NCBI RefSeq assembly: GCF_003918875.1 | Contig: NW_025767132.1 | Location: 496,001 to 560,000, forward strand | DNA length: 64,000 nt | Direction of reading: 5' to 3' | Source of the DNA: Haliotis rubra | Lineage: Eukaryota | In this document: positions 1-64,000 of the stretch, in pieces | Position numbering within the stretch: the first letter of the stretch is position 1 | Layout of the letters: each line of letters begins with the position of its first letter | Position numbers and translations under genes: made by a program | The notes under the pieces: model-generated | Told to the model about the DNA's origin: nothing | Seen by the model: the letters and a program-made list of their open reading frames with translations, nothing else | Database searches by the model: none

Positions 1-685
1 CTAAGCACAAGTGCTCCGAGGGACCGGGATTCCCGAGCAATGTGGTGTTCAGTCACTACCTTCACAAAGTGAAAGGACGCAGCTTAGCGAGTGTAATCAG
101 TCGCATCGCCACGATTTCCAAGGTACCCCCGTAATAAAAGTCTAACGACTAGTATCGGGCCAGCCCCTGCTTCGCAAACAACCCCCACAGACACCGTCCC
201 AAGGAGGGTGAAAGGGTAATTGAATCGGAAAAACTCATTTTAACGTTCAGTACCACAACATCATCTTATGACTTCCACTACTTACCACAGTAAGATCACA
301 TAGATGTGTATAGGTACATAGGAGCATGAACGCTACGAAGTGTAACACTTCGGGAATGACTCACTTCACTGACGTAATTACTCCGTGGAGCAGAGGACAG
401 TAAGTGAGGTGGCGACCCTCCAGCGTCTCAAAAGCGAGACATGCGATGGTTAGTTCGAACCCACTGACTTACTAAGCACAAGTGCTCAAGGGACCGGGAT
501 TCCCGAGCAATGTGGTGTTCAGTCACTACCTTCACGAAAGTGAAAGGACGCAGCTTAGCGAGTGTAATCAGTCGCATTACCACGATTTCCAAGGTCTGAC
601 GACCAGTATCGGGCCAAACCCTGCTTCGAAACAACCCCCACAGACACCGTCCCGTGGAGGGTGAAAGGGTAATTGAATCGGAAAT
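1..685 (+). other. Structured non-coding module of DIRS family A, in tandem (471-bp period; second copy partial)
   Basis: ctaagcacaagtgctc recurs at 1 and 472; many hairpins; homologous to 9979-10420 with compensatory substitutions. Confidence 0.7.
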
Positions 686-3210
686 CTCACAAGTCCCTGG
701 AAGAATCGAAGACACAAATCAGAAATAAAATTCAGAATTTTATTCAGATTGTACACAAAGCAGAAATGATCGCAACTGGTGATCACCTGCGCTGAAGCTG
801 ATGGTTGTCCCGAGTGCCGAACAGGTCTACATCTGGTCGTGATAACAGGTAGATCTTTGATTGGAAGATCAGAGGCAGTTGTTTCCACTCCGTGAGTGAC
901 AGGGCATCGGCAATGGCATTCCTCATCCTGGGAATGTGTTGGGCTCTGGCCACTGTGTGGAGTGAATCGATCAGATGATAAATTCGAAACATCAACTGAA
1001 GCAGAGCTGCTGATTCTGTCGACCCCTGATGGTTTATGTACAAAATTACCATCGAAATGTCTGATTGAGTATATGAGTGAACCGTAGTTCAACTGCCCAA
1101 TGCCGAACAGCGAGAATGACAGGGCTGAATTCCAATTCGTTGTGATGAAGGGCCCTTTCTCCTGATGACCACTGCTAGGCCACTTAATGGAGAAAGTGAG
1201 CGTCCCAGCTTGAAAGATGTGTCAACGAACAGGTGTTGAGTGGGTATGAAGGGCACCATAGAGACTCCAACACAAACATTCCACTTATCCACGAAAGACT
1301 GAATGTAGTTGTGCAGGAAGACGAATCAACTCCCTGGGGTTGTCGTCCCCGATGTATGGGCACAGAAACATCTGAAGAGGGCGAAGCTGCAGCTGGCCCC
1401 TGTAAGTCAGCTTGTGCCGACGTCAACCACCCTAGTAACTTCTGCTACTGGAGAAAAGTTCTGGGTTGGACCAGCACTAGTGGTGCGTTGCACTGAATCT
1501 TGTCCCACCTCTCCTGGGGCACAAACATCATGACCTGTCGTGTTGAATATTGTCCCAATAAAAAGAAATCATCGGGTCGGTGTTACCTCCGATTTCTCCA
1601 AATTCAGCAGCCATCCTAATTGCGTGAGCAACTCGATGATGAACTGCCTGTGGAGAGGAAGGACTGGATCCTGCTGGGCTTGAACACAGTCGTCGATATA
1701 GTTCTCCAATGTCACACCTCGACAATGCAGGTAGCTTGTTATCGGATTGGGTATCTGAGTAAAAAGCCACGGGGCCGCACATATGCCCATACAGCAGGAC
1801 ACTCCATTGGTATCAATGACGCCCCTTGAAGGTAAATCGAAGATACTTCCAATAGTCTGGATGTATCCGGATGTGAAGGTAGGCGTCTCGCAGGTCGAGG
1901 GACTTGAGAGGTCTAACCACTCTTGCCTCTGACAAAAACATATCTCCTGATATAAGAACGTTCAATAAGTCGAGCAACTACGTCAGTTCTGACGGAGCGC
2001 TCAATGTAGTATGTTCGGCGCATGGAAATTGTCAGTCAATCTACAGGAACGTTCACATTGTAAACGAATTGAAGAAACTCGTACGATCGGTGACCCCAGG
2101 AACGTTTCGGTTGGCCGAACAAAATGATGGTTCGCCAGGTGGAGTGATAAAGGTAGTAGATAGCTGCCTGGTGACAGTCCTTGCATAACTGCAGTGACCT
2201 CTGAACTAAGTGCTTGAGCTAGTCAAACCGTTCACGGGTGTTTTTGTCTGTCACCCTCGATAAGCAGTCTCTCTCGACTGGCTGTCAAAATCCCGACACA
2301 ATCACTCTTACCGGGAATGGCAGCGTTCATTGTTACTAGCATTTAAAGGCTGGACTTGGTATCCGATTCGTGAATTGTTTCGGTGGGATGAAACCGTACG
2401 AAGAGGAGAACGGTTATGTTCCAACCACGCCGATCCACGATTCAATGATGAATGCTTGGATTTAGAAGTTTCCGAGGACTTTGAACGGTCCGAAGAAACG
2501 GATCTACGAGATGAAGTAGATCGCAGGTCTTGTGTAGAGGAAATATCAGTCATTACCACCCTCGCATGCCCATGAGAACTTGAGCTAGGTGAGGAAAGCG
2601 TCCCAAATGCCTTTTAACATTCTCAGACAAATAGGAATCAGAAGAAGCGTCTATAAAATCTTCTTTAGGATACACGGGAGATTTAGAACGGCGAGCAGGT
2701 AGGGTGGGGCGATGTGAATATTGTTTTTAGCGATAGATGGACCAGATCCCGCATAAGCATTCCTGGCCCTATCTGCCAAACGTCTGGCACAAGCACGTTT
2801 GTAAGCTTTAAAATCCTCATTAGACAGTCCTGAACACTTAGGACAACGTTTGTCCCAATCACAACAACCTACATAATCAACACACGATGTGTGTGGGTCC
2901 CAAGCTGAAGAAACTTTATTATGCTGAGCGCACAAGAACAGGCTTAACCATGTTGAGCAAATATCAGATGAAAAAATTTCACGTCCACTCTGTTGAGCAA
3001 CAAGAAAGAGAATGAGTATGGAAGGTGATCACGTGGGTGAGGACTGCGCATGCCACGTGCTGTCACGGCCAAGTGAGCATGGCTAAGGCAGGAAGGCATG
3101 CACAGCACGGGGACAGGGACAAGGAAGGCCTGGAGCAAAGTTTAATACGTTTCCACTCATGGTCGAATGAAGAGAGAGAGGTGCAAGTCGTGAGATAGGA
3201 TAAGTTTAAA
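1..3210 (-). mobile_element. DIRS1-type retrotransposon, family A, internally deleted (no YR in the visible part), runs off the left edge
   Basis: 5' ITR ~3001-3210 related to 15008-15230; gag Cys/His motif DPHTSC..CPKC (2651-2935); RT remnants LDLRDAYLHI and YIDD (~1530-1910); RNase H (LFVDTS, INHQGS); MT-like DLF motif (~800-830). Many frameshifts. Confidence 0.9.
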
Positions 3211-3660
3211 AATGTGTGATTGTATTTATTTTCAAAGGGATTTATCATTGGGTTATCTGCAATAATCTAAAATTAAGCTATGAAAGCCTTTTCCTTTTTG
3301 TCATGTTTATAGTTCTCAAAAAGGTCAATAGGTTAGCGTACGATTTCATTATTTTTCACTATCTGCACCGTGCAAACAAATAATATCACTGTCACTGTCA
3401 GAACAGGATTCCCTAATAGCAGACTGAGAAGGATACTCCTGACCAAAGTCACTATCTCTAGTACTGCTCCCAATACCGCATGTCTAGAGGATTATTTTTA
3501 CAGATGGTTGCTTTTCATCAATAATGTCTTCTCTCGCTTGATTGCAGTAGGCAAAATCAATTTGTTCACCATTACAAGTGACATATTACACAGTGACCAC
3601 TGACCTTCCATGAAATGTCTAAAGATAGTGTACACAATGTGAGGTTTAGTATTGATTTAT

Positions 3661-4137
3661 CATCCTCGATAATCTCCAGGACATACGTTACGATCACTCT
3701 CCACTATACCTTGGATGCATCCACGGCTTGGCCCGATGATTATTTGATTACCTCCCTTGGCTGTCTTTTTATCTAATGAGGTGTCTACACTGGGAAGTTG
3801 AGCGAACCAATCACAACTCAATTTTGCTCCATAAATTATCTAACCGTTTAAACTTGGCAACACAATTGATGCACAGGTACTCTGAAAGAGGAAGGAGTTC
3901 TTTCATATATTTTTTTAAAGATTCAGATCTGTCAATTTGTCTGTATTATTTCCCCCAAAATTTGAGTGGCACTGCGAACAAACCCCGCGACTGCGACCGC
4001 TATCTCTGTTGACACTGGCAAGCTCGGATGTAACGGCGGCTTCGCTGATTGGCTACTGTGAGGATACGGAGCCGTGGATGCATCCAGGGTATAGTGGAGA
4101 GTGATCGTAACGTATACCCTGGAGATTATCGAGGATG
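3661..4137. mobile_element. MITE with 9-bp TSD (Mutator-like)
   Basis: ~67-bp TIRs (catcctcgataatctccagg.../...cctggagattatcgaggatg); TSD ttgatttat at 3652-3660 and 4138-4146. Confidence 0.85.
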
Positions 4138-4210
4138 TTGATTTATGGGCACAAAAAAGACTGGTTTAACTTCCAGTAACCAATTCTCTTCATACACATG
4201 ATAGGAAAAC

Positions 4211-4377
4211 TGACTGACTGACTGAGTTTAGTTTTACGCCGCTTTTAGCAATATTCCAGCAACATCACGGCAGGGGACACCAGAAATGGGCTTAACACAT
4301 TGTGCCCATGTGGGGAATCGAACCCGGGTCTTGGCGTGACGAGCCAACGCTTTAACCACTAGGCTACCCCACCGCCC
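4211..4377 (-). mobile_element. tRNA-derived SINE (family 1)
   Basis: A box (tagcctagtgg) and B box (ggttcgattcc) on the minus strand, (TCAG)n-type tail, 12-bp TSD tgataggaaaac; homologous to the copies at 6097 and 39461. Confidence 0.9.
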
Positions 4378-4669
4378 TGATAGGAAAACACTTATTTATA
4401 CCAATTTATACCAATGAAACTGATGGAATGTACTTGTGGTGGAAAATGTTTAATGCACTGTGTGCAGCCTGACAATAAAAGCTACCTACACTAGCAATAT
4501 TGTACCCGCACTGGTGCAGCCTGGATATCAATCAATATAGAAATCAATCCCTGTAGCTATTACTATAAATTAGGAATTGTAATTGGAAACGTAATAATTC
4601 CAATTTGGGATTTTTGATGGATATTTCCTTTGGATTGAACATATTACTATATGTTTAGTTCTCCAGCTA

Positions 4670-25761
<21,092 letters not shown>

Positions 25762-25867
25762 TTATTGACAGATCGTACGCTTTTGGACGTGTTTCAACGA
25801 GCCATTTCTACCGCCACAAGAAAATTTCTTGAGTACGCATGCGTGTTGTGTATTTTTAGCAGACGGT

Positions 25868-25880
25868 TACTTCCGGGAAC
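25868..25880 (-). promoter_or_regulatory. ETS-type motif CCGGAAGT upstream of the EML start codon
   Basis: acttccgg lies ~125 bp upstream of the ATG in a CpG-richer stretch; motif match only. Confidence 0.3.
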
Positions 25881-26094
25881 CTGTTCAGTTGTAAACTATT
25901 TACCTAACACTCGCCTTTCTTTTACATCTCTTGGGTCAGTAGTCTAGTGACAATGTGTTAAACTATAAACAGTCTCCGAATTGCACAAACCTACACCGAA
26001 ATATGAAACTCTAACCATAATCGGTTGCCTGAAATCTTGATGATAAAAGTCCATTATGAAATATTTATCTTGTAATATTCGACAATTTTAACTG

Positions 26095-26268
26095 AGGGAT
26101 AGTATAATTTATGGCTAGAGGGGGTGCTGATGGTTTTTATGGAGAATTGCTGAACCCACCTAGTACGAGTGTACAAAATTGCTGACCCCCTAGCTCTCCA
26201 GAACAAAAAGGGTGATAAGACTACACACCCCCGCCCCCACCCCTAGTCATAAATTATTAACGGTCCCT
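26095..26268. mobile_element. Short MITE-like inverted-repeat element
   Basis: agggatagtataatttatggctag / ctagtcataaattattaacggtccct; a related end lies near 28235-28258. Confidence 0.55.
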
Positions 26269-26699
26269 TACCCTTACTTCTTTTACATCATTTCCAGCTG
26301 TTCATTCACTAACGGACAGTCAGGCAACGTTTAGTATAATCTATGTTCCAAGTATGTGTCCTCAAATACGTAGGAAACGCAACTGGTGTAAACAAATATT
26401 TCATTTTAACCTAAATTTCCATATTTGTTTTGAGGACAGAAGTCATACCATTAGCAATGAGAAGTGAGAATCCATTCTGCTGAAGCAGACCGAACAAGGC
26501 TTTATCACCTCGTTGGAGAAAAGAGTTGATATAACACTAGATCACGCACACGTACATAGACACATAAATACACAAGTAAATACAATATAAACATATGTAT
26601 ATCTTCATTAAGACTTTATATGTGTTGTCAGACAAATGCAACATGTGCGTTACACAGCAGTGATTAAAACAGAAGAAAAGGGGTGGATATGTAACATTG

Positions 26700-27340
26700 C
26701 TGCAGATATATCTTGAAATGAATTAAAGATATCTCAAACAGAGATGGTGTACTGAGAAATTACTGATATCTTAAATTGTTTTCAAAGTTATCTAGAATTG
26801 AATTGAGGACATCTTGAAATGGAATTAAAGATATCTCAAATAGAGATAATTTTGCCGTTCTTTACTGGTACTTGTGTCATAGATAGCAATCATTGTTTTA
26901 AAGATATCTTTAAAATCGTTAGATATCTGTAACGACCAGGATTGAAGATAACTATGATTGAATTAAAGATATCTGTAACCGAGTTAAATATATCTGTAAT
27001 GCGTTTGTGAAAATGTATAATTGTTTTCAAGATATATCGAATTGAATTGAAGATATCTTAAATTAATTTCTGATATAATTATGTACATTATGATAGTAAT
27101 TGTTTTATTATATCTTAAAGACATTTAGAGATATCACGAAATATTTTATTGATATTTCAGAACCATTTTAAGACTAAGTAATTCTATTTCGGATATCATC
27201 ATAAATAAATTAAAGATATCTCCAATCATTTACCGGTATCTTAAAAACATTATTGATGTCTTTGCATAGAATACAGATATCTTTTAAGCAATAAGAGAGA
27301 TCTTTAATGTCTTAATAAATGTGAAAACGGCTTGCCATGA
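26700..27340. repeat. Degenerate AAGATATCT-motif repeat tract
   Basis: The motif agatatc recurs at short intervals throughout; probably the interior of a non-autonomous DNA element. Confidence 0.6.
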
Positions 27341-27503
27341 GAGCGTTCACACACCACGTGAAGTGACATGATTGAAATAGTACCGCAACAGCCCGAAGTC
27401 CAAACTCACAAAGAGAGTTTAAGTTGGAACAAGTGTCTGTCGCTATAACGGTCCGATGGATGGATAGATTGAACACCCACCCGTATGAACCTGTCCTGAT
27501 CTG

Positions 27504-27858
27504 AGACCGCCTCCGTGGTGTAGTGGTTAGAGCGTCCGCCCGGAGAGCGGAAGGTCGCGGGTTCGATCCCCGACCGCGTCATACCAAAAGACGTTAAAAT
27601 AGGGTACTTGTTGGTCCCGGTCTGGCGCTCGGCATTAATGGGTACAACAAGGACTGGTCGGCTCGGAGTCAGTACAATGTGTCTGAGTGGGGTATTCATG
27701 CTTCACTGCGGCATGGTATCTCAGTGGGTTAGCACTATAAAACCAGCTTAAGTCTGGGCTAGTACAAGCAGCCGCACATACACATACACACGCATGCACG
27801 TCGTCATATGAGCGAAATATTCTCAAGCACGACGTTAAACCCATCTTAACCTCACCTC
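27504..27858 (+). mobile_element. tRNA-derived SINE (family 2), full length
   Basis: A box tggtgtagtgg, B box ggttcgatccc, ~280-nt body, (CCTCA)n tail, perfect 15-bp TSD acctgtcctgatctg (27489-27503, 27859-27873). Confidence 0.9.
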
Positions 27859-28727
27859 ACCTGTCCTGATCTGCAGTTGTGATCACCTCACCCTTTTCAT
27901 ACCCAACATCCCACACTCTATGTGTGTGGTTGGTGATGATGATGATTTTAAGGGTGTGTGTGTGTGTGTGTGTGTCACCCATTTTGTTCTGGGGAGATGG
28001 GGGTATCAGTTTTGTACACATGTACTGGGGGTGTTTCAGCAATTTTGTACATACATTTATTAAAACATTATGCTTAGAAATTATTGGAAGGGGAAGGGGG
28101 GGGGGATCATTGATTTTGTACATGGTATGCAAGGGGGGTCACTTACTTTGTACTTAAACTTTAGGGGGGTCATTCACATTGTACATGTTTCTGCATAAAA
28201 ATCATCATCACACACACACCCCACCCCCACCTCCTTGCCATAAATTATGAACGGTCCGTGAGAATTTCGAAAAATCCGTTATAAATATCAATAAATCACC
28301 AGAGGATGCGTTTGTTATCCAATCAGAAAACACTGTAAAGTACCAGTTGTGAACTCTATTCGACATTTTAGACGAAAGATGCAGAATTATCATAAAGACG
28401 TTTCTGGTTTGGGAAGAACATACATGATTGGGCTAAAATAATCTGTAAAATTTGCTTTTTAAACCATGCTAAGAGTCACCGAAGTCATTACTCATCATGT
28501 TTGTCTTTAATGCGTGTGTGATAAATACCTTGCAGTTTGCTGGAAAGGAACAATGTCGTGAAAAACAGTTCGATCACATCCGTTCATCTGAGAGCCACAC
28601 GAGGACATTAACGTGTAATGGTAGTCGGCAGGAAAGTATAACGATGCGAATACGGACATGTAAACAGCAGGCACGCTAAGTCTCAGGCTTTCTATTCCTA
28701 TTTACCGAACGGTGTCACTGAATAGAA

Positions 28728-29757
28728 ATGGCAGATTTTGCAGCCCTTATTACAGAGGCCAAAGTGGAAGATTTGCACAGAGTTTATAGAAATGCCAAGA
28801 ACGCTTTCCTTTGCTTTACGAGACTCGCTGACCTGAGTTGGGTTGTGTCGGTAACCGATGGTGTAGATGTGTGGAGACTGGAGCTCGACTATGACGAGTT
28901 AGATTCACACAGAGATCTAAGCGGTGTTAACAGTATGAGTGCCTTCCTCACTAAATTTAGGTAAAGAATAGTGAAAAATGTGATATTCCAAGTCGGAGTA
29001 CGACTGTGCGGGTACTATGGGGCCGGTTGTAACTGTTCAGTGTCAAAATGGCCAATATGAACGGCCCAGTACAATATTTCAAAAGGACAACGATAGATAA
29101 TGAAAGGAATTAAAGTTTTAGTATTTCTCCCATTATTTTAAGAGTTCTGGTTCACATTTATGAAATATCATGAATTATTTACGATGTACTTTCTAAGAAT
29201 TTAGTTTTCAAAATATTGATCTAAAGTCTTTTTTCATAGATCATCATCCTATCCATAGATAATTAACTTCCCTGCATTCAACAGTACATCTATTCAGAAA
29301 TATCCAGCATCCAGCTTAACTGCCACTCTGATAAAGTTTCATGGTGAGTTTATTCATCAATGATGCATGTATTTTCAGGGATGGGTTTGCATCGGGTAAT
29401 CTGTCTGTTTCAAGAAGTGGCACTAAGGTGACACTGACAGTTGGAACTGGAGCTTCAGCCTTCACCTTTGACCTCTATGAAGCCAAGGCAGCAGATAAAA
29501 AGACTGAACTCCAGACAGTTTTGTTCCGTTTGGCTGACCAAGCAACTGACCTTAATACTAAACTAAATGCTGCAAATGTTCAAATTACAAATCTTAAAGC
29601 ACAGAAGAAAGCAGGTGGTGATAGGAGTGCTCTGTTTGATCTTGGACCCAAGAAAGGAGCAAATCCAGCAAAGGCAAAGCCGAAGAAAACAGGCATGAGT
29701 GTGTTAAACCCATCCAGTCGGAAACGAAGAGCTGCAAAAGGAGTTGAATTTGATTAA
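28728..29757 (+). CDS. PAXX: PAXX (paralog of XRCC4 and XLF), NHEJ factor, 203 aa
   Basis: Exons 28728-28960 and 29379-29757 join in frame (AG|G). XRCC4-like head (FLCF...VSVTDGVDVW), a coiled coil, and a C-terminus GMSVLNPSSRKRRAAKGVEFD matching the PAXX Ku-binding tail pattern (SLINP..K.K..A.GVDFD). Confidence 0.88.
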
Positions 29758-30691
29758 GAGCTTTAAGAAGTATCTATAGTTTGCAATTTTAAAGTCATGG
29801 ATGTGCTCTAAATGTCATAATGGGTTTAAGAATGAAAGGCTGGGACAGGTTCTCGAGTTGAGTGAGTACTTTCAGTGATTCAATTTTATGTTGCAAATCC
29901 CATCATATTACTTAACATGTCAGGGGAAATAATCCTTCATCAACTTTTTCTGCAATCCTTGACTGACAAGCAACTCTCCTGGACAGAGGAAAACCTGGTT
30001 GTGTGATGTATATTAGGATGTATATCCTAAGATAGCCTTGCATACTGTTTGACAAATCATTCTTGTACATGCAGAAGTATAACAAATGTTACCAGAAGAA
30101 TTGGTTCTTCCTTAAGGAATAATATTGTCTATCATTCATAATTTCCTACAGCAGCAGCATTTGCATTCATTTCTATTAAATCACATACTAATCATTACTG
30201 AGAATCAGAATGATAGAGACACTTGATTGTATTGCATACCACTATTAAAAGATTTATATTTCATTCTGTGAGTGTTTCATGAAGTTTGGTTCCCAGTAAT
30301 AACTTTGCAGCAGCAATCAAGGGCATACCAGAACTTTGCTTGACTTGTGTATCTATATTTTAAGAGGTACACTCTATAATGAAAATCCATTATCATTGAT
30401 GGACTCCCAATTTTGGAAATGGACTCTAAAAAAATATGCCCCACATCCCCTGGACTCCCAGTTTCGAAGAGCTGTGTAAAACCCTGAAAAAGTTTCGCCT
30501 GTTTGGTCATACTATATGGGCATAGAGTCAATCATCAATACTAAATGTTAAATAAATATACTGGCAGCAAGCATTTTCAGAATCATCCTAATACCAGAGT
30601 TGACACAGAGCCGATAGATTGTACATAATGACAACATTAGCAAGCATTGTAAAGGATTTACTGAATCTGTACTTTATTATGTGTGTGATAA

Positions 30692-31005
30692 GGACAAATA
30701 AAAAAATGTTGTGGTTCCGATTACTCTTCTTTAAAATTTAGGGTAGGTAGGTAGGAATTTCTTTTGACATAATGTTTTTAGAAGTAAAGTACAAACTAAT
30801 AACACATTTATCAATGATTTAATCAAGCTTGCGGCCATCATGTCGACTTTCTCTATCAGAATGACCGATGTCTGTCTGTGCCGGGCAAAAAACAATGGTA
30901 TCTGAAAGCTTATTTTATTCATACTGCTTGAAAAAAATAGGGTCGGCACCAGAATTCAAGGGTCGGTCGGGTAATCGGAACCACAACATTTTTTTTTTTT
31001 AGGCC
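30692..31005. mobile_element. MITE with TAA TSD (PIF/Harbinger-like)
   Basis: TIR core aaaaaaatgttgtggttccgattac / gtaatcggaaccacaacattttttt; taa on both sides. Confidence 0.7.
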
Positions 31006-31409
31006 TAAGGCCCTGGTCAAATGTACATTGAGCCTCTAGCTACCAAAAACCTTGTCTATTGACCACGTAATTACTAATACTAACTAGTAGGACTGAGCAC
31101 AGAGCAGACATTTACCTCATTCATCAGCTTCTTTATTCAGCATGAATGGAGGCCATCAGCCCATACAGATTTAGTTACAATGTGGCTAACTATCAGTCTT
31201 TGAATTACTCATTAACACTATTATTTCTTAATGGCAATGTACAACAATACAAACATTGCCAAATATATATACTGTTCAATCTTATCACGAAATGCTAGTA
31301 AATTACACTTCTGAGAAGTGGAATGCTCGGTTTTCTTCTGAGGAGTTTATGCAGATCTGCCCAAGCTTCATAAACCAGCAAAAAGTGCTCATTTAAATGA
31401 TAAACACCA

Positions 31410-31745
31410 TATACTTCTCACTTACTTAAATCAACTTTTCTAAATTAAATTTTGCAAAATATGCTATGCTGTTCAAAGTTATTGTTTACACATGAACTGA
31501 TGTATTGTAAAACACATTCGTAATGTTGACAAGATTATTGTCATGAGTTCAGTAAATGATGAAAATCAGTGAAAATTGGCAAATTCTTAACAAAACTTTA
31601 CACCACAACGCAGCTGTTCACATGCACGATATTTACACATGCTTTTCAGCAACATGATGCATGATCCTAGTGCAATTCAGCTGCATAAAGTTTGCAGTTG
31701 GTTCCCCCAAGTTAGTGGAAATCAATCTTCGATGTAACCATATAT
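31410..31745. repeat. Dispersed repeat, copy 2
   Basis: Aligns to ~20220-20570 (e.g. atgaactgatgtattgtaaaaca, cagtgaaaattggcaaatt, acgcagctgttca). Confidence 0.8.
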
Positions 31746-31746
31746 A

Positions 31747-32715
31747 TACTGGCCACATAAAGAAACTGTGCACACAGAAAATATAAAGATGGGCAGACAG
31801 CGTCTTTATACATAAATAAAGGTGTGAACATAGCAAGTATTGGAGACAATCAAACGCTCATGCAGGTGCCAGGCGACGTGACGTCATTGATGGTGGCCTA
31901 TAGACTTACAATGTGTTACTGCACGTGCAGACTGTGCAGCTGCACACATGTGAAACTCAGAAATTGCTGTCACTGTCGAAAGCTTGATCTTTGGTGATTC
32001 AAACGTTCACAAATTCACATGAGAAGTCACATGCACATCATTCCAAGATTAACATCTGCTCAACGTCATGAAACCATTGGAATGGTTCGAGCAGGCATGA
32101 GCAAGCATGAGCCAAAAACAGGTGGCAGCACATTTCCAATGCCATCGTAACACGATATTTGCATTGGTCAGGCGTTATGGAAACAGTAACGACGTCGCCG
32201 ACCACCCACGTTCTGGGCGTCTCCGAGTAACGAGGCCAAGACAGGACAGATGGATTCGGGTGACTCATCTCAGACACAGGTTCCAGACGGCAGTGACCAC
32301 GTCCCAAACCATTCCCCAGGCCTTCAATGCTCATTTAGTAGCCTATATGCTGTCGACGATGCATTGCTGTGCTTCACGCGCATGATCAAAGTGTTCTGCC
32401 AGTCACTGTGATTCCATCGCACACCAGTACTCAGCCACCCCCAAAACAATCGTTCTGTCTGAAAACCATGAAACACCATGACAACGCTCATCTCTCCTAC
32501 CCTACACTCTGTTGCGCCAGTCAACGATGTCCATAACATACTGGTAATGTTTGCCCAACGACGATTGGTCCAGCGCTGGCGCTCTTGACACTAACGGCAT
32601 TTTGAAGCAACATGACTGTCCGTCAATCGCGGGATAACACGCAGACGTAAGGCATCCATGTACATTCTGCGTAGCTGATTACGAATCGTCTATCCACTCA
32701 CTCTAACATCTGTTT
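31747..32715 (+). mobile_element. Rearranged Tc1-like transposon relic
   Basis: HTH region MSQKQVAAHFQCHRNTI...PRSGRLRVT..QDRWI on plus (32107-32320); a decayed DDE-region fragment appears inverted at ~32330-32700. Confidence 0.7.
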
Positions 32716-32718
32716 TCT

Positions 32719-33670
32719 TACGGAAGCGCTGAAGGGACCTGGTGAAATAAAATTTATCTTGAGGGCACGAGTTGGTATGTTGAGCGCACAAGTTAGTATG
32801 TTGAGCGGATAAGTTAGTATGTTGAGCGGATAAGTTAGTATGTTGAGCGGATAAGTTAGTATGTTGAGCGGATAAGTTAGTATGTTGAGCGCACAAGTTA
32901 GTATGTTGAGCGCACAAGTTAGTATATTGAGCGGATAAGTTAGTATGTTGAGTGCACAAGTTAGTATGTTGAGCGCACAAGTTAGTATATTGAGCGGATA
33001 AGTTAGTATGTTGAGCGGATAAGTTAGTATGTTGAGCGCACAAGTTAGTATAATGACATTAATAGAACGCGCGTTTGCTAAAACTTTGCACAAACTTATA
33101 TCCTTTTTGGAAGATTTCAAAAGATGCAAAGTCGGACTTAAGTAGGTCCTTATGACGAGACTATGTAATGAGAACACTGATAATGTTTATGTAAACGTTC
33201 ATCGTCTTTATGCTTGTAAATACTATTCTTTGTAACTGATTTTACCACTTTTTGCTTTATTACAGAAAGCAGGCACAAGTTTGCGTAATGTCAATAAGAA
33301 TTAAAACATAAACATGAGTAGGAGTTTATTGCAGGGATGAATAGTGGTTTACCGACTTCTAGTATTGGTACAAAGTATCATGAACACTAGCGTAAAGCTT
33401 GGATAACTTGTTTTGTGCTACGGCTTTATTATGTATATATAGCATTACATTACCATGAAAAATGTAAACATTGAGTGTTATACTTAATTATAAAACTGAT
33501 GTCTTATGTACTGGAAGTAAAGTCGACCTCTTTCAGGGAACTATATAGTCTGTAGTCTTAATTGCATGTATCAGTTACTGTTTCCTAAAGTGGGTACGAT
33601 GGCGGTTTAACTCTGAACAACATCATATAAAACCCGTCTGCTTTATTTGAACCATTAGTATATGTGCACA
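32719..33670 (+). mobile_element. Truncated copy of the IS3EU-like element with a 21-bp tandem array
   Basis: Begins tacggaagcgctgaagggacc; ~14 units of ttgagcgcacaagttagtatg (32759-33050); the rest aligns to 38580-39125. Confidence 0.8.
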
Positions 33671-33749
33671 TATAGTGAGTAGTGAGTATGTTTATTCGTA
33701 TTAAAGGTCATACGACCCATTGTACATATTCATTAAACATTCAAAGCAA

Positions 33750-35560
33750 TTTAACAGTAAGTTAGAGTTTACAGTTCTCCTCGTTGTCTAAAACACATGG
33801 AAAATATATTTAGCTAAATTATTAATGGTTTCGGAGTTTCGAGAATTGAAGAGTGCATAAACAGATATGTAATGTCCATCCTTTTTTTAGGAATTGGTTC
33901 TTTTCTTATGTCCGTAAATATGGTGCATTCGTACAGTATATGACTCATCTTCGAGGGATAAACAGGTCGTACACAATATATCGATGACATTTAAGGTGCT
34001 CTGTCCTCTTCTTAGTTTCATCACTCCAATGTTCACATTGCCACTTCGAAATTTAGTTAAGATCCGTCTTTGAATAGGCGATGTTACAACAGATAAATAA
34101 TGTTCCCACTCTAATAGAGATTCAAAATGAGAATCGCTGTCAAGACGTTCATGCCACATTTGAGCTGAGGTATCTAATAAACGTTTGAAAATGTTCATAA
34201 ATAGTTCCTCATTGGTGGTGGTGGGTTGCACCCCAATCCTCGGAACCCTGGGCATAAAACATGTAGTACATTTGGATCACTCTTGGGGAGGGTGCGCACC
34301 CCCGCACCCCCCCTCTGGATCCGCGCATGCATCACGTTGATTGAAACCCCATATTGCCGCTCAATATGTAAGAATAGGCACAATATGTCAAATATATTGA
34401 TATACGGATATACTCAGGCGTTTGATGACAGCTTTAACTGGGAATAACGCTTTGCTGGCTTGGCTCGATAATGTTCTACATGCTTTTGTCCTGATAAGCT
34501 TTGGCGTATAAGTCCAAGGTACTTATACATATTTACAGCTTTTAAAGTTTTCCCTTCAACGTTTATTAGTGAAATTCCACGAATATTAGTTGGATCGTTG
34601 GTACTTCCTTTCTTATGGATTGGCATAATCATTCCTTTTGTCCATGAGTGCGGAAATTCTCCAGTTTGAAGAATTTGGTTGAATAAGGTCGTCATATATG
34701 GGGTTAACATATGTAAAGCTTTTTATAAAACTCAGAAGGTAATCCGTCACATCCAGAGGATTTTCATGATTTGAGAAATAATATTACATTCATAACATCT
34801 TGTTCTATTATATCACATGATAAAATATCCTCCATTTTACACTCATGATATGTTGCAGGATTGTGGTTACTGAGAAACTGTGACACCTCGGTCACGTGAC
34901 TGTTGGAGTTTGTATCTGTCTGGATTGGATCTGATACTGGATTAAGTAGCTCTTTGAAGTAATAGAACCAGCTGTCTGCTGATATGGCATTTTCTGTTGA
35001 TCTTGTTAATGTATGTTTCTTATTTAGTCTCCAAAATGTTTTGCAATTCTATTCCTTTGCTGCAGAGTTTATCACCATTGTTATCTTGTCATTGTGGTCT
35101 GATTGTTTTCTCTTGCATGAGAGTTTGAACCATTTCTTAGCCTCTTCATACAGTTGATAATGTTCGGCATTAGACGTACCCCTAAACTGATTAAGAAATT
35201 TATATTTCTGACGCTTTGCTGATTCACATTCATCGTCGAACCATCCTGGTAGCTTCTTCTTGTTTGCAGATAGAAGTGTAGGCAATTTCATATGATTATC
35301 ATATTTTTTAGAACAGTTTGCAGTATTTCTGTACCCCTTTGTATGTCGTCATATATACAGATTTTGAATTCGTCCAGGAGTTCCAGCACAGTATTTGATT
35401 TGAAGTTGTTAAGAAATTCTACACTTTTGTCTTCATTCCATTTGAATTGTGTTCGTATCGTACATTTTACATGTTGCATTGGCTTGTCACTAGATTGTAC
35501 GTTTGGAAATATATTGCTTATAACAGCCTATAATGGCATATGGTCAGTAGTATCTCGAGG
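33750..35560 (-). mobile_element. Decayed non-LTR retrotransposon (RTE-X/CR1-like ORF2 fragments)
   Basis: WFDDEC; FPHSWTKGMIMPIHKKGSTNDPTNIRGISL; YKYLG; LTKFRSGN...CTTC..EDE. The RT core is deleted. Confidence 0.85.
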
Positions 35561-37484
35561 AGGCTCATCTCCCATTTGAGAATCACACTGACCACGGTTT
35601 CGTAACACAGTTGAAACTGTCTCGTAGTTGTTGCCCTTGGTCAACCAACTCGACGCCTGTCGTCATCGTTATTCGTCTGTCGATATCGTGATTGTAATCT
35701 ACAAATTAATTAATGTGTAACGCCCTGTCTATTTCCAACCACCAACACACCAAACGCACGCATCCATTCCTCACGTTCCTAGCGTACAGCTAGATACTGG
35801 GGTGGATGTGATACTTCCTCAACCGTCTGCGTAAAGTCATTAACTGCACGGTCTCATCCCATGATGACTCCGAGCTGTTAACGTGGCAGTTTGAGATCGT
35901 GTCCGTAGATGCATAGCCCGAATACGGTTGTCCTGTTGATTTGACGTCACACGCCGAGGAGCTGTTCGTGATTAGGTTTGCCTTGCTGTAGTCTCCAGTT
36001 TCAATGTCTACAACTTCGTTTTTGCAAAATACCCACGGCGCATATATGTTGATTTTCAGGAAGTTGTGGCATTGCGGAAGCATTGTTTACGGTTAAAGAA
36101 AAGTGTTTTTACGAGCACCTGATAACTTGACTTTCATTATGTGATTTTCTCATTCACAAACACGTGTGCGAGTATCACGTTCCCAACAAACACGATGGTG
36201 TACATTTATTTTCAGTACAATATGAGATGTTGTATAATTTACACCACTTAGAGCTCTGTGTAATCAGGGACACCAACTGCTGAATTGAAATAACCCCATG
36301 CAAATTGTAGATTTTAGATTTGTGTTCCTTGTCATGTTCAATATAGGAGGTTGTATAATTCAGACCTTAGCTCTCTGAATGACACCAACCGCTAAACTGA
36401 ACTACACCATGACATTTGAATACACAATGTTATTGGACATATGATGTTCCATATGATGTGTAATGAGTTACATGCATCACACAGAGACCGGTAGATGGAC
36501 GGAGCTAACAGTATACCTGACAGACATGATTGCATGTAACAAATCAATATATTACGTCTTTAATATATGTGAGCTGGGCTGACCAGTATTTCAATGGAGT
36601 CACGGCAGGTCAGATGAATTAGAAACATCAGACACCTGCGCAAAGAATATATGTGAATGGAACGTTTTAGTTGTATCACGGCAGACAACCCTATGTTGTG
36701 CAGATCCTGGATGTGAAGTGATGATAACCAAGAACCATAACTGGATCGGGATTTGCAATTTGAACGCACGGTCATCATATCCTGACATGATTAAATGGTG
36801 AAACTCCTTATCAAACTGAGGCGCCTGAGATCAGTGCACCGTCCATACTTTGTAAATAAAAATGGTATTTAACCATTGCCTAGATACGTGTATGCATACA
36901 TTACAACAGAAACTACAAGACCAAGACCATAATAATGTACATGTAGCGATATGGATGCAAGAAATCTGGGGCGAGGCACCAATCCTTATTGTGGCGCGAT
37001 TGTCCCACAGAATCTGGTGTGGTCTGAAAAATTAGAATCCACAGAAACCTAAGACTGCTTACACTAGCTTCACGTATCGTTGATGAGGATCGGTTGCTTC
37101 TGTTTGTGATACATTCACAATACCAGATTAAAGAATAAAGTGTGAGAACAATGACAAACAGCGGCATTATTTATAACCAATGTATATTCGGTAACATTGC
37201 GTATTTGGTAACATTAAATTTAAACAATTACACTACTACAGTCAAATCCTATTTGAAATAAGTTTACAATACTTCATATAACATGATAAAGATCTACTGT
37301 TTTCAATAGCACCACCCATTATTATTCAAATACAAGTTCATCTGACATTCATAAAAATAATGCAGCAAAGATAATTAAGGTACAGCAGATACCTTTTATG
37401 CTGACAAACTATAGACATTACAAATAAAACTATGTAGAGTTAAGAACACGTTTGATACAACCTTGTTTTGTGCAAATATAAAAA

Positions 37485-40400
37485 TTATTTCCAAGAACTT
37501 CGATGCCGAACACGGCCACGAGGAACACTTTCAGAAGACATTGCTGATGATAAAGGGACACCGCTCTGTGGCTGTCGTCGGCTTGACGTGTCCCTGCGAA
37601 TGGTACGGGGGCAGATGTTCCCCATTGACGCCCGACGAGCCAAAGACGGTGTCGTCTGCTGTGGCGAGCCTACAATCTTGTTGTTCTCACTGACGGGGGG
37701 TAGCACTGTGGTAAGGACACCACGAAGCTTCCTTGTGTGTTGACGTCGTCTCCCAGCCCCTCTGCGGCCCCCAACACAACAAGACGGCAATCTAGGGACA
37801 AATGTCCCTCCCATTTCCTCATCCACTCGAGGTTTCTCCATATGGATTTGCATGTCCGTCATATTCATGAGTTTCCTCAAAGCTTTGTTATCGCAATGAA
37901 CTTGCGAGAGAGATTTCCTAAGTTTCTTGTTTTCGTCTTCAATGCCCTTCATTTGAGCCTCGGTGTTTTTAATCTCGTCTGGGTAGTTATCCATCCCATG
38001 CAGCTTGGCCTGGAGGTCCTCCAACTCCGCCTGGTCCATCATCCAACTCACTTTATAGTTATTGCATTCAAGTCGGTAGTGATTCAGCTCCTTCCGGAGC
38101 TTTGCGTTCCTCTTCTGCTCTAGGCGGAGTTGTCTCCCCATTTCCTGAATCTCCTTTCTGTGCTCCTTGCTGAGGTTGAAGATATGGTCAATGACGCTGA
38201 AATATTGAACAAGAGGCCAAGAGATTAAGTAGCATATCATGGAAGCGCTGAAAGGACCTGATGAAAGAAAATTTATCTTTAGCGCACGAGTTAGTATGTT
38301 GAGTCAGGGATAATCTACAACGTTATATAGTCTCCCTGGTTGAGTGCACAAGTAAATATACTGAGCGCACAAGTTAGTTTTCTTGAGCGCACAAGTTAGT
38401 ATGTTGAGCACACAAGTTAACATCTTGAGCGCACAAGTTAATATCTTGAGCGCACAAGTTAGTATGTTGAGCACACAAGTTAACATCTTGAGCACACAAG
38501 TTAACATCTTGAGCGCACAAGTTAATATCTTGAGCGCACAAGTTAGTATCTTGAGAGCTCAACTTCGTGTTAGCATCTAATGGCATTAATGGAACGCACG
38601 TTTGCTTGACTGTTGTAATGTACAAACTTATATCCTTTTGGAAAGATTTCAAAAGATGCAAAGGGTTAACTATAGGTGTTTATGATGAGACTATGTAAAA
38701 GTATCCAAATGTATCATGAACATTGATAATGTTTATGTAAACGTTCATCGTCTTTATGCTTGACAATACTATTCTTGCTAACTGATTTTACTACTTTTTG
38801 CTTTATTACATAAATCAGGCCCAGGTATGTGTAATGTCATAATAAAAATTAAAACATAAACATGAGTAGGAGTTTATTGCAAGAATGAATAGTGGTTTTA
38901 CTGGCTTTTAATATTGGTACAAAGTATTATAAACACTAGCGTAAAGCTTGGATATCTTGTTTTGTGCTACGGCTTTATTATGTATATATAGTATTACATT
39001 ACCATGAAAAATGTAAACATTGAGTGTTATACTTAATTATAAAACTCATGTCTGATGTATTGAGTTTAACTCTGTACAATATCATTTAAAATCCACCGTA
39101 TTTATTTGATCCTTTAGTATGTGCACGTATAGCACATATACCGACTTTATTTCTTACTAAAATACCATGTTCCCCGTTTTACTTTCTCCGTTTCAATCCC
39201 TTATGTATACGTACAAGTGTATGTGTGTTGTAGTTTATTTAACATGTTTTAACAACACATGAAGTTGACGAATAAACACGTCGATAAAGACAGTGTCTTG
39301 AGCGAAATTCAACGCCATCGGGGTCGAACACTATTAGCAACGAACGTACACTATCCTGTTTCACGATTAAACCGCATTGGATACATTTTTATGCATCCAA
39401 CGATAACCATGTCTTTGTCCAGATCGTCGAAGTTGTCCGCAATAAAATCTTTAACATCAGCGGGGCGGTGGGGTAGCCTAGTGGTTAAAGCGTCCGCTCG
39501 TCACGCCGAAGACCTGGGTTCGATTCCCCACATGGGTACAATGCGTGAAGCCCATTTCTGGTGTCCCCCGCTGTGATATTGCTGGAATATTGCTAAAAGC
39601 GGCGTAAACCGTACTCACGCACTAACTCACTGTAGCATCAGCAAATCTGGTATCTGGTGCGAAAGAGAGACATACACCTCAGAATACGCTTCAAGTGGCG
39701 TACTATACTATGCCATGATGTTTGACAAGAAGATGTATTATATCTTTGTTTTGGAATCAAAGACTGAAATAAGCATGAATCAGATCGCGTTTCCGCTCCT
39801 CCGTTGCTTCCACATGAACTGCTAATGGAGTAGTGTATCTCAAGATGCTAAGTTGAGCGCTCAACATACTAAAGTGTGCGCTCAATATATTAACTTGTGC
39901 ACTTACGATAACTAACTTGTGGGCTCAAGATACTAACTTATGCGCTCAAGATACTAACTTGTGCGCTCAATATATTAACTTGTGCACTCAACATACTAAC
40001 TTGTGCGCTCAAGATGAATTTTATTTCATCAGGTCCCTTCAGCGTTTCCGTAGCATATACTTGGTTTAATTAAAATATTTTAAGTACACTAAAGAGAGTA
40101 ATTTCTTTAATAACAAATGATCTGATTACATACAATGTCATAACTGGTGGTATGACCAAAGGGGAAAGAAAGGCACAGGTCTAGCATCTCTCACCGAATA
40201 TATCCTAAAGTTGACTTGTTTACTGACGTTCCTCAATTCTCTTCATATCAGTAGATATGCATGGAGGACAGAAAAATTGTATGTGAAAGCTCGAGTTCTG
40301 CTCGAAATGAACATTTTGGCTTAATTTACAAGTTAATTCATATTAAGGTTACAGACTTCTGCACTCACCTTTCTTCTTCTTTATCCATTTGACATGTTGG

Positions 40401-41150
40401 ACCTTCCCGACACTCTTGAAAACAAATAACAATGTCCTGGTTTTGTTATCACTTTCATTACCAATTAGATAGTAAATGTCAAAACATCACGTGTGTCCAA
40501 AACAAATCCGAAGCTATAATTGGTATGCAGTGTAATTTTCCATTTTGATTCGAGTGAATTTATCGAAACTCGGAATATTGTGTAGACCATGTCTTACCAC
40601 TCGGAAAACTGATGTGGCGTTGGGTGATTGAGTCAGCTGTAACATCAGTAACTGCATAACTGCTGGCATCAGCTGTGCCTTTGTTAGGATCTGAAGAATA
40701 TTATAATTTCAAAACTGCAAATTACTAAAAACGAAAGTTACATAAACATTAAGACCATACCTTTCAAAGAGGGCAAAACATGACTAAAGTCGGAATTCAA
40801 TGCGCTGCCACTAACGAAATATGCCGATGCAGTTTTAACAAGCTCATTTTACAGTCATAAAGGAAGATCGTTTTGGTTTGTATGAAACTGGGCTAGGGCC
40901 GTGAGTATGTGTTGGAGGTAATATTACAATGTTTGACTAATGCGATATAGATGTAGTGAAGCATAATACCAAACGTGTTACTGTCTAGTGCAACTACATA
41001 AACAATAGTTTTGATATCCGTATAGAAAGAACTCAATGTGTCTGCCCTAAGGATTACGTCAGCTTACCTCTGCCTGGAGTATAAGACATTGATCTCTCTA
41101 TGATCTCCGGGATTGCGGACAGAACCCGTGTATCAGCTTCCGAGCCCTCC
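37485..41150 (-). CDS. Uncharacterised multi-exon coiled-coil protein, possibly disrupted
   Basis: Long terminal exon 37485-38196 after a tttcag acceptor encodes an E/K/L/Q coiled coil and then an R/S/P-rich tail. Upstream GT-AG exons ~41068-41150, ~40598-40690 and ~40369-40414 are mutually in phase. The candidate exon ~40195-40297 carries a stop and a phase mismatch. Confidence 0.45.
38238..40052. mobile_element. Complete non-autonomous DNA transposon, IS3EU-like, with subterminal 21-bp arrays
   Basis: TIRs catggaagcgctgaaaggacctgatgaaa / tttcatcaggtcccttcagcgtttccgta; 6-bp TSD gcatat (38232-38237, 40053-40058). TAYGG..CCRTA termini with a 6-bp TSD fit IS3EU. Confidence 0.8.
39461..39631 (+). 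mobile_element. tRNA-derived SINE (family 1) nested in the IS3EU-like element
   Basis: Same head, body and ACTC-type tail as the copies at 4211 and 6097. Confidence 0.88.
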
Positions 41151-42144
41151 CTGTAAAGGTATATATGTTTAGCCGTCATTATAATGAAGCTCGATAATTT
41201 AATACACGCATCAGACAGTTGTGCGCTCCCCATATTCCTTTAAATTCTACTTCATTGAAAATAATGATGATAACAGCAAAATGATAACTCAGAGGTCCAG
41301 CCTTGGCATGACCCAGACCCATTCGCAGTCTACGTGTAAATGGGGTAAGGGCCCTGAGCTGATGATCATTCTTGCCAGCCGGACTCTGCTAATATCAACC
41401 GAATCCTCTTGCTGCATTCACTTAATTATTATCTGTAAATAGTAATGAGTATGACACATACCGCTCTATAGCGACGAGCTTCATCTGTGCAGACCCAATG
41501 CGTACGCCTGCAAGATCCCTTCAGGGATGTGATTGTTTTGACGTCACATCCACGTGACCAATTGTGTCAAGGTAACAGTGGCTAGTTGAACTTCCCGGGC
41601 GTAAAACTTGCTTTCCTGATAAACGCTTGCGCAACCGCCGAATTGAAAGAATAAAGTGCATGACTTGAATAATAGATTGTTCAACTTCACATGAACATTA
41701 ATGTAATGTTTTCGGACGCTTAGGGCATCCGTTGTTTTCTCGATTCAAGTATGGACAGTCACTCATAAAAGACCACTTTATCTTAAATACAGGCCTTCAT
41801 TGGAGTATTTACAATCCATATGTGAAGCAAACCGCTTCGTTATAGCGGTTTTAGCTCAAGCACATGCAAACGTTCGGCATACACAGCTCGCATGCGGCAT
41901 TTCAAGCAATTCCCGTATTACTGGAACCTTGCACTACAATCATGATAATCGTATTTTGTGTGGATACTTGCCAGCTAGAAGGATGGTTGGTTGGTTGGTT
42001 GGTGGGATGATACTAACAACGTACCGCTTTTATTTCAAAGCAATATACTTCTTTAAACTTAATTGTACAGCTTATATCACGTTCACATTAAAGATTTGAA
42101 GCCCAGATTCATGGTTGTGATTCGTTCAATTTGTAGGACATTTA

Positions 42145-43097
42145 GGGGAGACCGGGGTCAATTGTAACACTTTTTACTTAACTTGTTGTAATTCGATACT
42201 AGTCGACCCCTGACAAAGTCAATCGGTACTAACTAGTACATTAGCATCTTGGCTTTAAACCTCAGTGTCATTTAAAGTTCACTTTCATGTCGTTACAAAG
42301 TTATTACGTATCAAATTACTGCAAGTGTTACAATTGACCCCTAGCACGGGGCAATTGTAACAGGTGCATGGGGCAATTGTAACAAAGAAGGTTCAAGTGT
42401 AACAGTCTGTTTATTTTCGAAATAAAATCAAAATAAAATGTGGAAAGCTGTTATCTTGATCAATTGAGGTGGAAATGGATTAATATTAAACATTTGTCAC
42501 CATGGACATTTAAATTGTTTTTGGTTTAAAATTCTTGTTTTCGTATGCCCAAAATATAACACAAAGACGAACACCAAAAACTTTCACCCGAGGGCTAATA
42601 TTATCAACATAACACCGAAAATGTACTACTACGATAAAACTAGTAAAGAACTAACATAAAACCTTCATCATCATTTGCTTCATCATCATGACACGAGGGG
42701 AAATTACATGGGGGCAATTGTAACACAGTGTTACAATTTCCCCCGATGGCAGTAGCCATGTTTCATGCAACGTCACATGTTAAAACCACTTTGGGCTTCT
42801 CAAATATTTCTACTTCAAATATGTCGTAAGATACCTCAATTTTACTCTTGAAAAGTTAATTTTTATACCAAGAAAAATTTACTGCATTAAGAACGTTTTA
42901 TTACGTTTTGTGAAAAATTCACTTACCTATGTGAAAAACGATTTTTCGTCAACTGTATCTCGCCATGAGCGAGCAGCTGAAAACGCCTGGATGTGTACGG
43001 AAGGAAAGGGAAAGGGAAATAACACTACTAACCTTACTATGCTTGAGCGAAAACTTTTAGAGTAATCGCCCTTGTTACAATTGCCCCCGGTCTTCCC
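42145..43097. mobile_element. MITE with TA TSD (Tc1/pogo-type)
   Basis: TIRs ggggagaccggggtcaattgtaaca / tgttacaattgcccccggtcttccc flanked by TA; internal copies of caattgtaaca in both orientations. Confidence 0.85.
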
Positions 43098-43740
43098 TAC
43101 CATTCCACGTTCACGTGGTTCTTAAGAATGTCTTGTCTTTTCTCATGCAATACGAGTGAAAAGAAACTTTCGAAGCAATACTGTTGCTGAAAAAAAGATA
43201 ACGCATGCCTCTAAGAAAAGGTCGGATATGAGGTCCCTTTATGTTTATAAGGACATTAAATTAGATCTACATTATGTCCAAGGGTAGGTTGTAACATTCG
43301 CTATGACCCGACTTTTCTGCTGCCGAAGGTATTAATAATTAATAAATTGGATGAATAATGATAATAATAATAATGAATGAATAATTCATTCATTCGTTCA
43401 TTCAAAAAACTAACAAAATGATACTCATGATCGCGTTTGTTCTTTTTGGAAAATGTCTCTCAGACATCTCCATGTGACTCAAACATCCCCATGTCACTCA
43501 AAGATCTCCGTGTCCTCGAGCACTGTTTCACAAAACTTCGCCTTTATCATTCATGAGATGGATGGTCAAAGTGCGATAACATAAATTGATAGAGGCAGGC
43601 AATGCATTATCGACAGATTATCTCCCTTGACGTCGTCTCAGTCTTTCCGGTGGAAGTCATGCTGTTGCAAATATAGTCTAATTTCGTTTCATCAGATCTA
43701 GTCTTTCTAATAATCGGTGACCCTTTATAAAGAACCAAAG

Positions 43741-46700
43741 ATGTCATTAGATTTGCCAGTCACTGACATTATTTTACTGCGTGGTGATACAGGTAATGAA
43801 CAGTTCTGCCCTTGAAACGGAGTGTCCTTTTCTGAGTTTCAGACTAAATTACAGATTAAAACTTTACCTGATTACGATTTCCTGTGGCGTACTTTTGGTT
43901 CAGTTTCGTCACCATCACGTTTCTGAGTCCGATTTAGGTCAGTTTGATGAACATTCAAATCCCAAAATGCTTATTAGAAATACGGAGACGGGGAAAGTCT
44001 CTGAGATATACAGTTAAACCCAATGTATATTATTTCCACACACTGAAAACCAATATTTTCTGTTGAACATAAAGAATTTTCAGGATTTGATCTTTTATTC
44101 TTATTTTATTCTAAAGTGCCGATCAAGCATCCAATATTTTCTGTGTTATTTAATTTTAGCCACATTTTAGCCATCATCAGCATAGAATAAAATATTGCAC
44201 CAGCTACCTGTGCATCATTTGATACATAATAGTGTGGTATTTAATGTGATGAATGGAGAAACCGTGAAATAATAACACAGATCATGAAGAATTATGCTAC
44301 CATTATCAGGTGCTGAGTGTGGTAATTATATATGTTCCTTTCAGAAGATAGTTTGCATGCCAGTTTTAATAACTCATGATATGAAACAAAGCCGAAATAT
44401 GATTTTAAATATGGCCTCATACTTTGTGTATGTTGTTCAGTGGCAAAACACTAATTTCATCACACTGTTAGCATGGTAAGTCTATCGTGTATTAGAAGTG
44501 AACCACTTATCATATTGAATCTGTCAGATGGTGCGTAAGAAATAATACCATGGGTTCCTCGAGAATTTGTTAGAAAAGTAGAAATGAAACAGTTGTGTTA
44601 AAATATTAACTTTGTGCTATATTACATTGTTGCAGTTTTTTCTTTTTGCATTCTTTGTTTAACTGCTAAATTGCTAACTTGGTATATGTGTTTGTTGGGA
44701 CATGCTCAACGTTACATATACATCAATATACTGGCTAGAATGCAGTTTACTGGGTGCAGCACTTTTCAGTACAGTCCCAGAAACAATGGCATGAAAAAAG
44801 AAATAGGAAAAGTGTGGCATAGTAAGGTGCATGCGTGAGAAATGAAAACAAACCATTGCTGTGTTGATGACCCGCTAAATGAGCACTCATTAACTGAGAT
44901 GGTGAGGTAGAGTGTCCGCTAATTATGTCACTAAATAATGAAGTCAGTAATCCGATGAAGCACGTTTGAGCCCCAGCATCGCTAATTAATCTGAAGAAGT
45001 GTGCCCTGTAAAGTGCAGTACTCCCAATATATTGAAGTGACTAGCATGGAAATCATTACCTCTTCAGATTTTACATCTACTCTTCAGATGGTACCCAAAG
45101 ACAACTTCAATTTTAGTGATCAGTTTACAAGTAAATTCATCTGTATACCAGTTATATGATTATTTGTTCAAAGTTTTATAATTGTTTTGAAGTCAGTCAG
45201 CTTACAAGCTTTGTGCAGAGAGTGGTTCCTTGAAATTCACCACACCACATCATGTGACCTTGAGCATGGTTAGTAATTTGAAAAGTTGAAAGTTGAAATA
45301 TCTGCTGTTTACATATGTATACCCAGGGTTTGATTTAAGAGATGTTAACCTACTTGCATGAGGTGCAACCTAAGATAAAGACCTAGTTGCACCAGCCAAA
45401 TTCCAGTTGCAATGTTGTGTGTTAAAATGTCAGAGGTTACGGTGCACATAAACATATTTCCGTGATGTAGTACCCATGAAACCATAGCAACACAGAGTCA
45501 CAGCTGATCCCTGTTTACAAGAGCTGTCATAGCCGAGACGTGTCTATGAATAGCAATGTTTTGGTGCCATAGCTATTCCAAGTTGAGAACAAAAATGAGC
45601 TGACATATTCATGCTTATTATGTTAGATTTATTGTTGATTTATTTCTAAAAAATTGACTCCCACCTTGTGCAAGTTAGACTCATAACTAGGTTGCACTTT
45701 GTAATATTGGGTTGCACCAGTGCAAGTAACAAAGCACTAAATCGAGCCTTGATATTTTAGAGTTGCATTTGGATGTATTTGTGTTAAAATTGCTATATCT
45801 TCAGGTCTGGGTTTCAACATTCGTGGTGGAGTAGACATCCCCCATCTACCTGGGGATCCTGGAATCTTTGTCACCAAACTCAAGGAAAATGGAGCAGCTT
45901 ATCAAGATGGAAGGTTGAAGGAGGGTGATAAAATATTAGAGGTAATGTTTTCCAAAGTCTGCTGTTTTCAGTATTTACAACAACTTTGTATACACTAACC
46001 AGCCAGAAAATTAAGGGAAAATATTTTCAAAAGAAAGAAGGTTTCTTTGAATATAGATGTTTTGTTCAATCAAGAGCTTTGTTTGATTAAATGTTTTGAT
46101 CACAATTATCAGTGTCAGGAAGTGGGAATATAAATATGTTGATTTATGCTGTTGCTTCATAATAAACAGCTTTTGCCTCAGTCTTATGAGATTTATTACA
46201 TGTATTCTATGACTTTCATTCTTACTTTTGAGCATGAACTATAAGACACTGCAGTGGAGGAGTTCAGACTTTCAAGAGATTAGGCCCCTGAAATATGCAT
46301 GTTTCGTCTTTGAGCCCCTCCTAGTATCGTGCATGTAGAATTGTTGTTGTCAACATTTTAACTTTCCTAAAGTAGTTATTATCAGTATGTTAGTAAAAGT
46401 TTGCTTTATGATGAATATAGTAAGTGGTTTATGTAATGCAAGTAACAACTTGTAACAAGTTTGACCTTGATATTGTTCTTGATGGTGTGTTCATCTGGAC
46501 CATATCTCTAAAGCTGATAGGTATTCTTTGGCAATTTCATGGATGTTGCCATGTCCATATCAAATCAAGAATACGTATACAATGACAAACTTATAAAATG
46601 TAAATACCCTTAAATCTGTTGCAATATTCCTGAAACTTGAAACTTGTTTTTCGTTTAAGGGTTAGGGTTAGATCTATATATATATATACTCTCAAAATAA

Positions 46701-48220
46701 TTGTACTCTAGGCCATGTGACCATACTACTGAATAAACGATTGACTTATTGATAGGTATTCTTTCCTGAAACTATGAACTTTTACACTATTCATTGTGGT
46801 GTGAACAAGCACACCACAATGAATAGTGTAAAAGTTCAAAAATCTCCTAAACTATTCATTCGTGAAACTTAAAAACACAGAGGTGATGTTGTCAAGTGGT
46901 TTCTTTTGCTATTTGGAGATTTAAACAATTTTTGTTTTGTTTTTATTGTAACAAGATGGATGTGATGTGTTTCAAGAGAATGTATCCCAGCACGCGCACA
47001 ATGACTAAATTGTAAACTGGAGCTTATTAGTCTTGACAGTTTCACTTATTGAGTGACATTTATTTACTTAGCCTTTGCAAAAATGGACCTGACGTACAGA
47101 TGCCAAGTTAAGAATCCCCTTTCCATGATGTTGTTGTGATAGGTCACTAATTACTCTTGTATGTGACTAGACTACATATGAATACTCTCATCCGGTTGGA
47201 CAGATCACTCTTTTAGGATTTGCTAACAATCAGATTTGTTCTTTTTAATTTATGGATGCTGGATGAAAGGGTGATTTGACTTCTTCAGATGACTACTTGT
47301 GCTCAGTTCCATTTGGTGGTGTGTTCTCACCTGGTTAATGTTATCACATTGACTTGTCTAAACATTTTATTGACTTGAATTCAGATTGATTTTGTGAGCA
47401 AAGTTCTCTTCATGTTTTGCATGAAATGAAACATTTTCAATTCACTGATGGCATTGAAGTAACTATATTAAGAGAAGAGGCTATATACATATATCAAATC
47501 ATAAGTACATATTTTCTGTTCTTACAGATCAATGGAAATCGAGTTGAGCGAGTTAGTCATCAAGAAGCTGTTCAGACATTTCTTAATGCAGGCAATGAGG
47601 TTCGACTGAAGGTGCAGTGTGGAGCAGAGAAGCACATTCTGGTGAGTAGAGAGAGTATTGCAACATACAATGTAGACTGATCAGGGTCCCCTAATACCTG
47701 ACATTCCACCTCGCCTTTACTATCTCTCATACATCAGCTGTTTGGAATGAATCAAGGGGTAGTTGGATGGTCTACTGCTTAAAACATGTGCTCATCAAAC
47801 ATAGTCTTGGTTTGATTCCAGTCAAGAGCCCTATGTGCACAGCCCATTCTTGATGTTCCCTGATGTTTTGTTCCTGTAATAATGCTTAACAAATGGTAAA
47901 GAAACCAACTTATCAGCTGAATATATATGCAGCATTGATTGTCTTTGGTTAACAAATTTATCTGAAATTAGTTGTCTTTGTAATCATGTTTTTCATATTT
48001 TAATATGGTTGTTAGCATGGTTACTAATAACCTTACTTTTTTCTATTTTCAGCAAAAGATAGAGGAAAGGAAAAAGCAACAAGCAAATTCAAGTTCTATT
48101 TCACCTTCAAGTAGAAAATCTAAGTTTAGTGTTTTTTATTTTCTACTTGGGGTTGGTTCAGCCATTGGAATAGCATATTTTGCTTATAGAAAACTGAAGG
48201 GCATAAGAGGCACATCGTGA
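43741..48220 (+). CDS. SYNJ2BP: Synaptojanin-2-binding protein / OMP25 (single PDZ + C-terminal tail anchor), 156 aa
   Basis: Exons 43741-43792, 45805-45941, 47528-47641, 48053-48220, all GT-AG and in phase. PDZ: [17 protein letters not shown]...[30 protein letters not shown]...HQEAV. Hydrophobic [21 protein letters not shown] followed by basic RKLK. Confidence 0.92.
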
Positions 48221-51200
48221 AAAGGTATCTGTGTTATAATTTGATCAGGCCGAGAGTAAAGTCTATGTCCGTTGTGTACATTTTCTTTGTCATTTGTCAT
48301 AAGAAAAGGAACATAGAACCTCAATATAGTTGATCCATTAAATTTGTTTTAAAGATGTTCAAGTGATTAAGAACATTGATGTATTAATTCTCGGTTGTTT
48401 TATATTTACTGACAATGAAATAACGTATTAGATGTATCAAATCTTAACTGGGTGAATGGTGTATGTGTAGTGTTTGATTATTTAGCTACTGCTGTTGGCT
48501 GCACTCTGACTCAGTTAATTTTTCAGCATGTCCTGAGTTAAGATGACTACCTGTTTTGGGGGTGAAATTTACTGGGAGAGTTTGTAGCAAATTATTACAC
48601 ATGCATTTTACCAGACAACTATTCACACTGGTTGTTTTATCCTAATCTCTAGTGAAAACATTATTATTAGGAAACAATAGGCCATTAAATCTAAAAAAAC
48701 AATATCAGAATCATGACTCCACTTGCATTTGTATGTTTGTCTGTGTTTTAGCCTCGAAATTCAATTTCAAAGTTATCCTTAGACATCAAAAGCTGGAAAT
48801 GAACATAACTAAGTAGTCACACATATTATTTTATAAAAACACTGTTAATTAAAAACAGCATGTACTAATGAAAGTATTTGATTTAAACCCAAACCCCTGT
48901 TATCTTAGTAATGGCAGGAAGAAGCTTGTGCACATCCATAATCAAATGGTGGAAGGTGTCTGGTATACTGCATGCTTGCCAGCAACTGTTAACATGAGGG
49001 CACCTCTAAGTTTCGAAATTCAACTGGCCCATATACCTTTCACATTGGTGGAAGAAGTACATCAGTACTGCCAAATAGGTCTGTGACCATGGAAACATTT
49101 TACTTTAACAATATTTAATAATGTGTATCTGATTTGTAGTAGGTTCTTGTGTTATGATACACAATATGACAATTTCCATGTTAAAGATTCATGTATATTT
49201 TCTGTTAGTCAGTTGCTCCAGACAAAAAGATATGCCATAATTTGTTTAGTATAATTGTCCACTGAATTCAAAATGGCTTGAAACTTCTTTTACTTACCAA
49301 CCAGAAAGTTCTTAAAATTCTTGAAAGGCATTTAGAAGTTGGACGAATATGAATACATTACACGTTTTTATGGATAACAACTTCTCTATATTTTTTTATG
49401 ACATTTCAGAGCTTATTCTTGCTCCTTCATCAGATGAAAGAGGAATTAGTTCTGAAACATTGTATGAAGTATATAATGAAATTGTTATCCAAAACGTGTC
49501 GTGTATTCAGAATGTTTTTGTAGTAATTGATGAGTCATCTTTCACAACATGATCTTCTCAGAGAAGGGATTATTGCATGGAGGTAAGTGTTTTGCTGACT
49601 GAGCAAACTCAAAATATGTGAAGCCTGATAACAGTTTGTTAAATCAGTAAACACCCCCACCCCCCCCCCCTCACACACACAGAGACAGAGAGAAGACAAT
49701 TCTTTATTAAACGGCTTGACGTTCCTGTAAATACTCAATATGTTGATTGAAGAATACCGGTACCTCTAGACATATATGATAAGCGTACCAATGGTTTAAG
49801 ACCCTAGATATGATTTATTTGTGCATTTTGCAAAACATTTGAAATTAAACAAAAACAAGGAATCGGTCAACATTATCTGTTTACAGTTAACAGCTGTCTC
49901 TTGGGACAATTTATTAACGTTTTTCAACCAAGATTTATTCAGTGAATTAAGTAGAAGTAGCAGAGTTCATATTTCCCAAGCACTTATCAGCGTATTTATG
50001 GAGCTCTGTTTATTGGATGTTTTGGAGAAAATGTGAAGTAGTGTCATTTTGGAAACTATTTTGAGAAGATAACATAGTGAACACAATGCCAACAATTACT
50101 ATTGTGACATCATTAAACAAGGGGAATAATTTCACTGATGCATGATCTCACAAATTGTGCCAGTGCTTCACACTTCCTTGAATTTTGTTTCATTGTCCAA
50201 ATGGACCAAACACTCGCTGTATATGTCTCTGTGAATGTGATTAGTAATACTGTTGTATATCTATTCTCTCAAAAACTTGCTTTATATTTTTTTATTTAAA
50301 AACCGAGCTGTTTGGCGTGTCGTTTGATTAGAGCATTGGCTGACAACAATAGTGTAATACTGCTGAGTATACCTCCATCAGCCCATCCAAGCACACCCAA
50401 CATTATAGGGCTGCTTTCAGTTGTTCAATGTTAAATGGTAGTGAATTCAGCTTAAAGGGTGGCCATTTGCTGTGTGGCATGTACAACAAGATATATCACC
50501 AAGGTTCTATAGCTTTTCTGTTTTGTGAGTTTGATGGTTTATGTTAAGATCAAAACTGATATCCATAAACATCTTCTTAAATCTTTAATAGAATTGATAA
50601 AATCTCTTTCCATGGTTTCTCCTGATCAACTGAAATTTTAAAGACATTTGTAAAGTTTGTATTTTGCTCCACATTTTGTAATGTTGAGATTCAATAACAA
50701 AATATTAAAAAGAAAATGTTCACAGAAGTTTAGAAGATATATATCCCACTGTTGATATTGATGTGCATTTTGACAGTTTGTTATATGTTTAGAGAGGCAA
50801 GTTGAATTACCATGATTACATTTTGTTGTTGAGATCAGGCTAAAAATAAATGTTCTTTTGCAAAGACAGTTTTGACATGGGAAGTTAAGGCATAACAACA
50901 AATTTATCATGTTTATGTTATAGCTTTTTGAATTGTAGACTTCAAGTTTTGATTGCCTATGTTTCCATGTATTGGACTTAATCATATGCAGATTGGACTG
51001 TATAATTCAAGGAGTTTTATGTTAGAGTTGTGGGATAATTGCAACATGTCTTGTCAACCGATGGTTTCCTTGAAACTGACCACATTACATACAGAAAAGC
51101 TTTGTTAGTTTGGATAGTGTAATTCCAAGTGAGATGATGAAATGTACATATTTATAGATACCACTCAAAAGGAGTTGAAGACGACCTGATACTTCTGAAT

Positions 51201-53566
51201 TACTACAGTTATGGCCTATGTATTTTGGAAGTCAATATTGAGCATGTCAGTATTGATGAATTGGTCATCTTCATTAATCACTGTGCAGAAATCAATTAAC
51301 CTTTGCAAGTAATATCTCAGAATCGCAAGTTTGTGGGTTTTTTATCATACACTTGTATGAATTACATTTTTACTTAGATCTTTTAAAATAATTCATGATG
51401 CACTATCAGAATTGTATCTGAGGCATAATAGATGTCTATATTGTACTTAAACAGAAAATGTAGAACATATTGAATTTCAGTTTTTGTTTCCTTTTTTAAA
51501 AAGAATGTGAAATACATTTTTCTTGGGAAGTTACTGGGAGTTTGCTAAACAAAAAAAGCCATTTTGACATTGATATGGGTATACACAGCAACAGTAATTA
51601 ACAATTTGTGTGTTTTTGTGTGTATTTGTATCTATTTGCAATTTGCTAACCTGTTTTAGAGAAAGCTTATGTGCACTGCTTGTTTGATATTTCTTTTGCT
51701 GTTTTGTTATACAAGGATGTGAAAGGATGTTAAGAACAAGTCTGAGATCTTGAATGATGATCAGCAGTGGGTAAAACATTGTAGTTGTTCAGGACTAGGT
51801 TTGAAGACATCTCTTTCCTCAACATTAATACTTGTTACAGGGTACCAGATAACATTCACCCAGTATTGATGTTCAGCTCCTTGCTGACCAAATTGTAATA
51901 GGTCTTTTAAGTTTCTGTAATGCTCAACTTGTCTGTATTTTAAGAAATGTGCATTGTTCATAAAATTTCAGTTATTGTTGAAAATTATTCAGTTTCATGA
52001 AATGACTTACACTTAGAGCTTCATTTCATTTTATGGCATATATTACATATATGACTGACGTGAAAGAAATGAGCAAAGTGGAAACGTAATGGGGAAGTAC
52101 AAGTAGTTTCATTTCCACTTCAAATATATTACTAACAATTCCAGTTCAGGCGTTGAGTATCTGGGCCAGATTTAGAACTATCAGCATAAGCCTGTATGTT
52201 TGCTGTACCAACTTCCATTCGTCAAATAATTGTTCCCAAAGTATTATGAATTCATTTTACGTCGGAGATTTCATTTACTTAAGTATGGGTGGCACACACC
52301 AATTTTGATTCTGGACATTTTTGGAACCCATGTCCATGTTTTTTGACCAAAGTGGTTAAAATATACAATCTGTCTCCCAGAATTTCAAACCCAAATAGGG
52401 ATTTCTGCCTTTTTGTGACTGATGTACTGTTAAAAGTGTTTTCACAACGCTGTCCTGTACATATCTGCACTTGGCTCCCTGTGATTCTGTCTATGTTGAT
52501 GTTCTGGCACAAGCAAGGTTGGGTGTTGAATGATAGGACATAATGGTTGCGGATTTGAGAATGACAGTACCTCTCAAATTCAAGTACACTGTTCCAACGT
52601 TTTTAACTTTGGTTTTTCATTTTAAATTTCAAATATTTATTGTGCATTAAACAACAAACCAATTAGTTAGTATATACTTGAACATTTTCCTTTCACTCAC
52701 CCTACTACAGTAGCTGATAGACAACCAACTGTTCAGGAGACCATCATGGAACTTAATGTATATAGATGTAGCCTGACCAAATGTTGTCCAAATTTTTGTG
52801 TGGACAATCACATCTTTGATAGTACACCATGCAGACAGCAGTGATTGAAGGCTCAGATCTCGCTTTGTGCCTATAATTTCATGTATGTAGACCAGCTGTG
52901 TAAATGACCTATTAGCATCATTATTATTCAAGAACCAGAATCAGCTGAACTTTGACTGGCTCTACTAAACTCCAGAGAACCAACAGTGACAGAGTATTGA
53001 TGTCACTTCAGTTGTCTTATGGCAGACACAATCTCACATCATATTAGTTTGTAACTTTGTTTTATTGTACATTATTCGATGAATGAATGAGCCAAGGATA
53101 TTTCTCAATAAATTATTCATCATGTCTATTTGGAGTTTGTTATGCTTCTCATTAGATGAGAATGATGTCAGATGTTGCTTCCTTTGGTTGGTCCATCATT
53201 GTGACTACTTCATGGGTTTGTATATACAACATTCCTTTATCACAAGCGAATATCAAAGGCCAAGTAGTAGTTGCTACTTTTGACAGTGGTCATTTGCTCA
53301 ACAGATAATTCAATATCAGGCAATAGTAGGTTTCACATAAAGTTCATGAACATAGTAATGGTGGTCATACATGGCTCTTCACTTCTACACTGGATAGTAG
53401 CTGTGTTCACAGATGAAAAGAGATATAACCTTTGTACAGAACTGGTGAAATATTGACAATGTTGGTCAAATGCTTAAATAGCCCAAATGCTATAATTATG
53501 GACCCTATTTAATATATATTCACCACCACAATGTGCTCTTGGTGCACAAAATATGCACCAAAAATA

Positions 53567-54784
53567 TACTGAACCACAAAACAAATGTCGCACAGATACT
53601 CTGTGAAATGCCTGATCGAGTCCAGCAGCAGTTGTTGGCCTTGGGTGGAGGTCATTCAGTCTTCTTTGAATCTCATCCCAAAGGTGTTCTATTGGACTCA
53701 AATCAAGACGGAGTACAGGCTAGTGTAGGGTTTGGATGCCATGCAGTCTCAGGAAGGCCAATGTTACTCTGGCAGTGTGGGCACGAACGTTATCTTGCTG
53801 GAAGATGTGATTTCTGTAACGTCCAAAATGTGGTACAACGTGGGTCTTGACTTGGTCAATTTAGCGAGCAGCTGTCACGTCATTTCCTCATCCTGGACCG
53901 AGATTCTGGAACACCACGGTGCCAACTATCTGGTTCAGACCGATTACATCCCACACCGTGATGCTTGGACCACCCCACGACTCTTTCAACAATACACTCA
54001 TTGGAAAACAGTTCCCCACGCCTTCACCATACTCTGATTCTGTCATCGACTGTCGAAACACAATATCGGCTTTCATGAGAAAAAAGCAGTTCTCCATTGT
54101 CAATAATGCCAATTTCGATGCTGAGTTGCCCACTGCAGTAGGTTTTAGTGGTGATGAGCGGTGAGGACAGGACTACAATATGGTCTGTGACAGCAGAGAT
54201 TTCTTCCACGCAAACATTGACGCACTGTATCGGCACTGATGGGTCTGTTGGGAGTCCCAATGGTCTGGAGTGCTCTTTCCGTTGCTCTTGGGAAGCGACC
54301 CTGCAGATGGTGGCTCACAATCTGTCGGTCTTGACGTTGTGATGTTACTGAAGGTCGCCCACTGCGTGGACAGTCTTGGGTGCTGTTAGTGGCCTGATAC
54401 CACTCCTGCAGCCGGTAAATGACTGGCTACCCTCCATGCAGTCTGGTCAACATGCAATCGTCCCAAGACTTAGTTCCTCTGATCTCTCGTAATTCGGGCC
54501 ATGGGGATTGCGTCAAAACAAAAATAATTTCAAGCAAGTTTGAGACTCGCATTCATTGGTAGGGTTGTCATGGTATGCACGTGTATTTTCTTTTTCACGA
54601 ATGTCATACGGAACCTTTTACCACGTCTGCCTTTTTAGGTGCGTTTGGTCAATATGCATTTGGATATCAATTTGGATTGAAAAACATGTTAACAAAACGA
54701 TACAATCATAATAAAAGCACCATTTTGTAACAACAAAATCTTGCATTTGGTTTTGAAAAGCGACGTTTCTTTTGTGGTTCAGTA
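53567..54784 (-). mobile_element. Tc1-like transposon with decayed transposase
   Basis: TIRs tactgaaccacaaaacaaatgtcgc / gcgacgtttcttttgtggttcagta with TA TSD; motifs FSHESRY, WGGPSITVW, SPIEHLWDEIQRRL. Confidence 0.9.
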
Positions 54785-55166
54785 TATATCAATTGGACAC
54801 TTTTGGCTGCTCCATGGAACCCATATAAAATACTGTTGTCCCACAACATGCCTTGTCTGTGATTGGAATCAGGTCACTACTATTGTAAAAGTATAAAGAT
54901 CATAAACTATACAAGATGTGAATGTGTTTATTATTTCACAACCTCAAAATATATGTAGTTACTAAGAATACATATAATGCATTTATTTCACATTGCTGTT
55001 GGTCTGAAAGTTTGGATGATATTGTACACATGGTTAGTGGAAATCCTGTCTCTAGTATATGAGCTGAAACATGATCATCCTGACTTCCTGACACAGTACA
55101 ATGTTGTGAAGATTTGGAGCTAGGAGCAATGGTAATTTCTTTGTGGTGAAGTAGATCGGCTTAGCC

Positions 55167-57979
55167 CTAGAAGAAGAAGTAATACCCTAACCCATCATCA
55201 TCTGACCATTCATCTTCTACCCTGCAATAGGAAAATATTCAGTTAACTTCAGTATGAAAAAAACAAAAGTCAAGGTAGCCAAATAATACAAAATATTTCT
55301 AATTGCTTCAGTGTTTTAACACAGGATTGAACATATTTCAATTATATCATATCATTTTACTTGATAAAAGTTTGGTTTAATGCCAGAATTTTAGTTATAT
55401 GACATGATTGATGTTCGATTATTAACAAGAGTCATCAGAAGATGAAATGTCCCCCCAGCCCCCACATATTTAAACGAACAAATCATCTGACATCTGAAGT
55501 CCAAATCGTTTCCATGGAAATCATGAGAAATATAAATGCCAAAAATCTGTAAATAGCAAAAGGCACCATTTCAAAATTTGCCTAATATATATGCCAAGTT
55601 CTGTTGAAAGATACTGAACGCTTTTCGAGTTGTGCACCGGAAATGAAGCCCACCCCTCCCTTTTGGGTGAGGTGAGGTGAAATTGGGTTAAACGTCGTGC
55701 TGGAGAATATTTCGCTCATATGACGACGTTCCCTTTTGGGACTAAGTCCTAATCGTTTCCATGGAAAAATAAATATTTCAAAAATCTGCCAAATAGCAAA
55801 AGGCACCAATTTGGCATCTGCCTCACATATCTGCCAAGTTTTGCTGAAAGATTTTAAGAAGTTGTCCAGTTGTGCTCTGGAAACGAAGCCCACCCCTCCC
55901 TTTTGGGACTAAGTTCGAATCGTTTCCATGGAAACAGGGAAAAATAAAAATGACAAAAATCTGTAAATAGCAAAAGGCACCACCTTAGGTTCTGTTTGAT
56001 ATATCTACCAAATTTTGTTGAAAAGTATTGAACGGTTTTTGAGTTATGCTCTGGAAACAAAATGATTACGGTCGGACGGACAGACGGACGAGGCGTCGAC
56101 TATATCCCCCCACATTACATGCCGGGGGGATAAACAGTGAGTGAGTTGGGTTGAACTCTTATCAGTATTACAATTATATTATGGAGTGCCAGCTGGATGT
56201 TAGAGTGAGTCATTGCGTGAGGGTGTGGGGGTGGGGCAGAGCAGTGTGTAGGTTTGTTATTAAGGTTGGGTAGTAGGATTGTTTACATGGGTTTGGTACT
56301 ATGGTTTGGTCAGATAACGGAGGGCTGGATGTCATGGTTGGGTAACAGTTTAGGTTATGGCACTCTGGGTGTCTTGGTTGGGTAACACAGGTTAGGTAAT
56401 GACAGTCTTGGTGTCTTGGATGAATACCACAGGTTAGGTAATGGCAGTCTTGGTGTCTTGGATGAGTACCACAGGTTAGGTAATGGCAGTCTGGATGTCA
56501 TGGTTGGGTAACACAGTTAAGGTAATGGCAGTCTGGGGTTTTGGGTGGGTAACACAGGTTAGGTATTGGCAGTCGGGGTGTCTTGGATGGGTAACACAGG
56601 TCAGGTTATGGAGGGCTGGGTGTCTTGGATGGGTAACACAGGTCAGGTTATGGAGGGCTGGGTGTCTTGGATGGGTAGCACAAGTTAGGTTATAGAGGGC
56701 TGGGTGTCTTGGTTGGGTAACACTGGTAAGGTTATAGAGGGCTGGGTGTCTTGGATGGGTAACACAGGTTAGGTTATAGAGGGCTGGGTGTCTTGGATTG
56801 GTAAAACAGGTTAGGTTATGGAGGACTGGGTGTCTTGGATGGGTAACACAGGTTAGGTTATAGGGGGCTGGATGTCTTGGATGGGTAACACAGGTTAGGT
56901 AATGGAGGGCTGGGTGTCTTGGATTGGTAACACAGGTTAGGTTATGGAGGGCTGGGTGTCTTGGATGGGTAACACAGGTTAGGTTATAGGGGTCTGGGTG
57001 TCTTGGATGGGTAACACAGATTAGGTAATGGCAGTCTGGATGTCTTGGTTGGGTAACACAGTTTAGGTTATAGAGGGCTGGGTGTCTTGGATGGGTAACA
57101 CAGTTTAGGTTATGGCAGTCTGGGTGTCATGAGTGGTAACGGATTAGGCAATGGGCACCTTTTGAAGCCTTTATTTATATGTAGTTGACAGATCACTTAC
57201 ACCTGTACACCATCATCATCATAATCATCTCCTCATCATCATCACCACCTGCTGCACCATCCTCATTCTTATTTCCATAACCTGATGTCAGTTTATCTGA
57301 AATAAATAATAATTATATGAATGCAATAACATAAAGAATAAATATGTTAACAACTACAGAAAGTATCCAGACCTCAAATCCCATAAATACAATATGGCCT
57401 TTTGGTTATGAAAATACACTGTCATCACTTCCATGATCAAAATATATAGAGGATATTATATGAGTGCCCATGTCATACTATGTTTACGACACGAGTGCCT
57501 TAATGTTGGAATTTCTCGAGCGAGAGCGAGGGATATACCGATATTTAGGCATGGGTGTCGTAAACATACTTTGATATGAGCACGAATATAATATTCTGTT
57601 TATTACCGAAGTCATCAAATTGGGGAAAATAACCAAATCTACTTTCAAACATAGGCTGGCTACCGCATGTCACCGCATGTAGAACGCATCGTCACAGAAG
57701 CGTGACGTCATAGCACTGTTCATGACGTTACGTCACCATGACAAAGTGATATTTTGCCCTTGGGCATCGTAATATGAAAAATATGAACCCCCGATATTTT
57801 CGCTCTCGTAGGTTAATAAATGCCAGTACTTACATTCTTGAACATGTTTCCTGGGGTCATACTTGAGAGACCTAATCTCTGCATCAGGATGATCCTTCAG
57901 ATATTGTGCCTTGGCCTCCTCAGCTGCCTTCTCCATCTCTTCCAAGTGAATCTTTTGGGCATCCTCAGTGTTGCTGCAT
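55167..57979 (-). CDS. 3' exons of a protein-coding gene, possibly an RNF216/TRIAD-like RBR E3 ligase tail; upstream exons not found in the window
   Basis: Exons 57834-57979 (CSNTEDAQKIHLEEMEKAAEEAKAQYLKDHPDAEIRSLKYDPRKHVQE), 57201-57296 and 55167-55221 (VEDEWSDDDGLGYYFFF*), all with canonical splice sites. The family guess rests only on recalled resemblance to the post-RING2 helix of RNF216-like proteins. A 1-nt correction near 57230 is needed to read the acidic tail. Confidence 0.55.
55424..56133 (+). mobile_element. Helentron-associated non-autonomous element (HINE/DINE-like)
   Basis: Starts aacaagag, has three internal ~180-bp repeats (aatcgtttccatggaaa...aaatagcaaaaggcacca), a GGAC/AGAC microsatellite and a terminal hairpin atcccccc...ggggggat. 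A 5'-truncated family 2 SINE tail is inserted at ~55668-55729 with TSD tcccttttggg. Confidence 0.75.
56320..57130. repeat. 42-bp G-rich minisatellite, ~19 units
   Basis: Unit ggtaacacaggttaggttatagagggctgggtgtcttggatg. Confidence 0.93.
57449..57598. repeat. Imperfect long inverted repeat (fold-back element)
   Basis: ggatattatatgagtgcccatgtcatactatgtttacgacac / gtgtcgtaaacatactttgatatgagcacgaatataatattc. Confidence 0.65.
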
Positions 57980-58628
57980 CTGTGGACAGAAAATATTTAC
58001 TGCAAATTTGTTTACTGTATATTCTGCAGTATTATTCAAATACTCTTCAATTCTTCTCTGCAACAGAAAAAAATTCCATTAACAAGCTTTGTTCTTCAAT
58101 CCATGGATAGACACTGACCACTAGTCAGTAAACTGTTGACATGCACTCTTATTGGACAAAACTATGCACAGCAAATAGTGGCTCTTCATATACAACTGTG
58201 CCATACATGCGCTGATTTGGAAATGATCTGTGGAACAATGTTTCCAAGGCTTAACAAAAATGCCAAGGCAAAAAGTGAGCAGGGCTAAATAATATCCCTG
58301 ATCTCGACTGGAGAACAGCTGAAGAACAATATTGATATTGGAGATGGAGTGATGCCTTAACATTTGCGCTGGTTTCTATTCAAAAGGACAATAATTTCAC
58401 ACAGTAATGGCACGATTTAAATACACTCTGGTGCATCACTGGCAAGCATTACTGGATTCGTTACACTTGACACTGATTAATATTTTTACCTCAGATGATT
58501 GTCGTTTTAAAGAATGTTCATGCATTTATATATGTCTTCTGTACTTTTGTGACCTAAAAGTATTATGTCACAAACAGCACTGACATTATTTGAATGGTCT
58601 GACATCTCCTAAATTGGAAATTATAAAG

Positions 58629-58981
58629 TGATGAAAATAACATAGGACTGGAAATTTTAACTATAAATTGTATATTTATATACTTATCCTATCTCACGAT
58701 TTGTTCTTCTTTCTCTTGCTTCTACGCTGAGTGGAACGAAAATGAACTTTTTCTGGAGGCTTCTCTTGTCTATAACGCCTGTGTTCCCCAGCCTGCTCTC
58801 CTTATAGGCAGGTCCTTAGTCCCTTGCTAAGCGTGCAGCACGCTCCCCTATCTACCCACGTGACTACCTCAGAGTGATATTCTCTTCTTGGAGCCAATGA
58901 GAGTTAACTGTAACTGTCATAATCTGAGTAGAGGGGAGGCTGGGTGGGCATCCTTCGCATGAAATAGGATAAGTATATAAA
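58629..58981 (-). mobile_element. 3' ITR and partial ICR of a DIRS family A copy, interrupted by the family C element
   Basis: Aligns closely to 9666-9975; 58958-58981 (catgaaataggataagtatataaa) is the reverse complement of its own ITR near 58675-58698. Confidence 0.85.
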
Positions 58982-59277
58982 ATGTAATTTTCTGAATAAA
59001 ATTGATATTTTATACTTATCCTAACTCATGCTCTTTTGCTTGTCTTCTTCTTCTTGCGAACACAGTGGAACACTTGTATCTCCCAATTGAAGCTCCCCTT
59101 CAATGTAAAATCACTAATTAGTAATCACCAAGAGTTGTCTCCTTCCCAGCCATTTGCGCGGGAACGAGGGTGCCACCTTCCGCCACATGCCTCACTCTCT
59201 CCTTATATAGCGAGCCCAACACTTGAATTTTCAGGGAAATCCAAAGTGTTATGTGGGGAGGATGGGAGGGCTTACTT

Positions 59278-59362
59278 CATGAGTCAGGATAAGTATAAAA
59301 TATCAATTTTATGCAGAAAATTACATATTTTTCCTTATCCTGACTCATGCTCTTTTGCTTGT
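59278..59362 (-). other. ICR of DIRS family C
   Basis: 59278-59326 is the reverse complement of the terminus 58982-59030; the remainder (atttttccttatcctgactcatgctcttttgcttgt) repeats the ITR core, as expected for the start of the 5' ITR. Confidence 0.88.
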
Positions 59363-59399
59363 AGAATCCTACGGATACGGAGGTGGGAATACAGAATAC

Positions 59400-59823
59400 T
59401 TTGGATTTAGATAATTAGTGATTTGATAACTGTAATAACTGTAATAACCCTTATGGGAACTTCATAAAGGCACTGAATTAATAATTCCTGCTGTTAAGCT
59501 TATCAGCTGCCATATATGGGTTACTACAATATATAGATATTATGATAAACATAAATAAACTACTCCTAATGGAGAAGTTAACTAAAGTATTTACAACATA
59601 AATACTAGGCTTAAGACTAAGATAGACTTAAGCTTGATAATATAATAGCATAAACTTCATAGAGTTGTTAGCTAATGATATTGTTATGATATAACAGACA
59701 TAGTACTGAGCTTAAGATTATGATTGGACTTAAGCTAAAATATATAATAGCCGCATTAACTTCGTGGAGTTATTAGCTATATAGTACTGTTGTGAAATAA
59801 GCAGTAAAAATCTCGTAAGATTG
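59400..59823 (+). other. AT-rich hairpin array of DIRS family C
   Basis: About a dozen closely spaced short inverted repeats between the ICR and the YR stop. Confidence 0.65.
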
Positions 59824-59825
59824 AC

Positions 59826-60893
59826 TTATCTTCTCCGAGGGACTGTCAACTGCTGTGCGAAGACCATGGGACCGAAATGGTGAATGCCTGAGACGTCCTC
59901 GGTGGTGATATCTCTCAGATAGTGGTTGGCAAACACCATATCGGATCTCCAGAAGCAGCCCTCCATGATGGTATTCAAAGAGCAATTGCCGTAGAGCAAG
60001 TGTTGAAGATAGCGCCTAATTTCATGTGGATTAGATGCTCTTGGAGGGTCGAGTCCTGCAGCCTTGTAGGCAGAGTATGACAGTTCTGATCCATATCGAG
60101 ATACTTGTACATGAGATTTCAGTCTGTGTAGCTGTCGATAGAGGGATGAATAATCGTTTGAGTTTTTTGTTGCCTCAGTTTGGATCGCCGTAGATATATT
60201 TTCAGTGTTCTGACTGGGCATAATGATAGATCCAGTTTATCATGAGGTCCCAGAATTGATGAGAGAGCTGGGACGTGGAATAATCTGTCTGGTTGACCTG
60301 GCAACTGGTTCTTGGCGATGAAATCAGCGTAGTCCCATATGCATGATGTTATGATTGTCATCAAAGCGTGTTCTCTCAGAATCTAGTGCGTGAATCTCTG
60401 ACATCCTGGCTGCTGTTGCTAGGGATAACAGGAACAAAGTTTTCTGTGTCAGAAATTGAATGATGTTGATTCCAGTGGTTCATATGCCTCACTTGTGAGG
60501 TGTTGGAGCACTATATTTAGATCCCATGCTGGAGCCAAACCTCTGTTTCTGATCCTCCGATCGGAATGCACGTAGTAAGGCGAAGTAACTCTGGGGTCTT
60601 TGTCAACTTGACACCCATTCTCATAGTTATGACGGAGCTTAAAAGCTGCGTAGATATGTTGATAATGTTGAGCCTTTTAGACGCGTTTAGTCTGTCGTGA
60701 GGTAACATAAGTAGTCAGCCACTTGTGGATGTGTAGCATTTCTAGCTGTAAATCCTTTCTTTGCAGCATAATTTTCAAAACTGTGCCACTTGTCATCATG
60801 CAAGTTAGTGGAGAAGCACGCAAGGCAAGCGGACTGCTTAGCTGCTCTGGCTGAATAACCTCTTTTGTTTAGACAAGCCTTAATACAGTCCAT
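59826..60893 (-). pseudogene. DIRS tyrosine recombinase (frameshifted)
   Basis: FIAKNQLP, LCPVRTLKIYL, NPHEIRR, CFWRSDMVFANHYLRD; homologous to 10521-11230. Confidence 0.87.
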
Positions 60894-60899
60894 ACGTGA

Positions 60900-62754
60900 A
60901 GTTGGAATGCTTCTGGCTTTCGCGTGCTTGTTTGGTGTGAGGATGTATTAGTAGATTCGAGCGCTTTGGAAGTTGTAGTATTGGTTGTCCCGATTTCTTG
61001 AATAAGAGTTGGAAACAACGTTCTGGCTGGCCAGTAGGGCGCCACCAAAATCATTTGGAGGCTCTGAGTTTGCTTGATTTTCTGTAACACCTGTGGGATT
61101 AACGCTGGTGGCGGGAATGCGTCTAGCGTTGAGTCCTTCCCACGATATGCTTAGTGCGTCCGTTGCCCATGCTAGTGGGTCTGGGACTGGTGATACGAAT
61201 GTTGTCAGCCGATTGTTGAAGCGAAAGTGGCAAATAGGTCTATTAGTGGAGCTCCTATTTTCTTGATAATTTGTGCTTAATATCTCTGTATGGAGCATCC
61301 ATTCTGTCGGCGATGGTAGGTGTGGCCGAGAGAGCGCGCCTGCTATTACATTCTTTGCTCCTGGAATGTGACATGCTCTGACATGTATGTTGAGATTGTC
61401 GATTAAATCGAACAATTGAAAACATAGAGTCAATAGGTTCGGGGACCTGGTTGAGCCTTGTTTGTTCACATAAAATGCCACTGTTGAATTGTCTGTGTGA
61501 ATCATCAATTGGGCATTCTTTAGTAAGTTGCTCCAATGATGTATGTATGCTTACTACTGCTTGCATTTCTAGCAAGTTTATGTGTAGTTTGCTCTCTTGT
61601 TGGCTCCATAACCCTGATGCCGTCCTGTTGGCGAGGTGTGCTCCCCAACCTTGGAGCGACGCGTCTACATAGAGATGTGTTTTCAATTCCGGCTCTATTA
61701 AACAGATTCCATCGCAAACATTCGATCTCTTGGTCCACCATAGTAGGTGAGGTTTGACGTGATTCGGTAGACTGAATGGTTGAGGTCACCGTCGAGATGA
61801 GAGTTGATGAGGACCTGTAACGGACGTAACTGTAGTCTGCCTCTGACTGTCATGTCTTGAGCTGACCTGAGTAGACCTAACAGGCTCTGCCATTGTCGTA
61901 GTGGTAGCGGAGAGAGTAAGGCTTGAGGGATTGTCTGTTGGATCTTGATCCATCGGTCCTCCGGTACGACGATACGATTCTGCGCCGTGAGAAATCGAAT
62001 GCCTAGAAATTGCAGATCTTGCGTAGGTTCTAGGTCCGACTTGAGTAGATTTACTAACCATCCTATCTGTGTTAGTAGGTTGATGATGAGGTTTAACTGT
62101 AGTCTGAGACGCTGTGGATCTGGATCCACTTGTATCCCGTCGTCGAGATAGAACGCACTGCGTAGTCCTTGACGATGTAGGTAAGAGACAATAGGTTTCG
62201 TCACTCTTGTGAATAACCAGGGGGCCGATGAGATTCCGAAAGGTAGTACTTTCCATTGGTAATGCAGCCCGTCTAGTGTAAACCGAAGGTATTTCCTGGA
62301 GTCGGGATGTATTGGGATGTGTAGATATGCGCCTTGCAGATCTATGCTGGCCATGTAGTCTCTGGGACTCAATTAAGTGCCGTAGTTGTGGTAGGTGTAT
62401 CATCCGAAACGCTGGTGGTTTGCGTAAATAGTCTCTGTTGAACGTGCTCATATTGTAGATGAGACGAAACTTTTCCTTGGAATTTTTCTTGGGCACTAGG
62501 AAAACTGGGGAGTAGAAGCCTGGTTCGATGTTTACTTGGTCCAGTACTTCTATGGCCTGCTTGGTTAGGAGCGTTGATACCGCTTCTCTTAACTTTGGTA
62601 GTTGTAGAGCCTGGGAGTCGAACCTCGGAGGGATGACTGTCAGCGGGGGCGTGGCCTGTAGTTGTATTCGATATCCGTGCTGTAGGATGTTGGAGACATA
62701 TGGATCCTCTAGGAATCCCCAGTTTTCCCAGTGCAGTTGAAGGCGTCCCCCCAC
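60900..62754 (-). pseudogene. DIRS pol: reverse transcriptase - RNase H - methyltransferase-like domain (frameshifted)
   Basis: Motifs are distributed over ORFs 61786-62754, 61698-62372, 61255-61686 and 60948-61508. Confidence 0.9.
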
Positions 62755-64000
62755 TTGTGATGGTTGTACTGGAACGGCTGGGGGTGGAAGACTCCAGTCG
62801 TTCCGAACCTGTCCTTCATCGTTTATAGTTGCGGGAGTCTCTGGATGACCTGCCTCTTCCGGATCCTCCCATGTAATTGCCGTAAGGGCGGCGAAAAGAC
62901 TCTTTTGCTCCTCTTACACTTGCCATCTTCCTGTCCCGTGCTTTCTGTAGACCGGAGAACTTCGATTTGCCTGAGTACCTCTGCGAAGTTTGTCTGATGC
63001 CGCTTGCTAGCGTATCCATAGACTTTATCATGAGCACCTCTCTTGAGAGACTTCTTTAGAGACTTTGTCTATGTTTCCATCGAAAATTGACGGTGATGAC
63101 CACGGGGCTGTGTGGAGTGATGCGGTGAAGTTATCACCCCAATTACAGGAGGCGAGGAGACCTTGACAACGAGCCATAGTTATAGCTGCGGATAGTGCTG
63201 TCAAGTGATCCGTTAGGAACTGCTGGTCCTTCTTCTGCATGAGGAGGGCCGAGTAAATCATCCTGTCGTCCTCAGATGGTCATCTATTCTGTAAGTCTTG
63301 GACTTGGCATCGCTGATCATCTTATAGTTATCACCGATATCTTGTGCCTTGTAAAAAGGGTCCATGTTGTGACCTGCAAACTTGTTAGCGTTGAAATGCG
63401 GCACATGTGGTGTCTGTGATTATGTGGCTTTACTAAAGGCTGTATCCAGATTAGCTGGCACCGCTGCTATCGGGTCAATCGGAGGTAAGGTGATTGTGTC
63501 AGCATCATCTTCCTTCATAAGATATGTCTGGGCTGAGTTCTCGTTCTTAGACGGGGAGGAAAGTTCCAGACTATTCACGATCCAATATCTTATTTCTGCG
63601 TCGGAAAATACGATACCATCTTCATCTTCAGACATCGGGTCACAGATAATGTGTTGATGCTCCTCCGATAGTGACTGAGGTGGAGTCCTTGATGATCTGT
63701 ACGTGGATCGAGGAGGTGATCGATGAGGAGATCGGCGAGCAGAATAACGTGGTGAACGGACTGACGAGTGGCGTCTATAAGGTGACCTTCGCGGAGACTT
63801 GCTTGGCGAACGCTGGTAGCTTCGCGAAGCTCTCGGTGAATCCCTTAATGATCTTCTAGATGAGGATGACTTGGAGCCACTTAACCTTTGTGAAGGCCTT
63901 CGTGAAGGTTGAAAGTCTGAGTCGGAGTCATGGGATGAGAGGATCTTGCTTCGCGAACGTCCTCTCTCATCAAGGTCCGAGGTAGGTGATATAGTCGTCC

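What the first reader, a model, noticed from the sequence alone, without database searches (positions are those of the whole stretch)
1..470. Conserved, covarying structured non-coding module in the 3' region of DIRS1 retrotransposons (family A)
Seen: 1-440 and 9979-10420 are diverged homologues whose substitutions preserve pairing: TGCTC/GAGCA vs CGCTC/GAGCG; CCTTCAC-(g)aaa-GTGAAAGG vs CCCTTGC-ataa-GCAAGGGG; GCGAgTG-taat-CAgTCGC vs GCAAG-taat-CTTGC; GTC-taac-GAC vs GTC-ttat-GAC; CAA/TTG vs CAG/CTG. Both keep long-range stems TGTGGTG/(C,T)GCCACG, CGATTT/GAATCG and CTCACT/AGTGAG, plus a possible bulged pairing ACGTyCAGT/ACTGACGT. Known: DIRS1 elements are described as ITR-gag-RT/RH/MT-YR-ICR-ITR, and I know of no described large folded domain at this position. 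Inference: a ~430-nt functional nucleic-acid structure, such as a catalytic or scaffold domain used in cDNA circularisation, second-strand priming or packaging.
Basis: partly seen in the sequence, partly recalled or inferred. Interest (0 to 1): 0.9.

Follow-up and report, generated by a model that had tools for sequence, protein, structure and literature searches.

The report
Hairpin-rich 3' UTR module of DIRS retrotransposons
A ~440-base non-coding stretch between the recombinase gene and the end repeats of two related DIRS retrotransposon families keeps a string of stem-loops through compensating mutations, so it is probably a cis-acting RNA signal, but its job is untested and there is no sign that it is catalytic.

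Summary
The observation largely holds. Window 1-438 and 9979-10420 are homologous (about 75% identical), non-coding, and lie on the antisense strand of DIRS1-like elements, between the tyrosine-recombinase gene and the ICR and right ITR.

Several local hairpins (H1, H2, H3, and three more in the second half) keep pairing through double substitutions. Tests against shuffled alignments, shuffled substitution placement and neutral singleton mutations all favour selection for pairing. The signal is somewhat stronger on the element's sense strand.

Corrections:
- The unit starts 33 nt before the window.
- 439-692 is a partial second copy of it.
- Family A is a deletion derivative without the recombinase's catalytic half.
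- The module occurs in 1, 1.6 or 2 copies, sometimes with arrays of hairpin H1.

Not supported:
- The long-range stems are either uninformative or invariant.
- There is no single robust 430-nt fold and no Rfam or ribozyme match.
- No homologue exists outside two clades 26% apart.
- RNA evidence is inconclusive.

Best reading: a cis-acting structured 3' UTR domain of the genomic RNA, recognised by element proteins. This is inferred, not shown. First readers noted similar hairpin arrays elsewhere in this genome (s1-344958, s1-349470, s1-325332).

The parts
1..237 (-). Family A module, first part (repeat unit R1). Its first 33 nt lie upstream of the window, at L001 1468-1500.
   Evidence: window 439-692 matches L001 1468-1739 at 86-88%; more than 40 near-full copies in the genome.
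238..438 (-). Family A module, second part (U). It holds the long hairpin S8, the hairpins S10 and S9, and an invariant 24-nt block.
439..692 (-). Partial second copy (R2) of the first part of the module, directly abutting the truncated recombinase region.
   Evidence: 87-88% identity to R1; nhmmer E 1.4e-56.
6..44 (-). Hairpin H1. Outer stem 6-16/35-44, inner stem 20-24/30-34. This is the piece that is multiplied in ~120-nt tandem arrays in AB-type elements.
59..75 (-). Hairpin H2, 7 bp. Three pairs changed on both sides between the clades. Intermediates are G.U on the sense strand and C.A on the antisense strand.
87..104 (-). Hairpin H3, 4-5 bp. Pair types are GC:15 and AU:12, with further paired variants in single copies.
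241..335 (-). Long interrupted hairpin S8, about 32 bp. Its apical loop holds GGUAAGU on the sense strand.
   Evidence: helices 7-9: 93-99% of cells paired; pairs UA/CG and AU/GC.
336..352 (-). Hairpin S10. Two pairs changed on both sides: GC to CG and UA to CG.
   Evidence: helices 5-6.
360..408 (-). Hairpin S9, about 16 bp.
   Evidence: helices 2-4.
693..3231 (-). Decayed internal part of the family A element. It lacks the segment homologous to B 10421-11385 (the recombinase C-terminal half). A left-ITR remnant lies at 3117-3231.
9714..9975 (.). Right ITR of the family B element. In this copy the ICR between the ITR and the module is missing.
   Evidence: inverted repeat with 15008-15224, 87-95%; other B copies have the ICR.
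9979..10420 (-). Family B module, a single copy.
10521..11484 (-). Remnants of the tyrosine-recombinase ORF. It ends about 100 nt upstream (in the sense direction) of the module.
   Evidence: weak Phage_integrase match, E 0.0053; homologues at 59844-60538; Phage_int_SAM_1 in a sister copy.
15008..15249 (.). Left ITR of the family B element.

Best explanation
The module is the structured 3' untranslated domain of the genomic (sense, window minus-strand) RNA of one lineage of DIRS1-like retrotransposons. It begins about 100 nt after the recombinase stop. It ends about 150 nt before the ICR and right ITR. It folds into roughly ten mostly local stem-loops: H1, H2 and H3 in the first part, and S8, S10 and S9 in the second.

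I propose that it works in cis as a recognition platform for the element's own proteins, the reverse transcriptase and/or Gag. That would serve template choice or packaging. It would explain why deletion derivatives that have lost half the recombinase keep it, duplicate it and carry arrays of H1 while spreading to hundreds of copies.

Shown: homology, position, non-coding nature, an excess of compensated pairs, copy-number variation, and retention in non-autonomous families.

Inferred: that the RNA, and specifically the sense strand, is the active form; that proteins bind it; and which step it serves.

My odds that the pairing is under selection at all are about 0.6. My odds for the whole statement are about 0.4.
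For: Anatomy:
- ITRs are at 9714-9975 and 15008-15249.
- The ICR is 98% complementary to the ITR outer end.
- The order ITR, ICR, module, recombinase is seen in sister copies.
- Recombinase and RT/RNase H domain hits lie on the minus strand.

Non-coding:
- 12-15 of 14-17 internal indels are not multiples of 3, and every frame has 3-10 stops.

Structure:
- RNAalifold on six natural copies against column shuffles gives z -4.95 (sense) and -3.89 (antisense), with 0 of 60 shuffles as good.
- I took the structure from one family's MFE alone and shuffled where the A/B differences fall. Kept pairs were 103-119 against 88-102 expected. Compensated pairs were 7-10 against 3-4 expected, p about 0.001 on the sense strand. 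The result holds with 40-nt block shuffles.
- Clade-level differences keep a standard pair in 52-55% of changed pairs. Private singleton mutations of dead copies do so in 28-30%. Fisher p is 0.004-0.02 on the sense strand and 0.006-0.41 on the antisense strand.
- In H1-H3, 90% of cells are paired against 34-51% with partners slid. There are 68 double-change cells against 33 in shuffles.
- For the whole module, 92.8% of cells are paired against 35-45% slid.

Strand:
- H1 and H2 go U-A, U.G, C-G through abundant G.U states that would be C.A on the other strand.

Retention:
- A and AB elements lack the recombinase C-terminal half but carry 1.6 or 2 modules, plus about 2-14 H1 units.
- First-look searches gave 600-700 candidates. 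All 150 scored covariance-model hits reached at least 103 bits.
- The module is about as conserved between the families (73-78%) as the coding sequence (74-79%).
Against: - There are only two clades, 26% apart, so few independent events. The excess rests on about 5-6 extra double substitutions.
- One-sided changes alone are not significantly enriched, by my reading.
- Sense and antisense consensus folds share only 16 pairs, and each strand uses about 30 wobble states.
- Single-sequence z-scores favour the antisense strand: -2.99 and -2.54 against -2.19 and -0.88.
- Subfamily differences within B, judged on the A-only fold, give no support: 4 canonical against 9 broken on the sense strand.
- A third DIRS family in the window has no homologous module.
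- The runs that cover the module are only guessed to be RNA, and contigs show no strand or ends.
- Nothing ties the module to a protein or to a step of the cycle.
Confidence: 0.4

Rival explanations
1. The stretch is a neutral, hairpin-rich spacer. The double changes come from mutation, not selection. Template switching by the reverse transcriptase or a polymerase within inverted repeats re-copies one arm from the other. The stretch simply rides along with the ICR and ITR that the element does need.
For: The signal rests mostly on double changes clustered in a few hairpins. H2 alone has three, which one arm-copying event could create. Both strands give signals. Differences within B show no preference for pairing. 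The global fold is not robust. This mutational mechanism is known from the literature on template-switch mutations; that is my own knowledge and I did not check it here.
Against: Arm copying makes perfect Watson-Crick stems. Yet H1 and H2 carry abundant G.U states that are tolerated on one strand only. Compensated pairs occur in at least six separate helices. The spacer is as conserved as the coding sequence. It is duplicated rather than lost in the derivatives that spread.
Confidence: 0.2
2. The structure acts in the single-stranded minus-strand cDNA (the window + strand). This is what the first reader proposed. Possible roles are protecting cDNA ends, helping ICR-guided joining, or priming the second strand.
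For: The + strand folds better than shuffles as RNA (z -2.99 and -2.54) and as DNA (z -3.47). The antisense alignment z is -3.89. DIRS-1 accumulates linear single-stranded cDNA (PMC7192593, read).
Against: All alignment-based tests are weaker on this strand. The abundant H1 and H2 variants are C.A mismatches here. The only + strand-specific stem, TGTGGTG/CGCCACG, is uninformative. The module lies near the 5' end of the minus-strand cDNA, not at the 3' end where self-priming would occur; this is inferred from the anatomy.
Confidence: 0.12
3. The module is a host-factor element in the sense RNA. It would resemble the export or stability elements found upstream of the 3' LTR of some retroelements. 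Alternatively it is a U1 snRNP docking site that prevents premature 3' end processing before the ICR and ITR are transcribed.
For: The position is the same as those elements. The tandem multiplication is typical of them; this is my own knowledge, not tested. The only long invariant block (24 nt) presents GGUAAGU, a perfect 5' splice-site core, in the apical loop of S8 on the sense strand in both clades.
Against: No splice joint was seen at that site in the contigs laid. A 7-mer has a few percent chance of occurring in 440 nt. Nothing links the module to any host factor.
Confidence: 0.13
4. The module is a self-cleaving or otherwise catalytic RNA.
For: Only the size and the conserved unpaired blocks.
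Against: No match to any Rfam family, including the known self-cleaving ribozymes, on either strand at E up to 10. No discrete ends were seen in the data laid, but contigs cannot show ends.
Confidence: 0.03

Closest known systems
Structured 3' UTRs of non-LTR retrotransposons that their reverse transcriptase recognises (R2 3' UTR; 3' stem-loops of 'stringent' LINEs and their SINE partners). From my own knowledge.
   Same: It is a non-coding 3' domain in which secondary structure is conserved more than sequence. It is kept by non-autonomous derivatives that borrow the enzymes.
   Different: This is a different order of elements (DIRS, tyrosine recombinase). The module is not at the RNA's 3' end: the ICR and ITR follow it. 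No binding has been shown, and there is no sequence or Rfam similarity.
RNA transport elements upstream of the 3' LTR (MPMV CTE, IAP RTE, MusD MTE). From my own knowledge.
   Same: It lies between the last ORF and the terminal repeat. It is a few hundred nucleotides of stem-loops, and internal duplication is common.
   Different: There is no homology, and no evidence of export function or host-factor binding here.
The known cis elements of DIRS1-like elements: ITRs, ICR, extensions, and the small 3' hairpin in DIRS-1 mRNA that Poulter and Goodwin noted as a possible primer (PMC3266345, PMC7192593).
   Same: Same element type and the same end of the element. The ICR and ITR geometry is present and adjacent.
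   Different: The module is separate from the ICR and ITR, much larger, and absent from the descriptions in those papers. It is not shared by another DIRS family in the same window.
Split direct repeats of Ngaro and PAT-like elements.
   Same: In family A the order R2-U-R1 looks like B1-A2-B2.
   Different: The elements have inverted terminal repeats plus an ICR. U is not repeated at the 5' end of complete elements. The R duplication is absent from family B.

Membership tests
DIRS1-like retrotransposon (the context of the module) | Inverted terminal repeats | tested here: met
   9744-9959 against 15008-15224 is inverted at 87-95% identity. The same ITRs occur in sister copies.
DIRS1-like retrotransposon (the context of the module) | Internal complementary region next to the right ITR, complementary to the ITR outer ends | tested here: met
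   L001 1262-1316 is 98% complementary to ITR 951-1005. It is followed by a copy of the next ITR stretch. This ICR is 87-97% conserved in B copies. It is missing from the window's own B copy.
DIRS1-like retrotransposon (the context of the module) | Tyrosine recombinase and RT/RNase H encoded on one strand | tested here: inconclusive
   All copies are decayed, and every hit is below Pfam's cut-off: Phage_integrase E 0.0053, Phage_int_SAM_1 E 4.3e-4 and RT_RNaseH E 1.4e-4. All lie on the minus strand in the expected order. The methyltransferase was not looked for.
Any Rfam family, including self-cleaving ribozymes and tRNA-derived RNAs | Covariance-model match | tested here: not met
   cmscan of window 1-12000, both strands, E up to 10. 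Nothing credible falls in 1-700 or 9979-10420. The only hit there is a structureless lncRNA model at 19.8 bits, E 4.3.
Cis-acting structured 3' UTR element of a retroelement | Non-coding, between the last ORF and the terminal repeats | tested here: met
Cis-acting structured 3' UTR element of a retroelement | Secondary structure conserved through compensatory change | tested here: met
   Support is moderate: only two clades, and local hairpins only.
Cis-acting structured 3' UTR element of a retroelement | Needed in cis, or bound by element or host proteins | not testable with these tools
   There is only indirect support: the module is retained and multiplied in non-autonomous derivatives.
Ngaro or PAT-like split direct repeats | The unit between the 3' repeats is repeated at the 5' end, and there are no ITRs | tested here: not met
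   A complete AB element (L066) has U only in the 3' region, and has ITRs at both ends.
Protein-coding remnant | Frame-preserving indels, open frames, or a protein domain | tested here: not met
   (indels and stops); the 72-aa ORF at 10207-10425 has no Pfam hit.

The most novel reading that the evidence does not exclude
The module is the long-sought cis signal that starts DIRS reverse transcription or selects its template. On this reading it is a multi-hairpin platform, with H1 as the repeated binding unit, that recruits the element's RT or Gag. Parasitic deletion derivatives would multiply H1 to out-compete their autonomous parents. A weaker form of the claim is that hairpin arrays between the recombinase gene and the ICR are a general feature of DIRS elements, convergently evolved and so far undescribed.
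Probability: 0.12. Interest if true: 0.75.

Novelty: new variant of a known kind. Interest (0 to 1): 0.42.

Why it matters
How DIRS elements begin reverse transcription, and how their RNA is chosen for copying, is unknown. PMC7192593 states that no primer has been determined. The only cis elements described are the ITRs, the ICR and the extensions. A conserved, compensating stem-loop domain that non-autonomous copies keep and multiply gives a concrete candidate to test by binding and mutagenesis. It would also give annotators a fourth landmark for DIRS elements.

The reach is limited. The evidence comes from two related families in one genome, plus a second species label. The function is inferred only.

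Tried and rejected
- **Known RNA families.** An Rfam scan of 1-12000 on both strands at E up to 10 found no family.
- **More distant homologues in the window.** An nhmmer profile of A plus B found only the three known copies.
- **More distant homologues in the genome.** A covariance model of H1-H3 (R1) was searched over the genome. All 150 scored hits were A or B copies.
- **Ngaro-like split direct repeats.** This reading of R1-U-R2 was rejected.
- **tRNA or SINE origin.** The GTTCGAACCC-like stretch at 452-462 gave no tRNA hit.
- **Decayed ORF.** Rejected.
- **Long-range pairing with the upstream RNA.** Duplex energies between the module and the rest of the element were no better than with shuffled modules.
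- **Strand test on pairs common to both strands' folds.** It had no power, with only 16 shared pairs.
- **Subfamily differences within B on an A-only fold.** No support either way.
- **Expression.** The runs that hold the module are only guessed to be RNA and are kept as contigs, so strand, ends and level cannot be read.
Judged uninformative.

Statistics used natural copies and per-pair counts only.

Full report
**What is at the coordinates**

Window 1-438 and 9979-10420 are homologous: 72.9% identity over 442 nt, E 2.8e-55 (alignment).

The window begins inside the unit. The locus that extends the window upstream (L001; window position 1 is L001 1501) shows that window 439-692 matches L001 1468-1739. 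So the repeat unit starts 33 nt before the window. Family A therefore reads R1 (-33..237), U (238-438), R2 (439-692). R2 is an 87-88% partial second copy of R1.

**Context**

The ORF remnants lie on the minus strand, so the window + strand is antisense to the elements.

- Family B has inverted terminal repeats at 9714-9975 and 15008-15249.
- Upstream of family A, L001 951-1255 is the right ITR.
- L001 1262-1316 is 98% complementary to the ITR's outer end. A copy of the next ITR stretch follows it. This is the ICR geometry of DIRS1-like elements (described in PMC3266345 and PMC7192593).
- Protein evidence is weak because every copy examined is decayed. Hits are Phage_integrase E 0.0053 at 10987-11484(-), and Phage_int_SAM_1 and RT_RNaseH in sister copies. 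All lie on the same strand in the expected order.

Sister copies of family B (L035, L037, L047, L052) give the canonical order in window orientation:

1. right ITR
2. about 45 nt
3. ICR
4. about 150 nt holding one extra H1
5. module
6. end of the recombinase ORF

The window's own B copy has lost the ICR.

Families A and 'AB' lack the segment homologous to B 10421-11385. That segment encodes the recombinase C-terminal half and has protein homologues at 59844-60538. So A and AB are deletion derivatives. AB elements read ITR, ICR, about 2-14 tandem ~120-nt units each holding H1, a B-like module, an A-like module, then the truncated recombinase.

Copy number is in the hundreds. First-look searches gave 697 and 626 candidates, and all 150 scored covariance-model hits reached at least 103 bits.

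**Not coding, and not a known RNA**

- Between A and B, 12-15 of 14-17 internal indels are not multiples of three.
- Every frame carries 3-10 stops, and substitutions show no clear three-base periodicity.
- The one 72-aa ORF has no Pfam hit.
- Rfam gives nothing credible on either strand at E up to 10.

**Diversity available**

The 81 full-length copies I could collect fall into two clades. A has 51 copies about 6% apart. B has 30 copies about 9% apart, with subfamilies. The clades are 26% apart.

A third DIRS family in the window (about 59000-64000) has no homologous module. The covariance-model search found only A and B copies. Independent evolutionary events are therefore few.

**Is the pairing more than chance?**

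1. *Consensus folding against shuffled alignments.* RNAalifold on six natural copies, compared with column-shuffled alignments, gives z -4.95 on the element's sense strand and -3.89 on the antisense strand. None of 60 shuffles did as well.
2. *Where the A/B differences fall.* To avoid letting the folding program pick covarying columns, I took the MFE structure of one family alone. I then asked whether the other family's differences respect it, against shuffles of where those differences fall.
   - On the sense strand 103-119 pairs are kept against 88-102 expected (z +3 to +5).
   - 7-10 pairs are changed on both sides yet still pair, against 3-4 expected (p about 0.001).
   - The antisense strand gives weaker values.
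   - Shuffling only within 40-nt blocks, which keeps local conservation, gives the same picture.
3. *Dead copies as a neutral baseline.* Private singleton mutations at paired sites leave a standard pair in 28-30% of cases. Clade-level differences do so in 52-55% on the sense strand (Fisher p 0.004-0.02). On the antisense strand the figure is 32-47% (p 0.006-0.41).
4. *Tool counts.*
   - For H1-H3, 90% of cells are paired against 34-51% with partners slid. There are 68 double-change cells against 33 in shuffles.
   - For a whole-module sense structure, 92.8% of cells are paired against 35-45% slid, and 17 pairs changed on both sides against 12.7.
   - That structure was derived from these same sequences, which inflates the comparison.

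**Which helices carry the signal**

| Helix | Window coordinates | Pair types seen |
|---|---|---|
| H2 | 59-65/69-75 | UA:18, CG:14, UG:3; CG:17, UG:12, UA:6; AU:17, GC:17. Four of the seven pairs are standard in all 35 rows on the sense strand |
| H1 | 6-16/35-44 and 20-24/30-34 | UA:18, CG:9, UG:8 and GC:16, GU:7, AU:6 |
| H3 | 87-91/100-104 | GC:15, AU:12 |
| S10 | 336-352 | GC to CG and UA to CG |
| S8 | 241-335 | UA to CG; AU to GC in three B copies |
| Middle helix | 179-188/214-222 | AU to GC |

**Which strand?**

In H1 and H2 the abundant intermediate states are G.U on the sense strand and C.A on the antisense strand. All alignment-based tests are somewhat stronger on the sense strand.

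Against this:
- Single-sequence z-scores favour the antisense strand.
- The two strands' consensus folds share only 16 pairs and use similar numbers of wobble states.
- Subfamily differences within B on an A-only fold show no preference.

I take the sense RNA as the more likely active form, with modest confidence.

- TGTGGTG/CGCCACG pairs only on the + strand. Its first arm is all G/U, so any transition in the partner keeps pairing. Its 97% pairing is therefore not evidence. It also competes with the CACA/TGTG base of H1.
- CGATT/AATCG is invariant. The adjoining CAA/TTG to CAG/CTG is one true compensatory change, so this closing stem is possible but rests on a single event.
- ACGTTCAGT/ACTGACGT is invariant and competes with another invariant pairing.
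- No pairing between the module and the upstream RNA exceeds shuffled controls.

The picture is a string of local stem-loops, not one demonstrated 430-nt fold.

**Expression**

Two small runs guessed to be RNA hold contigs that cover the module and the adjacent coding remnants. One 1-kb contig runs unspliced through the GGUAAGU site. The runs are not on record as RNA, and contigs show no strand or ends. A second species label also holds related copies.

**Mechanism**

Shown:
- a non-coding 3' domain, about as conserved between the families as the coding sequence;
- an excess of compensated pairs;
- retention and multiplication in deletion derivatives that must rely on enzymes supplied in trans.

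Inferred: it acts in cis on the genomic RNA as a protein-recognition platform for template choice or packaging, with H1 as a repeatable unit.

The literature I could search describes no such domain and says that priming of DIRS reverse transcription is unknown. Rivals are mutational arm-copying in a neutral spacer, action in the single-stranded cDNA, a host-factor element, and catalysis. Their odds are given in the report sections.

**Verdict**

This is a lineage-specific, probably selected, hairpin-rich 3' UTR domain of DIRS1-like elements. It is an undescribed variant of a known kind of retroelement cis element. There is no evidence for catalysis or for the specific roles proposed. Other first readers of this scan noted similar hairpin arrays in DIRS 3' regions elsewhere in this genome; I did not test those notes.

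Noticed in passing
window 439-692 and L001 1468-1500: Family A carries a partial tandem duplicate of the module's first 270 nt. The unit starts 33 nt before the window.
   Followed up: yes
window 693-790 versus 10421-11385; L065, L066, L067: Families A and AB lack the roughly 1-kb segment that encodes the recombinase C-terminal half, yet have hundreds of copies. They look like non-autonomous derivatives mobilised in trans.
   Followed up: partly
L065 7600-9322; also L066 7520-8190 and many loci: Tandem arrays of units of about 120 nt (116-124), in about 2-14 copies, lie between the ICR and the modules of AB elements. Each unit holds hairpin H1 plus about 60 nt of other sequence.
   Followed up: partly
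window 9975-9979: The window's family B copy has the module abutting the right ITR directly. The ICR and about 200 nt seen in sister copies are deleted.
   Followed up: yes
window 58649-59360: An ITR plus partial ICR of a B-like element (58649-58990) is interrupted by the right end of a different DIRS family, with its own ITR and ICR (about 59000-59360).
   Followed up: partly
window 59345-59840: The 3' UTR of that other DIRS family is AT-rich and has its own ~110-nt tandem repeat with CTTAAG palindromes. It folds better than shuffles on both strands (z -3.09 and -3.01). It is unrelated in sequence to the A/B module but sits at the same position.
   Followed up: partly
window 270-293 (sense strand), and 10245-10268: A 24-nt block is invariant in both clades (ATGACTTCCACTACTTACCACAGT on the + strand). 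On the sense strand it puts GGUAAGU, a perfect 5' splice-site core, in the apical loop of hairpin S8. No splice joint was seen there in the contigs laid.
   Followed up: partly
window 720-745: The palindromic AATAAAATTCAGAATTTTATT lies at the junction between the truncated recombinase region and R2. It reads AATAAA on both strands.
   Followed up: no
window 4205-4388, 6083-6266, 39463-39628: Three copies of a ~150-180-nt repeat occur here, two of them inverted 1.8 kb apart. One holds a sub-threshold tRNA match (4308-4373 minus strand, 24.1 bits). This is probably a tRNA-derived SINE.
   Followed up: no
L069 4159-4692 (minus strand): An rve integrase core domain (E 3e-8) lies inside a family B copy, presumably from a nested LTR-type element.
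   Followed up: no
runs X8-X10 (organism B): A second species label holds 23-28% of the sampled 31-mers of window 1-700, and contigs at 88% identity or more across the stretch. The family is therefore shared with a related species.
   Followed up: partly

What the first reader, a model, noticed from the sequence alone, without database searches (positions are those of the whole stretch)
58950..59362. A DIRS inserted into the ICR of another DIRS at a site that mimics its own circle junction
Seen: the family C circle junction read from its ICR is CATGAgtcAGGATAAGgaaaaat|ATGTAATTTTCTG, and the genomic junction is CATGAaatAGGATAAGtatataaa|ATGTAATTTTCTG, where the left part is the family A ICR. Both families share the terminal core TATACTTATCCT. 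Known: tyrosine recombinases act between sites with similar binding arms, and Dictyostelium DIRS-1 inserts into itself. Inference: attP x attB-like targeting of a relative's ICR, giving a safe haven and destroying a cis-element the host copy needs.
Basis: partly seen in the sequence, partly recalled or inferred. Interest (0 to 1): 0.7.

Follow-up and report, generated by a model that had tools for sequence, protein, structure and literature searches.

The report
DIRS retrotransposon nested in relative's ICR
A young tyrosine-recombinase retrotransposon sits cleanly inside the "circle-junction copy" of an older relative. The same spot was hit independently at least six times in this genome, which gives a natural footprint of what the element's recombinase recognises.

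Summary
Family C, a DIRS1-like element with minus-strand sense, runs from window 58983 to 65119, which is 1119 bases past the window end. The interrupted family A sequence resumes at the next base, with no duplication and no loss. C's circle junction as read from its ICR matches the real 5' and 3' ends of about 65 other copies.

About 98% of C insertions are not in DIRS sequence. They still share a core, AAW before the element and TTT at +7 to +9, that mirrors C's own junction.

About 1.5% of C termini lie 7-9 nt after the motif AGGATAAG of a resident DIRS, against about 0.03 expected. None lies at any other spacing from 0 to 36 nt.

Six events were checked on both sides: four in family A and two in C itself. 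All six are in the right ICR, in one orientation. None is in the right terminus, which carries the same 50 nt.

The best reading is recombinase-mediated integration of a circle into a junction-like site. The ICR is a hotspot because it is a double-stranded replica of a relative's junction. "Safe haven" and "sabotage" remain unsupported. This is a new behavioural detail of a known kind of element.

The parts
58650..58956 (-). Family A right terminus: the outer arm with extension at 58650-58699, then the repeat body
   Evidence: Matches 40 other A copies from this base on. Flanks differ before it.
58957..58982 (-). Left part of family A's right ICR arm (CATGA..AGGATAAG plus 8 nt ending AAA). It is cut here by the insertion.
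   Evidence: Uninterrupted copies such as L037 and L048 continue with TATACAATTTAT... and then the left ICR. That continuation is found at 65120.
58983..59010 (-). [quoted passage not shown]
   Evidence: Flanks of 29 copies diverge exactly before it. It is absent from the left terminus.
59011..59204 (-). Family C right inverted terminal repeat
   Evidence: 94% inverted match to 64924-65119, just beyond the window.
59278..59327 (-). Family C right ICR, complementary to the 3' end
   Evidence: Inverted repeat I2, 94%.
59328..59362 (-). Family C left ICR, complementary to the 5' end. The junction point is 59327|59328.
   Evidence: Its complement equals the real 5' end at 65085-65119 and in 37 other copies.
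59826..60364 (-). Broken pieces of the tyrosine-recombinase reading frame
   Evidence: Atlas neighbours include eukaryotic clusters carrying PF00589. CPV..L..YL, H-x-x-R and HY motifs are visible. Pfam itself gave no hit.
61701..62372 (-). Reverse-transcriptase piece
   Evidence: Pfam RVT_1, E 4.8e-16.
62373..64000 (-). Rest of the C body up to the window edge. The element ends at 65119, where family A resumes and runs to about 68711.

Best explanation
A circular DNA copy of family C, a DIRS1-like retrotransposon, was integrated by its tyrosine recombinase into the right ICR of a resident, older family A element.

The exchange took place at an AAW trinucleotide a few bases after the arm motif that both families repeat four times per element (TATACTTATCCT / AGGATAAG). 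It was conservative: nothing was duplicated or lost.

The site is a hotspot because an ICR, read as double-stranded DNA, is a replica of a circle junction. It offers the arm motif, the spacer, the AAW trinucleotide and the downstream T-run in the same arrangement as C's own junction.

Shown:
- The clean nested insertion.
- Its recurrence.
- The fixed spacing and orientation.
- The junction-like core of ordinary targets.

Inferred:
- That the recombinase does the exchange.
- That it binds the arm motif.
- That the whole ICR, not only the local core, is what is recognised.
For: 1. Clean insertion. A stops at ...TATATAAA and resumes at TATACAA... right after C's 5' end.

2. Independent repeats.
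- C2157, C2331 and C632 carry C in the same A arm, one base over, each resuming A exactly.
- The A sides are 81-85% alike and the C sides 91-94% alike. The outer flanks are unrelated.
- C1469 and C2205 carry C in C's own right ICR at the homologous position.

3. Spacing. All events lie 7-9 nt after AGGATAAG. At 0-5 and 10-36 nt only indel variants of the element's own ICR turn up.

4. Orientation. One odd case was found in the opposite sense, against seven (six exact, one with a terminal mismatch) in the forward junction search.

5. Ordinary targets.
- There is no duplication in 23 pairs.
- A occupies position -3 in 26 of 28 flanks, and T occupies +8 in 30 of 37.
- A matrix built only from target flanks scores C's own junction at 8.9 bits, above the 99.9th percentile of window positions.

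6. Right ICR against right terminus. All six two-sided events are in the right ICR. None is in the right terminus, which has the same 50 nt (binomial p = 0.016).

7. Published model. The model uses a 3-bp junction sequence shared with the target, and notes a motif of at least 10 nt conserved in both ITRs and both ICRs (PMC3266345).
Against: - The local core alone already ranks the A and C right ICR sites in the top 0.01% of positions (10.4 and 11.1 bits). A rough model then expects 0.3-0.6 such hits, so part of the enrichment needs no arm recognition.
- That matrix rests on only 27 and 37 flanks.
- The right-ICR-versus-terminus contrast is 6:0, which is only modestly significant.
- Three of the nine events are outside a right ICR of A or C: two lie next to left termini of other elements and one is in a third family's arm. 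Two of these three have poor core scores.
- The recombinase domain is supported by a language-model lead and by motifs only.
- Counts come from exact patterns and are lower bounds.
- Public runs could not confirm the junction, because the contigs were too short.
Confidence: 0.72

Rival explanations
1. Core preference only. C integrates wherever AAW...TTT fits well. DIRS arms are hit simply because, being homologous to C's own ends, they carry top-scoring cores. The AGGATAAG arm and the ICR context play no part.
For: The A and C right ICR sites score 10.4 and 11.1 bits, beyond the 99.99th percentile of the window. The C-into-C count (2) is near what this model predicts.
Against: - Roughly ten times more events than the model predicts overall.
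- No hits in right termini that have the same core and arm (0 of 6).
- Two events (C979, C2818) have near-zero core scores yet sit exactly 7 nt after AGGATAAG.
Confidence: 0.2
2. Adaptive targeting. C evolved to aim at relatives' ICRs, either as a harmless landing place or to disable competitors.
For: The ICR is essential for DIRS-1 mobility (PMC7192593). Dictyostelium DIRS-1 lands mostly in its own copies (PMC5633606).
Against: - Only about 1.5% of C termini are in such sites.
- Family A was already old and diverged.
- C hits its own ICR as well.
Confidence: 0.05
3. Artefact. The A|C joint is an assembly chimera or the scar of a deletion between two neighbouring elements.
For: The region is repeat-rich. 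Public short contigs did not span the joint.
Against: - A resumes to the base after a complete C with both proper ends.
- The same architecture recurs at five other loci.
Confidence: 0.01

Closest known systems
DIRS1-like retrotransposons of animals (Piednoel et al. 2011, PMC3266345; model of Goodwin and Poulter)
   Same: - Inverted terminal repeats, a right extension, and adjacent left and right ICRs near the 3' end.
- The element starts with ATT and has junction AAT.
- No target duplication.
- A short motif shared by both ITRs and both ICRs.
   Different: The published model asks only for a 3-bp match with the target. Here ordinary targets show a wider core (AAW plus a T-run at +7 to +9). 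Resident ICRs are recurrent, position-exact targets.
Dictyostelium DIRS-1 self-insertion (Cappello et al. 1984, as reviewed in PMC5633606 and PMC7192593)
   Same: A tyrosine-recombinase retrotransposon landing in copies of its own kind. A head-to-tail C|C joint also exists here (L120).
   Different: In Dictyostelium most copies are in DIRS-1 clusters and the insertions are described as 'without apparent sequence preference'. Here it is a 1-2% side route, but exact to the base, and it crosses family boundaries.
Phage-type attP x attB or pseudo-att integration by tyrosine recombinases
   Same: - Conservative exchange.
- Fixed orientation.
- The target resembles the donor site.
- Secondary sites are used at low frequency.
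   Different: - The shared crossover is only about 3 nt.
- The inverted arms are about 40 nt apart, not 6-8.
- No accessory sites are known.
- Binding of the protein to the arm is untested.

Membership tests
DIRS1-like retrotransposon (family C) | Reverse transcriptase of the Ty3/gypsy-related type | tested here: met
   Pfam RVT_1, E 4.8e-16, on 61701-62372 minus strand.
DIRS1-like retrotransposon (family C) | Tyrosine recombinase instead of a DDE integrase | tested here: inconclusive
   No Pfam hit on the broken pieces. The Atlas gives PF00589-bearing eukaryotic clusters at 0.96. H-x-x-R and HY motifs are visible. The motif reading rests on my own knowledge.
DIRS1-like retrotransposon (family C) | Inverted terminal repeats with a right extension | tested here: met
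   About 195 bp at 94% in inverted orientation. A 28-nt extension is present at the 3' end only.
DIRS1-like retrotransposon (family C) | Adjacent internal regions complementary to the two termini (ICR) | tested here: met
   59278-59362 equals the joined ends seen at 58983 and 65119 and in about 65 other ends.
DIRS1-like retrotransposon (family C) | Insertion without target-site duplication, with a trinucleotide shared with the target | tested here: met
   No duplication in 23 pairs. Four filled-versus-uninterrupted comparisons in family A. AAW precedes the element.
DIRS1-like retrotransposon (family C) | Methyltransferase-like domain after RNase H | not tested
   The copy is broken and no Pfam model hit.
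Site-specific integration at a junction-like (pseudo-att) site | Conservative, position-exact and orientation-specific exchange at sites that resemble the donor site | tested here: met
   (clean). (spacing 7-9 only). (orientation). (resemblance).
Site-specific integration at a junction-like (pseudo-att) site | Recombinase binds the arm motif in both partners | not testable with these tools
   Needs a binding or recombination assay.
Dictyostelium-style self-targeting | The majority of insertions lie in copies of the same family | tested here: not met
   About 98% of sampled C flanks are unrelated sequence.

The most novel reading that the evidence does not exclude
The double-stranded ICR of any resident DIRS acts as a complete second recombination site for circles of related families. 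The conserved 12-nt arm is the recombinase binding site and the cut lies 4-6 nt beyond it. Nested copies then give a natural map of DIRS recombinase specificity, which has not been measured experimentally. They also imply cross-family interference, in which a young family knocks out the ICR of older ones.
Probability: 0.4. Interest if true: 0.65.

Novelty: new variant of a known kind. Interest (0 to 1): 0.55.

Why it matters
How DIRS recombinases choose their targets is untested. The 2020 experimental paper says so (PMC7192593), and the standing model asks only for a 3-bp match.

This genome offers a natural data set of hundreds of young insertions. They show a junction-like core, a fixed distance from the conserved arm motif, a fixed orientation, and a preference for the ICR over an identical terminal arm.

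That turns the question of what the recombinase recognises into a directly testable one. It may also explain why DIRS elements tend to pile into each other.

Tried and rejected
I used 80-800-base fetches around the predicted ends instead.
- Pfam on 24 broken reading-frame pieces of C and A gave only RVT_1.
- Laying public runs on the joint was inconclusive. They are held as 50-130-nt contigs that break at repeats.
- Homology-aligned crossover within a shared AAATAT was considered. It fits three of the A events (C2157, C2331, C632) but not the window or the C-in-C events.
- Random insertion, assembly chimera and deletion scar were all rejected (see rivals).
- I did not test whether family A itself targets ICRs. 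Its copies are too diverged for exact patterns.

Full report
**What is there**

The window is G000:C2242:496001-560000 of a 1.38-Gb eukaryotic assembly. Two related DIRS1-like families meet between 58650 and 59362.

*Family C*
- Its sense is on the minus strand, and its 3' end is at 58983.
- In 29 other copies the sequence upstream of ATGTAATTTTCTG is different every time.
- I fetched the 10 kb beyond the window. C's 5' end lies at 65119 in extended coordinates and ends ...AGGATAAGGAAAAAT. The same end is seen in 37 other copies.
- This copy is 6137 bp. Other copies measure 6.1-6.5 kb between paired ends.
- It has about 195 bp of inverted terminal repeat at 94% and a 28-nt right extension.
- The right ICR is 59278-59327 and the left ICR is 59328-59362.
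- It carries an RT domain and broken recombinase-like frames.

*Family A*
- A occupies 58650-58981. It matches 40 other copies at 85-90% from base 58649/50 on.
- In nearly all of those copies the arm continues for 26 more bases and then enters A's left ICR.
- In the window it stops after ...AGGATAAGTATATAAA.
- The missing continuation, TATACAA... and then A's left ICR, begins at 65120, the base after C's 5' end.
- A's own 5' end follows at about 68711.

It is a clean nested insertion with nothing duplicated and nothing lost. It lies in A's right ICR, 27 nt before A's own junction point.

**Is it more than chance?**

- The exact 23-mer at C's 3' end occurs 811 times.
- Of these, 353 are preceded by C's own left ICR, and 7 by point variants of it.
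- That leaves roughly 430 outer termini. Six have a foreign AGGATAAG 7-9 nt upstream, and a seventh has a one-base change in the terminus (L005).
- Base composition predicts about 0.03.
- At spacings 0-5 and 10-36 nt only indel variants of C's own ICR appear.
- In the opposite orientation there is one unclear case.

**What the events are**

| Locus | Target |
|---|---|
| Window, C2157, C2331, C632 | Family A right ICR, same position or one base over |
| C1469, C2205 | Family C's own right ICR, homologous position |
| C2818 | Arm of a third family |
| C979, C2695 | 7-8 nt after the motif at left termini of other elements |

- In the A events, A resumes exactly after C.
- The A sides are 81-85% alike, the C sides 91-94% alike, and the outer flanks are unrelated. 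The events are therefore independent.
- All six events checked on both sides are followed by the host's left ICR, so they are in the right ICR. None is in the right terminus, which has the same 50 nt (p = 0.016).

**Ordinary insertions**

- 23 elements with both flanks show no target duplication.
- The flanks are not random. A occupies position -3 in 26 of 28, the last three bases read AAW, and T dominates +7 to +9.
- C's junction reads ...AAAAT|ATGTAATTTT, so it has the same features.
- A matrix built only from target flanks scores the junction at 8.9 bits, above the 99.9th percentile of all window positions.
- This fits, and widens, the published model of exchange at a 3-bp junction sequence shared with the target (PMC3266345).
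- With AAT as that trinucleotide, every nested event is explained to the base. The window event used AAA in the target, and three of the A events used AAT one base further on.

**Mechanism**

The most likely course is that a double-stranded C circle is recombined by the element's recombinase with a target that offers AAW and a T-run.

A resident ICR is by construction a double-stranded copy of a circle junction. Related families share the arm motif, so the ICR is the best mimic in the genome.

A rough calculation from the core matrix gives 0.3-0.6 expected hits in A and C arms, against 6-7 observed. The core explains part of the enrichment but not all of it. The 6:0 bias for the ICR over the identical terminal arm points to recognition of the wider two-arm site. 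That last step is inference.

**Comparison and limits**

- Self-insertion of DIRS-1 is classical in Dictyostelium but is described as lacking sequence preference (PMC5633606).
- The recombinase's specificity is stated to be untested (PMC7192593).
- A motif of at least 10 nt conserved in both ITRs and both ICRs was noted without an assigned role (PMC3266345).
- Here targeting of relatives is a 1-2% side route, so I do not support 'safe haven'.
- 'Sabotage' is moot for an old A copy of about 3.9 kb with no detectable domains.
- Counts are lower bounds from exact patterns.
- Read data were uninformative.
- The recombinase domain is not formally shown.
- I built no repaired or majority sequence of either element. 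Comparisons use natural copies.

Noticed in passing
L120 (G000:C1890:1351780-1352330): A C left terminus is joined directly to the right extension of the next C in the same orientation. This is an exact circle junction in the chromosome, that is, a head-to-tail tandem.
   Followed up: partly
G000:C1:10964647-11048474 (one search list): Seven C ICRs lie on one strand within 85 kb, mostly 8.7-13 kb apart (one gap is 23 kb). Similar runs occur on C1112, C578, C669 and C69. These are possible DIRS clusters or arrays.
   Followed up: no
window 56326-57206: Tandem array of a 42-bp unit, 14 or more registers at 63-89%. It lies just left of the family A element.
   Followed up: no
window 9650-9990: A second fragment of the family A right terminus. 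It breaks off after ...GGAGCCAATGA. More arm-like motifs occur at 3197 and 15213.
   Followed up: no
window 59400-59823: AT-rich non-coding stretch between C's left ICR and the recombinase frame. Another first-stage note (s1-339887) calls it a hairpin array. I did not examine it.
   Followed up: no
G000:C2330:248231-248263: The only case of AGGATAAG plus 7 nt joined to C's 5' end in the opposite orientation. It could be an internal deletion of an ICR or an inverted insertion.
   Followed up: no
L013/L014 and L095/L114: Pairs of C copies with identical flanks on different contigs, or 25 kb apart on C2122. These are duplicated loci or haplotigs, and I counted each pair once.
   Followed up: partly
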